Shown here piece by piece: positions 1-64,000 of a stretch of DNA of 64,000 nucleotides (its first letter is position 1; every line of letters starts with the position of its first letter). Location of the stretch: positions 2,656,001-2,720,000 of the forward strand of contig OZ241744.1 in assembly GCA_965200965.1 (NCBI GenBank), in the 5' to 3' direction. Position numbers and translations under genes: made by a program. The notes beneath the pieces were generated by a model. It saw only the letters and a list, made by a program, of their open reading frames with translations. It was not told the DNA's origin and did no database searches. Source of the stretch: an uncultured Candidatus Binatia bacterium (GTDB lineage: Bacteria; Desulfobacterota; Binatia; Bin18).

Positions 1-601
1 GAGGGATAAAGCGGATATCGCCCAACTCCAGCCGGGCGGCAAAGGCCGAGTAGTCGGCCACAATGGCGTCAAACACCTCCTGGCTGTAGGCCACGAGGTC
101 CATCTTGTTGATGGCGACGATGAGGTGTTTGATGCCTAGCAGCGAGGCGATAAAACTGTGGCGGCGGGTTTGGGTCAGTACGCCGTGGCGGGCATCAATC
201 AGAATAATGGCCAAGTCACAGCTCGAAGCCCCGGTGGCCATATTGCGCGTGTACTGTTCGTGGCCGGGCGTGTCGGCGATAATGAATTTGCGCCGGGCGG
301 TGGAAAAATAGCGGTAGGCGACATCAATGGTGATGCCTTGCTCGCGCTCGGCCTTGAGGCCGTCGGTCAACAGCGCGGGGTCAAAATCAGAGTCGGTTGT
401 TCCATAGCGCTGCGAGTCTTTTTTAATCGCGTCAAGCTGATCGTCATAGATCAGCTTTGAATCGTACAGCAGGCGGCCGATCAGGGTACTCTTGCCATCA
501 TCCACACTTCCACAGGTCAGGAAACGCAGCAGGTCTTTGCGTTCGTGTTGGGCCAGATAGGCTTCAATGTCGGTGGCGATGAGTTCGGATTGGTGCGACA
601 T
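1..601 (-). CDS. cysN: Sulfate adenylyltransferase subunit 1 (CysN/CysNC), 3' end runs off the window
   Basis: Read manually: [47 protein letters not shown]...[15 protein letters not shown]...[18 protein letters not shown]; lies downstream of cysD. Confidence 0.97.
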
Positions 602-623
602 GGTCGGCGGCTTCCGGCGAAGA

Positions 624-1550
624 CTAGAAATAGCCCTCTTTTTTCTTTTCTTCCATCGAACCGGCCTGGTCAAAGTCAATGACCCGGCCCTGGCGCTCTG
701 AATGCCTGGTCAGCAACATCTCTTGAATAATCAACGGCAAGGTGTCTGCCTGCGATTCCACCGCGCCGGTCAGGGGGTAGCAGCCCAGGGTGCGGAAGCG
801 GACCATCTTCATCTGGGGTTTTTCGCCCGGCCGCAGCGGCATCCGCTCGTCGTCAACCATGATCCACACCCCGTCCCGGTCAACAACCGGCCGCTCCTTG
901 GCATAGTACAGCGGGACGAGCGGGATCTGCTCCAGGTAGACGTACTGCCACACATCAAGCTCGGTCCAGTTTGACAGCGGAAACACCCGGATGCTCTCGC
1001 CCTTGTCAATGGTCGCGTTGTAGATGTTCCACAGCTCGGGACGCTGATTTTTGGGGTCCCAGCGGTGCTTGCGGTCCCGAAACGAATACACCCGCTCTTT
1101 GGCCCGCGATTTTTCTTCATCGCGCCGGGCACCGCCAAAGGCGGCGTCAAAACGGTAGCGATCAAGTGCCTGTTTGAGCGCCTCGGTCTTCATGATCGCG
1201 GTGTGTTTTTTCGAGCCGTGGGTGAACGGATTGATCCCGGCTCGGCGGCCCTCTTCGTTGATGTAGACGATCAACTTCAAGCCTAACTCTTGCCGGACAT
1301 ACGAGTCGCGGAAGGCGATCATGTCCCGAAACTTCCAGGTCGTGTCAACATGGAGGAGTGGAAACGGGGGTTTGCCCGGATAAAAGGCTTTGCGCGCCAA
1401 GTGGAGCATGACCGCCGAATCCTTGCCGATGGAGTACAACATGACCGGATTTTCAAACTCGGCGGCTACCTCCCGGATAATATGGATGCTTTCGGCCTCA
1501 AGACTGCGTAAGTGGCTCAGCCCACGCGCCTGTGCGTCGTCGGTTGTCAT
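624..1550 (-). CDS. cysD: Sulfate adenylyltransferase subunit 2
   Basis: [48 protein letters not shown]-terminal KKEGYF; start taken at MTTDD (1550). Confidence 0.97.
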
Positions 1551-2305
1551 CGTGTCTCTTGTCCGAGGTGTGGGGGTTGGCCGCACACCGCGCAGTCGGG
1601 GTCCTTGTTGACCGGCCGGTCGCTGAAGCGGAGTTGAGGAAACTGACACGCAAACACCCGGCTCGGAGCAGCGGGGCCAAGCCCGATCACGCATTTCAGG
1701 GCTTCAGTCGCCTGGAACGCTCCCCAGAACAGGTCGGCCAGCCGCGCAAACGCCGTGCCGCCATGCTCCGGGGTGCAGCGCTTTTGTTCAACCGGCTGAC
1801 ACGCCCAGCAGGCCGCGTCCGGCCCGCCCTGACCTACAAACAAGCGTCGCTGCGAGGGCTGAGCCCAGCCGCAACACACACGCTGGCCGACCCTGCCGCA
1901 GTGGTCCACGAGCGGGTCAGGTTCGGAGACCACCAAGTCATAGGCGGCGGTGGGCGGAACCGCATCCGCGTCATGCCGCACGACGCGACAGTCGGGGTTC
2001 AAACGTTCGAGCGTGGCCACGACCGGGTCGTCCGGCTCGCTCAAAGCGGACGATGCGTTCTTCCTGGTCTGATGGTCATCATCGGCCACTTTGCCGGCAA
2101 GGGCTGAAAAGACCACCAGCCGCTCGCCGCAGCGAAGCCCAATGGTACCGACTCCGGCAGCCGCCAAGTAGAGCAGGGTCGTTGTCTGGAGGGCACCGCC
2201 GTTCACCAGCACCCTGGTCCGCAGCAGTGTTTCCTGGCCTTTGCCGCCCAACTGGGGCAGAATGATTTGACGGCTGTAGCGTTCGATGTGGGCCTCAGAC
2301 AGCAT
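1547..2305 (-). CDS. Degenerate ThiF/MoeB/E1-like protein (keeps RYSRQ arm and both CxxC; lacks P-loop and SNLxRQ)
   Basis: [48 protein letters not shown]; GxGGxG replaced by VNGGALQ. Confidence 0.85.
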
Positions 2306-2329
2306 GAGAACAGGGGGGCCGATGGGCCT

Positions 2330-2626
2330 TCAGGCATGTTCGTTTGATCCGCTTCCTCCGGCGATGGCCGGGACAATAGAGACCTCGTCGCCGTCTTTGA
2401 GGGCTGTGTCAAGATTGTCGGAGAAACGGATGTCGTCGCCGTTCACAAAGATATTGACAAAGCGGCGGATATTCCCCTGATCGTCACAAATCCGTTCTTT
2501 GATCCCCGGGTGGTTCTGTTCGATATCGTTGACCACGGCAGAGATTGTCTCGCCCTCTGCACGGACTTCTTCGGCACCGCCGGTGAAACGACGCAGGGGG
2601 GTTGGTATCCGCACCTGGACACTCAT
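2330..2626 (-). CDS. MoaD/ThiS/CysO-family ubiquitin-like sulfur carrier with a C-terminal extension after GG
   Basis: MSVQVRIPTPLRRFT...FVNIFVNGDDIRF...EVSIVPAIAGG-SGSNEHA; GAGGAGG SD upstream of 2626. Confidence 0.93.
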   Translation of the reverse strand: MSVQVRIPTPLRRFTGGAEEVRAEGETISAVVNDIEQNHPGIKERICDDQGNIRRFVNIFVNGDDIRFSDNLDTALKDGDEVSIVPAIAGGSGSNEHA

Positions 2627-2671
2627 ACCGGACACCTCCTCATACAGAATGCTCTTCACTGTGACGGTTTT

Positions 2672-3946
2672 CTATGACGAAGGCAAGGCCGGAATGCGAA
2701 CTTTTGCCAGCGGTGTGGTTGCCTGGTACAGGGCGTCAAACTCGGCGAGGCGGGCGTCTATGGTCTGCGGTTTGGCCAGCTGTCCAAGGGCCGCCTCCAC
2801 GGTCTTATAGCCGTTGCCGGTAATACATATCACGACCGACTCGTCGCGCGGTATACGCCCCTGTTCAATGAGCTTTTTGGTGGCCGCGACGGTCGTGCCG
2901 CCGGCCGGCTCGGTAAAAATCCCCTCGGTGTGGGCCAGCAGGTGCATGCCGGCCACGATGTCCTGGTCTGTCACCGCTTCGCCCCAGCCGCCCGACTCGC
3001 GGACCGCCTGGAGGACAGCGTAGCCGTCGGCCGGGTTGCCAATGGCGATGGATGTGGCAATGGTGTCCGGCTTGACCGGGGCAATCCGGTCTGTGCCGGT
3101 GTGCAGCGCGGCGACAACCGGCGCACTCCCGGCGGCCTGGGCGGTATACAGTGTGGGCCGCGGCCCGCCCTCAACCAAGCCGACTGTCTGGAGTTCGTCA
3201 AACGCCTTGGCCACCTTGGGCAGAAGCGTGCCGCCCGCGGTTGGCACAACAACGTGCTGGGGCAGCCGCCAGCCGAGTTGTTCGGCTATCTCAAACGCGT
3301 AGGTTTTGGCCCCTTCGGTGTAATATGGCCGGAGGGTGATGTTGACAAACGCCCAGCCATATTTATCGGCAATCTCGCTACACAGCCGGTTCACGTCATC
3401 GTAGTTGCCACGGATGGCGACCGTCTGCGGGCCATAGATCATTGAGCCGACTACCTTCCCCTGTTCAAGGTCGGCCGGAATAAAAATGCAACAGCGCAGC
3501 CCGGCCCGAGCCGCGTGGGCCGAGACCGAGTTGGCCAGATTGCCAGTTGAGGCGCACGACACCGTCTCAAAACCAAACTCGAGCGCTTTTGACAGCGCGA
3601 CCGGGACGACCCGGTCCTTGTACGAAAATGTCGGATGATTGACCGAATCGTCCTTGACATACAGTTCTTCGAGGCCGAGGGCGGCGGCCAGCCGGTCGGC
3701 TTTGACCAGCGGGGTACAGCCGCTGTGGAGGCCGATTGTCGGCGGTCGGCTGAGAGGCAGGAGTTCGTGATAACGCCACAGCGAGGCCGGCCGCGCGGCA
3801 ACCGTCTGGCGAGACATGACGCGGCGGACGAGGGCGTAGTCATACTCTACTTCGAGCGGCCCAAAACACATTTCACACACATGGACGGGAGTGACAGGAT
3901 AGTCCTGTCCGCACTCACAACAGCGTAAACCGGTAACAGTGTTCAT
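2672..3946 (-). CDS. thrC: Threonine synthase-like PLP enzyme with N-terminal Zn ribbon
   Basis: CCECG...CEMCFGPLEV, NHPTFSYKDR, ASTGNLANS, EGAKT, EPAGG, ITGNGYK. Confidence 0.85.
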   Translation of the reverse strand: MNTVTGLRCCECGQDYPVTPVHVCEMCFGPLEVEYDYALVRRVMSRQTVAARPASLWRYHELLPLSRPPTIGLHSGCTPLVKADRLAAALGLEELYVKDDSVNHPTFSYKDRVVPVALSKALEFGFETVSCASTGNLANSVSAHAARAGLRCCIFIPADLEQGKVVGSMIYGPQTVAIRGNYDDVNRLCSEIADKYGWAFVNITLRPYYTEGAKTYAFEIAEQLGWRLPQHVVVPTAGGTLLPKVAKAFDELQTVGLVEGGPRPTLYTAQAAGSAPVVAALHTGTDRIAPVKPDTIATSIAIGNPADGYAVLQAVRESGGWGEAVTDQDIVAGMHLLAHTEGIFTEPAGGTTVAATKKLIEQGRIPRDESVVICITGNGYKTVEAALGQLAKPQTIDARLAEFDALYQATTPLAKVRIPALPSS

Positions 3947-3988
3947 AGCTATCCTTGGCAAAGAAAGGTCCTGGCGGGGCGGCTGTTC

Positions 3989-4741
3989 TCAGTTGAGTTG
4001 ACACAGCCCGGCTTCGTCGTAGCATTCGGACCGAAGGCTGGTGATGGTGGGCCGAGGGCCGCACACCGGACAGCGCGGGTTGGGTTTGAAGCGAACCTCG
4101 CGCCAGCGCGCAAGCTGGGCGTCGTAGGTCAGCAGGCGGTCGGTCAGCAGCCCCGGGCTGCCGCTCAGATATTTGACCGCCTCAATCGCCTGGAGCAGGC
4201 CCAAGGTGCCGGCCGCGCTGCCGAGCACACCGGCCTCTTGACAGATTGGCATCTCATCTGGGGAGGGCGGAACCGGAAATAAGCACCGCAGGCAGGTGGT
4301 TTGTCTCGGCAAGACAGTGAGGGTCTGGCCCTGAAACTGGACAATCCCAGCGTAGGAAAATGGTTTGCCGAGTAAAACCGCAGCGTCATTGATCATGAAC
4401 TTTGTGGCGATCCCGTCGGTCGCGTCAATCACAAAATCGTACTCCTGGAAGACGGCACTCAGATTGTCCAGCGTGAGCCGCTCGGGGTAGGTCCTCAGTC
4501 GGCTGGTGGGCCGCAGACGGGACAGCTTGTCGCCGGCAGATTCTACTTTGGGGCGCTGGAGGTCGGGCGTGAAGTGCAGGACCTGACGTTGCAGATTGGA
4601 CACATCAACCAAGTCTGGATCAATCAGGCCAATAGTGCTGACCCCGGCCAGAGCCAGAGCCAGGGCCGCGGGACAGCCCAGCCCGCCAATCCCGACAACC
4701 AGCACCGACCCGCCTACAGCGGTATCCAGTCCGGCATCCAT
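3989..4741 (-). CDS. ThiF/MoeB/E1-like adenylyltransferase lacking the N-terminal RYSRQ arm
   Basis: VLVVGIGGLG, DPDLVDVSNLQRQ, DATD, CLRC, CQEAGVLG, CPVCG; GAGGA SD 7 nt before the ATG. Confidence 0.93.
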   Translation of the reverse strand: MDAGLDTAVGGSVLVVGIGGLGCPAALALALAGVSTIGLIDPDLVDVSNLQRQVLHFTPDLQRPKVESAGDKLSRLRPTSRLRTYPERLTLDNLSAVFQEYDFVIDATDGIATKFMINDAAVLLGKPFSYAGIVQFQGQTLTVLPRQTTCLRCLFPVPPSPDEMPICQEAGVLGSAAGTLGLLQAIEAVKYLSGSPGLLTDRLLTYDAQLARWREVRFKPNPRCPVCGPRPTITSLRSECYDEAGLCQLN

Positions 4742-5835
4742 TCGCGTATCCTCAGCATCGGGTCCTGCTCTTCTTCCAGGTCTTCTTCCTCCTCTTCGGT
4801 CGGTCTGCTTGCCCAGGGCAGGAAACGGCGCAAGCCCTGGGCCGGTTTTTCTTCCTCAAGCCCAGCCAGCCGGCGTTCTTCCCTCTCCCGCATATGTTTT
4901 TTGTTGGCCTCTTCGATCCGTTTGAGTTCCTCGCGGCGGTCTTCCAGGGCTTCGGCCCGAATTGTGGCCTCGTCTTTGCGCAACTCGGTAATGAGCTGCA
5001 ACAACGGATCAAGGCTGGGAGCGGGCAGACCGGCCATATCCGCGCTGGGCGTGCCGACTTCCTGGCCGTCTTCCGGCGAAGCGACTTCTTCGGTCAGAGC
5101 GCCGATTTGTTCCAACTGCTTGATCTGTTCGACAGAAAGGGGGGTGTTCGCCCGAAAATCGTAGGCGTTAGCCGCCAGGGCGGCTAACGCCGGTTCGCGC
5201 TCCAGGGTCAGGACTTCTTCCAGTCTGGCCAGGGCCTCAGTACTGGCCTCGGTTTCAGGGTAGTGCTCAACCAGCGACCGCAGGCGGACCCTGGCCGCAA
5301 ACAAATGCCCGATCCTCTGATACTGAACGCTAATGCCGAGTATGCTCGACGCCAGCGACTCGCGGCACTCCCGGCTCTTTTCCTCGGCCAGGGCGCGGAA
5401 ACCGCTGTCGGGGTAACGCTCAAGCACAATCTGGAAATGTTTGTAGGCGTTTTGGGTCACGGCCTGGTCGCGGTCCGGCGAGCGCATCTGCTCCAGATAC
5501 GACATGCCTCGATAGTACTCGACAAACGGCAGGTGTGGACTGGTCGGATAGCTGCGCTCAAAGTCGTTGAAGGAGGCAATCCCGTCGCTGTACTCCCCAT
5601 CGAGATAGTACGAATAGGCGATTTTGAGTTGCGCTTCCTCGGCGTAGGGATTGAGCGGGTATTGGTCGAGCAGATCGCGGAAGTTCTCGGTGGCAATGTT
5701 ATAGTCCTCATCCTGATAGGCTTTTTCCGCGGTATCAAAATACTCTTTGGCCGACGGGCGTTTGACCACCGAGGTACAGCCGGCCAGCCACACCAGGAGC
5801 AGCAGCCCCGCCAACAGCCTGATCTCTCTCCGCAT
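4714..5835 (-). CDS. bamD: Outer membrane protein assembly lipoprotein BamD with long charged C-terminal tail
   Basis: Lipobox LAGC, TPR-like helices, YPLNPYAEEAQL, DRDQ motif, YPDS. Confidence 0.88.
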   Translation of the reverse strand: MRREIRLLAGLLLLVWLAGCTSVVKRPSAKEYFDTAEKAYQDEDYNIATENFRDLLDQYPLNPYAEEAQLKIAYSYYLDGEYSDGIASFNDFERSYPTSPHLPFVEYYRGMSYLEQMRSPDRDQAVTQNAYKHFQIVLERYPDSGFRALAEEKSRECRESLASSILGISVQYQRIGHLFAARVRLRSLVEHYPETEASTEALARLEEVLTLEREPALAALAANAYDFRANTPLSVEQIKQLEQIGALTEEVASPEDGQEVGTPSADMAGLPAPSLDPLLQLITELRKDEATIRAEALEDRREELKRIEEANKKHMREREERRLAGLEEEKPAQGLRRFLPWASRPTEEEEEDLEEEQDPMLRIREWMPDWIPL

Positions 5836-6063
5836 GACCCTGCCATGCTAGAGGATTGTCCAGGGACTTGTCAACGTGCCGGGGTCTGGCAGAGGCCCGG
5901 CGTTTCGCGTCAACACTGCGCCGGGCAACCGCTGCAACGGCCCTGGCTTCCGCAGTTCCACCTGCTCTGATGTTCTCTTTTCTCTCCGCTCACCGACGCA
6001 GGACCGTCCCCGCTCCGCTCTCCACTTGTGCTCCCCCAGTCGCTGTGAAACAACGAACACAGC

Positions 6064-7260
6064 ATGAATCAGCGCGTGTTCTCTACGCTCAACATTGCCG
6101 TGTTTACCTCCATGCTGGGCATGGGCATCGTGATCCCCTTCATGCCCATCTACGCCAGGACCTTAGGGGCAAGCGGCATCACCATCGGCCTCTTCTTTGC
6201 CAGCTTTCCCCTGGCCCAGATGGTGTTCATGCCGCTGATCGGCCGACTCTCAGACCGGCATGGCCGCAAGGCCTTCATCACCGCCGGCCTGGCGGCCAGC
6301 AGCCTGCTGTCGGTGTGGTATGTGTACGCCCCAAACATGCTGTCTCTGACCCTAGGGCGTTTTCTCCAGGGTACCGCGGTGGCCCTGACCCTGCCGATTG
6401 CCACCGCCTATGTGGGCGACATCGCCCCGCCCGAAAAGCGCGGCACGCTGATGGGTATTTTTAATCTGTCCATAACCAGCAGCATCGGTCTGGGGCCGCT
6501 GGCCGGCGGTTGGCTGAGCGATCAGTACGGCATGGAGACCAGCTTCTATTGGATGGGGGCGTTGAACGCCCTGGCCTGCGGCCTGGTCCTGGTCCTGCTG
6601 CCGGCCTCTCCGGCCGCGGACGCGACGGCCAGCCGGCGGGCCTCATACCGGCAACTGTTGGCCCGCCCACGGGTCAAGGGGCTGGCCCTGTACCGCGTGG
6701 TCAACACTATCCAGATGGGGCTGTGGTTTTCGTTTCTGCCGCTGCTGGGTACTGAGGTCCTCCAGTTGAACCACACCATGATCGGCTGGGCGATTGCGTG
6801 CTATATGCTGGTCAGCTCCCTGGTCCAGGTGCCGTTTGGCCGCATGGCCGACCGCTTCAGCAAGCGCCTGCTCATCATCGCCAGCGGTCTGGTCGGTTCG
6901 TGTGTGTTTGCCTTCATATTTTTCGCGTGGACCTTCTGGCACCTGATGCTGATTGCCGCGGTTACTGGCGCAATGGGTGCGATGGCTATGCCGGCCCTCA
7001 ACGCCCTGGCCGCAGAGGAGGGCCAGGACGGGAATATGGGCGCGGTCATGGGTATGCTGAATATGGCCATGAGCGTCGGCATGATGCTGGGGCCGGTCTT
7101 AGGCGGCCTGGCGCTTGACATTTCCGGCTTGCGGCCCTTGTTTCTGTTCGGTGCCGTAGCCGGCCTGCTCGGTACCGTCGGCTTTGCCCGGCTGACTGCC
7201 GTCCCAGGCCCGGCGCTGGCCGCACCGCGCCTGGCCGAAGGCCCCACCGAAGCCGGCTAG
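6064..7260 (+). CDS. MFS transporter (DHA1/TetA-like)
   Basis: About 12 hydrophobic segments; GRLSDRHGRK and GRMADRFSKR motif A copies. Confidence 0.93.
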   Translation: MNQRVFSTLNIAVFTSMLGMGIVIPFMPIYARTLGASGITIGLFFASFPLAQMVFMPLIGRLSDRHGRKAFITAGLAASSLLSVWYVYAPNMLSLTLGRFLQGTAVALTLPIATAYVGDIAPPEKRGTLMGIFNLSITSSIGLGPLAGGWLSDQYGMETSFYWMGALNALACGLVLVLLPASPAADATASRRASYRQLLARPRVKGLALYRVVNTIQMGLWFSFLPLLGTEVLQLNHTMIGWAIACYMLVSSLVQVPFGRMADRFSKRLLIIASGLVGSCVFAFIFFAWTFWHLMLIAAVTGAMGAMAMPALNALAAEEGQDGNMGAVMGMLNMAMSVGMMLGPVLGGLALDISGLRPLFLFGAVAGLLGTVGFARLTAVPGPALAAPRLAEGPTEAG

Positions 7261-7284
7261 CCAACCCGCCCCGGAGAAAGACGC

Positions 7285-8706
7285 ATGGACAGCCACGCCA
7301 CCCGCCAGTTTGTCGAACGCGCCTGGACGGACAGAATTATCCCCGCCCTGACCGACTATTTGCGGATTCCAAACCAGTCGCCGGCCTATGACCCGGACTG
7401 GCAGACCAATGGCTATATGGACCAGGCGGTGGAGCTGGTCGCCGATTGGGTGCGGGCGCAGGACCTGCCCGGCCTCACCCTCGACGTGATCCGTCTCGAC
7501 GGGCGCACGCCGCTGGTGTTCATTGAGGTGCCCGGACAAACCCGGGAGACCGTGCTGTTGTACGGACACCTCGACAAGCAGCCACCCATGCACGGCTGGC
7601 ACGAGGGTCTCGGCCCGTGGACGCCGGTCATCGCCGACGGCAAGCTGTACGGCCGAGGCGGGGCCGACGACGGCTATGCCGGGTTTGCCTCCCTGACCGC
7701 CATCCGGGCTCTGCAACGCCAGGGGGTGCCCCACGCCCGGTGCGTCATCATCATCGAAGCCGACGAAGAGAGCGGCAGCAACGACCTGCCGCTTTATATC
7801 GACGTGCTCAAAGAGCGGATCGGCTCGCCGAGTCTGGTCATCTGTCTTGATTCCGGGTGTGGCAACTACGAGCAACTGTGGGTCACGAACTCGCTGCGGG
7901 GGATGGTGATGGGAACGCTGTCCGTCTCGACCCTGACCGAGGGCGTGCATTCCGGGGCTGCCAGTGGCATCGTGCCCTCCTCATTCCGCGTCCTGCGCCA
8001 AGTCCTCAGCCGTTTGGAAGACGAGCAAACGGGCCGCATCCTTCCCCCTGAGCTGTCCGCCGACATCCCCGACGAGCGCCTGCGTCAGACCGCGGCCGCG
8101 GCCCGGGTGTTGGGCTCGTCCGTCCCGGCCATGTTCCCGTTTCAGGCCGGCGGCACACCGGTGACAGGCAGTATCGAAGCCTTGCTGCTCAACCGGACGT
8201 GGCACCCCCAGCTCGAAATCACCGGCGCGGCAGGGCTGCCGTCGCTCGCCCAGGCCGGCAATGTCTTACGACCGCTCACCGCGGTCCAGGTCTCGCTGCG
8301 TCTGCCGCCTCTGGTCGCTCCAGACCGGGCGATGGCGTGTGTCAAGCAGGTGTTGGAGCAGGACCCACCGTATGGGGCTGCGGTCAGCTTTGCGCCGGGT
8401 ATGGGTGCCTCGGGCTGGAACGCGCCCGCGCTCGCCGCGTGGCTGGAGGAGTCCCTGAAGCGGGCGTCACGCGAGTTCTTTGGGCGTCCGGCGTGTTACA
8501 TGGGCGAGGGCGGAACGATTCCCTTCATGGGTATGTTGGGCGAGAAATTCCCCCAGGCCCAGTTCGTGATTACCGGCGTACTCGGCCCCCACTCAAACGC
8601 CCACGGGCCAAACGAGTTTCTCGAACTTGCAACCGGGGTGAAGCTGACCTGCTGTGTGGCCCGGGTCCTGGCCGACCACTGCACGGCAACTAGAAATGAT
8701 ACTTGA
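7285..8706 (+). CDS. M20/M25/M40 metallopeptidase (dipeptidase-like)
   Basis: YGHLDKQP, LYGRGGADDG, EESGS, HSG, NAHGPNE. Confidence 0.93.
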   Translation: MDSHATRQFVERAWTDRIIPALTDYLRIPNQSPAYDPDWQTNGYMDQAVELVADWVRAQDLPGLTLDVIRLDGRTPLVFIEVPGQTRETVLLYGHLDKQPPMHGWHEGLGPWTPVIADGKLYGRGGADDGYAGFASLTAIRALQRQGVPHARCVIIIEADEESGSNDLPLYIDVLKERIGSPSLVICLDSGCGNYEQLWVTNSLRGMVMGTLSVSTLTEGVHSGAASGIVPSSFRVLRQVLSRLEDEQTGRILPPELSADIPDERLRQTAAAARVLGSSVPAMFPFQAGGTPVTGSIEALLLNRTWHPQLEITGAAGLPSLAQAGNVLRPLTAVQVSLRLPPLVAPDRAMACVKQVLEQDPPYGAAVSFAPGMGASGWNAPALAAWLEESLKRASREFFGRPACYMGEGGTIPFMGMLGEKFPQAQFVITGVLGPHSNAHGPNEFLELATGVKLTCCVARVLADHCTATRNDT

Positions 8707-9622
8707 GGCTCAGGCTGACCCCGAACATCTCGATGTCGTCGGTCTTGAGGCGGCCTGACACCGGCTGGCTGCCATCGCGCCGGCGGTTGGGCGGGTGGCT
8801 GCGCAACGGGTCCCACACGACCCTGTCGTTGAACGAGTCAAAGTTGACCCAGCGGCCTTTTACGCCCAGCGACAGCGATTCGGTCAGCGCATAGTCCACC
8901 CCGAATAACACCTGGTAGCCGAACAGGGTGTCGTTCAGTTCATCCTGGAGACTGCTGGTCGTACCGGCCAAGTTGCGGCGGATCACGGCGGCGTTGGACC
9001 GTCCCTGGCCGGTGGTGATGGCGGCAGGGTCGGGGTTGCGGGCCCACAGGCTACCGTAGTCCATATCGGTGAAACCCACGCCAATGCCAAAGCCGATATA
9101 CGGGGTGAAACGGCTGGTGTTGAAGAAGTCATAGTACAGGTTACCGAACAGATTATGCGAGGTCACGCAGCCGACCCGGTCTTCGGCTTTGAGCAGTTCG
9201 CCGCCCAGCTTTGCCGGGGTCGATCCGCCCGTACCGGCCAGGGCGGAGGTCTGGTTGTATTCCGAGTCACGGTAGAAGTATTCCAACTCCAACCGCACGC
9301 CGCCCAGCAGTTGATCCGGGAACTTGTGCCGCAGGCTGTAGCCGGCCGTGACACCGGCCAGAATGCCCTCGGCGGTGCCCATGTCATTCACCCACTCACT
9401 CAGACCCTGGGTGGCGCACTCCGGCAGGCTCGGGGCTAAGGGGTTGATGAACTCGTCACAGTCGCTCGGCCCGTCATAGGCGGTTCCGTCAAGGTTCAGG
9501 CTTGAGGCGAAGTTGGCCCCCAAATCGCTGCTCAGATAGAAGCCCGAGCCGGCCCGCGCCAAGCTGGGCGCAAGTGCGCCTATGGCGATACAGCAGAGCG
9601 TGACTGAAAGAGCGTGTCGCAT
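8690..9622 (-). CDS. Outer membrane beta-barrel protein (opacity/OmpA-like surface antigen), paralog 1
   Basis: Signal peptide, RLELEYFYR, NLYYDF, FTPYIGFGIG, YQVLFGVDY, terminal LKYHF. Confidence 0.85.
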   Translation of the reverse strand: MRHALSVTLCCIAIGALAPSLARAGSGFYLSSDLGANFASSLNLDGTAYDGPSDCDEFINPLAPSLPECATQGLSEWVNDMGTAEGILAGVTAGYSLRHKFPDQLLGGVRLELEYFYRDSEYNQTSALAGTGGSTPAKLGGELLKAEDRVGCVTSHNLFGNLYYDFFNTSRFTPYIGFGIGVGFTDMDYGSLWARNPDPAAITTGQGRSNAAVIRRNLAGTTSSLQDELNDTLFGYQVLFGVDYALTESLSLGVKGRWVNFDSFNDRVVWDPLRSHPPNRRRDGSQPVSGRLKTDDIEMFGVSLSLKYHF

Positions 9623-9688
9623 ACTCCGTCCTCTCTTCAAGGGGAGCCACTTGTAGCCAAACCGGGTGGTCGGGTCAAGGCCGGGCGG

Positions 9689-10636
9689 CTAGAAGTGGTA
9701 CTTGAGGCTCAGGCTGACCCCGAAAAACTCAATGTCGTCGGTCTTGACCTTCCACCTTACCGGCTCGCTCCCGTCAAGCCTCAGTTGAGAGTCGTGGCTG
9801 CGCAGGCGGTCCCACGAGCCGCGGTCCTGGAAGGTGTCGAAGTTGACCCAGCGACCTTTCACGCCCAGCGACAGCGATTCGGTCAGCGCGTAGTCCAGCC
9901 CGAACAGCACTTGGTAGCCGAACAGGGCATCGGTCAGGGTGCTTTGCTCGCTGGTGACTGTTCCGGCGACGCTGCGGCGGATATGGTTCGCATTGCTCAA
10001 GCCCTGGCCGGCTGTGCTGCGATCGGGGTCAATGTTGCGCACCCAGCGATCGGAGTAATCCATGTCGGTGAAGCCAACACCAACCCCGAACCCAATGTAG
10101 GGGGTGAAGCGGCTGATGTTGAAAAAGTCGTAATACAGGTTGCCGAACAGGTTGTGCGAGGTCATATCGCCGATCCGGTCTTCCGCCTGTACGATCTCGC
10201 CGGCCAGCTTTTCGGCAACCGAGCCGCCCCCGCCGTCGCCGGATTGGATGTTGGCCGTTTGGTCGTATTCGGAGTTGCGATAGAAGTACTCCAACTCCAG
10301 CCGGAAACGGCCCAGGGGGGAATCCGGCAGCCTGTTCCGCAGGCTGTAGCCGAGCGAGGCACCGGCCAGGATGCCCTCGGCGGCGTCGAACTCGCTCATC
10401 CACCTGTCGCCCCGGCCGGCCGGGTCTGTACAACCAGGAACGTCCGCAAAGAGCGGGTTGTGGAACTCGTCGCACACGGTGGCCCGGTCGTTGTCGCTCT
10501 CGTCAAGGTCAGGCCCAGAGGCGAAGTTGGCCCCGATATCGCTGCCCACATACAAGCCCGAGCCGGCCCGCGCCAGGCTGGGCGCGAATGCGCCTCCTGT
10601 GATGAGGCAGGTCAGAAAGACAATCGCCCGTTTCAT
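9689..10636 (-). CDS. Outer membrane beta-barrel protein, paralog 2
   Basis: Same strand motifs as 8690-9622 with divergent loops; terminal LKYHF. Confidence 0.85.
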   Translation of the reverse strand: MKRAIVFLTCLITGGAFAPSLARAGSGLYVGSDIGANFASGPDLDESDNDRATVCDEFHNPLFADVPGCTDPAGRGDRWMSEFDAAEGILAGASLGYSLRNRLPDSPLGRFRLELEYFYRNSEYDQTANIQSGDGGGGSVAEKLAGEIVQAEDRIGDMTSHNLFGNLYYDFFNISRFTPYIGFGVGVGFTDMDYSDRWVRNIDPDRSTAGQGLSNANHIRRSVAGTVTSEQSTLTDALFGYQVLFGLDYALTESLSLGVKGRWVNFDTFQDRGSWDRLRSHDSQLRLDGSEPVRWKVKTDDIEFFGVSLSLKYHF

Positions 10637-10814
10637 GCTGTCCTCCGTCACGCCGCTGGTCTGACCGGGACACATTTTCCTATCAAAGCGGACTTCTTGT
10701 TTCAAGAGACGCCGCTTGACCGTGCTGAGAGCCGGCGGGGCGTCCCATAAGCCGCGCGTTGCCTTGGCCCCGGATTTCGGCTAGGGGTAAGCCATCACGC
10801 AGGGAGGAGTCATC

Positions 10815-12065
10815 ATGGAGAGTCGTGCGCCGTCGCTTTTACCCGAACAGTTTGGGCCTTTGCAGGGGGTCCGAATTCTGTCAACCGGCAGTCTGATTGC
10901 CCAGCCGTATGCCGCCGCGCTAGCGGCCGAGATGGGCGCGGAGGTGATCCAGGTCGAACGCCCGGGCGAAGGAGACGCCGCTTGGCGACACCTGGGCATG
11001 CAACTGCCAACCAAGGACGGCCGCGGCCAGATTGCCACCACCTGGGTCCAGGAACGCCGCAACGAGCTGTATACAACCCTGGATTTCAGTACGCCCGAGG
11101 GCAAAGAGGTCTTTCTCAGGCTGATTAAGGAGTGCGATATCTGGATGGAGAGTTCCAAGCCTGGCTCATACACCAAGTGGGGCCTGACCGACGAGGTAGT
11201 GTTGCAGACCAACCCCACAATTGTCATTGCCCATGTGTCGGGCTACGGCCAGAGCGGTCATGCAGAGTACCTGGGCCGGGCGTCCTACGACATGATTGGC
11301 CAGGCCTTTGGCGGCCTGATGTACCAGACCGGATTTCCCGACCCCGAGCCGCCCGTCCGGGCCAACCCCTGGACCGCGGACTATATTACCGCCCTGTTCT
11401 GCCTGTGGTCTTCGCTGTCGGGTTATATCTCCGCCCAGCGCACGGGCAAAGGCCAAGTCGTTGATATCTCACAATTCGAGTCCATTCACCGTCTCCTGTC
11501 GGGCACGATGGTGGAGTATTTTGCCAACGGCTTTGTGCGCGGCCGGTCGGGCAATAAGGCGACCGCGTTTCAGCCCTACGACGCCTTTCAGGCCAGCGAC
11601 GGCTGGGTCGTAATCGGCGCGGTCGGGCTGGCCGTCTTCTCGCGGGTGTGCCAGGTTATCGGCCTCGATCCAGCGGACGAGAAATGGCACAGCGCCAGCT
11701 CGGACGTGAATTCGATCGAGGGCATTGAGTTTGACGCCCTGCTGCGCGGCTGGGTCGCCGAGCGGACTGTCGCCGAGGTGGTGGAGGCGATGAACGCCGC
11801 CCAGGTCGCCTGCTGCCCGATCATGAACAGCAGGGACATGGCCGACGATCCGCACTACCGGGCCCGTAAGCTGCACATTGAATGGGACGACGGGCAGGTG
11901 GGTAAGGTGAAGGGTACCGGAGTGACCCCGCTCTTTTCTGAGACCCCGGGCAAAATCTGGCGCGGCTCGGTCCCGGTCGGGCATGACAACGAAGCCGTCT
12001 ACACCAGGCTGGCCGGGCTGAGTGTCGAGCAGATGGCCCACCTCAAAGACAAGGGGGTGATCTGA
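10815..12065 (+). CDS. CaiB/BaiF family III CoA-transferase
   Basis: GPLQGVRIL, LAAEMGAEVIQVERP, SGYGQSG, ASYDMIGQAFGG, GHDNEAVY. Confidence 0.93.
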   Translation: MESRAPSLLPEQFGPLQGVRILSTGSLIAQPYAAALAAEMGAEVIQVERPGEGDAAWRHLGMQLPTKDGRGQIATTWVQERRNELYTTLDFSTPEGKEVFLRLIKECDIWMESSKPGSYTKWGLTDEVVLQTNPTIVIAHVSGYGQSGHAEYLGRASYDMIGQAFGGLMYQTGFPDPEPPVRANPWTADYITALFCLWSSLSGYISAQRTGKGQVVDISQFESIHRLLSGTMVEYFANGFVRGRSGNKATAFQPYDAFQASDGWVVIGAVGLAVFSRVCQVIGLDPADEKWHSASSDVNSIEGIEFDALLRGWVAERTVAEVVEAMNAAQVACCPIMNSRDMADDPHYRARKLHIEWDDGQVGKVKGTGVTPLFSETPGKIWRGSVPVGHDNEAVYTRLAGLSVEQMAHLKDKGVI

Positions 12066-12120
12066 GACGTTTATAGCCCGTGCCCGGCCCCCGCTATTAC
12101 AGCGTGAGCGGAAGAGCGGC

Positions 12121-12509
12121 CTATGCACCGATGTTGATTTGGATGACCGCCCGCAGACCTGGATCAGCGACCTCCAGGGCTGAATTCAATATCTGCTGAA
12201 TACGGTCTCGACCATGATTCATTCCGGGCCACCAGCCGGGAGCTATCCCGGTAGAGTTTTTCTCGACGAAATCCAGGGGCTGGGCAGGATACAGTTCTCC
12301 TTGGTCTTTGACCAGATAGCTGTGCGTTCTCGGCGTTCTCGCAAACTTTTCGCAAAAATCAGGGTCTTCTTTGGCTAGCCGCTTGAAGACTCGGCTCAGT
12401 ACTTCGCGTGCAGAATTGCACTCACAGGTTTGCCCTCTGAATGCGAACGAATTGACCGCCCTGGTGTGGCGGACACCCTGTGGCCTCCTTCGTTCTCTTA
12501 CAGGAAGAC
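12121..12509 (-). pseudogene. Second copy of the SeqA-like C-terminal domain, out of frame with 12510-13628
   Basis: RPQGVRHTRAVNSFAFRGQT...LAKEDPDFCEKFA...IAPGWW mirrors RPQGVYTRAVVSYTFRGET...LAREDPDFPERFA...VAPGWW; no clear start of its own. Confidence 0.7.
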
Positions 12510-13628
12510 TTATAGACCGCGTGGGGGCCGTGTGCTGTCGATGTTGACTCGTATTTCGGACCGCAGATGTGGATGGGCAACCCCTAACGCCAAGTCCAGT
12601 ATCTCCCGGATATTCTTTCTGCTGTAGTGCGTCCCAAGCCACCAGCCGGGGGCAACCTCGAATGATTTGTCTTCGGCGAAGTCCGGTGGTTGTCCGGGAT
12701 AGAGCTTTTGCCGGTCTTGATCCAGATACCGCCGCTTTGTGCCGTGTTTGAGTGCCGCAAAGCGTTCGGGAAAATCGGGGTCTTCTCTGGCGAGCAAACG
12801 GAAAACCTGACGCATCATCGCTGCCGCTGAACTGTATTCGTGCGTTTCCCCCCTGAATGTGTACGATACAACTGCCCTGGTATAAACACCCTGCGGTCTT
12901 TGTGCTTCCCTGACGAGGGGGCTGCTGAACTGGCCGGGATCGGGTACCGGCGGGGCGGGGCGAGGCTTTGAGACACCCGCAACAAACTGGCCGCACACGT
13001 CCGAGGCCGGCTTGTAGCCGCACAGGTCTTCAACCTTGTCGGCCAACAACTCCAACAGCAAGGAATCCGGCTCTTCAAGCAGCACGCTCCAGGCTTTGGG
13101 CAGCACGGCCTCTATTTCTTTCTCCTTGGCGACGGTTTGATAATCCTCCTGGGCAGCCGAGAGGGCTTCACTTGAACAGACCCGTGTATAGCTGAGGTAT
13201 CGCTCCAGCCGGCTGGCGGCGTCTTCGGTATTTCGCTCCGAAAGATCGAGCTTGTAGAACCGCCGCTCATTGTAGCGCCCCTGCCCAGCCGGCAGGTAAA
13301 AACTCCACTCCCGGCCGTCTGTCAGAATGGCCATAGGCACGCCTTGATGGAAGGCATACTCAAAGAGTTGTTTGTCATCTTTATCCGACCGGCCAAGCCG
13401 CTTGACCTCCACAAATACCGCCGGCTTGTTTGCCGGGTGGCACAGCGCATAATCAACCCGCCGTCCCGCAACTGAGAACTCGGGGAAAACTACATGGGTA
13501 TTGAAGACAGGCCAGCCGAGTTCGTGCAGTGCCGGCAGCAGGATGCCCTGGGAAACCGCGGCCTCGTGAGGAAAAGCGTCGCCCCGCAGTCCTTCTTTCA
13601 CTTTTTCGATGTGGTTCGCAATGGCCAT
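12510..13628 (-). CDS. HsdR_N-like PD-(D/E)xK nuclease fused to a SeqA-like C-terminal domain
   Basis: ILLPALHELGW, PEF..GRRVDYAL..VFVEVK, QLFEYA, AILTDGREW; C-terminal HGTKRRYL...GWWLGTHYS. Confidence 0.8.
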   Translation of the reverse strand: MAIANHIEKVKEGLRGDAFPHEAAVSQGILLPALHELGWPVFNTHVVFPEFSVAGRRVDYALCHPANKPAVFVEVKRLGRSDKDDKQLFEYAFHQGVPMAILTDGREWSFYLPAGQGRYNERRFYKLDLSERNTEDAASRLERYLSYTRVCSSEALSAAQEDYQTVAKEKEIEAVLPKAWSVLLEEPDSLLLELLADKVEDLCGYKPASDVCGQFVAGVSKPRPAPPVPDPGQFSSPLVREAQRPQGVYTRAVVSYTFRGETHEYSSAAAMMRQVFRLLAREDPDFPERFAALKHGTKRRYLDQDRQKLYPGQPPDFAEDKSFEVAPGWWLGTHYSRKNIREILDLALGVAHPHLRSEIRVNIDSTRPPRGL

Positions 13629-13646
13629 CAGCCGCTTTATACATCA

Positions 13647-13695
13647 AAGGCCCCAGCGTGTCATCCGGTTGAGAGGAAGGCGACCCGGTGGGTCC
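13647..13695 (+). repeat. 49-bp REP-like element, copy 1 (intergenic)
   Basis: AAGGCCCCAGCGTGTCATCCGGTTGAGAGGAAGGCGACCCGGTGGGTCC; GACCC-N3-GGGTC hairpin; matches 14009-14057 with 3 mismatches. Confidence 0.85.
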
Positions 13696-13759
13696 TTAAG
13701 ACGGGGCGCGGTGAAAGCTCACTCTGGCTCGCCAGGGCAGAACCTGGTATGCCCCCAGC

Positions 13760-14947
13760 ATGAAATCGTCTCCTCGGCCTCCCCGTGTTGTTGTCATTGG
13801 TGCCGGCATTGTCGGCGCTTCCATCGCCTTCCATCTGTCACAGCGGCCGGTCCGGCTGACCGTGCTTGACCGGGCTGAGCCGGGTTCTGGAGCGTCCGGC
13901 CATTCATTCGCCTGGATCAACGCCTCGGCCGGCAAAGAACCCACCGCCTACCACGACCTGAACCGCCGTGCGGTCGATATGTGGGACCGTTTTGCCCGGA
14001 GGCTGGCCAAAGCCCCAGCGTGTCATCCGGTCGAGAGGAAGGCGACCCGATGGGTCCCGGCTGATGTCGGCCTGGTGTGGGGCGGGGAACTGCGCTGGGC
14101 GCGGACGCCCGGCGAGGCTGAGGCGCTGCGCGCCGCGGTGGCCGTCTTGGGCCGGCGTGGGCACGACAGCCGGCTGCTGAGCGAGGCCGAGTGCCGTGCC
14201 TTGGAGCCGGGGCTGCGGCTCGGGCGCTTTGCACTCGGGGCGTACAGCCCCAACGACGGGCAGGTTGATCCGGGCAGGGTGATTCGGGCCTGCCTGGGGC
14301 AAGTGCAGGCCAGGGGCGGGGCGGTCCAGGAGCGGACGCGCACTGTCGGCTTCCGGCTTGACCCAGCGACTGGCCGGGTAAGCGCGGTCCAGACCGATGC
14401 GGGTGAGCTGGCGTGCGATCGGGTGGTTCTGGCTGCGGGTCTGGGCACGACCGAGCTGGCCGGTCGGCTGGGCATTCCTGTGCCACAACAGCGCAGCCCT
14501 GGGGTGGTGGTGCGGACCGAGCCGCAACCGCCGCTGTTCAAAACCCTGGCCGTACTGAATGTTCCTGGCCCGGACAGGGAGCGGCCGGGCATCCATATCT
14601 GCCAGCGGGCCGACGGGACGGTCATCATTGGCGAGGGAAGCCAGGAACGCCTGGCCAGCGATGATTCGCAGGGCCATGCCGAGGCCCTGCTGTCAGGCGC
14701 ACAGCGCCACCTGCCGGCGCTGGCCGCGGCCCGGGCTGTTCGCGTTCCGGTTGGCTATCGTCCGATGCCGGCCGACGGCTATCCGGTGGTCGGCTGGAGT
14801 CGGGCTGTGCCCAACGTCTATGTGGCGCTGATGCACAGTGGGGTGACGCTGGCACCGCTGGTCGGGGAGTGGGGCGCGCTGGAGATCATGGACGGGGCAG
14901 ACCTTGATCTGCTCGCGCCGTATCGGCTGGAGCGGTTCAGCCGCTAG
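13760..14947 (+). CDS. FAD-dependent oxidoreductase (DAO/glycine oxidase family)
   Basis: VVVIGAGIVG, ASGHSFAWIN, GYRPMPADGYPVVG, HSGVTLAP, YRLERF. Confidence 0.93.
   Translation: MKSSPRPPRVVVIGAGIVGASIAFHLSQRPVRLTVLDRAEPGSGASGHSFAWINASAGKEPTAYHDLNRRAVDMWDRFARRLAKAPACHPVERKATRWVPADVGLVWGGELRWARTPGEAEALRAAVAVLGRRGHDSRLLSEAECRALEPGLRLGRFALGAYSPNDGQVDPGRVIRACLGQVQARGGAVQERTRTVGFRLDPATGRVSAVQTDAGELACDRVVLAAGLGTTELAGRLGIPVPQQRSPGVVVRTEPQPPLFKTLAVLNVPGPDRERPGIHICQRADGTVIIGEGSQERLASDDSQGHAEALLSGAQRHLPALAAARAVRVPVGYRPMPADGYPVVGWSRAVPNVYVALMHSGVTLAPLVGEWGALEIMDGADLDLLAPYRLERFSR
14009..14057 (+). repeat. 49-bp REP-like element, copy 2 (in frame inside the oxidoreductase)
   Basis: AAAGCCCCAGCGTGTCATCCGGTCGAGAGGAAGGCGACCCGATGGGTCC, translated KAPACHPVERKATRWV. 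Confidence 0.85.
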
Positions 14948-14954
14948 AGGCGGG

Positions 14955-17162
14955 TCAGAACCGCAGCCGCACGCCGCCAAAGACCCCGAAGGGTGCGCCA
15001 GGGCCGAGAAAGCGCTCAACTCCGGTGTCGTCCAGGGTATTCTCAAACAGCGCGCCGTAGCTCTCGTAGTCCTCGTCAAACAGGTTCTCAAAGCGGACAA
15101 AGATGTCCAAGCGCTCGGTCTTATAGGCCAGCTGGGCGTTGGCGACAACATACGGGTCAAGCCTGGGGTGGGTGTTGGCCTCGTCGCCGCGCAGATACTG
15201 GCCGTCCACATACGCGCCGTCAACACTGAACCACAGGTCAATGGGGAGGGCGATTTCCAGGCCGCCGTTTACCCGGTGGGCCGGCACCAGCGGCAGCCGG
15301 TCGCCGGCTTTGACCTGGGCCAGGCGGTCTTCGTTGGCAAAGGTGAACAGCTGCGCGTCATCCTCAAAGGTCGCCTCGGTCAGGGTGTAGTTGGCAAACC
15401 AGTCGCCCCAACTCCAGCGGCCACGCAGCAGGAACTCAAGACCCTGGCGGCGGGTGGCATCGACATTCTGAAAAAAGCCCAGGACCCGGCTCTGCGGCTC
15501 GTTGCGGAACAGAATGTCATCCGTGAGGTCGGTCCGGTAGAAGGCCAGCGTGGCCTGGAGACTCGGCCGGGGAGACCAGCGCAGGCCGGTTTCCCAGGTC
15601 TTGCCCTTGACGGCCTTGAGCGGCGGGTCATCAACGATAGCGGTCGGCACCGGGCAGGGCGCTTCGGGGTTGGCACAGCTCAGCTCAATCGCGGTTGGCG
15701 CACGGTAGCTCTGGCTATAGCCGGCGTACAGACTGAGGCTCTCGGCCAGCTGATAGCTGGCACCGACAGCCGGGTTGAAGCGGTCAAAGGTATGGCTGCC
15801 GCTGGCGTCTGTGCCGTCGTCAGCGGCGTCGCCGGCCAGGCGGTCTGTGATTTTCAGATGGGTAACATCGTAGCGGCCGGCCACGGTGACGGCCAGTTTT
15901 TCAATCGGCTCAAGTGTGGCGGTGACAAACGGGCCGCCGGCGTGGGTTTGGGTTGTGACATGGGTTTCGATTGCAAGGCCTTGGCCCTCGGCGTGTTCCT
16001 CGGCGGCGTCCAGGTCCTTGAACAGGTCTACTTCAGACTCGTCCTCGTCGTCCTCCCCGCGTTCGGCAATCACATGATCGAGCCGCGCGCCGCCGTAATC
16101 GACACCGGCGATGAGCGTCAGCGGCATTCCGAACACCTGTCCCTGGTAGGCCAGCTGCGCGGCCCCTCCCCAGCTTTTCTGATTGGTCCGGGCATCAACA
16201 TCCTCTTCCACATCGCGATTGAACTGGTCCACGTCGAGCAGCCGGCCGAACAGGTTGGTAGACAGGCTGAGTGCGGGGCTGAGCGTACGCTGATAGGTGC
16301 CATGCAGAAACCACAGCACGGGCTGGAAGCGGTCGGGGTGGGTAAAGACAGCCGAGCGGTCGCGTTTGAGCCGGCTCTCGGGCAGGGGGCCGTTGCCGGT
16401 CAGGCGGTTATGGACCGAGGTCAGGGACAGGCTGGCGTCCTGGACCTCGTCCACATAGCCGAGCTTGCCGAATACATTGCCGACATGGCCGTCAGAGAAG
16501 TCTCGGAAGCCGTCTTCAAGAAAGAAGCTGCCGGACAGGAAATAATCGAACCGGCCGCGACTGCCGCCGCTTTGCAGCAGGGTCCGCAGCCGGCCAAAGG
16601 AGCCGCCCCAGATTTCGGCTATGGTCCCCGGATGGCTGAACCCCCGCTTGGTGCGCATGACGAGCGTGCCGCCGAGGGTGTTGCGGCCGTAGACCGGGTT
16701 TGAGCCAGGGAGCAGCTCGATCCGGTCAATCGCGTCTGTCGGAATCAGGTCCCAGTTGACCTGGTCGGCCAGGGGTTCGTTGACCCGCGCCCCGTCCACA
16801 AACACACTTAGGCCCGGGGGCGTGCCAATCAGAAACGAGCTGGTAAAGCCGCGGTAGCTGAAGTCGGGCTGAAACGGGTTGTTCTGGACGTGGGTGAGGG
16901 TGATGCCGGCGAACTCGCGAGACAGAAAGTCGGTCATGGTGAGGGCCCCGCGGTTGGCCAGGCGCTCGCCGGTGGTGAGCTGAACATTGGCCGGAACCTG
17001 CCCGCGGGGCAGGCCGAGGCCCATCAGCGGCGTTGTGCCCCGGACCTCCATATCAGGCAGACTCAGCGGCTCTTGCCGGGGCGGGGAGGCCGTCTGGGCC
17101 AGAGCGTGGGGAAGGACGGCGAGACTCAACAGGCAGAACAGGGCGGCGCGGCAATACAGTAT
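14955..17162 (-). CDS. TonB-dependent receptor
   Basis: Plug motifs NPFQPDFSYRGF, VFVDGARVNEP, VYGRNTLGG; ENLFDEDY; terminal VRLRF; start placed at ATA 17162 behind a GGAGGAG SD (ORF track uses TTG 17129). Confidence 0.93.
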   Translation of the reverse strand: MLYCRAALFCLLSLAVLPHALAQTASPPRQEPLSLPDMEVRGTTPLMGLGLPRGQVPANVQLTTGERLANRGALTMTDFLSREFAGITLTHVQNNPFQPDFSYRGFTSSFLIGTPPGLSVFVDGARVNEPLADQVNWDLIPTDAIDRIELLPGSNPVYGRNTLGGTLVMRTKRGFSHPGTIAEIWGGSFGRLRTLLQSGGSRGRFDYFLSGSFFLEDGFRDFSDGHVGNVFGKLGYVDEVQDASLSLTSVHNRLTGNGPLPESRLKRDRSAVFTHPDRFQPVLWFLHGTYQRTLSPALSLSTNLFGRLLDVDQFNRDVEEDVDARTNQKSWGGAAQLAYQGQVFGMPLTLIAGVDYGGARLDHVIAERGEDDEDESEVDLFKDLDAAEEHAEGQGLAIETHVTTQTHAGGPFVTATLEPIEKLAVTVAGRYDVTHLKITDRLAGDAADDGTDASGSHTFDRFNPAVGASYQLAESLSLYAGYSQSYRAPTAIELSCANPEAPCPVPTAIVDDPPLKAVKGKTWETGLRWSPRPSLQATLAFYRTDLTDDILFRNEPQSRVLGFFQNVDATRRQGLEFLLRGRWSWGDWFANYTLTEATFEDDAQLFTFANEDRLAQVKAGDRLPLVPAHRVNGGLEIALPIDLWFSVDGAYVDGQYLRGDEANTHPRLDPYVVANAQLAYKTERLDIFVRFENLFDEDYESYGALFENTLDDTGVERFLGPGAPFGVFGGVRLRF

Positions 17163-17232
17163 TCTCTACTCCTCCCTGGCGTACGCTTCCTGAGCGGCGG
17201 CGCATTCACAGAAGGGCCGCCGGTCGGCGGTC

Positions 17233-18456
17233 CTACTGCTCATTCCACGAGCGATGGGGGTGCTTGAAGAAATCCTGGTGACGCAGCATGATCTCCGACT
17301 CGGCGTCGAGCAGGTGGGCGATCAGCGCCGCCCTGACCCACATGCCGTTCTCGGCCTGGGCGAAATACAGAGCGCGGGGATCGCGGTCCACATCGGGCGC
17401 AATTTCGTCATTGCGGGGGAAGGGGTGCAGAATCGCCGCGTATTCGCGCATCTGGCCCAATCGCTCGCGGTCCAGGATGAAGCGCCGGCGGTCCAGGTCG
17501 AGCAGAAAGGCGGCCACCTCCTCGTCGTCGTGTTCGTGCTGGACCCGGGTCATGTAGACCAGGTCGGCCGCGCCGATACAGTCGGCCAGGGCGGCGCGTT
17601 CATGCACGGTGACGCCGGCTTCAACCAACTCAGACTGGAGGTCGGCGGTGAGGCGCAGCCGGGGGTGGTCGGGACCGACAAAATACATGCTCACGTCGTC
17701 GTGCTGGGCGAGCAGGGCAGCCAGCGAGCGAATGGTCCGACTCCGGCCCACATCGCCGCAGAACAGATAGGTCTTGCCATCCAGCCCGGGCCGCAGGTGT
17801 GGCCAGCGGGTGCGCAGGGCGGCCAGCCGGCGGCCAAGGGTACGCGGGTCGCCTTCCCGGTCGCCCTCCCGGTCGCTGAAGGTGAAGACCTCCTGGATCG
17901 TATAGTAGTCAAGCAGGGCCTGGGTCGGATGCTCGTCCGCGCCGGAGCCGCCGTTGACAATCGGCACGGCCTTGTCGAGGTCGTTCATCCTGTAGGCGAA
18001 GCACTCGGCCAGCTTGGGCAGGGGGTCGCGCAGGATCACGGTGTCAAAATAGGTGCTGAACATCATGATCGCATCGAGGTCGGACTCGCCTTTATAGGCC
18101 GAAGAAACGGCCGGGTTGCGGATCTCGGCGTAGTCCATGCCCAGGTGTTGACAGGCCCGGACAAAGGACAGAAAGGTCCGGGTGGAGGCTTGGGTAAAGT
18201 GCAGCATGGCCGACTTGTCGCACAGGGTGCCCCGCAGCAGTCGGCTGCCCCGTCGGTTGCGCGCCAGTTGCCGGATCATGGCCGCCAAACCGGTCAGGCG
18301 GTCCAGCAGATCGCGGTCGAACTGGGCCGAGAAGATCACATGTTTGAGCCGATTGTTGCGCTGAAATTCCTGTACCTTCATCATCACCGGGCGGCTCAGC
18401 CGTGGCTCAAACTCGCGCAGATGCTGCAAACGGGCAGATGTGTCTGTGTAATCCAC
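17233..18456 (-). CDS. pyrB: Aspartate carbamoyltransferase catalytic subunit (atypical, stand-alone)
   Basis: STRTFLSF, KGES, NGGSGADEHPTQALLD, YMTRVQHE, LHPFPR, YFAQAENG; GTG start with GGAGG. Confidence 0.85.
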   Translation of the reverse strand: MDYTDTSARLQHLREFEPRLSRPVMMKVQEFQRNNRLKHVIFSAQFDRDLLDRLTGLAAMIRQLARNRRGSRLLRGTLCDKSAMLHFTQASTRTFLSFVRACQHLGMDYAEIRNPAVSSAYKGESDLDAIMMFSTYFDTVILRDPLPKLAECFAYRMNDLDKAVPIVNGGSGADEHPTQALLDYYTIQEVFTFSDREGDREGDPRTLGRRLAALRTRWPHLRPGLDGKTYLFCGDVGRSRTIRSLAALLAQHDDVSMYFVGPDHPRLRLTADLQSELVEAGVTVHERAALADCIGAADLVYMTRVQHEHDDEEVAAFLLDLDRRRFILDRERLGQMREYAAILHPFPRNDEIAPDVDRDPRALYFAQAENGMWVRAALIAHLLDAESEIMLRHQDFFKHPHRSWNEQ

Positions 18457-18575
18457 CAGTCCCTCCCAACGGGTGTAGCACCGCCGCATGGTAACGCTCT
18501 GCCCGGCGAGCGGCAAGAGGAGACTGAGCAGGACATCTCGCGTCATTCAAAAAAGCGTTGACATAACAGGGCGTT

Positions 18576-18749
18576 TCACGCGCTGCGGCGCAACAGCTCG
18601 GCCAGCACTTCGCCCTGGCGTTCCAGTGCTTGGCCGATCTGGCCAAAGCCGACCACAGCGCTCACGATCAGCCCCGCGACCTCAGCCCAATTCGGCTGCT
18701 GCAAGGCGACTACCGCCTCTCGTGCTGACTGTAAGAATTCGGCGTCCAT
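18576..18749 (-). CDS. Small membrane protein of the 'QALERQG..LAELLRRSA' family (1 repeat)
   Basis: GGAGG SD, one hydrophobic segment, C-terminus nearly identical to 26013-26426. Confidence 0.65.
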   Translation of the reverse strand: MDAEFLQSAREAVVALQQPNWAEVAGLIVSAVVGFGQIGQALERQGEVLAELLRRSA

Positions 18750-18831
18750 CCTGTCCTCCTGCCGGAACGGCACATCCCGCTGCTCGCAAGCGAAATATCA
18801 GTTCCGCCTTCCCGACTGACGGGGGCTGGAG

Positions 18832-19773
18832 CTAGGCGGTGAAATTCAGCTTCAAGCCGGGCCGCGGCCAGTCAAAGGCGACGAGGGTACCGGCTCCCGA
18901 CAGGGTAGCGTAGGCGGTCTTGAGGTCGGGGCCACCAAAGCACACATTGGTCGTGAACGGGTCGGACAGCGGCACATGGTCTACGCCTGAACCGTCTGGC
19001 GCAAAGGCGGAAATGCCGGCCCCGCCCATCAGGGTTGCGACACACACATACCCGGCGCTGTCCACGGCCAGCGAGTCAAGCAGTTGATAACCCGGCAGGC
19101 TGTTCAACAGGCTGGCCCCGCCCGGACCGTCCAGAATAGGACCGCCCGCGCCCTCGGTCCGGGCGACCTCGCCCGGGGCGGTGATGTCCCACTGCCACAC
19201 CCGGCTCTCAAAGGTCTGGGCGATATACAGCTTTTTGTCGCCCGGGGCCAGGCCGATGCCGTTTGGCCCGTCAACCGGCTGGGCGATTTCTGTGATCATC
19301 GAGCCGTCGGGTTTGGCGTAATACACGCCCCCCCGGTCTCGGTCGTGGTCTCTGACCTTGCCAAAATCGGTGAACCAGAAGCCTCCGCTGGCCTCGAACA
19401 CAATGTCATTCGGGCCTTTGAGTTTGTAGCCGTTGCACTCGGTGTACAAGACCTCGACTTTGCCGGTGTTGATATCCACCCGTTGAATACAGCCACCGTT
19501 GTAGTCGGCCGGCACACCGTGGGGAACAGTCAAGCCGTTTACCTCAATCCAGTCAAAGCCACCGTTGTTACACACATAGATTGCACCGTCAGGGCCGATG
19601 GCGGCACCATTTGGGCCACCGCCGGTTTCGGCCACGACCTCCTTGCTGCCGTTGGGTTGGATACGGGTGAGGGTGCCGCGCTTGATCTCGACCACGATCA
19701 CGCTGCCGTCGTCCATCGCAATCGGGCCCTCGGGAAACTGCAAGCCTGCGGTGATTTCTCGAACATCTGCCAT
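18832..19773 (-). CDS. SMP-30/gluconolactonase family protein
   Basis: LQFPEGP, GGGPNG, GPNDIVF, PNGIGL, DSLAVD, TTNVCFGG. Confidence 0.95.
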   Translation of the reverse strand: MADVREITAGLQFPEGPIAMDDGSVIVVEIKRGTLTRIQPNGSKEVVAETGGGPNGAAIGPDGAIYVCNNGGFDWIEVNGLTVPHGVPADYNGGCIQRVDINTGKVEVLYTECNGYKLKGPNDIVFEASGGFWFTDFGKVRDHDRDRGGVYYAKPDGSMITEIAQPVDGPNGIGLAPGDKKLYIAQTFESRVWQWDITAPGEVARTEGAGGPILDGPGGASLLNSLPGYQLLDSLAVDSAGYVCVATLMGGAGISAFAPDGSGVDHVPLSDPFTTNVCFGGPDLKTAYATLSGAGTLVAFDWPRPGLKLNFTA

Positions 19774-19873
19774 GCTGTGTCCTCCTTTCTGACTTTCTGA
19801 TTTGTATTGTAGCACACCGAAGACGGCCACGCTCCCCCTGTCCCGCCGGGTCTGGGTGCGATAGCTTTGGCCG

Positions 19874-20260
19874 GCTCCGAATGGATACCCTGTGGTGAGA
19901 GCGGGCCTTATCGACAAACGGACTAGGCAGATGTTTTACGGCTGGTGGCTGCTTGGTCTGAGCGGCTTCATCTCAAGCCTCCAGACAGCCGGGGTAGCGG
20001 CACTGACCTATGCCACGACGCTTCCGGCACTAGTCGTGTTTGGCCTGGGCTTTGGGGAACGCAATCCGCTGGCGGTGGCGATCCAGGGCGATTATTTTGG
20101 GCAGGCTGAGTTTGGGAAGATTCTGGCTCTGTCCACTGTGCCGATGAATATCCCGATAGTTGGTGGCCGCGCCGTTTGCTGGCTGGATACGCGACCCCCG
20201 GAGGAGCTGTGAAGGGGCGTTTTTGAGTTGGGCGGGGGGGGGTTATTGGCCAAGAGGCCG
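19874..20260 (+). pseudogene. MFS transporter remnant with large internal deletion and frameshift
   Basis: N-terminal MFYGWWL joined directly to C-terminal FGLGFGERNPL...GDYFGQAEFGKI; APFAGW..EGAF continues in another frame. Confidence 0.65.
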
Positions 20261-20381
20261 CAGCTGCGACCGGACGACGCCTGAGCGGCTGGAAGCGGGC
20301 GTTCACCCTGTCCTCTATCGCCTGCCCGCCGGCCCCCACGGTACGCCGTTTCCGTTTCGGTGTTTTTGTCGCCCCGCGGGC

Positions 20382-21392
20382 TCAGCTTTGATGAAAATGC
20401 GGGATCACCTGCGCACCCATCAGCTCAAGCACCCGGTAGGCGTGAGAGGCTTCCATGCCCGGCCACCAGATGCGGAAGATGAAATGGTTGACGCCCAGCC
20501 GGTCACGATGGGCCTCAATCTGCTGGATCACATCGTCCACGCTGCCCAGGATGAAACGGTCACGCGCCAGGGCGTCAAACGGCATGCGGAACGACTCCTG
20601 GCCGGGCATGGCCTTGTCCTGACCCCAGTCAGCATACGCCTGATATTTGCGCTCCAGGTAGGGCCGGGCCACGGCCAGGGCTTCGTCCCGGCTGGTGGCC
20701 AGGTGCATCTCTTTGATGATGGGGATGGCCGGCGGCGGGCTGGCGTTGGCCTCTGCCAGCGCAGCTCTGTAAACCCCCATCTGGCGTTCGAGCGTGGACA
20801 GGGTAGCGTGCGGGTTGAGCAGCCAGGCACAGCCCAAGCGGCCGGCCCGGGCAACGGCGCTGTCATGATTAGCCGCGATCCAGATCGGCGGGTGGGGGTC
20901 TTGGACCGGGCGGATGGTGCAGGTCCCGCCGGTCACACAGAAGTGTTTGCCGGCAAACGTCACCTCTTCCTCGGTCCACAGCCGACGGATCAGGTCCAGG
21001 GCTTCGAGAAAACGGCCGGTGCGGTCCCGGCGGGTGGTATTGAAGGCCGCATACTCAATATCCCGGTAGCCCAGCCCCAGGCCGAACACCACCCGGCCGT
21101 CGCTGATGACATCCAGCGAGGCCACGTCTTCGGCCAGCCCGACCGGACTGTAGAGCGGCAACAGCACAATCGACAGGATGAGGTCCATCGCGCCGCTCTC
21201 GGCCGCCAACCGGGCCAGGAGCGGAATGCTTTGCAGGTTCTGGTACGGCGGCGACAGAAAGTGCTGGCCGCAGGCAATTGAATCAAAGCCGGCGTCGCGT
21301 GCCAGGCGGGTGAGTTCGACCGTTTCGCGGAACCGTTTGGTCGGCGAGTCGGTCCGCGGGTGTTGGGGCATGACCATAATGCCGAACTTCAT
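20382..21392 (-). CDS. LLM-class flavin-dependent oxidoreductase
   Basis: MKFGIM, AGFDSI..QHF, LAEDVASLDVISDGR..GLGLGYR, PVQDPHPPIWIAA. Confidence 0.95.
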   Translation of the reverse strand: MKFGIMVMPQHPRTDSPTKRFRETVELTRLARDAGFDSIACGQHFLSPPYQNLQSIPLLARLAAESGAMDLILSIVLLPLYSPVGLAEDVASLDVISDGRVVFGLGLGYRDIEYAAFNTTRRDRTGRFLEALDLIRRLWTEEEVTFAGKHFCVTGGTCTIRPVQDPHPPIWIAANHDSAVARAGRLGCAWLLNPHATLSTLERQMGVYRAALAEANASPPPAIPIIKEMHLATSRDEALAVARPYLERKYQAYADWGQDKAMPGQESFRMPFDALARDRFILGSVDDVIQQIEAHRDRLGVNHFIFRIWWPGMEASHAYRVLELMGAQVIPHFHQS

Positions 21393-21703
21393 CGCTTCCC
21401 TCCCTGTCGCTCATTCCTGGTACAGCGTAATGTCCAGGTCCGCATAGGCCTCATTGCGCAGGGCAACACAGCCTGATAGTCGGGGTCGCTATACCAGGCT
21501 TCAGCCGCGGCCTTATCTGGAAAACGGACCACGATGCCGACCTGATACTCCCTTGAGCCGTGCAGCTTGCCCAGGCCACCGCCTCGTGCCAGGACTTCAC
21601 CGCCGTGCTTGGCGATGACCGTCCGGGCCGCCTGCTGGTAGCGTTGCAGGGTCTCCGCCTTTGTTGGATCAGGATTGCCTTGAACCACAACCATGACACT
21701 CAT
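21389..21703 (-). CDS. DUF1330 protein with an apparent 1-nt frameshift near the 3' end
   Basis: HGGEVLARGG, VRFPDKAAAEAWYSDPDYQ; adding one C at about 21461 restores LRNEAYADLDITLYQE*. Confidence 0.8.
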   Translation of the reverse strand: MSVMVVVQGNPDPTKAETLQRYQQAARTVIAKHGGEVLARGGGLGKLHGSREYQVGIVVRFPDKAAAEAWYSDPDYQAVLPCAMRPMRTWTLRCTRNERQGGKR

Positions 21704-21800
21704 GAAGATACTCCTTTCGGGGATTCTTGTAGCCGCCGGGTCACGGCTTCACAACGCTATCCCAGCGATTCCATTTCAGTAGTGAGGCCGATGGAAGCCC

Positions 21801-22964
21801 TCAGAAAAGGCTGGTCCAGAACTTGAACAACAGCGTGCCGATAAAGGTCCCCAGGGCATAGCCGAGCACGCCCACCAGCACCCCGGGCGTCACCAGATTG
21901 TGCCAGCCCTTGGCCGCGGCCAGGGCTGGCGCGGTTGTCGCGCCCAGAATGGCCGCGTTGGAAGCGGTAATCAGCTCGGGCAGGCTGAGTCGGCACGCAC
22001 TGCCGACCGCAAACGTCACCAGCGCGTGAACGCTCAGCAGGATCAGCACCAGCAGGGTCAGCAGCGGTGCCACCTCGATCATGGCAACAAGGTCGGCACC
22101 GGCGGCAATCGCCGCAAAAAACACAAAGGACAGGCCCACCCCCAGTTCAAAACTGCCGGCCAGTTTGTGCGCCAGGTCTGGAACTAGGCTAGCCAGCCCC
22201 AAGCTCATGGCGGTGATAATCACATAGCGCCAGTCGGGCGCGTCCAGGACCACCACCAGCCCATCCCCCAGCGCGACGACCACCAGGGCCACGGCCACGG
22301 CAAGGGTCAGCGACATGGCTGTGACCGGTACCGCCGGCCCTGTCTCCTGCAAGTTGCCGGCGTGGTCGTGGGCAGGAAAATACCGCGCCAGCCAAGCCCA
22401 GGCCGGCAGCAGGGCGAGCAGACCCAGATAGACCGCGCTGTATAAATTGTCGGTGGCCGTCGCCGCGGAGAAAAACGACGCATCTCGCTGCAAACCGGTC
22501 ATCTCCCCCAGGGCCGCATAGTTGACCGAGCCACCGATATACGTTGAGGCAAACAGCCCGGCAATGGCCGCCTCGCGCCGTTCCGCCGGCAGGCCGGACG
22601 CCGCCCCCAGACCGCTCAGGTCCAGCAGCAACACCGCCACCGTAACGCCGGCGACGGTCCCCGCGCTTGCCAGCAGGAAGGCCAGGGTGGTCCGCGTGGT
22701 GTCAAAAAAGATGCGCCGCAGGTTGGCCTGAAACAGAAACAGCGGGACCAGCAGCGGCACAACATAGGTGAAGACAAAGCCGTAGACCGGCGCAGCGTGG
22801 GGAATGAGCCCCAGATTCGCCGCGGCAATAGCGCCCAGAATGGCGATGACCGCGCCGGTCAAATGCGCACCGACCCGGGTCTTTTCCCCCAAAAAGCCGA
22901 GGCCGGCAATGACAAACAGGGCGGCTGTGACTGCCGTGTGATTGTCCGCGGACGCCAGGGCCAT
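21801..22964 (-). CDS. DUF819 family membrane protein
   Basis: Polytopic; STYIGGSVNY, ASNAAILGATTA, LVGVLGYALGT. Confidence 0.85.
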   Translation of the reverse strand: MALASADNHTAVTAALFVIAGLGFLGEKTRVGAHLTGAVIAILGAIAAANLGLIPHAAPVYGFVFTYVVPLLVPLFLFQANLRRIFFDTTRTTLAFLLASAGTVAGVTVAVLLLDLSGLGAASGLPAERREAAIAGLFASTYIGGSVNYAALGEMTGLQRDASFFSAATATDNLYSAVYLGLLALLPAWAWLARYFPAHDHAGNLQETGPAVPVTAMSLTLAVAVALVVVALGDGLVVVLDAPDWRYVIITAMSLGLASLVPDLAHKLAGSFELGVGLSFVFFAAIAAGADLVAMIEVAPLLTLLVLILLSVHALVTFAVGSACRLSLPELITASNAAILGATTAPALAAAKGWHNLVTPGVLVGVLGYALGTFIGTLLFKFWTSLF

Positions 22965-22988
22965 CAGTGAACCTCCCCTTCCCGAAGA

Positions 22989-23465
22989 TCAGGGCTGCTC
23001 CGCCGCGGCCCGAAACGGCTCCAGCTCGGCAACATTGCCGCTCCGCAGCAGATCCACAACCCAACGGTGGCCGTCTTCGGCTTCCTGCCGCTGGTGCCAC
23101 TGCAAGCCGTACACAGCCCGCGCCTCCTCAGCCACCTCTTCCCCTTGGAGCGGATACACCGCGGTGCCAAAGCGGGCCCCAGCCTGGCCTCTGGCCCGCC
23201 GCGCAATATAGGGCGGAAACTGCCGGGTCGAGACCACAAACGGGTGGGGGGAAGCCGCAACCTGATCCTCCCAGCCCTTGGCCCGCCACATCGGACTGAA
23301 TCCGTAATACCAGCCACAGACGGCGCTGAGGCCGAGCAGGCCGAGGCCGCCGCCGACCATCCACGGGCCATACGGAGAATGGTAGGCCCAGGCCAGCCCG
23401 CCGAAAAACAGGCTCGTCAGGCCACTCACCACCCCGGCGTGGGTCATAATTGTAATCGTCCTCAC
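22989..23465 (-). CDS. Hypothetical membrane protein (2 TM)
   Basis: Two N-terminal hydrophobic segments; co-oriented immediately upstream of DUF819. Confidence 0.55.
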   Translation of the reverse strand: MRTITIMTHAGVVSGLTSLFFGGLAWAYHSPYGPWMVGGGLGLLGLSAVCGWYYGFSPMWRAKGWEDQVAASPHPFVVSTRQFPPYIARRARGQAGARFGTAVYPLQGEEVAEEARAVYGLQWHQRQEAEDGHRWVVDLLRSGNVAELEPFRAAAEQP

Positions 23466-23625
23466 CCGCGTCTCCTCTCACCCTTATAGTCCTCCCGCCG
23501 ACTCCCCCGCAATTGGGGGCCGGCCCATCCTTCTTGCTTTTCGGACGAATTTCAGATAGGGGGGGCCTCATCCTGTCCGCCGGCAGCACACACCCGGGGG
23601 ACCCCATCAGGCAGGGGGGAACACG

Positions 23626-24330
23626 ATGCAGCGGAACTTCGGCTTCTGGGTCCTGTGGGCTGTCGCCATTGTCAGCATGAGCGGCTGCGGTCTGTCGGCA
23701 AAAAAGCGTGACGGCCTCGTGCTCGGCGCACTGGCCGGGGCACTGGCCGGCGGGGGGGCCGGCGCTGGAATTGGCCCGGAAGCCAGCAATAATGAGGGCG
23801 ATGGACGGGCGGCCGGGATTGCCATTGGCGCTGCGGCCGGGGCAATCATCGGCGGGCTCATCGGCTATGCGCTGGCAGAAGAGGAAGCTCCGCCACCGCC
23901 ACCCCCGCCCCTTCCGCCGCCGGCAGACCCGGTGCCAGACCCGGTGCCAGACCCGGTGCCAGACCCGGACCCGTGCCAGGGACTCGTCCTGCCGGGCATC
24001 ATGTTTGACTTTGACCAAGCGGATATTCGGCCCGAATTCGATCCGGTGCTCAATACACTGGCACGCCGACTCGGGGAGTGCGCCGATATCAGTCTCACTG
24101 TCGAAGGGCATACCGACTCGCGCGGCTCTGAGGACTATAACCAAACCCTGTCCGAGCGGCGGGCCGAGGCCGTCGCCGGCTACCTGGAAGCCCGGGGGGT
24201 GGATGCCGGACGGCTTGAGGCAGTCGGTATGGGGGAGAGCGCGCCGGTCGAACTGAACCAGAACCCGGACGGCAGCGATAACCCGGACGGGCGGGCCAAG
24301 AACCGCCGGGTCGTCCTGAGTCCCCGCTAG
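23626..24330 (+). CDS. OmpA-family lipoprotein with glycine zipper and Pro-rich (PDPV) linker
   Basis: Lipobox MSGC, FDFDQA, VEGHTDSRG, NQTLSERRAEAV, NRRV. Confidence 0.93.
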   Translation: MQRNFGFWVLWAVAIVSMSGCGLSAKKRDGLVLGALAGALAGGGAGAGIGPEASNNEGDGRAAGIAIGAAAGAIIGGLIGYALAEEEAPPPPPPPLPPPADPVPDPVPDPVPDPDPCQGLVLPGIMFDFDQADIRPEFDPVLNTLARRLGECADISLTVEGHTDSRGSEDYNQTLSERRAEAVAGYLEARGVDAGRLEAVGMGESAPVELNQNPDGSDNPDGRAKNRRVVLSPR

Positions 24331-24359
24331 ACAGATGCGGAGGGCTGCCAGCGCACTCG

Positions 24360-24745
24360 CCGGTATTCGGGTCATTGACCTCTACCAATAACCAGGCCGG
24401 CCCGTCGTGTGGGCAGATATTGGCTTGGCTCAGGGCCGAGGTGACCAAGGTTGAGGAACCGGGCAAAGGAGACATCGCCCGGACGAGTCTGGGCGACCAA
24501 CCGGGCGTCGATAGCCTGTTCTTTCTGACCTTCAATGTCACTAAGCGCAGCCTGACGATCAACCTCAAAAGCGCTCAGGGCAAACAGGTGTTTGCCAAAC
24601 TGATCACAACGGGCGATGGGCGGCTCAATGAGTGTCACCGGCTTTCCCGATAGACCCCCAACAGCTAACCTGGGCGTGTGTCGGTGATCCGGGCACCGGG
24701 ATGCATTGCACCATCGTCATCCTGGCCGCCCTCAGGCAAGCCGGC
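24360..24745 (+). pseudogene. Formyl-CoA transferase (Frc/CaiB family) remnant
   Basis: QAGPSCGQILAW..KVEEPGKGDIAR..FNVTKRSLTINLKS, then stop; distal piece VGDPGTGMHCTIVILAALRQ at about 24680-24740. Confidence 0.75.
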
Positions 24746-24829
24746 GCGATTTGAGAGAGATACCGGGACATCCCAGCAGAAATTGCACCGTTCACTGCGG
24801 TCCTGCAGGAAGATGGGGGAAACAGACCG

Positions 24830-24892
24830 GTCAAGCGCTGCCGGTGGAGTTGCTCTGCCAGGACTCGCCTTTGCCGTTCGAGGCTCTGACCT
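24830..24892 (-). pseudogene. Degenerate third copy of the 'ERQG..VLAE..SA*' C-terminus
   Basis: Minus strand GGTCAGAGCCTCGAACGGCAA...GTCCTGGCAGAG...AGCGCTTGA (GQSLERQ..VLAE..SA*) with indels. Confidence 0.6.
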
Positions 24893-25347
24893 TCGGCTAG
24901 CACGGTCAGGGAGACACCTGTGCCGAGTTGACATAAGACAGCCTCTAGCGTGCCGGCCTTAGTGGCATGGTCGGGGTTCAACATACGCCGAACCTCGTTT
25001 TCAGCAATGCCCAGGCTGCGGGCGAGAGCGCGTTGCGATATGTCGGCTTGGCGATAGGCTTGGCAGAAGGCCGCTTTCAGGGCGATCTGCAACGGCAGAA
25101 CGACCAACGACCGTCGTTTGCTGGCGCGTGACGGCTCGGGTAAGGCTCGGCCTTCGCGGATCGTTGCAGCGATCAATTCCCGGAGCAAGTCCTTAGCCTC
25201 GTCCAGCGCCTCATCAACCGTGGTTTTCCGATCGCCCACATAGAATGTCCCATGCGAGCCTGCCCCTTTCGAGGCTATGAAGTTTGTCGCCCGACCCCTG
25301 GATTTGGTCCACTTGCGTGCGCGCTGCATGAATCGTCGTCCAGTCAC
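24893..25347 (-). pseudogene. hicAB toxin-antitoxin remnant; HicA N-terminus fused in frame to the HicB C-terminal part
   Basis: KGAGSHGTFYVGDRKTTV (HicA) joined to DEALDEAKDLL..GRALPEPS..ISQRALARSLGIAENEVRRMLNPDHATK (HicB HTH). Confidence 0.8.
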
Positions 25348-25451
25348 AGCCCTCGTCCTGGGGGCAACCGTACGCACAAAAATGAGCGCGCATCAAAGGG
25401 ATGAGGGGAGAGAACAGCCGCAGGTAAAAACTCGCCCTCTCACTCCTGTCT

Positions 25452-25541
25452 GCCGGGACACCAAGCCCGAACTTCTCGCGGATTCGGACCTCAAGGTCGG
25501 CCGCAATCTCAGGATTCTCTCGCAGACAGGTCTTGGCGTTC
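25452..25541 (-). repeat. 90-bp duplicate of the recA 3' end (att-like direct repeat)
   Basis: 88/90 identical to 26481-26570; offset 1029 bp. Confidence 0.95.
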
Positions 25542-25686
25542 AGCAATTGCTTTCAGTAACCCATGAGCATCAACCGGGGGTCTCTGATAGTACAATTGCT
25601 TGAGATCGCTAAGGCTCTTTGCAATTGAACAGTAAGCGCTCACCGTGGGCCCAAGTCGGACACTCTCGTCGTAATCGTGTATAGCT

Positions 25687-25992
25687 TCAATCCAATGGTC
25701 CTTTTTTCAGCCTCTTTATCCAGGGTAGAGTGCGTGAAGAAAGCTCATACACCGAGAATAATATGGCGGAGACCGCCACGTTTCCATATTGCCCGCAGGT
25801 CTGCTGCGCCCAGGCATCAATGATGGATTGGACGGCCAGGGCGGATGCACTCGTAACCGGTACCCTATTCCTACTCAATTCCTCCATGACTATGGGGCCA
25901 TGGTACGGCTTGGCTAACTCCGCCATCATCTCTGCGCAACCGACCCGGGCACAGACACCGACCAGGATGACCACCATTGGCAGCGCTCTCAT
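25687..25992 (-). CDS. Hypothetical lipoprotein-like ORF, possibly degraded
   Basis: GAGGG SD, hydrophobic leader ending VGC; no recognisable domain. Confidence 0.4.
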   Translation of the reverse strand: MRALPMVVILVGVCARVGCAEMMAELAKPYHGPIVMEELSRNRVPVTSASALAVQSIIDAWAQQTCGQYGNVAVSAILFSVYELSSRTLPWIKRLKKGPLD

Positions 25993-26012
25993 CGGCCCCT
26001 CTCTGGTATGGC

Positions 26013-26426
26013 TCACGCGCTGCGGCGGAGCAACTCCGCCAGGACTTGGCTTTGCCGTTCGAGGGCTTGGCCTTGCCGTTCGAGGGCTTGGCCTTGCCGT
26101 TCGAGGGCTTGGCCTAAAGTTTGGCCTTGCCGTTCGAGGGCTTGGCCTAAAGTTTGGCCTTGCCGTTCGAGGGCTTGGCTTTGCCGTTCGAGGGCTTGGC
26201 CTTGCCGTTCGAGGGCTTGGCCTTGCCGTTCGAGGGCTTGGCCCAAGGTTTGGCCTTGCCGTTCAAGGGCACGGGTGCTCTCCCGCATGGTCTCGGCCAA
26301 TACATCAATTTCCTGGTCGCGCCGACGGCCAGCTTGCCGCATCTGGACCAAGCCCCAGAAAATCGCGCCCAGGCCAAGCCCACTGAGGCCGAGCTGTGCC
26401 CACATGCCGATGATCTGCTGTTCCAT
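26013..26426 (-). CDS. Single-TM coiled-coil protein with 9 ALERQ repeats
   Basis: N-terminal TM, 7-aa (21 bp) and 11-aa (33 bp) tandem units, ends VLAELLRRSA. Confidence 0.8.
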   Translation of the reverse strand: MEQQIIGMWAQLGLSGLGLGAIFWGLVQMRQAGRRRDQEIDVLAETMRESTRALERQGQTLGQALERQGQALERQGQALERQSQALERQGQTLGQALERQGQTLGQALERQGQALERQGQALERQSQVLAELLRRSA

Positions 26427-26473
26427 CTTGTCTTCCGGCGAAGCGACCCACCTTATTCGGCGGGTTCCTGTGG

Positions 26474-27493
26474 CTAGTAGGCCGGGACACCAATCCCGAA
26501 CTTCTCGCGGATTCGGACCTCAAGGTCGGCCGCAATCTCAGGATTCTCTCGCAGATAGGTCTTGGCGTTCTCCCGGCCCTGGCCAATCCGGTCTCCGCTG
26601 TACGAATACCAGGCCCCGGCTTTCTCGATAATGCCCTGGTCGGTCCCGATGTCGATCAGCTCGCCCTCTTTTGACACCCCCCGGCCGTACACGACATCAA
26701 ACTCCGCCTCCTTGAACGGCGGCGCAAGCTTGTTTTTCACCACCTTGACCCTGGTGCGATTGCCGATAACGGCGTCAGTGCTCTTGACCGCCCCGGTCCG
26801 GCGGATGTCCAAGCGGACCGAGGCGTAAAATTTGAGGGCGTTGCCGCCGGTCGTGGTCTCGGGGTTGCCGAACATCACGCCGATCTTCATTCGGACCTGG
26901 TTAATGAAGATAACCATCGTTTTTGAGCGCGAAATCGTGCCGACCAGCTTACGCAGGGCTTGGGACATGAGGCGGGCCTGGAGTCCCATCTGGGGCTCGC
27001 CCATCTCTCCTTCAATCTCTGCCCGGGGGACGAGGGCGGCCACCGAGTCAACCACCACGACATCAATCGCCCCGCTGCGCACCAGGGTTTCGGTAATCTC
27101 AAGGGCCTGCTCCCCGTTGTCCGGCTGGGAGATCAGCAGTTCGTCACTCTGTACGCCCAGCTTTTTGGCATAGGCCATATCGAGGGCGTGTTCGGCGTCC
27201 ACAAAGGCGCAGGTACCGCCCGCTTTCTGGGCCTGGGCCACTACATGCAGGGCCAGGGTCGTTTTTCCCGAAGACTCGGGGCCATAGATTTCAATCACCC
27301 GACCGCGCGGCAGCCCACCGATACCCAAGGCCAGGTCGAGGCTCAGCGAACCGGTCGAGATGGACTCAATGTCCTCAATGACGGCATCTTCGCCAAAGCG
27401 CATAATTGAGCCTTTGCCAAACTGCTTTTCAATCTGGCTGACCGCTAAATCAAGCGCACGTTCACGGTCTCTGGCGTCTTTTTCACTCGCCAT
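26474..27493 (-). CDS. recA: Recombinase RecA
   Basis: [40 protein letters not shown]. Confidence 0.99.
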
Positions 27494-27561
27494 AGCTCGC
27501 TCCTTCGTGTCTGCACAGTGGACGATGATCTCTTCGGAGGGTAGCGTTGCCCACTTTGGGT

Positions 27562-28845
27562 CTATCTGCGAATAAAACTCGCCTCATTGATCGGGAGGCC
27601 GAGCAGTGCCCGTCGGACCCAGTCAAGGGCCAGTTGGGAGATGAGGGTTTTGATCCAGTCCCGGTTGCCCCACAGGGCGTAGCGACGTGAGACCAGGGCA
27701 CTGTCGCTGGCCAGGGCCAGACAGGCCGTGCCAACCGGCTTGTCCCCGGTGGCCCCATCCGGGCCGGCAATGCCGGTTATCGCAAGACCGATATCGGTGG
27801 CGAGCCGTTCACGCGCGCCGGTCGCCATTTCGCCCACGACCTCTTCACTGACCGCTCCGTGGAGCTGCAAGGTGTCGGGTTTGACGCCTAAGATCTGAAT
27901 TTTGGCCGCGTCCGAATAGGCGACAAGCGTGCCGTGGAAGTAGGCCGAACTGCCCGGCACATTGGTCACCCGATGACCGACCAGACCGCCCGAACAGGCT
28001 TCGGCCAAGCCGAGCGTCTTGCCGTTTTCTTTGAGCAGGCGGCCCGCCACTTCTTCCATGCTGACATCACCCTCGCCGTAGATGTAGGGGCCGATCCTGG
28101 CGCGGATGCGCTCGGACAGGCTCTCCAGGCGTTGCTCGGCATCGCCCGGCTTGCCACGCACCGTCACCCGCATGGAGATCTGCGGAAAATTGGCCCGAAA
28201 GGCGAGACGGCCCTCCTCCGTGCCAATCGTCCCGGCGATCATCTCGTCAAGCCCGGATTCGCTGATCCCGAAAGTCTGAAAGGTGCGGGTCAGAAATAGT
28301 TCACCCCCGCCGCGCATCTCGCGGACCCACGGCAAGACCGTCTCTTCCATCATCGGTTTCATTTCGCGCGGTACGCCGGGCAACACAATCAGATGTTTTG
28401 TGCCGTGGGGCGTGTCGAGGTCAAGCCGATAGCCGGGGGCTGTGCCCAGATGGTTGGGAACGATGACCGCGCCGGCTGGGAACTGGGCCTGTTTCAGGTT
28501 GTTCTCAGGCATGACCCGATCGAATGAGGCAAACAAACGCCGGATATTCTCGGCCACCTCTTCGGAAAAGGTCAGCTCCACTCCGGCAACTTTAGCCACG
28601 AGTTCGGTAGTCAGGTCATCGGTCGTCGGCCCGATACCGCCCGTTGAGACAATCACATCGGCCTGCTCCATCGCCTGCCGCCAAGCCCACACGATCCGCT
28701 CAGCCACATCGCCGACGGTAATCACCGTCGTTATCTCCATCCCCGCCTCGACAAACTTGTCGGCAATGTGATTGGCGTTGGTATCGACCACTTTGCCAGT
28801 CGTGATCTCGTCCCCAGTGCTGAGAATAGCCACACGTTCAATCAT
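27562..28845 (-). CDS. cinA: Competence/damage-inducible protein A (CinA/PncC)
   Basis: [45 protein letters not shown]; upstream of recA. Confidence 0.95.
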
Positions 28846-29303
28846 ACGACACCTCTCGTGAGCAGGCGGAGTACGAGATTTGCGTACAGGCCCGCAACAA
28901 CATCGTCAAACACTATTCCAAGCCCGCCGGCCACCTGGCGATCAAAGTAGCGCGCTGGCGGGGGCTTGAAGATATCAAACAGGCGGAAAAGCGCAAAGGC
29001 GATGAGCAGGCGAGGCAGGGTAAGCTCGAGCCAGGCGGTCGCGCACAAGAAACCGGCGATCTCATCAATGACGATCTTGCTGCTATCGTGCTCGCCGAGG
29101 TAGCCTTCAGCCGCGCCGGCCAGCCAACAGGCCACCCCAATCAGCACGCTGAGAGCGACGATCTGGAGGGCGGGCGACAAGGCGAACAGCGCTGCGGAGA
29201 CAAAAATCAGCGGCAGCGCAGCCAGGGAGCCAAGCGTTCCTGACGCAACGGGCGCGTAACCCAGGTAGGCCCCGGTAGCCAGGAACAGAATCAGCCTACG
29301 CAC
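28842..29303 (-). CDS. pgpA: Phosphatidylglycerophosphatase A
   Basis: ASGTLGS, HDSSKIVIDEIAG, FRLFDIFKP, GGLGIVFDDVVAG. Confidence 0.95.
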   Translation of the reverse strand: MRRLILFLATGAYLGYAPVASGTLGSLAALPLIFVSAALFALSPALQIVALSVLIGVACWLAGAAEGYLGEHDSSKIVIDEIAGFLCATAWLELTLPRLLIAFALFRLFDIFKPPPARYFDRQVAGGLGIVFDDVVAGLYANLVLRLLTRGVV

Positions 29304-30550
29304 GAGAGACCCGGCCCTGAGAGACTGTTTTGCAGGGCATCTCGAAAATCTGGATGGGCAATGTCGATCAGGGCTTCGGCTCGGGCCTGAAGGTCTTTGC
29401 CTTTGAGCCGGGCGGCACCGTATTCGGTAATAATATAATCGGTACAGAAGCGTGGGGTAGTCACCATCGCCCCGGTGGCCAGACGCGGCACAATTTTTGA
29501 GTGCTTGCCGTCTTCGGTGGTTGACGGCAGGGCGATGATCGAAACGCCCTCCTCTGACAGCGCAGCGGCCTCAACGTAGTCCAGACTGCCGCCCACGCCG
29601 CTGATCTGGACCGGCCCGATGGTCTCGCCGTTGCTCTGACCGTGGAGGTCAATTTCGACCGCGGAGTTGATGGACACAAAGCGGGGCAGTTTGGCCAGCA
29701 GCAAGATGTTGTGCGTCACGCTCGAAGTGACCATCTGTACGCTCGGCGTCTGACCACAAAAGTCATACAGGTCCTGATTGCCGGCCAACTCACCGGTCAC
29801 GAGCGTGGGCGTGTGGCGGACCTTGTCCATGAACTCGATCAGCCCCTGCGAGAGCATGCCCGAGTACAGGTTGACCCCGCGTTTTTCGGCCAGACGGCCC
29901 AACACCATATCGGGCACAGAGCCGACGCCCAGCTGCACCCAGGCGTTGTCCGGCACCAGCCCCAAGACGGTCTCGGCGATCTGCTGGTCCCGTTCGGTCT
30001 GGTGTGGGGCGGTGTAGACGCCGAGCGGCTCGGACGACTCAATCGCATAGTCAATTTTATCGACTGGCACCCGGCTGTTGCCGGCGGTCATCGGCATATT
30101 GGGGTTGAGCTCGGCAATTACCAGCTTGGCGCTGTCAATGAAGTCCTGGTAGAGGCTGACCGAAATCCCCAGACTGACCATACCATCGCCGTCCGGCGGC
30201 GAGACCTGAGCGACGACCGCGTCCGGCTTGATCAGTCCATTTTTGTTAACAATTCTGGTGATCTCGCTAAACCGCATCGGCACGAAGCCGACCTTGCCGG
30301 CTTTGAACAAATGGCGAATCTGGGGAGCCGCCTGCCAGGTTTTATACACAAAGTTTGTGCCCAGGCCGGTGCGCAAAAACGGGTAGGAGCCAAAGGCCAG
30401 GCCGGAATAAATCGTCAGATTGCTGAAGCGCTCAACCTCTTGTCCAAAGGCCCGATAAAATGTCGTCGGCTCAACACAGCCGTGGGGGAAAATAAGGGTG
30501 CTGGCGTCGGGAATGGCCTGGATGGCCTGGCTGGGACTTACAAGTTTCAT
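29291..30550 (-). CDS. Acetyl-CoA hydrolase / 4-hydroxybutyrate CoA-transferase family
   Basis: QVSPPD, VQLGVGSVP, SINSAVEIDLHGQ, SGVGGSLD, TEYG, IAHPDFR. Confidence 0.9.
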   Translation of the reverse strand: MKLVSPSQAIQAIPDASTLIFPHGCVEPTTFYRAFGQEVERFSNLTIYSGLAFGSYPFLRTGLGTNFVYKTWQAAPQIRHLFKAGKVGFVPMRFSEITRIVNKNGLIKPDAVVAQVSPPDGDGMVSLGISVSLYQDFIDSAKLVIAELNPNMPMTAGNSRVPVDKIDYAIESSEPLGVYTAPHQTERDQQIAETVLGLVPDNAWVQLGVGSVPDMVLGRLAEKRGVNLYSGMLSQGLIEFMDKVRHTPTLVTGELAGNQDLYDFCGQTPSVQMVTSSVTHNILLLAKLPRFVSINSAVEIDLHGQSNGETIGPVQISGVGGSLDYVEAAALSEEGVSIIALPSTTEDGKHSKIVPRLATGAMVTTPRFCTDYIITEYGAARLKGKDLQARAEALIDIAHPDFRDALQNSLSGPGLSCVG

Positions 30551-30625
30551 GCTGGCCTCGCTGTGGGCGTGTCATCCACGGCGTCTCTCGACACCGTATG
30601 ATGACAAGCAGCCCGCGTCCAGTGC

Positions 30626-31651
30626 TCAGGGAATAATCGCATACTTGACCCCCCGCCCCTGCTGTAAGAGTGCAAACACCGCCGGAAGCTCGATCAGGGG
30701 ATAGCTGGCACTGATCAGGGCGGCGCTTGGAATGGTTCCGCTTGCCAGCAATTCGCAGGCGCGCCGCACAGCCGGAGGAGTAAAATGGAAGGGGCTGAAC
30801 AGGCGGACCTGATCGTAGTGGACCCGATAGGTATCAAGGGCGATCGTTGTTCCCGGCGGACAGCCGCCAAAGAGGATCAGCTGGCCACCCGGACGGGGCC
30901 AAAAAACCGCCTCCTGCCACACCTGGGGCTGGGCGGTACACTCCACAACGAGGTCGGCCCCCCGCCCGCGGGTGAGGCGCAACACCTCCTCACGGGCGTC
31001 TTCGGCCGAACGGGCAATAATCCCGCTGGCCCCGAGTCGGCGGGCAATCTCGGCCCGGTCCGGGTTGCGGGCCACCACATACACCCGCTCAACCCCGAGC
31101 AGGCGCAAGACCGCCAGATGCAGCAGACCAAAAGCGCCTGCGCCAATGATGAGCGCGGTGTCGTCGGGCCGCAGGGCGATGGGCTCAAGACCAAACACCA
31201 CGCACGACAGAGGCTCTAGCAGACACGCCTCGGCAAAAGACAGTCGCTCAGGCTTGGGGAAGAGATTGGTCCGGTGAACCCGGGCCGGAATCCGTACATA
31301 TTCGGCGTAGCCGCCGAGTGCCATCGTCTCCATGAGCGACACGCACAGGTTTTCCTGCCCACGCTGACAGTAAAAACAGCGCCCGCACGGGCCGGTCGGA
31401 GCAAGCATCACGGCGTCGCCCTCACGAACAGACCGCACCCGACTACCGCAGGCAGCCACCGTGCCGGCGTACTCATGGCCAAATCGCACCGGTGTCGGCC
31501 ATTTGGGATGGCCGCGGCGGAAGGCTTTGAGGTCGGTGCCACACGTCAGCGCGGCACCGACCTTCAGCACAATCTCGTCCTCTTCAGGCTGAGGGACGGG
31601 GGTGTGCTGCACAACCATCCGGCCCGGACCAAGCAACATCACGGCTTGCAT
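30626..31651 (-). CDS. Zn-dependent alcohol/polyol dehydrogenase (MDR)
   Basis: CGTD, GHE, CGRCFYC..C, LEPLSC, GAGAFG. Confidence 0.93.
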   Translation of the reverse strand: MQAVMLLGPGRMVVQHTPVPQPEEDEIVLKVGAALTCGTDLKAFRRGHPKWPTPVRFGHEYAGTVAACGSRVRSVREGDAVMLAPTGPCGRCFYCQRGQENLCVSLMETMALGGYAEYVRIPARVHRTNLFPKPERLSFAEACLLEPLSCVVFGLEPIALRPDDTALIIGAGAFGLLHLAVLRLLGVERVYVVARNPDRAEIARRLGASGIIARSAEDAREEVLRLTRGRGADLVVECTAQPQVWQEAVFWPRPGGQLILFGGCPPGTTIALDTYRVHYDQVRLFSPFHFTPPAVRRACELLASGTIPSAALISASYPLIELPAVFALLQQGRGVKYAIIP

Positions 31652-31659
31652 GAGGAGGC

Positions 31660-32235
31660 TCACCACAGCAGCGGACGAACGTGGAAATGATAATGGTCGG
31701 GAATCTGGCGCATGACGTGATCGAACGTCCACCTGGGAAACTGGCCGGTGTATTTCTGCTCGGCAACCAGATTGAGCGCCTCTTCCATGAAGGCGACCTC
31801 ATCCGGGGTGAGCTCAACCCGGTGTTCGGCCAGGACGGCGATCGGCACCTCGCAGGCATCGCAGTCGAGGATGGTAAACTTCAGCGGCTGGTGAAACTCC
31901 GCATACCAGGGGGTGTAGTGGGCCAGTTCACACAGGTCGCACACCCGGCCCGAGGCCATGCTGCCGACTGGGGGTGGCTGATAACCGGCCGGCCGCACAA
32001 ACTTCCCGCTGGCCTGTTTGTCAGCCACAAGGCGGCGTATTTTTTCGATATAGACCAACTTCTGGGCGCTCAGTTCGTCCGGTTTTGTATCGCCCTCTTT
32101 GTCGGGCAGCACCCGGACCGAGAGCGGACCGGGACCGCTGTTGAGGACGACACAATGAAGCGGCTGATACAGTTCAACGAGTATGAGCGCCTCTCCGGGT
32201 GAACCGAACGACAGCCAAGCCGGGCGGTCGGCCAT
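31660..32235 (-). CDS. Hypothetical protein with CxxC pairs and HIT-like HYHFH motif
   Basis: CDLC, CDAC, QIPDHYHFHVRP; GGAGG SD. Confidence 0.7.
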   Translation of the reverse strand: MADRPAWLSFGSPGEALILVELYQPLHCVVLNSGPGPLSVRVLPDKEGDTKPDELSAQKLVYIEKIRRLVADKQASGKFVRPAGYQPPPVGSMASGRVCDLCELAHYTPWYAEFHQPLKFTILDCDACEVPIAVLAEHRVELTPDEVAFMEEALNLVAEQKYTGQFPRWTFDHVMRQIPDHYHFHVRPLLW

Positions 32236-32305
32236 ATGCTCTGCCTCCAATGACAAGGGTAGAACGGGACAAGATCATGCGGTCCTCGCTCCTCAAGACT
32301 GATGC

Positions 32306-33421
32306 TCAGACTTCGATCCTGTACAGCTTGGCCGCGGTATCGTGGACGATCTTGCGCCGGGCGGTCTCGTCAAGTTCAGCAAGGGTCTTGGTGATGAAGT
32401 CTTGCGAGCGTGGCCAAGTGGCCGCGGTATGCGGGTAGTCTGAGGACCACATGGCGTTGTCCGGGCCGTACAGGTCGAGGGTACGGATGAAGAGCGGCTC
32501 GTTGATGAAGGTCGCGTAGACCTGGCGTCTGACGTAGTCGCTGGGCTTAAGGCTCAGTTCGGCCAGCGTACCCATCGAACCCAGGCGGCTATGAATCAGG
32601 TCCATCCGCCACATGAAGTACGGCATCCAGGCCACATCGTTCTCGGCCGAGACGATCTTCAGTTTCGGAAACCGCTCCAGAACGCCGCCGAGTACGAACA
32701 CGGCCAGCGAGCGTTCGACTTCGTGGTACAGGGTGGTCGCCTGGAGAACCAAGTTGTTGCTGAAGAAGTCAATACCGGTGCCTTTGCGGCCGGTCAGGAT
32801 ATGCAGCGACAGGGGCATGTTGAGATCGGACGCCGCGGCCCAGAACGGGTCATAGATCGTATCGCTATAGGGTTTGTCGCCCGGCGGCTCGGCCCAGATC
32901 ATGGCCCCACGGATACCCTTTTCGGCGCAGCGTTCGAGCTCTCTGGTGCCGGCCTGAATATCTTCGAGCGTAATCAGACCCAGCGGCAGGAGGCGTTTGG
33001 GGTCGTGGCTGCAATATTCGGCTGCCCAATCGTTATAGGCGGAGAAACAGGCGGCCCGCAGCTCAACATCGTCAAGCATATAGAGCGGCATACCCATTGA
33101 GGTGTAGATCGCCTCGGCAATCACGCCGTCCCGGTCCTGGTCTTTGAGCCGGGCGGCCGGGTCCCACACTGACGCGGGAGCCTGATCCATGCCTTTTTTA
33201 TTGTGCTCGGGCAGCTCGGTGGACGGTACGCCAGCGCCAAAGAATGCCGCAACCGGGAAGGGAGAGATGTTTTCGCACACAAAATACTCGCCCTCTCTTC
33301 CGTTCAGGTCTTTGACGGTGTGGGGTGCCTTGTCGCGGAACTTCTCATCAAGGCGTTCCTTCCACATGCCGGGTGGTTCGACAAAATGCGAATCCGCTGA
33401 AATAACGCGATAGTCTGCCAT
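32306..33421 (-). CDS. Amidohydrolase family 2 protein
   Basis: ISADSH, YNDWAAEYC, YDPFWAA, LERFPKLK, WSSDYPH. Confidence 0.93.
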   Translation of the reverse strand: MADYRVISADSHFVEPPGMWKERLDEKFRDKAPHTVKDLNGREGEYFVCENISPFPVAAFFGAGVPSTELPEHNKKGMDQAPASVWDPAARLKDQDRDGVIAEAIYTSMGMPLYMLDDVELRAACFSAYNDWAAEYCSHDPKRLLPLGLITLEDIQAGTRELERCAEKGIRGAMIWAEPPGDKPYSDTIYDPFWAAASDLNMPLSLHILTGRKGTGIDFFSNNLVLQATTLYHEVERSLAVFVLGGVLERFPKLKIVSAENDVAWMPYFMWRMDLIHSRLGSMGTLAELSLKPSDYVRRQVYATFINEPLFIRTLDLYGPDNAMWSSDYPHTAATWPRSQDFITKTLAELDETARRKIVHDTAAKLYRIEV

Positions 33422-33562
33422 ACGAGCTCCTCCTTTTCTGGCTTGGCGTGGCGGCGTCACCATACGCCCTCTTTCCCGTACAATGCAAGGGTCGAGGTCG
33501 TGAGAAATCGGGATTGCCGGACGGCTCAGGAGCTTGGTAAGATGCCTCCCGTCCCGAATCGA

Positions 33563-33636
33563 GCCCCCGTAGCTCAGCCGGATAGAGCATCGGATTCCTA
33601 ATCCGAGGGTCGTGCGTTCGAATCGCGCCGGGGGCA
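33563..33636 (+). tRNA. tRNA-Arg(CCT)
   Basis: GCCCCCG/CGGGGGC acceptor stem, TCGGA-TTCCTAA-TCCGA anticodon arm, GTTCGAATC T-loop; no encoded CCA. Confidence 0.97.
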
Positions 33637-33637
33637 T

Positions 33638-34660
33638 TCAGAGGGTGTCATGGGTTTTCAGCCGATAGGCCCGGGCCGCGCTGTCGTGGAACAGGGCGAG
33701 CCGCTCATCGGCCGAGAAATCCCGGGTGATGTGCTTAAAGGCATTCCACAGCACCGCATAGGAGCACGAGGTCTTATCAACCGGGAAGTTGCTCTCAAAC
33801 ATGCAGCGCTTGGCCCCGAACTGCTCAATGCAGAACAGATAGTAGGGGCCGAGAGCACGGGCCAACTGGACCGAGGTCGGCTGAGCGGCCTGTTTATGCC
33901 AGCCAAAGCCGCACATCGGCATAGTCAGGCCGCCGAGTTTGACCATCACATTGGGGCAGGTGGCCAGCTCAGCCAGCCCCCGTTTCCAGTCCTGAAAGAC
34001 GGCCTCTTGCTGACCCTGGTAGGGACCAATGCCGAGCGGACCGCCAACATGGTCAAGAATGATGGTTCCGTCCGGGCAGGCACGCGCCAAGTCCACCAGT
34101 TCGGCGATCTGGGTGTGATACATCCAGGCATCAAAGCTCAGACCCAGCCGGTGCAGACAGGCCAGCCCTTTGCGAAACGCAGCCTCTCGCATCAGACCCT
34201 CCGGCGCGCCGGTATGGGCATTCCGAATATCAGGGCTGGCGTGCCAGCTGGCCGCATGACGAATCCCCCGAAAACGGTTGGGGCTGGCCTCCAGATGCGC
34301 CGCAAGGACCGCTTCCACCCCGTCGCCCAGAGACAGGTCAGCAAAGCCGACAATCCCGGCACAGGCGGCCATTGGGCCATAGTTGCCGCTGACGCTCTGG
34401 GCGGCGATACCCTGGACAAACTCCGTCTCGCCAACGGGTTTCATCTCCCTCGGCCCGTCTTTGCGGTACATGGACAGACATTCGACAAAGACGGTCTGGA
34501 CGACTCTGTGCCCGCTGTTGGTGTCTTGCAGCAGCTCGTCAAGCAGGTAGCGGTTGCCCGGATGGTCCCACACATGGTGGTGCGGGTCACAGATGGGCAG
34601 TTCAGGGTCAAGGGCTACCTCAGCGCCGGTCTTCAGCCACTCGTCACGATCGCGTGCCAT
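33638..34660 (-). CDS. Amidohydrolase family protein (lactonase-like)
   Basis: DPHHHVWD, RFRGIRH, LDHVGGP, KLGGL, FESNFPVDK. Confidence 0.93.
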   Translation of the reverse strand: MARDRDEWLKTGAEVALDPELPICDPHHHVWDHPGNRYLLDELLQDTNSGHRVVQTVFVECLSMYRKDGPREMKPVGETEFVQGIAAQSVSGNYGPMAACAGIVGFADLSLGDGVEAVLAAHLEASPNRFRGIRHAASWHASPDIRNAHTGAPEGLMREAAFRKGLACLHRLGLSFDAWMYHTQIAELVDLARACPDGTIILDHVGGPLGIGPYQGQQEAVFQDWKRGLAELATCPNVMVKLGGLTMPMCGFGWHKQAAQPTSVQLARALGPYYLFCIEQFGAKRCMFESNFPVDKTSCSYAVLWNAFKHITRDFSADERLALFHDSAARAYRLKTHDTL

Positions 34661-35933
34661 AGGGGTCCTCCTCTTCGTAGGCTTCGGCCAGCAGATCCAC
34701 GGTATGCACGGCTTCAATGGCCGCGCCCCGCTGCTGGAGGCCTGCCTGGATCTGGATCAGACAGCCGGGATTGCCCATCACAACCGTCCCGGCCCGGGTG
34801 CTCTGGATGTTGTCAACTTTGCGCCGCAGAAGCCGCCCGGCCATCTCGGGCTCGGTGAGGTTATAGGTACCGGCGCTGCCACAACACCAGTCAGACTCGG
34901 GCATATCAACGATCCGCAGGCCGGGAATAGCCGCCAGCAGGGCGCGCGGTTGGGCACGGACCTGTTGGCCATGGGCCAAGTGACAGGCGTCGTGATAGGT
35001 CACGGTTTTGTTCAGGGTCTTGGTCGGCTTGGTCGGCCCAATGTCGGCCAGAAACTCCGACACGTCTTTCATCTTGGCCGCCAGTTGCTCGGCCCGCTCA
35101 CGGTACACCGGGTCGTCTTTGAGCAACTCGCCATACTCCTTCATCATCGCCCCGCAGCCCGAGGCATTGATGATGAGGGCGTCAACATCAAGCTCGCTGA
35201 AGACCTCGACATTGCGTTGCGCCAGCGCCAGGGCCTCGGATTTATTGCCGTTATGCAACAATAAGGCTCCGCAGCAGGCTTGGCTTTTGGGTACCAGAAC
35301 ATCACAGCCGTTATAGCGCAGGACTTTGACGGTTGCCTCGTTGGTCGCGCCGAACAGCTCGGACATGACACAGCCGGACAGCATAGCCACCCGGTAGCGC
35401 TGGGGGCCAACAGGGGCGTAGCGGTCCTGGAGCGTCGTCGAAGACAGTCGGCCCCGAGTTGGGATGAGGCCAAACTGCGAACGCAGGCGGGCGGGAAGCC
35501 AGTTGGCCTGGGCCAGACGGCCCAGCCCCAGCCACGAGCCGAGCCGCAGCAGCCCGGCGAACAGGCGCATGCCGACCGGGCTGGGGAAAATCGTATCAAT
35601 GGTCCGCCGGGTGAGGCGTTCGGCCAGTGGCCGCTTGTAGTGCTGCTCAATGTACGGCCGGGCTCCTTCGATAAGCGCCCCGTACTGGACCCCGGACGGA
35701 CAGGCCGTCTCACACGACCGGCAGCCCAGGCACAGGTCGAGATGCCGCACGACCTCAGAATCCAGACCGAAGCGGCCCTCTTGCAGCGCCCGCAGGGTCA
35801 GAATACGGCCCCGCGGGGAGTCCATCTCAGTCCCCAACTCAGCATACGTCGGGCAGAATGGCAGGCACAGCCCACAGTGTACACAGTCAAAGAATTTCTC
35901 GTGAGCGACAAAATGGGCGTGTTCGTGTGGCAT
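34644..35933 (-). CDS. glcF: Glycolate oxidase Fe-S subunit
   Basis: CVHCGLCLPFCPT, SPRGR, CLGCRSCETACPS, CCG domains, YHDACHL. Confidence 0.93.
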   Translation of the reverse strand: MPHEHAHFVAHEKFFDCVHCGLCLPFCPTYAELGTEMDSPRGRILTLRALQEGRFGLDSEVVRHLDLCLGCRSCETACPSGVQYGALIEGARPYIEQHYKRPLAERLTRRTIDTIFPSPVGMRLFAGLLRLGSWLGLGRLAQANWLPARLRSQFGLIPTRGRLSSTTLQDRYAPVGPQRYRVAMLSGCVMSELFGATNEATVKVLRYNGCDVLVPKSQACCGALLLHNGNKSEALALAQRNVEVFSELDVDALIINASGCGAMMKEYGELLKDDPVYRERAEQLAAKMKDVSEFLADIGPTKPTKTLNKTVTYHDACHLAHGQQVRAQPRALLAAIPGLRIVDMPESDWCCGSAGTYNLTEPEMAGRLLRRKVDNIQSTRAGTVVMGNPGCLIQIQAGLQQRGAAIEAVHTVDLLAEAYEEEDPYGTRS

Positions 35934-35940
35934 ACGACGC

Positions 35941-37245
35941 CTAAATGCCTCCGATAAATCGGCCGGGGTTCAACACCTGCTGCGGATCAAAGGTGTCTTT
36001 GAGTTTTTTCATCAGCGGGAAGGCACTGCCGGTCGGTCCCCACACATCGACCCGGTCCTTCAGACCCGGATCAATCTGCTCAACAACGAGATAACCGTTC
36101 ATTTTTCTGACCAGGATACGCAACCAGTCAAGCAGGGAAACGAACTGCTCGGCAGGGGGGGGCGTGCTCTCCTCCTCATTGGAGCGGACGAAGCGGATGT
36201 ACACAATACCGTTCCCGGCCCGGGCCTGAAACTGGACCGACAGGCCGTGCCGGCCGATCTCTTCCTCCACCTGGTGACAAAACTCGGCCACCCGATCTGG
36301 CAGCAGACTGGTTTTGCAGCGCAAGCCGGCCTGACCGCTGACCGGAAAGTCGCGCAGAGCAAGGGCCAGATTGTGGGCGGCCTGACCTTCGATATGTTCG
36401 AGGCGCAAGCCGGCTTGGCTGGCCAGTTCATTCAGGCGCTGGCGTTGATAGTCAACCTCTTGGGTCACGCCTGCCAGACCGACAACAAGCAGAGATTCGG
36501 CTGAGTTATCGGCGGGATGGGCTGGATCAAAATTGGTCAGTTCCAGGAAGAAGGGTTGCAGCTCGGCAGTAATTCGCTGTGAGGTGGCCTGTATGGCGTG
36601 AAGAAGGGTGCCATGTCTCACTTCCGCGGCAGAGGGAAAGCGGAGCATCAGAATGGCCTGAGCTTCCGGTCGGGGTCGGATCTTGAAAGTCGCCTCAACA
36701 ATGACCCCCAGGCTGCCGAGCGAGCCGCAGTAGAGCTTGGCCAGGTCGTAGCCGGCCACGTTTTTGACCACCCGCCCGCCGCCTTTCACCACCGCGCCAT
36801 CCGCCCGGACGACTTTCAGCCCAATCAGAAAATCGCGGACCGTGCCCTGTGAGAAGCGAGACGGGCCGCTCAGGTTGGTTGCGATCAAGCCACCGACTGT
36901 AACCTGTTCCGGGTTGGGTGGATCGAGCGGCAGCCACTGACCGTTCTCGCCCAAAACGGCCTGGAGTTGCGAGAGGGTCAGGCCGGCCTCGACCGTGACC
37001 GTCATGTCGGTCGGTTGGTAATCCAGCAGCTTATTCAGCCGTTCCAGACACAGCGCCACATCATAGCGGCGTGGGCGAGCGCCTAGGTGCAGAAACGCCC
37101 CCAGCCCAACCGGGGCAACCGCCAGCTTGCGCTTCCCGGCGTCCCGCAGTTCTGCCGACACCTGCTTGACCGAGGTCGGAAGCAACACCTCGCGCGGCTT
37201 GGCCCCGTCAATCGCAAATCGCTCTCCGGCCTCAAAGTGGGACAT
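35941..37245 (-). CDS. glcE: Glycolate oxidase FAD-binding subunit
   Basis: LPLDP, GGRVVKNVAGYDL.KL, FDPQQVLNPGRF. Confidence 0.9.
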   Translation of the reverse strand: MSHFEAGERFAIDGAKPREVLLPTSVKQVSAELRDAGKRKLAVAPVGLGAFLHLGARPRRYDVALCLERLNKLLDYQPTDMTVTVEAGLTLSQLQAVLGENGQWLPLDPPNPEQVTVGGLIATNLSGPSRFSQGTVRDFLIGLKVVRADGAVVKGGGRVVKNVAGYDLAKLYCGSLGSLGVIVEATFKIRPRPEAQAILMLRFPSAAEVRHGTLLHAIQATSQRITAELQPFFLELTNFDPAHPADNSAESLLVVGLAGVTQEVDYQRQRLNELASQAGLRLEHIEGQAAHNLALALRDFPVSGQAGLRCKTSLLPDRVAEFCHQVEEEIGRHGLSVQFQARAGNGIVYIRFVRSNEEESTPPPAEQFVSLLDWLRILVRKMNGYLVVEQIDPGLKDRVDVWGPTGSAFPLMKKLKDTFDPQQVLNPGRFIGGI

Positions 37246-37317
37246 GGTATCCTCATTCACAATGTCAGCCTGTCCCAGCCTGCCATAAGCCAGCCCTCAA
37301 ACCCTGCTCATCCTGTC

Positions 37318-38745
37318 TCACAGCGGGACTTGGCGACGCGGCGCGCACACGTCAATACAGCCCGTCCCGGGCGTAGGAATGATCTTATGCGGGTTACATC
37401 GATTGTCGGGATTGAACACCGTGCGCAGCTCGCTCATACACAGCAGGTCTTCAGGGCTGAAGATCAGCGGCATCTGGGCTTGCTTCTCAACGCCAATCCC
37501 GTGCTCGCCGGTCAGGCTGCCACCAAGGTCAACGCAGGCTTTCAGAATCTCCCGGCCGGCCTGCACCACCCGCTTGGCCTCACCCGGATTGCGCTCGTCG
37601 TACATCAGAATGGGATGAATGTTGCCATCTCCGGCGTGAAAGACATTGGCAATGCGCAAATTGTATTTCTTGGCCACCGCGTCGATTGTGCGCAGGATAT
37701 CCGGCACCTTGGTGCGCGGCACGACTCCATCCTGGGTGCAGTAATTCGGGGCGAGGCGGCCCACCGCGCCAAACGCTCGCTTCCGGCTGGTCCACAGCGC
37801 CAGGCGCTCGGCATCGTCCTCGGCCACCCGGACTTCGCGAGCGCTGTTGTGCCGACAGATGTCCATGATCTTGCGCGTTTGGGGCTCAAGGCCGGCCTCC
37901 AAGCCGTCCAGTTCAATAATCAGCACCGCCCCTGCGTCGGTCGGAAACCCGAACTGAAAGGCGGCTTCAACGGCCTGAATAATAAGCCGGTCCATCATTT
38001 CCAGAGCCGCCGGCACAATACCGGTGGCAATAATGTCTGATACGGTCTGGGTTGCCTGGTGGACTGACTCAAACACGCCCAGAAAGGTACGGTAGGCCTG
38101 CGGTTGGCGGGTCAGGCGCAGGGTCGCCTCGGTCACCAGTCCGAAGGTCCCCTCAGCCCCGATCGTGATTCCGCGCAGATCATAGCCCGGCACGTCTTCA
38201 ACCGCCCCGCCGAGCGTGACCAACTCACCGTCCGGCAGCACCAGCTCAAGACCCAAGACATGGTTGGTCGTCACCCCATATTTCAGAGTATGGGGTCCGC
38301 CCGAGTTCTCGGCTACATTGCCGCCGATGGTGCAGGCCTGCTGGCTCGACGGGTCAGGCGCGTAGTGCAGGCCGTCTTTTTTGACCGCGTTACTGACCCA
38401 CAGGTTGACGACCCCGGCCTCGGCCACCACATAGCGGTTGGCCAAGTCAATGTGCTTGATCGTATTCATCCGGCTGGTACCGATCATGACCGGCGCTTCA
38501 ACCGGCAGGCAGCCGCCGCTCAGCCCGGTGCCGGCCCCACGCGGGACAAAGGCGATGTTCTCTTTGTGCAGGAATTTGACGACCGCGACTGTCTCGGCGG
38601 TCGAGCGGGGCAGCACGACCACCTCGGGAACCGACTTCTCCAGGGTGTAGCCGTCACATTCATAGGTGGCTAAGGCCCGCGAGTTGACCACCAGCCCGTC
38701 GGCTCCCACAATCTCGCCCAGACGCTCAACCGCACTCATATCCAT
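37318..38745 (-). CDS. glcD: Glycolate oxidase subunit GlcD
   Basis: PRGAGTGLSGG, YAPDPSSQ, NSGGPHTLKYG, HAGDGNIHP, GEHGIGVEK. Confidence 0.95.
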   Translation of the reverse strand: MDMSAVERLGEIVGADGLVVNSRALATYECDGYTLEKSVPEVVVLPRSTAETVAVVKFLHKENIAFVPRGAGTGLSGGCLPVEAPVMIGTSRMNTIKHIDLANRYVVAEAGVVNLWVSNAVKKDGLHYAPDPSSQQACTIGGNVAENSGGPHTLKYGVTTNHVLGLELVLPDGELVTLGGAVEDVPGYDLRGITIGAEGTFGLVTEATLRLTRQPQAYRTFLGVFESVHQATQTVSDIIATGIVPAALEMMDRLIIQAVEAAFQFGFPTDAGAVLIIELDGLEAGLEPQTRKIMDICRHNSAREVRVAEDDAERLALWTSRKRAFGAVGRLAPNYCTQDGVVPRTKVPDILRTIDAVAKKYNLRIANVFHAGDGNIHPILMYDERNPGEAKRVVQAGREILKACVDLGGSLTGEHGIGVEKQAQMPLIFSPEDLLCMSELRTVFNPDNRCNPHKIIPTPGTGCIDVCAPRRQVPL

Positions 38746-38836
38746 GACACGCTCCTTATGGACAGCTATATCCTGCCCGTATATCACGCCTGACGGGAGT
38801 TGACAAAAATACCCGGCTGCCGCTTATTACAATGCC

Positions 38837-39916
38837 ATGAAAAAGCGAGTTGCTGTTGTCGGGGCCACGGGTATTGCCGGGCAACAATTTCTGGTGGCTC
38901 TCGAAAATCATCCCTGGTTTGAGGTGGGTCTCGTAGCCGCCTCACAGCGCTCAGCCGGGAAAACCTACGCTGAGGCGATTCGGGACGCCAGGACGGGTGC
39001 CCAACAGTGGTGGTGTCAGGAAAAACCGCCACAAGCAATGCTGTCGCTGAGGGTGCATGAGGCGTCGTCAATCGACCTGAGCGGCATTGATCTGGTGTTC
39101 TCCGCGGTCGAGTCCGGCCCGGCACGGGAACTGGAGCCGCTGTACGCCGCCACCACCCCGGTCGTCAGCACCGCCTCCGCATTCCGCTATGAAGCCGATG
39201 TGCCGCTCCTGATTCCGGGCGTCAACCTGGATCACATCGGTCTGATCGACAGCCAGCAGAAAAACCGGGGCTGGCACGGCTATATTGCTACCCAGCCCAA
39301 CTGCACCACAATCGGCCTGGCGATTACGCTCAAGCCGCTGTTCGATGCCTTTGGCCTGCAAAAAGTCATTATGACTTCAATGCAGGGACTGTCCGGGGCA
39401 GGGCGCTCGCCCGGCGTTATCGGACTTGATGTTGTGGATAACGTCATCCCCTTTATCTCGGGCGAAGAGGAAAAGGTCGAAAAAGAAGCCCGGAAGATCA
39501 TGGGCAGCCTGTCGGCCGGTACGATCAGGCCGGCAGACTTTTCGGTCAGCGCGACCTGCACCCGGGTGGCCGTGCTTGAGGGACATACCGAATCGGTCCT
39601 GGCCGTGATGGACAAATCGTGCTCGGTTGACGATGCGCGGGCAGCCATGATCGCCTTTGGCCACGAGTTCGGGAAGCTGGGCCTGCCCTCAGCGCCCAGG
39701 CATATGATTATCGTCCACAACGACCCGTTCCGGCCCCAGCCCCGTTTAGACCGCGACGCCGAAGACGGCATGGCGACCTCGGCCGGCCGGTTTCGGGCTG
39801 ATAGCGCGCTGGATAACGGGGTCAAATACCTGCTCGTCAGCCACAATACCAAAATGGGCGCGGCCAAGGGGGCGGTGCTGATGGCCGAGTATTTCCATCA
39901 GCAGGGCTATGTCTGA
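38837..39916 (+). CDS. asd: Aspartate-semialdehyde dehydrogenase
   Basis: GATGIAGQ, PNCTT, QGLSGAG, EEEKV, CTRV..GH, HNTKMGAA. Confidence 0.95.
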   Translation: MKKRVAVVGATGIAGQQFLVALENHPWFEVGLVAASQRSAGKTYAEAIRDARTGAQQWWCQEKPPQAMLSLRVHEASSIDLSGIDLVFSAVESGPARELEPLYAATTPVVSTASAFRYEADVPLLIPGVNLDHIGLIDSQQKNRGWHGYIATQPNCTTIGLAITLKPLFDAFGLQKVIMTSMQGLSGAGRSPGVIGLDVVDNVIPFISGEEEKVEKEARKIMGSLSAGTIRPADFSVSATCTRVAVLEGHTESVLAVMDKSCSVDDARAAMIAFGHEFGKLGLPSAPRHMIIVHNDPFRPQPRLDRDAEDGMATSAGRFRADSALDNGVKYLLVSHNTKMGAAKGAVLMAEYFHQQGYV

Positions 39917-39987
39917 CCACGACTTCTCAGCATCACCATGAGCAGCCAGGGCCGGACACCCAGCACATCAGAATCACTTTTGCCCAC

Positions 39988-41391
39988 ATGCCGCCAACCT
40001 ACCAACCCGCAGACCTGCCCCCAAAGTCGGCCAGCTTCTGGCATCTGGCCGGACCCGGTGCCGTCCTGGTCGGCCTGTCTATTGGGGCCGGTGAATTGAT
40101 TGTCTGGCCCCGCAATACCGCCCAGTTTGGGGCCAGCATGACTTGGGCGGCGGTGCTGGGAGTGTTTGTTCAGCTCTGGATCAACTGTGAGGTCGGCCGC
40201 TATACGCTGGCCACCGGTGAGAGCATCTACGGTGGCTTTGCCCGCCTGTCCCGCCATTTTGCCTGGATCTTTCTGATGCTGAATGTGTGCAGCTGGATTT
40301 TGCCGGGCTGGGCGCGGGCGTGTGGCGGAGCGCTCAAAGTTCTGATTGTCGGCCCCCAGGGCTGGGGAGAGCCCTGGATGTGGACGACGATTACCTTTAT
40401 CGGGGTGGCGGGTGTCCTGTTTGGGCCAAAGCGGGTGTACGCTTCGCTGGAGCAGACGGTCAAGGTTCTGGTTGTGGTGATTACAGTTGGCCTGGTGGCG
40501 ATTACGCTTTCGGTCGGCGGGGCGGCAACCTGGAGAGAGCTGGGTCGGGGTATACTGAATATCCCGTATAAAGACCCCGACATGGCTGTGTACGCCTTAT
40601 TCTCCTCAATTGTTTTTGCCGGAGCGGGAGGAACGGCCAATCTGTTCTTTTCGTTTTATATCCGGGACAAGGGCTGGGGGATGGGCGCACTGGTGCCAAC
40701 GGCGTCCAACCCGCTGCGAGAGCACCAGGAGGCAAGGACTGAGCGGGCGTTTCAGGTCATGATCACTGGGCGCAATATGCAGCGCTGGCGGGCCTGGTTT
40801 CGGCATCTGCAACTTGACCAGGCACTCTTTTTCTGGCTGCTGAATACCTTCACCATCCTGCTGTTCATCTATGGAGCGCTGGCTGTTCTCCACCCCCGCG
40901 GTATCGTCCCCAATCAGGAGTTGCTGGTGTGGCAGGAGGCCGAAATCCTGGGCAGCTTATGGGGGTCGTTCGGCAAGCTGGTGTTTTTGCTGGTCGGCAC
41001 TGCATGTCTGTTCAGCACCCAACTCACGCTGATCGATGGGGTGGCCCGGTCGTGCGCGGATATTCTGCACACCAACTATGCCTGGGCGCAGAAAAAACCG
41101 CTCGGCTGGTGGTATGCCACCCTTGCCCTGGCCTGGATTGTGGCCGGTATTGTCCTGACCTATGTGTATGAAAGCCTGCCGCCCATCCTGTTCCTGCTGG
41201 GTTCGGCGTTTTTCGGTGGGATTGCTATGGCTATCTATACTCCGCTGGTCCTGGTCCTGAATCGGACCAAGCTGCCGGCCGAGTTGCGACCCGGCCCTGT
41301 GCGCTGCGCCATTCTGGGGGCAATCAGCCTTTTCTATATTGTGTTTGCGTTCGGTTCAGCCGCACTGCTGGTCCAACGCCTGTTCGTGTAG
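39988..41391 (+). CDS. Nramp-like (APC superfamily) transporter
   Basis: GPGAVLVGLSIGAGELIVWP, RYTLATGES, many TM segments. Confidence 0.8.
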   Translation: MPPTYQPADLPPKSASFWHLAGPGAVLVGLSIGAGELIVWPRNTAQFGASMTWAAVLGVFVQLWINCEVGRYTLATGESIYGGFARLSRHFAWIFLMLNVCSWILPGWARACGGALKVLIVGPQGWGEPWMWTTITFIGVAGVLFGPKRVYASLEQTVKVLVVVITVGLVAITLSVGGAATWRELGRGILNIPYKDPDMAVYALFSSIVFAGAGGTANLFFSFYIRDKGWGMGALVPTASNPLREHQEARTERAFQVMITGRNMQRWRAWFRHLQLDQALFFWLLNTFTILLFIYGALAVLHPRGIVPNQELLVWQEAEILGSLWGSFGKLVFLLVGTACLFSTQLTLIDGVARSCADILHTNYAWAQKKPLGWWYATLALAWIVAGIVLTYVYESLPPILFLLGSAFFGGIAMAIYTPLVLVLNRTKLPAELRPGPVRCAILGAISLFYIVFAFGSAALLVQRLFV

Positions 41392-41393
41392 CC

Positions 41394-41419
41394 CACAGAG
41401 GGCAGAACTGCCCTCTGTG
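41394..41419. terminator. Perfect hairpin between convergent genes (likely bidirectional terminator)
   Basis: CACAGAGGGCAG-AA-CTGCCCTCTGTG. Confidence 0.7.
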
Positions 41420-41434
41420 ATTGCGTTGGCCGAT

Positions 41435-41749
41435 TTAGACGCTGCCCGACAAGGTAAAAGCGATCACCAGGGCATAGATGGCCAACGCCTCGATAAAGGC
41501 GATACCGATAATCATCGGCGTCTGAATCCGGTCGGCCGAACTCGGGTTGCGGCCGATGGACTCCATCGCCGCGGCAACAGCCCGTCCCTGGCCTAAGCTT
41601 GCTCCAACCGCGGCAATGCCGATAGCCAGGCCGGCAGCCAGAGCGATCACGCCGCGTGACGAGTCGCCCCCCTCCGCGGCAAACGCCGCGCCGCTTGTGC
41701 TCAGTACTATGATCGCCGCCAAAACACCAATACGCCAGACTCTCTTCAT
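41435..41749 (-). CDS. atpE: ATP synthase F0 subunit c
   Basis: [20 protein letters not shown]; N-terminal leader extension. Confidence 0.97.
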
Positions 41750-41890
41750 ACCTCTACTCCTTTCTCGCCCCCCGAAACGGCAGAGACTTGGGCACGCCTC
41801 TCTATCCTCCCCGCCCGTCCTCGCCCCTCTGTCGTCAGGATAGCTGTTTCTCGTCCTGTTTTTTCCTCATTCGCCCTGAAAAGGGTATCA

Positions 41891-42604
41891 TCACGTTTCA
41901 CTTTGGTGGTGATCGTCGTGGGCTACGGCCAGGGAGACATACACCAGACTGAGCAGGGTGAACACAAATGCCTGGACCAGGGAGACAAACGCCCCAAGCG
42001 CATAGAACACCACCGGGATGCCGACCTTGGTTAGATCGGTAAAGATCTCCAGAACAATATGATCGCCGGTCATATTCCCGAACAGGCGCAGTCCCAGGGA
42101 AAAGGGCCGGACAAAGTTGTCTATCAACTCCAGCGGAACCATCAAAAACCCGAGCCACCAGATCGGCCCGACAAAGTGCTTCAGATAGGCGAGGCCCTGT
42201 TCTCGGAAGGCGAAAAAGTTGTAGGCTGCAAACGACAGGACGCCAAGGGCGAAGGCGACATTAAAATTGCTCGTCGGCGGAAGAAAGCCCGGTACGAGGC
42301 CGGTCAGGTTGGCGCAGAGAATGAAGAGGAAAAGACTGCCGTAGAGGTGGACATAGCGACGGGCCTGGTGTCTCAGAATGCCCTCTGCCATGCCCGAGAC
42401 GCCTTCAACCAGTAGCTCAGCCATGTTGCGCAGGCTGAGCGAATCGTCTGGGATGTTCGGGTCAGGGACAGCATCCATCTGTCGCTTGGCCCGGTAGGCC
42501 AGGAAAATAAGCAGACCGGTGACGAGAAGAGAGGTGGCAATATGTCCCGGCAGAAAATTCAAGCCGGGAATCGCAGAAACCCAGGTAAAGGGGTGATGGT
42601 CCAT
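41891..42604 (-). CDS. atpB: ATP synthase F0 subunit a
   Basis: PPTSN, RPFSLGLRLFGNM, VQAFVFTLLSLVY. Confidence 0.97.
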   Translation of the reverse strand: MDHHPFTWVSAIPGLNFLPGHIATSLLVTGLLIFLAYRAKRQMDAVPDPNIPDDSLSLRNMAELLVEGVSGMAEGILRHQARRYVHLYGSLFLFILCANLTGLVPGFLPPTSNFNVAFALGVLSFAAYNFFAFREQGLAYLKHFVGPIWWLGFLMVPLELIDNFVRPFSLGLRLFGNMTGDHIVLEIFTDLTKVGIPVVFYALGAFVSLVQAFVFTLLSLVYVSLAVAHDDHHQSET

Positions 42605-42613
42605 GTCACTCGC

Positions 42614-43033
42614 CTATGAGCACACCGTCTTGGATTCTGGTTCGGACAAGCCAACTATCACGCAGGCCAACAGCAGTAAAGACACCCCGACGGTGAAGCT
42701 CTGCCCATGCACCGGGTAGCGCAGCAGGAGGGTGCTTAATAAAACCAGAAAAAACACGCTCTTGGCCACAAACCACAGGGCGGCGCGAGATTTTCCGGCC
42801 CAGCCCTTGGGAGAAGAGGAAAGTGCGCTACGGACCAGTTTTTTGAGCAGCCAGAAATTGCCCTGCATGACGACCCCGCCCAGAATGAGGCTGAAAATAT
42901 GTCCATATCCGGCCAGCCAGCCAAGCCCGGCACAGAGGCCGACGAGGAGAAGGTTCAGCCACTCAATTTTTTCTATGGTGGTGTGGTTGGGCCGCAAAAG
43001 TGGAACCCGGTAGCCTTTTGACGAAGACATCAC
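42614..43033 (-). CDS. atpI: ATP synthase protein I
   Basis: 4-TM protein directly upstream of atpB; GG..NF.LL motif. Confidence 0.8.
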   Translation of the reverse strand: MMSSSKGYRVPLLRPNHTTIEKIEWLNLLLVGLCAGLGWLAGYGHIFSLILGGVVMQGNFWLLKKLVRSALSSSPKGWAGKSRAALWFVAKSVFFLVLLSTLLLRYPVHGQSFTVGVSLLLLACVIVGLSEPESKTVCS

Positions 43034-43452
43034 GTTTCACTGTCTATGCCGGGACAGATGTTGGAGGACAAGAATCAGACGACACAGCGCCCCTGCCATG
43101 CCGCCGACCGCGCCAAGCACGAGCAGGAAGGGGGCTGTTCCAAATAGGCTATCGAGGTAACGCCCGAGAAAGATTCCGGATCCGGCCAGCCAGCCAAGCC
43201 CGGCACAGAGGCCGACGAGGAGAAGGTTCAGCCACTCAATTTTTTCTATGGTGGTGTGGTTGGGCCGCAAAAGTGGAACCCGGTAGCCTTTTGACGAAGA
43301 CATCACGTTTCACTGTCTATGCCGGGACAGATGTTGGAGGACAAGAATCAGACGACACAGCGCCCCTGCCATGCCGCCGACCGCGCCAAGCACGAGCAGG
43401 AAGGGGGCTGTTCCAAATAGGCTATCGAGGTAACGCCCGAGAAAGATTCCGG
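42907..43452. repeat. Exact 273-bp tandem duplication (42907-43179 / 43180-43452)
   Basis: Two copies identical on visual comparison, spanning the atpZ 3' part and atpI 5' part. Confidence 0.95.
43037..43306 (-). CDS. Chimeric AtpI(N)-AtpZ(C) ORF created by the duplication
   Basis: MMSSSK...GWLAG from atpI joined to GIFLGRYLD...HRQ from atpZ. Confidence 0.6.
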   Translation of the reverse strand: MMSSSKGYRVPLLRPNHTTIEKIEWLNLLLVGLCAGLGWLAGSGIFLGRYLDSLFGTAPFLLVLGAVGGMAGALCRLILVLQHLSRHRQ

Positions 43453-43528
43453 CCAGGACCGCTCCGGCAAACTCAATGCCCAGAGCGCCATATCTGCCGT
43501 AGACGAGGAGGGTGGGAGAGTGAGGCAT
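43310..43528 (-). CDS. atpZ: AtpZ/AtpI (ATPase gene 1) family protein
   Basis: LGIEF...G.FLGRYLD..FGTAP 2-TM signature. Confidence 0.85.
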   Translation of the reverse strand: MPHSPTLLVYGRYGALGIEFAGAVLAGIFLGRYLDSLFGTAPFLLVLGAVGGMAGALCRLILVLQHLSRHRQ

Positions 43529-43540
43529 GCCGATATGAGT

Positions 43541-43622
43541 GAGTTATCCACACTTGTGAATGACTCGATAAGTTACTATATCATAATAAGTTTTTCGACA
43601 GTTTCCACAAGGTTTTCCACAT
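43541..43622 (-). promoter_or_regulatory. DnaA-box promoter module upstream of atpZIBE
   Basis: TTATCCACA 43544-43552 with inverted partner, TTTTCCACA 43613-43621, TATGAT -10-like on the minus strand; 60/82 ungapped identity to 45221-45302. Confidence 0.75.
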
Positions 43623-43638
43623 ACCTGAGACCCGAGCT

Positions 43639-44925
43639 TCAGGTCGGCCCGAGTTGTCGCATGACTTCTGTAGCGGCGGAGACTGTTTCGTCAATCTCGG
43701 CCTCGCCGTGGGCTAAGGAGACAAAGGCGGCCTCGAACTGGGAGGGCGGGAGATAGATGCCGCGCTCGATCATGCCGTGAAAATAACGGGCAAACAACGC
43801 GGTGTCACAGCCGACAGCGCTGGTATAATTGCGGACCTGATCGACGCCGAAGAAAACGGTGATCATTGAGCCGAACTGATTGACACAAGCCTGAACGCTG
43901 GTGTCCTGAATGGCCTTTCGCAATCCCTCTGCCAAGCGAGCGCTCGTTTCATTTAAGCGTGCATACGCGCCCGAGGTGTTCATGATCTTGAGCGTTTCAA
44001 TGCCGGCTGTGACCGCTAAGGGATTGCCCGACAGGGTTCCGGCTTGGTAGACTGGGCCGAGCGGGGCAAGACAACCCATAATGTCCCGTTTACCGCCAAC
44101 CGCCGCCAACGGCAGTCCGCCGCCGATAACTTTGCCAAAACAACTCAGGTCCGGGTCAATACTGTACAATTCCTGAGCCCCGCCCCGCGCCAGGCGAAAG
44201 CCGCTCATAACCTCGTCAAAGATAAGGACTATTCCGGCCTCTCTGGTCAGGTTGCGCAATTCGGTTAAAAAACCTGGGGCGGGCAGGACAAGGCCCATAT
44301 TGCCGGGAACGGGTTCGATAATGACGCCGGCAATCGTGTTGGGATTGGCGCTGATGTACGCCTCCACGCTGGCCAGATTATTGTACTCGGCAATCAGGGT
44401 TTGACTGGCGAAGGCTTCGGGCACACCTTTGCTATCGGGCTGACTCAAGGTCAGTGCTCCCGATCCAGCTCGGACCAGCAGGGCGTCGGTATGGCCGTGG
44501 TAGCAGCCGGCGAACTTGATAATTTTAGTCCGGTCCGTGTAGCCCCTGGCAATCCGCAGTGCGGTCATGGTCGCTTCGGTTCCAGACGAGGTAAGGCGGA
44601 CCTTGTCAACTGAGGGAACGGCATCAACGACCATCCGGGCCAACTCAATCTCTCTGGCGGTTGGCGCGCCAAAACTTGTCCCACATTTGACCATGCTCTC
44701 AAGGGCGCGCACGACCTGCGGATGGGCATGGCCGGCAATCAGGGGCCCCCACGACCCAACATAGTCAATATACTCTTTGCCATCCGCATCAACCACCCGG
44801 CAGCCATGACCACGCTGGATGAAGGGCGGAGTGCCGTCTACTGCCCGCCAGGCGCGCACCGGACTATTGACTCCGCCGGGTATAATTTCCTGGGCTTGGC
44901 GAAAAAGCTTATCTGACGTGGACAT
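43639..44925 (-). CDS. hemL: Glutamate-1-semialdehyde 2,1-aminomutase
   Basis: PGGVNSPVRA, SGTEATM, FDEVMSGFR, GKVIGGGLP, YQAGTLSGNP, PSQFEA. Confidence 0.98.
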   Translation of the reverse strand: MSTSDKLFRQAQEIIPGGVNSPVRAWRAVDGTPPFIQRGHGCRVVDADGKEYIDYVGSWGPLIAGHAHPQVVRALESMVKCGTSFGAPTAREIELARMVVDAVPSVDKVRLTSSGTEATMTALRIARGYTDRTKIIKFAGCYHGHTDALLVRAGSGALTLSQPDSKGVPEAFASQTLIAEYNNLASVEAYISANPNTIAGVIIEPVPGNMGLVLPAPGFLTELRNLTREAGIVLIFDEVMSGFRLARGGAQELYSIDPDLSCFGKVIGGGLPLAAVGGKRDIMGCLAPLGPVYQAGTLSGNPLAVTAGIETLKIMNTSGAYARLNETSARLAEGLRKAIQDTSVQACVNQFGSMITVFFGVDQVRNYTSAVGCDTALFARYFHGMIERGIYLPPSQFEAAFVSLAHGEAEIDETVSAATEVMRQLGPT

Positions 44926-45220
44926 AGCTCGTTTTCTGACCTCACGATTGGTTACTCTGTACTCTAGCACTGGGCGTATGGAACGTCAAGGTAAAAAACA
45001 TTGTGCAGCAAAATTAGCAACTTCTCGCACGCTGCAACTGTTTCGCTTGCATTGCTCATCAAAAATGTCTAAACACCCTAACACAACACCAAACGCATTC
45101 TCTTTTTCAGAACAGATAACAGCGATGCTGTAGAAGATGGTCTTCTCCTTTCTTTTTCACTCTCATGGCTTGATCGGCCAGGTTTCGCTGGGAGGGAGAG
45201 AAAGAAGGCAGGGGAAGAGT

Positions 45221-45302
45221 ATGTGGAAAAGTCTGTGAAATTTGGGGAGAAATCCTTTATGACATAGAGGGTTGACGAGTTATTCACAGGTGTGGATAAC
45301 TC
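45221..45302 (+). promoter_or_regulatory. dnaA promoter region with DnaA boxes
   Basis: TGTGGAAAA 45222-45230, TTATTCACA 45280-45288, TGTGGATAA 45291-45299. Confidence 0.85.
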
Positions 45303-45330
45303 GCCGATCAACCCGGTACGAGTACAGGGT

Positions 45331-46740
45331 ATGGAGCGGGTGTGGGAAAACGTATTGGATGTTGCTGAAGAAAAGATTGGGAAGACCAACATCGAGACTT
45401 GGCTGAAGCCAACTCGTCCGATTGGACTACGAGGGGACACGTTTCATCTGGAAGTTCCGAGTCCGCTGTTCCGTGAGTGGCTCCTCAACAATCTTCTTGA
45501 ACCGCTTGAAGCTTCGCTTGCCTCTGTCCTTGGCCAGACGGCGCAGGTAGCGATTCACGTCAACAGCAGCCAGCAGGGTGAGTTGTTTCCTGCCGATGCG
45601 TCGTCGGTCCAACTCCAAGATGCGGGCACCAAGCGCACCCCTGAGCCGGCTTCCGCATTGATCCCACGGGCAACCAGAAGCAAAGCGCGTCCGACCAAGA
45701 AAAACGGTCTGTTGCAGAACTTGACCTTTTCAAGCTTTGTGGTCGGAGGCGGCAATCAGTTTGCCCATGCTGCAGCCCGGGCAGTAGCCGATCATCCCGG
45801 CAATCACTACAACCCGCTGTTTATCTATGGCGGGGTGGGGCTGGGCAAGACGCACTTGATAAATGCCATTGGGCATGAGAGCCTGGTCAAACAGGGCAAG
45901 AGCAGCGTGTTTTATTTGTCCTCCGAGTCTTTTACTAATGAATTGATTTCTTACATCCGTCGAGACCGGATGGATGACTTCAAAACAAAGTTTCGCCAAG
46001 CGGATGTGCTGATTGTCGACGATGTTCAGTTTCTGTCTGGTCGAGAGCGGACCCAAGAAGAATTTTTTCACACATTCAATACCTTATACGAGGCTCACAA
46101 ACAAATCGTGCTCACCTCCGACAAGTTTCCAAACGAAATTCAGGGCTTGGAAGAGCGGCTACGCAACCGGTTTGAGTCGGGTCTGATTACCGATATTCAG
46201 CCGCCTGATCTGGAAACGCGGGTAGCGATTTTGCAAAAAAAGGCCCAGGCCAGGAAGATCCAGATTTCGTCTGAGGTTGCGCTGTTCATTGCCTCAAACG
46301 TCACCGCCAATGTCCGTGAACTGGAAGGCGGGTTGACTCGGCTTGACGCCCTGTCAAACATGAATGAGACGCCTATTACGGTCGATTTTGCCCGCCAGGT
46401 TTTGCATAATCTCGTCAAGGAGAAGGGCCCGAAGGTGACGATCGAAATGGTCCAGCAGGCCAGCGCCAAATACTTTGGCGTGCGGGTGAGTGATCTGGTC
46501 TCCAAAAAACGGACCAAACCGGTGACTTTTCCGCGTCAGGTGTCCATGTACTTGTGCCGCAAGCTGGCCAATACCTCCTACCCGACGATCGGCATTCGGT
46601 TTGGTGGCAAAGATCACACCACTGCCTTGTATGCTTGCAATAGGATAGAAAAACGCCTCAAAAATGACGAAGAGTTGCGCTCTGTCCTGGACCGGATTGA
46701 AAGCACGATCTACAGCCAACAGATCAAGGACCAGCCCTGA
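45331..46740 (+). CDS. dnaA: Chromosomal replication initiator DnaA
   Basis: YNPLFIYGGVGLGKTHL, DDVQFL, QEEFFHTFN, NVRELEG, FGGKDHTT. Confidence 0.99.
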   Translation: MERVWENVLDVAEEKIGKTNIETWLKPTRPIGLRGDTFHLEVPSPLFREWLLNNLLEPLEASLASVLGQTAQVAIHVNSSQQGELFPADASSVQLQDAGTKRTPEPASALIPRATRSKARPTKKNGLLQNLTFSSFVVGGGNQFAHAAARAVADHPGNHYNPLFIYGGVGLGKTHLINAIGHESLVKQGKSSVFYLSSESFTNELISYIRRDRMDDFKTKFRQADVLIVDDVQFLSGRERTQEEFFHTFNTLYEAHKQIVLTSDKFPNEIQGLEERLRNRFESGLITDIQPPDLETRVAILQKKAQARKIQISSEVALFIASNVTANVRELEGGLTRLDALSNMNETPITVDFARQVLHNLVKEKGPKVTIEMVQQASAKYFGVRVSDLVSKKRTKPVTFPRQVSMYLCRKLANTSYPTIGIRFGGKDHTTALYACNRIEKRLKNDEELRSVLDRIESTIYSQQIKDQP

Positions 46741-46774
46741 TGTACCGCTTGGTCACCGCTCTAAGCCCCACGGA

Positions 46775-47030
46775 CCTGTGGATAACCTGTGGATAACCTG
46801 TGGATAACCTGTGGATAACCTGTGGATAACCTGTGGATAACCTGTGGATAACCTGTGGATAACCTGTGGATAACTTTGAGGGGGGTGTGGATAACTTTGA
46901 GGGGGGTGTGGATAAGTGGCCGAGTTATCCACAGGGGGTGTGAATAACTTCTCTTTTAAAATCAATTACTTAAGTGAGTTATCCACATATTCACACCCCC
47001 CTGCTACTACTCTTATATATTATATAAAGA
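46775..47030. other. Replication origin oriC: DnaA-box array, DnaA-trios and AT-rich unwinding element
   Basis: 13 perfect TTATCCACA boxes (9 as CCTGTGGATAA x9 at 46775-46873), TGTGAATAA 46939-46947, CTACTAC trios, TATATATTATATAAA; between dnaA and dnaN. Confidence 0.95.
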
Positions 47031-47072
47031 AGATGAGAAATGACGTAAATCCAGAACAAAGAGGAATCCGGT

Positions 47073-48245
47073 ATGGAATGTCTTGTGGAAAAAGACGAAC
47101 TGTTGCGCTCTTTATACCTTGTGCAGGGAGTGGTCGAGAAACGCTCTTCGCTGCCTATTCTCGCCCATGTCCTGATTGAGTCAACGGATGCACAGACCGA
47201 CGCCGAGGGAGGCGCTCTGTCACTTGGGGCCACGGACCTTGAGATCAGTATTCGCCAAAGCTGTAAGGCGAGCGTCAAGAAGACCGGCTCTATCACCACC
47301 GACGCTCGCAAGCTGTATGAAATCGTCCGCGAGCTACCGAGCACGGGGGGCGGATCCTCCGACCCGACCGTCATAACCCTGCGCTCAGCTGGCAGTGGTT
47401 GGATAGAGGTCAGCAGTGGAAAATCCCGGTTCAGGATGGCTAGCCTTGACCCCAAAGAGTTTCCGGCTATAACCCCTGCTCAAGAGGCCGATGGCACGGT
47501 ACCCGCAGCCGCATCGTGTCCTGGCGAAATCATGCGAGAAATGATTGAGAAGACGCTGTTTGCCACCTCGCCGGATGAAACACGCCTCAATCTGAGCGGT
47601 GTGTATGTCGAAGCCCTTGACTCGGGAAAGCTGCGTATGGTGGCCAGTGACGGTCATCGTTTGTCTCTCATCGACCGCCAGGCAGCGATAGCCGACCCAG
47701 CGGCTTGGCCCAAAGTCATTTTGCCCCGCAAAGGGTTAATCGAGGCCCGCAAGATCCTGGAACGGAGCGAGGGCGAGGCCCGCTTCTCTCTGCAGGGGAC
47801 GATGGCAGGGATGCACAAGGAGGCTACCGCGCTGTCCATGCGCTTGGTTGAGGGTGAATTCCCGGATTACCAGCAGATTCTGCCCACCGCGCGGAATTTT
47901 GTGATTCCCTTCTCCCGTGAAGAGTTGCTGAGGGCGCTGCGCCGGCTGTTGATTCTGACCACCGAACGGTCGCGCGGGATTAAGATCCAGGTCGAAGCCG
48001 GGAAGGTCGAAATCTCGGTCAATACCCCTGACCTTGGCGAGGGGGTGGAGGAGGTCATGACAGACTACAGCGGAGACAGCATCGCTGTCGGCTTTAATGG
48101 CCGCTACTTGGTGGAGGCCCTGACCGTGATGGGCGAAGACCAGCAGATTACATTGTCCCTCAAGGACGATATGAGCCCGGGTTTGCTCAAGATGACCGAA
48201 GATCAGGACTTCTCGTATGTGATCATGCCGATGCGCATATTTTAA
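47073..48245 (+). CDS. dnaN: DNA polymerase III beta clamp
   Basis: ATDLE, VASDGHRL, EGEFPDYQ, GFNGRYL, VIMPMR. Confidence 0.98.
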   Translation: MECLVEKDELLRSLYLVQGVVEKRSSLPILAHVLIESTDAQTDAEGGALSLGATDLEISIRQSCKASVKKTGSITTDARKLYEIVRELPSTGGGSSDPTVITLRSAGSGWIEVSSGKSRFRMASLDPKEFPAITPAQEADGTVPAAASCPGEIMREMIEKTLFATSPDETRLNLSGVYVEALDSGKLRMVASDGHRLSLIDRQAAIADPAAWPKVILPRKGLIEARKILERSEGEARFSLQGTMAGMHKEATALSMRLVEGEFPDYQQILPTARNFVIPFSREELLRALRRLLILTTERSRGIKIQVEAGKVEISVNTPDLGEGVEEVMTDYSGDSIAVGFNGRYLVEALTVMGEDQQITLSLKDDMSPGLLKMTEDQDFSYVIMPMRIF

Positions 48246-48299
48246 TTTCAAAAACCTTATTTGTCCCGCCCGTGCGTTTACTTCGCAGCCAGAAAATGA

Positions 48300-50789
<2,490 letters not shown>

Positions 50790-50812
50790 AACCCCCAGAC
50801 CTGCCGACTGTC

Positions 50813-53326
50813 ATGGAAGAAGCGAAGCGTCCACAGGCCGTCAACATCGAACAAGAGATGCGTCAGTCCTACATGGACTACGCCATGAGCGTCATTATTG
50901 GGCGGGCGCTGCCCGATGTCCGCGACGGCCTCAAGCCTGTTCATAGACGCGTGCTGTATGCCATGTCCGACCTGGGAAACGACTGGAACCGACCGTATAA
51001 AAAATCGGCCCGCATTGTCGGCGATGTTATAGGCAAATATCACCCGCACGGTGACGCCGCGGTCTACGATACCATCGTGCGCATGGCACAGGAGTTCTCG
51101 CTGCGCTATCCTCTGGTTGACGGACAGGGGAACTTTGGGTCAATTGACGGGGACCCGCCCGCGGCCATGCGCTACACAGAAATCCGCATGACCCGAATGG
51201 CCTCGGAACTCCTGACCGACATTGACCGGGACACCGTTGATTTCACTGCCAATTACGACGATTCAAGCCAAGAGCCAGCCGTTCTACCGGCCAAGCTTCC
51301 AAATCTGATCATTAACGGATCGTCAGGCATTGCGGTTGGCATGTCAACCAATATCCCGCCGCATAATCTGGGTGAGGTGGTTGACGCGCTAGTAGCCCTG
51401 ATTGATGACCCGGAACTGAGCAGCGGCCAGCTTATGCAATATGTCCGGGGGCCGGATTTTCCAACCGGGGGGTTTATTCACGGCCTCGCCGGCATCCGGG
51501 AGGCGTATGAAACCGGCAGAGGCATTATCCAGATGCGGGCCCGGACCTCGGCTGAGGAAAATCAACGAACGGGCAAGAGCGCTATTATTGTTGAAGAAAT
51601 TCCGTTTCAGGTCAATAAAGCACGGCTGATTGAACGCATTGCCGAACTGGTCAATGACAAGCGCCTTGAAGGCATATCAGATCTCCGCGATGAGTCAGAC
51701 CGCGAGGGCATGCGGATTGTCATTGAACTCAGGAAAGATGTTGTTCCAGACGTGGTCCTCAATCAACTCTACAAGATGACCCCAATGCAGGACTCCTTTG
51801 GGGTCATCCTGCTGGCCATTGTTGAGGAGCGCCCGCAACTGTTGACGCTCAAACACAGCCTGGTTCATTTTTTGGACCATCGCCGGGCTGTGGTGCGGCG
51901 ACGGACCGCTTTCAACCTCGACAGAGCCCAAGAACGGCTGCATCTGCTTGAAGGCCTGAAGGTCGCCCTCGATAACCTCGACACGGTTATCCGGCTCATC
52001 CGTAGTGGCGAGAGTCCGCTCAGCGTTCGTCACCATATCATGGCGCGCTATGAGTTGAGCGAGACCCAGGCGCAGGCTGTTCTGGACATGCGCTTGCAGC
52101 GCCTCACTCAACTGGAGCAGGGAAAAATCGTCGCCGAACACACCGAGACAGCGGCGTTGATCCGCACGCTTGAAAACATTCTGGCCGACCCGAGCGAAAT
52201 TGACGATCTCATCAGCCGGGAATTGCAAGAGATCAAGACACGCTTTGCCGATGAGCGCCGCACAGAGATTCTTACCGCTAGCGCCGACCTCTCTGTTGAA
52301 GACCTGATTGCCGAAGAGGATATGGTCGTCACCATCTCCCATGCCGGCTATATCAAGCGCACTGCGACCTCGCTCTACCGCTCACAGCGGCGCGGGGGAC
52401 GCGGTATTGTGGCGGCGACCACGCGTAATGAGGATTTTGTTGAACATCTGTTTGTGTGTTCAACTCACGCCTATCTGCTGGTTTTTACCTCTCTCGGCAG
52501 GGTTTACTGGGTGAAGGTACACGAGATCCCACAGGCCGGTCGGGCCTCAAAAGGTAAGGCGATTATCAACCTGCTGCCGCTCGGAGCAGAGGAAACGATC
52601 TCTGCTTTTCTGCCCGTGCGCGAGTTCACGCCCGACACCTGGGCCGTTTTTGCCACTCGTAACGGTCTGGTCAAAAAGACCGACCTGATGGACTACGCCA
52701 ACCCACGCCAGGGCGGCATTATCGCCATATCCCTAGACCCCAGCGATGCAGTCATTGGCGTAAGGCTGGCCGGTGCCGATCAGAAAATCCTCCTCTCGAC
52801 CCGGCATGGCAAAGCCATCCGCTTTTCCGAGCGGGAGGTTCGTCCCACTGGGCGCAGCACCCAGGGGGTCAAAGGCATCAGCCTGGAAGCAGACGACAAG
52901 GTGATGTCCCTGGCCGTCCTGAACCCTGACGAGAGCCTGCTGACCGTCTCCTCTTTGGGCTATGGCAAACGGAGCAATGTACACGAATACCGGCTGCAAT
53001 CCCGCGCCGGCAAAGGCATAATCACCATGCGGACAACCGACAAGACAGGCGAGGTCGTCGGCGTGCTACAGGTGACCGACGAGGACCACCTGATGCTGAT
53101 TACCGATAGTGGGCGGGTTATTCGGCTGCGCATCCGGGAATTGCGAACCATCGGGCGCAACACCCAGGGGGTACGGCTGTTTGATATTGGCCCTCGGGAA
53201 CGGGTCGTGAGTCTGACTCTCCTGGTTGAAGACGGAGAAGAGAACACCGGATCTGATCGACAAAACGGTCAACACAACGGAGCGCTGGCTGAACAGACCA
53301 GTCTCACCGTACAGGAGGATATATGA
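50813..53326 (+). CDS. gyrA: DNA gyrase subunit A
   Basis: [22 protein letters not shown], GyrA box QRRGGRG. Confidence 0.99.
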
Positions 53327-53793
53327 GCGTACAGGTCGGGCAAAACGCCCCGGATTTTACCCTCAAGACGAGTAAAATGCAGGATTTCACCCTGAGCGAA
53401 CAGAAGGGCAAGAAGAATGTGGTCCTGCTCTTTGTTCCGCTGGCCTTTACCGATGGTTGAACAAATGAATTTGGCTCCGTGCAAGCCAATCTCGACAGTT
53501 TACAGAACGAGAACACGCAGGTCGTCGGCATCAGCGTGGACAGCCCATTTTCTCTGGACGCCTGGGCCACCAAGGAGGGCTATGAATTTCCGCTGTTGAG
53601 CGACTTTAATAAGGAAGTCGCCGCCGCCTATGATTCCCTCTATCCCGAGCTGCTGGTGTTCAAAGGCGTGGCCAAACGAACGGCTTTTGTGATCGACAAA
53701 AATGGTGTGGTTCAGTACGCTTGGCTGAATGATGACGCCGGTACCCTGCCCGACCTTGACAAGATCAAAGCCTGCCTCCAGCAATGTGGCTGA
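53323..53793 (+). CDS. Peroxiredoxin (AhpC/TSA, AhpE-like) with selenocysteine at the peroxidatic position
   Basis: AGGAGG SD; [14 protein letters not shown]...FVPLAFTDG-[TGA 53458-53460]-TNEF...GISVDS...LLSDFN...KRTAFVID in one frame. Confidence 0.9.
53471..53489 (+). promoter_or_regulatory. Candidate bacterial SECIS hairpin
   Basis: TTGGCT-CCGTGCA-AGCCAA, 10 nt after the in-frame UGA. Confidence 0.6.
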
Positions 53794-53804
53794 GTTCGAC
53801 CGCG

Positions 53805-54071
53805 CTACCCGCCCGGTTTGAGGCCGGGCTGACCATATCTATTCCAGAAAACCGGAACAATAATGACACTCAGCACCGCCCAGCCGCCACAGACCAGGCC
53901 GGAGAGCGCCCACAACCCTTTGGAACATCCGTTTCGACTGGCAAAGACCCAGCACACAACAGCATCCAGCACATGAATAAATGCGGCGGTGTGGACCAGC
54001 CGCTGAAAATCAAGATCATCGCTAAAGAACCGCAGGCCCGTAAAATATCCGAGAAACACCTCAACATTCAT
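53805..54071 (-). CDS. Small hypothetical membrane protein
   Basis: MNVEVFLGYF..., two hydrophobic segments. Confidence 0.6.
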   Translation of the reverse strand: MNVEVFLGYFTGLRFFSDDLDFQRLVHTAAFIHVLDAVVCWVFASRNGCSKGLWALSGLVCGGWAVLSVIIVPVFWNRYGQPGLKPGG

Positions 54072-54093
54072 CCGCTTCTTCCTTTTGCATGCA

Positions 54094-54426
54094 ATGGCTG
54101 AAGAGAAAACACTATTGGAAAAGCTCTGCGAGCTTGGCGAAGAAAACCTCGCGCGGTTTGTCGAAGAACTACGCTCCAGCCCGGTTTTTGCTGAGGGGAT
54201 TGACCGCACCCTGCAGAACGCGGCGGAAACCAAGGGAAAGGTTGACCAGAACATAGCCGCCCTGCTCTCGCTGCTCAACCTCCCCTCTAAGGCCGACTAC
54301 GACAGCCTGGCAGCGCGGCTGGAAACCGTCCAGGGCAGCTTGGTGAATCTCAATCTCAAACTTGACCGCCTGCTGGCCAAACAGAAAAAAGCACGGCATC
54401 GAACCGGAAAGAAACCCAGGCACTGA
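54094..54426 (+). CDS. Phasin-like / PHA granule-associated coiled-coil protein
   Basis: LNLPSKADYDSLAARLE motif, basic tail. Confidence 0.6.
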   Translation: MAEEKTLLEKLCELGEENLARFVEELRSSPVFAEGIDRTLQNAAETKGKVDQNIAALLSLLNLPSKADYDSLAARLETVQGSLVNLNLKLDRLLAKQKKARHRTGKKPRH

Positions 54427-54439
54427 GCCATTCCTCAAC

Positions 54440-55468
54440 ATGCACACGAACCGTTTGCCTGTCTTTTTTGGGCTCACTATGTTCCACTTTGTCAGCCTGC
54501 TCCTTCTGGCTCAGCCTGGTTCAGCCTGGGACGAGGAGCGTTTTGCCCGGAAAAAGACCACCGCCTACTCCTACAGCCTGCCCGACGGACAGGCTGGTGC
54601 CCGAACCGTGATCGGCTCTCCGCGCAGCTACACCGTCCAGGCCAAAGACACCCTGCTCGATATCGCCCGCTACTTTGATCTGGGCTTTAACGAGATCAGC
54701 GCCGCCTATCCGGACCTCGATCCCTGGCTTCCCCCGCAAGGTTCAGAACTCAGCTTGCCGACCTTCTGGGTCCTGCCCAAAAGTCGCCCTGCCGGAGTCG
54801 TGGTCAATATCCCGGAAATGCGCCTGTACTATTTCCCGGACCAGGAGAAACACGGTGCCGAGCGGCTGGTGTTGACCTATCCGGTTGGCCTTGGCCGCGA
54901 AGACTGGCCAACACCCCGGACGCCGTTTCGGATTCGAGGCAAAACAGTCAACCCGACCTGGGTGATTCCCGAGTCTATTCGGCAAGAACGGATCAAAGAA
55001 AAGGGCTGGTCAGAAACCAGCCTGCCGGGTGGGTCGCCGGATAATCCGCTGGGCAAATATCGGCTGGAATTGAGCTTGTCCCAGGCGTCCGGCGCATACG
55101 CCATCCACGGCACAAACAACCCCTGGGCAGTCGGCAGAATGGTCACCCACGGCTGTATTCGACTCTATCCAGAAGACATTGAGCGCTTCTTTGACCTGGT
55201 TCGGGTCGGCAGCTCTGGCGAGCTGACCTACCAGCCGGTCAAGGTCGGGATGCGGCACGGTCGGGTCCATGTCGAAGTCCACGCCGATATCTACGGTCTG
55301 ATTCCAGACCCGTGGCAAGACGCCCGGCGCGTTGTGCAGGACAGCGGTTGGGCCCATCTGGTTGATCCGGCCCTGCTGGCCCAAGCCCTGCGTGAGCAGT
55401 CCGGCGTTCCGGTTGATGTGACATCCACCACAGCGAACCACGATGACCTTGCCACAGGGGAGAGTTGA
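54440..55468 (+). CDS. L,D-transpeptidase (ErfK/YbiS family) with LysM
   Basis: DTLLDIAR, VNIPEMRLYYF, YPVGLGR, NPLG, IHGTN..G..THGCIRL. Confidence 0.95.
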   Translation: MHTNRLPVFFGLTMFHFVSLLLLAQPGSAWDEERFARKKTTAYSYSLPDGQAGARTVIGSPRSYTVQAKDTLLDIARYFDLGFNEISAAYPDLDPWLPPQGSELSLPTFWVLPKSRPAGVVVNIPEMRLYYFPDQEKHGAERLVLTYPVGLGREDWPTPRTPFRIRGKTVNPTWVIPESIRQERIKEKGWSETSLPGGSPDNPLGKYRLELSLSQASGAYAIHGTNNPWAVGRMVTHGCIRLYPEDIERFFDLVRVGSSGELTYQPVKVGMRHGRVHVEVHADIYGLIPDPWQDARRVVQDSGWAHLVDPALLAQALREQSGVPVDVTSTTANHDDLATGES

Positions 55469-55872
55469 GCGACCGCATGGAACTCAAAGTCCGGACCCGG
55501 AAAAAAAATGATGTGCTTGACCTGACCAGACAGGTCACCGAACTAGTCCAACAGGCCAACCTTGAACAGGGGGTGTGCCACGTCTATGTGCCCCACGCCA
55601 CCGCGGCAATTATTGTCAACGAAAACGATGATCCGCAGATTAGTCAGGATCTGCTCACAGCCCTGGCTGGTCTCGTCCCCGAAGGCGTCTGGCTGCACGA
55701 CAAGGTTGACGACAATGGTGCAGCGCATCTGAAAGCAACCATCCTTGGTCCGAGCGAAAGCGTTCCTGTCCACCGGGGTCGTCTGGCCCTCGGCACCTGG
55801 CAGGCCATCATGCTGGTGGATTTTGACGGACCGCGCGACCGGACGGTCCTTGTCACCCTCACCAGAGCGTGA
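55465..55872 (+). CDS. yjbQ: YjbQ/UPF0047 family protein
   Basis: PHATA..NEN.DP, N..AHLKA, LGTWQ, DFDGPR. Confidence 0.9.
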   Translation: MSDRMELKVRTRKKNDVLDLTRQVTELVQQANLEQGVCHVYVPHATAAIIVNENDDPQISQDLLTALAGLVPEGVWLHDKVDDNGAAHLKATILGPSESVPVHRGRLALGTWQAIMLVDFDGPRDRTVLVTLTRA

Positions 55873-55876
55873 AGAG

Positions 55877-56572
55877 ATGGTACGGTCAATCAAAGACTGG
55901 CCAGAGTCGGACCGCCCCCGCGAAAAACTGATCGAAAGAGGCCCCGGCGCTCTCTCCAACGCCGAATTGCTGGCGATCATCCTGCGGACCGGCAACGCCA
56001 GCAGCGGCCAGACCGCGCTTGACCACGGCCGGGACCTCGTCCAGCAGTTTGGCGACTCTTTCCGTCGCTTGGCCGAGGCCAGCATCACCGACCTGTGTCA
56101 GGTCAAAGGCATCGGCCCGGCCAAGGCCGCCCAGGTCCAGGCCAGCCTGGAAATCGCCCGACGGTTTGCCGGCAGGGAGATGAGGCAGGGCGACCAGTTT
56201 CGCTCTTCGGAGGATGTCTTTCACCACTACCAGGAGCAGCTTGGCGGCCTCAAGAAAGAAGAGTTCCATGTCCTGCTGCTCGACGCCAAGAACCGCAAAC
56301 TCAAAGATGTCCGCATCTCAGAGGGATCGCTGACCTCATCCCTCGTCCACCCCCGCGAAGTCTTTACCGCAGTGGTCCGCGAGTCTGCGGCCGCAGTCAT
56401 TCTGATCCACAACCATCCCAGCGGCGACCCCGTCCCGAGCCACGAAGACCTCCAGATTACCCGACGCTTGCGACAGGTCGGCGAACTCATGGGCGTCCAT
56501 ATCCTTGACCATCTGATTATCGGCAAAGGCCGCTATGTGAGCTTTGTGGACGACGGGTATTGGGAGGCATGA
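55877..56572 (+). CDS. radC: RadC (JAB domain) protein
   Basis: RPREKL, ELLAIILRTG, GIGPAKA, VHPREVF, HNHPSGD, LDHLIIG. Confidence 0.96.
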   Translation: MVRSIKDWPESDRPREKLIERGPGALSNAELLAIILRTGNASSGQTALDHGRDLVQQFGDSFRRLAEASITDLCQVKGIGPAKAAQVQASLEIARRFAGREMRQGDQFRSSEDVFHHYQEQLGGLKKEEFHVLLLDAKNRKLKDVRISEGSLTSSLVHPREVFTAVVRESAAAVILIHNHPSGDPVPSHEDLQITRRLRQVGELMGVHILDHLIIGKGRYVSFVDDGYWEA

Positions 56573-57420
56573 GAAACGGGATGGGGCTCAACCGCGCGCT
56601 GGTCGGCAAACAGTATCCAGCTCAGGACTACGGCGTCACGGCCGAGGCTGTGTACAAATACGCCAGAGCCTGCAATGAGGATAACCCGCTCTTTTTTGAG
56701 AGGAGCCATCCCTCCGGGGTGCTTGCTCCGCCGATGTTCGGGGTGGTGATGGGCTGGCTGTCGGTGATGATGGTAGTGACCGATAGCGAGCTCAATGTTG
56801 ATGTGCTGCGGCTCCTGCATACCGAACAGGACATGCGCTTTGTCCTGCCCGTTATGTCGGGTGACATCATTACCAGCACGGCAAGCCTGGTGAGTATTGA
56901 GGAAAAGGCCGGCGGTGAGGCGTTGACGCTTGAGGTAGACAGCGTGAACCAGCGTGAACAGGCCGTCCAACACATGCGCTTTGGGGCCTTCATCCGGGAC
57001 AAGCGGGGACGGGGGGGTGAAGCCTTTGGTCCATCACCTCAGACCCAGCCGCTGCTGCGCGTTGAGCAGTCCATTGACCCCGACCAGACCTGCCGCTACG
57101 CTGAAGCAGCGGGCGACCGTAATCCCATTCACCTTGACGAGCAGGTTGCCAGAATGGCCGGTCTGCCGGGGATTATCGTCCACGGTTTGTGTACTATGGC
57201 GTTTACCGCAAAAGTGATGATTGACCATCTGTGCGACCGTGAGCCACGACGCCTCAAACGGCTCCGGGTGCGTTTCTCACGTCCCGTCTTTCCGGGTCAG
57301 ACCCTTAGCACCGCGGTGTGGCAATCTGACCAACCGGCCGGCATATATGCCTACGAGACATACAACCCGGACGGAAAAGCGGTCATTAAGAACGGGATTG
57401 CCGAAATTGCCCCGACCTAG
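56569..57420 (+). CDS. Double hot-dog MaoC-family dehydratase
   Basis: [32 protein letters not shown]. Confidence 0.9.
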
Positions 57421-57848
57421 AACGGCACGTCATCATCGTCCGGTACGGGCGGTGCCTCATAGCCCCCGCCTGAACTGGTACCTTCAGACTCGTACTGCCC
57501 AGACCGGCCCTCACCCCCTCTGCCGCCAATGAACTGGACCCGCTGGGCGATAATCTCGGTGACATAGCGTTTGTTGCCGTCCCGGTCGTCGTAACTGCGG
57601 GTCTGAATACGGCCCTCGACATAGACTTGTCTGCCCTTGGACAGATATTGCCCGCAGGATTCGGCCTGCTTGCCCCAGACTACGATATTGTGCCAATCGG
57701 TCCGTTCCTGGCGTCCGTTTTCCTGATCCATCCAGGTATCTGTGGTGGCCACCGTAAAGTTGGCCACCGCGCGCCCGCTTTGGGTAAACCGCACCTCCGG
57801 GTCTCTTCCCAGATTGCCCAGAATAATCGCTTTATTGACAGCAGCCAT
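57417..57848 (-). CDS. ssb: Single-stranded DNA-binding protein
   Basis: [26 protein letters not shown]-terminal DDDVPF. Confidence 0.98.
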
Positions 57849-58001
57849 GTCGGATTCCTCCTTCCCAGGCAAACCTACCAAGCCTGTCTTTTAAGTCAAC
57901 GGGCACGGCTCTCAGCCGGGGCGTCCGTTGCCGATTGCCCGGGGCTTGCGTATACTTCCAAGGCTGAATCGTCTCAGCTTTTGGGTGGAGGGCATTGAAC
58001 T

Positions 58002-59753
58002 GTGATAAACGCGCTTTTCTCTCGGTCTGTACTATCGGTGTGTCTGACGGTCTGTGTGCTGCTTGGCGGTGGGCCGGCCCGGGCCGATCTTTCCCAGTAC
58101 GCCCCGTTTGTTGAAACCGGCCGGCAGGGCATGGTCGTGACCGCCAACGTCCAGGCCAGTCAGGCCGGGCTGGACATGCTGCGCCGGGGGGGCAATGCGG
58201 TGGACGCCGCGGTAGCTGCCTCATTTGCGATCAGCGTGACCCGCCCGCAGTCCACCGGTATTGGTGGCGGCGGGTTTCTGCTGCTGTACCTGGCCCAAGA
58301 AAAGACCGCCCTGGCGTTTGACTTCCGGGAACGTGCGCCCCTCAAGGCCACCCGCGATATGTTTCTGCGGGATGGCAAGGTCGTACCGGGGCTGAGTCGA
58401 ACCGGGCCGCTGGCCGTTGGCGTGCCGGGCCTGGTAGCCGGCCTGGTTGAGGTCCACCAGAACTATGGCCGGCTGCCGCTCTCCGAGGTCATGGGCCCGG
58501 CTATCAGCTTGGCCGAGGACGGTTTTCCGGTCTATCCGTTTCTGGCTAGGGCCTTGGCCTACCGGGAGGAACTGCTCGGCAGTTCTGCGGCCACCAGGGC
58601 GGTGTATTTTCGGCAGGAGCGCATCTTGGCCGAAGGCGAGTTGCTGGTCCAGACAGACTTGGCCAACACCCTGCGGGCCATTGCTGCCGAAGGCCGGGAC
58701 GCCGTGTATCGCGGCCCGATTGCCGCCGCGATTGTGGCCGAAATGGAAACCCGGGGCGGGCTTCTCACCGCTGCCGACCTGGAGAACTATACCGTCCTGG
58801 CCCGAACGCCGCTCGCCACCAGCTTTCAGAACGCCCGGATTTACTCCATGCCGCCACCCAGTTCAGGCGGGGTGCTGATGATCCAGATGCTGAAGGTGCT
58901 GTCGGGTTTTCCAGTCCAGAAGTTTGGCTTTCAGACCCCCACCGCCACCCATGTGCTGGCCGAGACCCTGCGGCTGGCCTTTCGGGATCGGGCGCGGTAC
59001 TTGGGCGATCCCAATTTTGTTGATGTGCCGGTCGAGATGCTGATCTCGGACGACTATAGCAGTACGCTGCGGGCTACCATTGATCTGGCCAAAGCCAGCC
59101 CGAGCCGGGATATTCCTGAGGCTCCGGCCAAGATCGAATCAACCAGCACCACCCACCTGTCGGTTATCGACGCGGCCGGCAACGCCGTGTCAACAACCCA
59201 GACCGTCAATCTGTTCTTTGGCAGCGGCGTGCTCGTGCCCGGAACCGGCATTCTGCTCAACAATGAGATGGACGACTTTGACGCCCAGCCGCACGAGCCG
59301 AACGCGTTTGGGCTGCTGGGCAAAACCGATGCCAATGCCATTGCGCCGGGCAAAACCCCGCTCAGCAGCATGAGTCCGACAATTGTGACCCGCGACGGAC
59401 GGGTGTACCTGGTGGTTGGCGGTCCGGGCGGGTCACGCATTATCAGTTCGGTCCTACAGGTCCTGCTCGGGGTTCTGGCCTATGAGCAGTCGCTGCCGCA
59501 GGCCATGTTTGCCCCGCGCATCCATCATCAGTGGTTCCCCGACCGGCTCGATGTGGAGGTCTGGGAGGGCGAGCAGGACAAGGGCCTGGTCAACGCGCTG
59601 GAGCAGATGGGCCATACGGTGCGGGTGCTTGAATCCGGCCCAGGCAAGTTCTCCCGCTTTGGCAATATCCAGGCGTTGAGCGTTGATCCAGACACGGCCC
59701 TCATCACCGGGGTTGCCGATCCTCGGGCCGGCGGACGACCACGCGGGTTCTGA
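58002..59753 (+). CDS. ggt: Gamma-glutamyltransferase
   Basis: GGNAVDAAVA, GIGGGGF, STTHLSV, LNNEMDDF, PLSSMSPT, GGPGGSRI. Confidence 0.96.
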   Translation: MINALFSRSVLSVCLTVCVLLGGGPARADLSQYAPFVETGRQGMVVTANVQASQAGLDMLRRGGNAVDAAVAASFAISVTRPQSTGIGGGGFLLLYLAQEKTALAFDFRERAPLKATRDMFLRDGKVVPGLSRTGPLAVGVPGLVAGLVEVHQNYGRLPLSEVMGPAISLAEDGFPVYPFLARALAYREELLGSSAATRAVYFRQERILAEGELLVQTDLANTLRAIAAEGRDAVYRGPIAAAIVAEMETRGGLLTAADLENYTVLARTPLATSFQNARIYSMPPPSSGGVLMIQMLKVLSGFPVQKFGFQTPTATHVLAETLRLAFRDRARYLGDPNFVDVPVEMLISDDYSSTLRATIDLAKASPSRDIPEAPAKIESTSTTHLSVIDAAGNAVSTTQTVNLFFGSGVLVPGTGILLNNEMDDFDAQPHEPNAFGLLGKTDANAIAPGKTPLSSMSPTIVTRDGRVYLVVGGPGGSRIISSVLQVLLGVLAYEQSLPQAMFAPRIHHQWFPDRLDVEVWEGEQDKGLVNALEQMGHTVRVLESGPGKFSRFGNIQALSVDPDTALITGVADPRAGGRPRGF

Positions 59754-59770
59754 ACAGCGAGGGGGTGGGT

Positions 59771-60946
59771 ATGCGCATTGACGTGGACTACTACAATCTG
59801 GAAGCACTCCTCAGCCAGGAAGAGCGGCTGGTGCGGGACGTGGCGCGGCGTTTTATTGAAGACGAGTTCACGCCCCACATCCAGCGTTGCTTCCGGGAGG
59901 GCCGTTTTCCTCTGGAGCTGATCCCCCGCTTGGGGGAACTCGGCTTTCTAGGCATGACCCTGCCGACCGAGTATGGCTGCGCCGGACTCAATAACATCGC
60001 CTATGGCCTGGTGAGCCAGGAGTTGGAACGGGGCGATAGCGGTCTGCGGTCGTTTGCCAGTGTGCAGTCCTCGCTGGTCATGTATCCTGTTTTTCAGTTT
60101 GGTTCAGACCAGCAGAAAACCTTCTGGCTGCCCCGGCTGGCCACGGCCGAAGCGATTGGCTGCTTTGGGCTGACCGAGCCGGACTTTGGCTCAAATCCGG
60201 GCGGGATGCTGACCCGAGCCCGCCGGGCCCGGGGCGGCTATGTGCTCAGCGGCACCAAACGCTGGATCACCAACGGCTCAATCTCCGACCTGGCCGTGGT
60301 GTGGGCCAAACTTGACGAAGACGGCACAGACGCGATTCGTGGCTTCCTGGTTGAGAAAGAGCGGCCGGGCTTCACCCGTCACGACATTCCGGGCAAGTTC
60401 AGCTTCCGGGCCTCCGTGACCTCTGAGCTGATCTTTGAAGACTGCTGGATTCCCGAAAACAACCTGCTGCCCAAAAGCCGCGGTCTCAAATCTCCCCTCA
60501 TGTGTCTGACCCAGGCGCGCTATGGGATTGCCTGGGGGGCACTGGGCGCGGCCATCGCGTGCTATGAGTCGGCCTTGGACTATGCCAAAAACCGCATCAT
60601 GTTCTCCCGGCCAATAGGCGGCTATCAGCTCGTGCAGGCCAAGCTGGTCACCATGATTACTGCAATCACCACAGGCCAACTGCTCGCCCATCGGCTCGGG
60701 ACACTCAAAGACGCCGGGGCCATGCGGCCCCAGCAGGTCAGCATGGCCAAGATGCATAACGTTGCCGCGGCCCTCCAGATTGCGCGTCTGGCCCGGGACA
60801 TCCTGGGCGGCAATGGCATCACCGATGAGTATCCGGTCATTCGGCATCTGTTGAATCTGGAGACGGTCAATACCTACGAAGGAACGGAAGACATCCACCG
60901 GCTGACCATCGGGCGGGATGTGACCGGACTGAGTGCGTTTGAGTAA
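59771..60946 (+). CDS. Acyl-CoA dehydrogenase (glutaryl-CoA dehydrogenase-like)
   Basis: ERGDSGLRSFASVQSSL, GCFGLTEPDFGS, LETVNTYEGT. Confidence 0.93.
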   Translation: MRIDVDYYNLEALLSQEERLVRDVARRFIEDEFTPHIQRCFREGRFPLELIPRLGELGFLGMTLPTEYGCAGLNNIAYGLVSQELERGDSGLRSFASVQSSLVMYPVFQFGSDQQKTFWLPRLATAEAIGCFGLTEPDFGSNPGGMLTRARRARGGYVLSGTKRWITNGSISDLAVVWAKLDEDGTDAIRGFLVEKERPGFTRHDIPGKFSFRASVTSELIFEDCWIPENNLLPKSRGLKSPLMCLTQARYGIAWGALGAAIACYESALDYAKNRIMFSRPIGGYQLVQAKLVTMITAITTGQLLAHRLGTLKDAGAMRPQQVSMAKMHNVAAALQIARLARDILGGNGITDEYPVIRHLLNLETVNTYEGTEDIHRLTIGRDVTGLSAFE

Positions 60947-60947
60947 G

Positions 60948-61607
60948 ATGGTCAGCCAGCGCACCATCCCTAGCGTATTTCGCATCCTGCGGCGCGAGGT
61001 ACCGGGCTGGAACGCCCCGGTTGTCACCCACATGGCTGCTCTGTCGCGCGATCCCTACCAGGTACTCATTGCCTGCCTGCTCAGCCTGCGGACCAAAGAC
61101 GAAACCACCGGCCCAGCCGCCCGGCGGCTCTTCTCGCTGGCCGACACGCCCGAGCAGATGCTGCGCCTGGCACCCGAGCAGATCGAACGCGCCATCTATC
61201 CGGTCGGCTTCTATAAAACCAAGGTTCAGACCGTCCTTGACGTGTCGCGGCGGCTTGTCAACGAATACGGCGGGCATGTCCCGGATGAGATTAACGAGCT
61301 GCTGCGCTTCAAAGGAGTAGGCCGCAAGACGGCCAATCTGGTCCTGACCCAAGGTTTTCGGCGACTCGGTATCTGTGTCGATACCCACGTCCACCGGATA
61401 TCAAACCGCTGGGGCTATGTCTGCACCAAAACGCCCGAACAGACCGAGATGGCCCTCCGCCAAAAACTTCCCAAACAATACTGGATCGAGATCAACGATC
61501 ACCTCGTCGCGCTGGGCCAAACCATCTGCCACCCGACCTCGCCCCGGTGCAGCCAGTGTCCGCTGGAACGCTCCTGTGCCAAGCTGGGGGTTGTACGCAG
61601 CCGCTGA
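60948..61607 (+). CDS. nth: Endonuclease III
   Basis: GVGRKTAN HhH, VDTHVHRI, C-x6-C-x2-C-x5-C Fe-S motif. Confidence 0.95.
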   Translation: MVSQRTIPSVFRILRREVPGWNAPVVTHMAALSRDPYQVLIACLLSLRTKDETTGPAARRLFSLADTPEQMLRLAPEQIERAIYPVGFYKTKVQTVLDVSRRLVNEYGGHVPDEINELLRFKGVGRKTANLVLTQGFRRLGICVDTHVHRISNRWGYVCTKTPEQTEMALRQKLPKQYWIEINDHLVALGQTICHPTSPRCSQCPLERSCAKLGVVRSR

Positions 61608-62836
61608 CCCCTCCGCTTCGGTCCGTCTCTCCGCGTACCAAGCTGGTGTGGGTCGGCCTGCTGTATTTTGCCCAGGGGCTGCCTTTTGGGCTGCTGTTTG
61701 AGACCTGCGCGGTCTACTTTCGCACCCACGGTTTGAGCCTCACCGAGATTGGGCTGATCAGCTTGGCCGGCCTGCCCTGGACATGCAAGTTTCTATGGGC
61801 ACCAGCCGTTGATGTGTGGGGACACCGGCGGACCTGGATTGTGGCCTGCCAGGGCCTCCTGGGGCTGGAATTATGTCTGCTGCTGGTGTCTGACCCGACC
61901 CGGATGAACGGCCTGAGCTGGCTGCTGCTGCTCACCTTCGCTTTTGTGGCCGCCACCCAGGACATTGCCATTGATGCGTATACGATTGAACTCCTCAACG
62001 AAGAGGAGTTGGGTCCGGCCAATGGCATCCGGGTCACGACCTATCGGCTGGCCCTGATTTTTGCCGGTGGGCTGGTGGTAGCGCTGGCCGGCCTGATCGG
62101 CTGGCGAGCCGCCTTTGGGTGTGCCGCGGTCCTGCTTGCCGCGCTGGCGCTGTTGACTACCCGGGCTCCCGAGACGAAAAAACCCGGTCCGCCAACGGCC
62201 GGCTGGGGAGCCCAACTCCGACGCGGCTTCGTTGGACCCTTGCAGAGCTTCTGGCAGCGTCCCGGCGTGGTCCATGTCCTGCTCTTTGTGCTGAGCTTCA
62301 AGCTGGGCGATATGGCCCTCGGGCCGATGGTGCGTCCCTTCTGGGTTGATCGGGCTTTTACGCCTGTCGAGATTGGAGCGGTGCCCGGGACGCTTGGGGT
62401 GGTGGCGACCATTGTGGGAGCGCTGCTCGGCGGCAGACTCACCCAACGCTGGGGATTGTTTCGCGCCCTGTGGACCCTCGGTGCCGTTCAGGCCGCCTCC
62501 AACCTGGTCTACGCCGCCGCGGCCGCCCTGCCGCCGTCCACGCCGCTGATGTACGCCGCCTCGGTCGTCGAATCTCTGTGTGGCGGGCTGGGGACCGCAC
62601 CGTTTCTGGCTTTCCTGATGCGCGTGTGTGACAAGACCCGCGCCGCCACCCAGTACGCGCTGCTGAGCGCCATCTTTGGCCTCAGCCGGTCGGTCTCCGG
62701 CGCGTTTTCCGGGGTGTTAGCCCACAGCCTTGGCTATCCGGTGTATTTCACCGCGACCTTTTTCCTGGCCTGGCCGGCGTTTGTGCTCTTGCCGTGGGTG
62801 CGAAAGTGGATTAGGCAGGAGGGGACTAAGGAATAA
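61604..62836 (+). CDS. AmpG-like MFS permease (start uncertain, possibly CTG overlapping the nth stop)
   Basis: YFAQGLPFG, KFLWAP, ATQDIAIDAY, FKLGD, ATQYALL. Confidence 0.88.
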   Translation: MTPPLRSVSPRTKLVWVGLLYFAQGLPFGLLFETCAVYFRTHGLSLTEIGLISLAGLPWTCKFLWAPAVDVWGHRRTWIVACQGLLGLELCLLLVSDPTRMNGLSWLLLLTFAFVAATQDIAIDAYTIELLNEEELGPANGIRVTTYRLALIFAGGLVVALAGLIGWRAAFGCAAVLLAALALLTTRAPETKKPGPPTAGWGAQLRRGFVGPLQSFWQRPGVVHVLLFVLSFKLGDMALGPMVRPFWVDRAFTPVEIGAVPGTLGVVATIVGALLGGRLTQRWGLFRALWTLGAVQAASNLVYAAAAALPPSTPLMYAASVVESLCGGLGTAPFLAFLMRVCDKTRAATQYALLSAIFGLSRSVSGAFSGVLAHSLGYPVYFTATFFLAWPAFVLLPWVRKWIRQEGTKE

Positions 62837-62934
62837 ACCAACCGCAAAGATGAAGAGTCCACGGCTAATGCGGTGAATGAATTGTTGAGCGGGCTTGACC
62901 ACAATGCAACGGTTATTAACTGATCTCGGAATTG

Positions 62935-63474
62935 CTATGCCCCGCCCCTGCCTCTTCGCCTCCCCCTGAATAGGTCGTGGGGGAGAGACCTGCCCCAAAT
63001 CAGCCTTCCCGTCTGGGCGACATAGGCCAGCGGTATCTTCGGATTGTTGATGTCCTTGCCGCCATCGTTGTGCCACTTCGCTTCCCAGTTCACATAAAAC
63101 TCTTCCATATCATCGGTCGTCATCAGGTAGATCGCAAGCAGTTCAATGTCCTGATATACCGCGAAGATCCACGGGACTTGGCGATACTTCTTGATAATCG
63201 TGGGATTCATGTGATGGTGGGTCGAGAAACTTTTGGTTAGATTGATGTTGACCGACTTCATCTCGTATTCCGTACCGCTGTTGTCGCGCGCGTCGTTGCC
63301 TTCACGTTCCGGGATATTGCTCAGGCTGAGGAAGAGCAGGACCTGTAAGGTCTTGCCCCCGTTGTCCTGAAAGATATCCCTGATACCGTGGCGGGTAGCG
63401 AGTTCCTGGTATCGGCGGATCGCGGGCCAAAGGATGTTCAATTCATCGGCATCAGGATGCGGTTCAAACTTCAT
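62935..63474 (-). CDS. PvuII-like Type II restriction endonuclease
   Basis: [38 protein letters not shown]; closely resembles R.PvuII as recalled. Confidence 0.92.
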
Positions 63475-63695
63475 TCCGCCTCCCGCAGTAGGTCCATAGG
63501 AGACATCTCAAGCGCGGTGGCAATGCGCTCAATGTTGTCAAGCGAGATATTACGTTCGCCTCTCTCGACCGAACCGATATAGGTGCGGTGGAGCCCGCAG
63601 GCGTCTGCAAGTCCCTCTTGGGAGAAGCCGCGTTTCACCCGCTCTCGGCGCATATTCTTGGCAAAGCGCGTTCGCAGGTCTCGGGTGGTTTTCAC
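63471..63695 (-). CDS. R-M controller (C) protein, XRE HTH
   Basis: [29 protein letters not shown]; overlaps the REase start. Confidence 0.92.
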
Positions 63696-63717
63696 GCTTC
63701 AGAAAAAGCCTGTTGCA

Positions 63718-63743
63718 GCCGATGCGTCTACATTCTATAAGTA
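63718..63743 (-). promoter_or_regulatory. Degenerate C-box operator
   Basis: Minus strand TACT-TAT-AGAA-TGTA-GACG-CAT-CGGC, same layout as GACT-N3-AGTC-TGTA-GACT-N3-AGTC. Confidence 0.6.
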
Positions 63744-63748
63744 GCGAT

Positions 63749-64000
63749 ATGATACCAGCTTACTCAACCGAACTCGGACGCGCCTATGTCGGGGATTCTC
63801 TTGACCTGCTTCCACGGCTCGCTGACGACAGTATTAACCTTGTCATCACCAGTCCACCTTTTTCCCTCCAACGGAAGAAGGAATACGGCAACAAAGCGCA
63901 ACACCAGTATGTTGATTGGTTGGCGGAGTTTGCGCAGTTCGTCTTTTCGAAGCTGACTCAGGACGGCAGCTTTGTGATGGACATTGGTGGCTCGTATGAG
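63749..64000 (+). CDS. N4-cytosine (beta class) DNA methyltransferase, M.PvuII-like, truncated by the window end
   Basis: MIPAYSTELGRAYVGDSLDLL...INLVITSPPFSLQRKKEYGN; divergent from C-R. Confidence 0.92.
   Translation, partial: MIPAYSTELGRAYVGDSLDLLPRLADDSINLVITSPPFSLQRKKEYGNKAQHQYVDWLAEFAQFVFSKLTQDGSFVMDIGGSYE

Follow-up and report, generated by a model that had tools for sequence, protein, structure and literature searches.

A window of 64,000 nt (the whole stretch of DNA analysed here, corresponding to positions 2,656,001 to 2,720,000 of contig OZ241744.1 in the 3.62-Mb genome of an uncultured Candidatus Binatia bacterium, labelled G000) contains two similar clusters of predicted DnaA boxes on either side of hemL, one before dnaA and the other before atpZ. 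This raises the question of why a DnaA-box cluster should precede genes encoding ATP synthase. A sequence-only reading of this locus had proposed that atpZIBE is wired to the same DnaA control as dnaA or, alternatively, that the two clusters are satellite sub-origins or titration sites. These proposals were considered by comparison of the source genome with relatives, likewise labelled (G001, G003, G004, and so on).

Two copies of a DnaA-box module flank hemL

The match claimed between the reverse complement of the atp-side module and the dnaA-side module (Table 1) was confirmed, with an exact count of 60/82 positions in an ungapped alignment. The pair was returned by a repeat finder as the longest inverted repeat in the 40-50-kb portion of the window (84 nt, 74%). 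This resemblance is far above chance, as the next-best ungapped matches to either copy on both strands of the entire genome reached 42/82 and 41/82. Likewise, when the genome was scanned with a weight matrix derived from 19 dnaA-side modules found in other genomes, scores of 93.5 and 87.9 bits were obtained for the two copies, as against -16.4 for the next site. Given that just two copies exist in G000, and that the sequence separating the tandem copies of G004 (see below) finds no significant match elsewhere in 5/5 genomes searched, a dispersed repeat or mobile element was ruled out.

Read toward the downstream gene, each module has, in order, two similarly directed boxes separated by 3 bp, a spacer of 37 bp and two inverted boxes with 2 bp between them, with the spacing of the four predicted boxes of the dnaA-side module being fixed. 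The sub-motifs described earlier were all found, each copy is aimed into its own downstream gene, and the designation of both modules as predicted DnaA-box clusters was supported. The -10-like element TTATGAYATAG fared less well, being common to both G000 copies but kept neither in sequence nor in position among relatives. In an alignment, G000 DnaA was seen to keep the DNA-reading residues of domain IV of the E. coli protein (R399, P423, and D433-T436), such that standard box recognition may fairly be inferred.

The atp-side copy was covered by contigs from 4/4 runs, coming from four studies, and from 1/4 further runs. One of the runs containing the copy is a sponge metagenome, and in run X3, which may represent the sample of origin, zero differences were seen over the copy. 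As contigs from several studies contain it, an assembly artefact was ruled out as the origin of the atp-side copy.

No Rfam match was obtained across positions 41000-48500 at E values up to 1. A structured RNA was rejected, given the absence of such a match and of a consensus fold for the spacer, and the presence of only a partial dyad; two spacer dyad pairs beat column shuffles in a comparison in which the kin considered are not independent. The conserved parts of the spacer are an invariant TTR (38/38) and an upstream A-tract, found at IHF-like spacing. The IHF consensus core is absent from the module spacer, with the best match containing 2-4 mismatches in 30/30 spacers, as compared to zero mismatches in E. 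coli datA and in the predicted G000 oriC. A canonical IHF site in the spacer was dropped, since the core is missing.

Table 1. Positions of genes, modules and predicted elements (window coordinates)
Feature	Position	Strand	Remarks
atpE, F0 subunit c	41435..41749	-	subunit c families
atpB, F0 subunit a	41891..42604	-	TIGR01131 above cut-off
atpI (intact copy)	42614..43033	-	PF03899, E 9e-4, below cut-off; synteny
atpZ	43310..43528	-	PF09527
hemL-atpZ gap	43529..43638	-	110 nt in G000 vs 5 nt stop-to-start in G001, G003, G005, G006
atp-side module copy	43541..43622	-	apparent derived insertion at hemL-atpZ junction; in G000, G007, G004 only
atp-side boxes (predicted)	box 1 43613-43621; box 2 43601-43609; 37-bp spacer; inverted box 3 43555-43563 and box 4 43544-43552	-	
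Additional weak box in atp-side copy	43592-43600		
hemL, glutamate-1-semialdehyde aminomutase	43639..44925	-	TIGR00713 above cut-off; between the two modules
Predicted hemL sigma-70-type promoter	44961..44989	-	TTGACG, 17 nt, TAGAGT
Predicted dnaA sigma-70-type promoter	45047..45075	+	TTGCAT, 17 nt, TAAACA; 145 nt upstream of dnaA-side module
dnaA-side module	45221..45302	+	predicted ancestral, family-wide leader operator; end 31 nt before dnaA ATG
dnaA-side boxes (predicted)	box 1 45222-45230; box 2 45234-45242; 37-bp spacer; inverted pair 45280-45288 and 45291-45299	+	
dnaA	45331..46740	+	ATG at 45331; TIGR00362
Predicted oriC	46741..47072	+	dnaA-dnaN gap
oriC boxes	nine at 11-bp period, 46777-46873; more at 46886, 46907, 46925, 46939; boxes 46979, 46987		
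oriC further parts	IHF consensus 46960-46972 (exact); C-run; trio-like repeat 47002-47011; AT-rich tract		

Promoter-like sites precede both modules

In the window, atpE-atpB-atpI-atpZ-hemL lie on the minus strand and are followed by dnaA-dnaN on the plus strand, a gene order kept in most of the 40 relatives searched. Divergent promoter-like sites were found at fixed positions in 25/25 (dnaA) and 23/25 (hemL) genomes; the patterns were drawn from the same sequences, with shuffle rates of 5.6% and 2.6%, respectively. The dnaA site lies 277-309 nt before dnaA in all 25 genomes, with the module found downstream. Because the promoter-like sites lie upstream of both modules, atpZIBE is likely transcribed from the predicted promoter of hemL, which would thus drive hemL-atpZIBE. 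The stretch separating hemL from the atp-side copy yielded no terminator. The genes encoding the b-subunit and F1 are found elsewhere, behind parB at 2.51 Mb, and no module was detected at these genes in G000. With promoter-like sites upstream of the modules and the F1 half of the enzyme module-free, the proposed wiring of atpZIBE in general to DnaA by way of a shared promoter could not be upheld.

Examination of the atp genes also revealed a 273-bp tandem duplication (99% identical; window positions 42902-43447) across the atpZ-atpI junction. This yields an extra atpI/atpZ fusion frame (43037-43306), with atpZ and atpI remaining intact. Runs X4, X8, and X12 are without the duplication and X3 resembles a collapsed repeat, such that the duplication seems to be strain-specific rather than species-wide.

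The dnaA-side module is found across the family

A sequence-model search identified the full-length module at 46 bits or more in 49/56 genomes of the order, in single copy in 44, whereas a class-wide model search of 151 genomes revealed no full-length, high-scoring module outside the family. Pattern matches in metagenomes all lay on the dnaA side of hemL (16/16, with dnaA in view in 14). Among 35 pattern matches in genomes, 24 of which are titled Candidatus Binatia or Binatota, 29 lie directly before dnaA, while the others correspond to the atp-side copies of G004 and G007, one orphan in G025 and three matches in unrelated taxa; these two sets contained no other atp-side copy. On such comparisons, the dnaA-side module is taken to be the ancestral form.

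As the dnaA-side module lies downstream of a conserved promoter-like site, it would correspond to a leader operator rather than to a promoter. Autorepression through boxes that lie downstream of the promoter of dnaA is described for several bacteria in excerpts of PMC2533591 (here and below, the papers cited by PMC number are represented by parts of their text), and by analogy, the position of the module fits DnaA autorepression. Like the autoregulatory operators described there, the module is found between a promoter-like site and the start of dnaA (25/25 genomes); unlike them, it presents an invariant 58/69-bp box spacing, together with a spacer A-tract and invariant TTR that are peculiar to this family.

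Several additional observations concern this region. Just 5' of the dnaA-side module, at window positions 45135-45220, complementary pyrimidine-rich and purine-rich tracts are seen, as they are in most family members; these may form a conserved hairpin, although no Rfam match was found for them. In 7/13 genomes of other families (G027, G028, G032, G035, G036, G039, and G040), the hemL-dnaA gap contains a third box 3 bp after the inverted pair before dnaA, reproducing the topology of the E. coli DARS core except that the inverted boxes are 2 bp rather than 5 bp apart. The G007 match to dnaA (locus L037) is split and includes a single in-frame stop within the aligned range, probably because of an assembly error.

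The atp-side copy is restricted to one clade

Of 40 loci fetched, 36 were those in which both hemL and atpZ could be located, and among these, a module was found between the two genes only in G000, G007, and G004. As such, the copy is present in 3/8 members of the genus and absent from 5/8. Across the order, atpZ was found in 54/56 genomes, with the module beside it in three and absent from 51/54, a count in which fragmented genomes could conceal a copy. The conservation upstream of atpZ that was to be expected if atpZIBE were generally under DnaA control was thus not seen. Measured from the final aligned codon of hemL, atpZ lies 113, 112, and 639 nt away in G000, G007, and G004, respectively, as compared to 11-28 nt in the other five members of the genus. 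A TCGG(T/C/G) pentamer is found on both sides of the insert, where it forms an exact direct repeat in G007, and is possibly a target-site duplication.

In a tree based on six concatenated proteins from 20 genomes, from which four single-gene rows with stops had been dropped, G000, G007, and G004 formed one clade (support 0.99). In a weak tree of 30 modules, the atp-side copies grouped beside the dnaA-side modules of the genus (support 0.92). The atp-side module is therefore likely to have been duplicated from the dnaA leader operator, and a single gain through duplication of the dnaA-side module offers the simplest reading of the sequences.

In the G004 assembly, four tandem copies are found at intervals of 151-152 nt, in three of which a third box lies 3 bp beyond the inverted pair. 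The 71-nt sequence between these copies (L034:1909-2440) is unrelated to the sequences flanking the array, starts with an extra one-mismatch box and folds into a hairpin; no significant match to this spacer was found elsewhere in 5/5 genomes searched.

G025, belonging to another family of the order, contains a full-length orphan copy with four perfect boxes. This orphan sits between cytochrome c genes and a methionine-synthase-like gene, oriented against both, on a contig different from that bearing dnaA-dnaN. The weak module tree pairs it with G025's own dnaA module (support 0.63).

Other module-like sequences away from the native dnaA locus were also noted. Ectopic duplicates of dnaA together with its leader module were seen in G025 (L131, L052), where the two dnaA sequences are 96.5% identical, and in G050 (L163, L164), where the dnaA at the native locus is internally deleted and an intact dnaA lies elsewhere. 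Accordingly, the second matches in G050 and one in G025 were rejected as orphans, being duplicated dnaA genes with their module. These duplicates could reflect assembly or strain mixing; ectopic duplication of dnaA is also a possible route to orphan modules. Two dnaA genes are found in many members of the class. Two sequences titled Akkermansia (L098 and L123, around 1801-1878) show the same box spacing and an AT-rich spacer with no dnaA nearby and are probably convergent; the neighbours in L098 appear phage-like by eye. Finally, G035 (L132, around 3600-3660) contains, away from dnaA, an orphan cluster in which a weak tandem pair is combined with an inverted pair, with the spacing being different.

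The boxes of the atp-side copy appear constrained

Comparison of the G000 and G004 copies revealed 32/36 identical positions in the boxes and 26/46 outside them (one-sided Fisher p 0.0012); for G007 and G004, the corresponding values were 32/36 and 27/46. Fourfold-degenerate sites of neighbouring genes match at 508/757 positions (0.67). As non-box identity is close to this level, the non-box part seems to have drifted in a near-neutral manner, with the boxes being constrained. The pattern of substitutions thus points to purifying selection on the atp-side boxes. Internal spacing is exact between species, even as the flanks have turned over. At the same time, a T-to-C change in box 3 of G000 is absent from G007 and a 1-bp insertion in the atp-side spacer was seen in 2/4 runs, suggesting that the constraint is loose.

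Box 2 has 0-1 mismatch in 4/4 extra copies, as compared to 4/26 dnaA-side modules, although here, as with AT content, only two independent origins are involved, such that p values overstate the difference. A 3-bp double box with no more than one mismatch is found in G000 and G007 solely in the atp-side copy, and the five genus members lacking the copy retain a good double box before dnaA; a poor box 2 (2-6 mismatches) is, however, also seen in many family members without an extra copy. Five boxes with at most one mismatch fall within positions 43544-43621, in intergenic DNA, as in the DnaA-box clusters (DBCs) of Bacillus. Across the whole genome, the atp-side copy is the only place outside oriC where four or more such boxes are found per 100 bp.

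The atp-side copy as a proposed origin-proximal DnaA-box cluster

The origin was assigned to the dnaA-dnaN gap because of the anatomy of this region (Table 1) and its position opposite the GC-skew maximum at 873,299. The gap contains a TAC repeat in 16/21 genomes, and its tandem array of boxes, spaced at 11-12 bp, varies from 3 to more than 10 copies among family members. The skew minimum, at 2,481,857, lies at a distance of about 220 kb from dnaA-dnaN, and the region near the origin (2.48-2.70 Mb) may have been rearranged. Near the skew minimum lie parB, the F1 operon, and two of the three IHF/HU-family genes of G000, as well as a palindrome at 2,510,759 that is presumably parS-like.

The atp-side copy most likely represents a supplementary cluster of DnaA boxes near the origin, similar in kind to Bacillus DBCs and derived from the dnaA operator, a reading to which we assign about an even chance of being correct. 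Drawing on what is known of DnaA, the protein would bind the tandem double box and the inverted pair, with the dnaA-side original repressing dnaA from downstream of its promoter. The copy, replicated right after initiation, would sequester DnaA as do Bacillus DBCs, and DnaA held there would damp or time initiation at the predicted oriC. The atp genes would mainly offer a tolerated landing site, with some roadblocking of their transcript perhaps arising as a side effect. The earlier suggestion of a titration site accordingly corresponds to the preferred reading, whereas that of satellite sub-origins does not survive, as no DnaA-trios (TAC repeat) were found beside either module and neither thus shows an unwinding region.

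Several lines of evidence were counted in favour of the DBC reading. At about 3.2 kb from the predicted oriC, the copy is near the origin, and its boxes show the substitution pattern of selected DnaA sites. The atp genes do not need it, given its absence from so many genomes of the genus and order with the same gene order. The four tandem copies in G004 suggest a change of the dosage type, the G025 orphan, found away from atp genes, argues for position independence, and box 2 is better in the extra copies. To these can be added that the copy is the sole dense cluster outside oriC and that the F1 operon is module-free. Neither Hda nor SeqA was found in G000, a 99.3%-complete genome, and DBCs, which suppress early initiation from ectopic sites, are expected in bacteria lacking both (PMC3245932). 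According to the same source, oriC-proximal clusters of the B. subtilis type precede different genes in different species, while DnaA titration is supported in E. coli as well (PMC12371093).

Other considerations weaken the DBC reading. The copy lies within a likely transcription unit, in the orientation of the original and 15 nt from the start of atpZ, as would an operator. The orphan in G025 could be what is left of a dnaA gene duplicated ectopically, and both the box-3 change and the 1-bp spacer insertion are within-species differences. Moreover, deletion of single DBCs in B. subtilis is reported to have little effect (PMC3245932).

Comparison with known DnaA elements

Like B. subtilis DBCs (PMC3245932, PMC2533591), the atp-side copy is an intergenic cluster of at least four boxes near oriC; such clusters lie upstream of genes that differ by species, are patchy among relatives, occur in a host without Hda and SeqA, and may repress neighbours and damp initiation. 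Unlike DBCs, the copy is a recognisable duplicate of a dnaA leader operator with a fixed architecture, its gain can be dated to one clade, and it has been amplified in G004 and independently orphaned in G025.

With the E. coli double DnaA box (PMC11317965), the module shares two similarly directed boxes 3 bp apart, weak before strong on the box strand; that motif, in the portion of the source at hand, is without an inverted pair 2 bp apart, whereas the module combines both. The inverted pair has the polarity of boxes I and II of the E. coli DARS1/DARS2 core (PMC6868365). The module pair is, however, separated by 2 bp rather than 5 bp, a box III lying in tandem 3 bp on is absent from G000 and its family, being present in the seven genomes of other families listed above and in three G004 copies, and Gln208, which makes the head-to-head contact, is replaced by Asn in the aligned G000 DnaA. 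Identity with DARS was rejected on these three grounds. As in E. coli datA (PMC4585315), a tandem double box and an inverted pair are separated by a spacer of IHF-like geometry, yet the module spacer is 37 bp rather than about 150 bp long, the tandem pair is reversed and no IHF consensus core is found, such that identity with datA was also rejected.

The Pseudomonas oriCII, upstream of gidAB-parAB (PMC13438810), similarly represents a second near-origin DnaA-box cluster affecting a neighbouring operon and is the nearest published link between DnaA boxes and the region upstream of atp genes. As described there, oriCII, found family-wide, replicates plasmids as well as activating a promoter, whereas the atp-side copy is clade-restricted and without unwinding elements; an unwinding sub-origin was thus discarded. 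The available part of PMC8203912 names no atp target.

Alternative readings

A role at the atp genes themselves was also considered. Here, the copy would be kept as a DnaA roadblock or operator on the hemL-atpZIBE transcript, such that in the clade DnaA would control F0 subunits a and c, a possibility we regard as rather unlikely. DnaA roadblocks have been described (PMC11317965, PMC2533591), and the copy has the orientation and leader-like position of the dnaA-side module, lying 15 nt rather than 31 nt before the ATG and downstream of a conserved promoter-like site. Its boxes appear to be under selection, and an insertion in an essential operon has persisted through substantial divergence. 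Yet the module is missing from nearly all atpZ-bearing genomes of the order, the module-free state of the F1 and b-subunit genes would leave the enzyme only partly controlled, and the four tandem G004 copies and the antisense G025 orphan are hard to explain as atp operators. A more specific version, in which the clade recruited its transplanted dnaA operator as a roadblock, such that synthesis of F0 subunits a and c falls at the peak of active DnaA and copy number (1 or 4) sets the strength, is doubtful. A link between DnaA and ATP synthase is thus conceivable only for the clade of G000, G007, and G004 and is not the leading reading, although titration and roadblock roles are mutually compatible.

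It is improbable that the copy is instead an accessory part of a multipartite origin, where DnaA bound to the copy would reach, by looping, the unwinding site of the dnaA-dnaN gap and assist in its loading. Such a role would agree with the proximity of the copy to the predicted oriC and with its fixed internal spacing, and precedents exist in B. subtilis, with distal boxes functional at distances of up to 462 bp (PMC6669920), and in oriC1 of the bipartite H. pylori origin (PMC3479198). Against it are the lack of trios beside the modules, the TAC repeat being found in the dnaA-dnaN gap, the five genus members that do without the copy and the location of the G025 orphan on another contig than dnaA-dnaN.

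Still less probable is that the copy introduced a new internal atpZIBE promoter flanked by DnaA boxes. A 9/12 match to a sigma-70 promoter (TGGAAA, 16 nt, TATGAT) is found in the copy, and spacers of the copies are AT-rich, but the TATGAY hexamer occurs at module positions 38, 35, and 40 in G000, G007, and G004, respectively, with no fixed -35 element. The dnaA-side original has its promoter-like site well upstream instead, and no terminator that would isolate the copy from hemL was detected.

Lastly, that the copy is a neutral, decaying by-product of duplication is very improbable and largely refuted already, for while the overall 58/82 identity of the G000 and G004 copies is near the fourfold-site level and the box-3 change and spacer insertion are found within species, changes avoid the boxes and spacing is exact between species despite turnover of the flanks.

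Implications

Taken together, sequence comparisons point to the atp-side module as a clade-restricted, selected duplicate of the dnaA leader operator. In the literature searched, no report was found of a duplicated dnaA operator or, for this lineage, of DnaA boxes preceding atpZ or atpI. It is known that initiation is tuned by clusters of DnaA boxes lying away from the origin, yet their source is rarely visible. Here, the dnaA leader operator can be recognised as the likely source of such a cluster, which was gained in one clade, forms a fourfold array in one of its members and has an independent orphan counterpart in another genome of the order. The lineage, in which no Hda or SeqA was found, accordingly offers a natural series of 0, 1, and 4 copies for titration models. 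Should the copy instead act as a roadblock, it would represent direct control of ATP synthase genes by DnaA, not found described in the literature searched, and would couple ATP synthase assembly directly to the initiation of replication.
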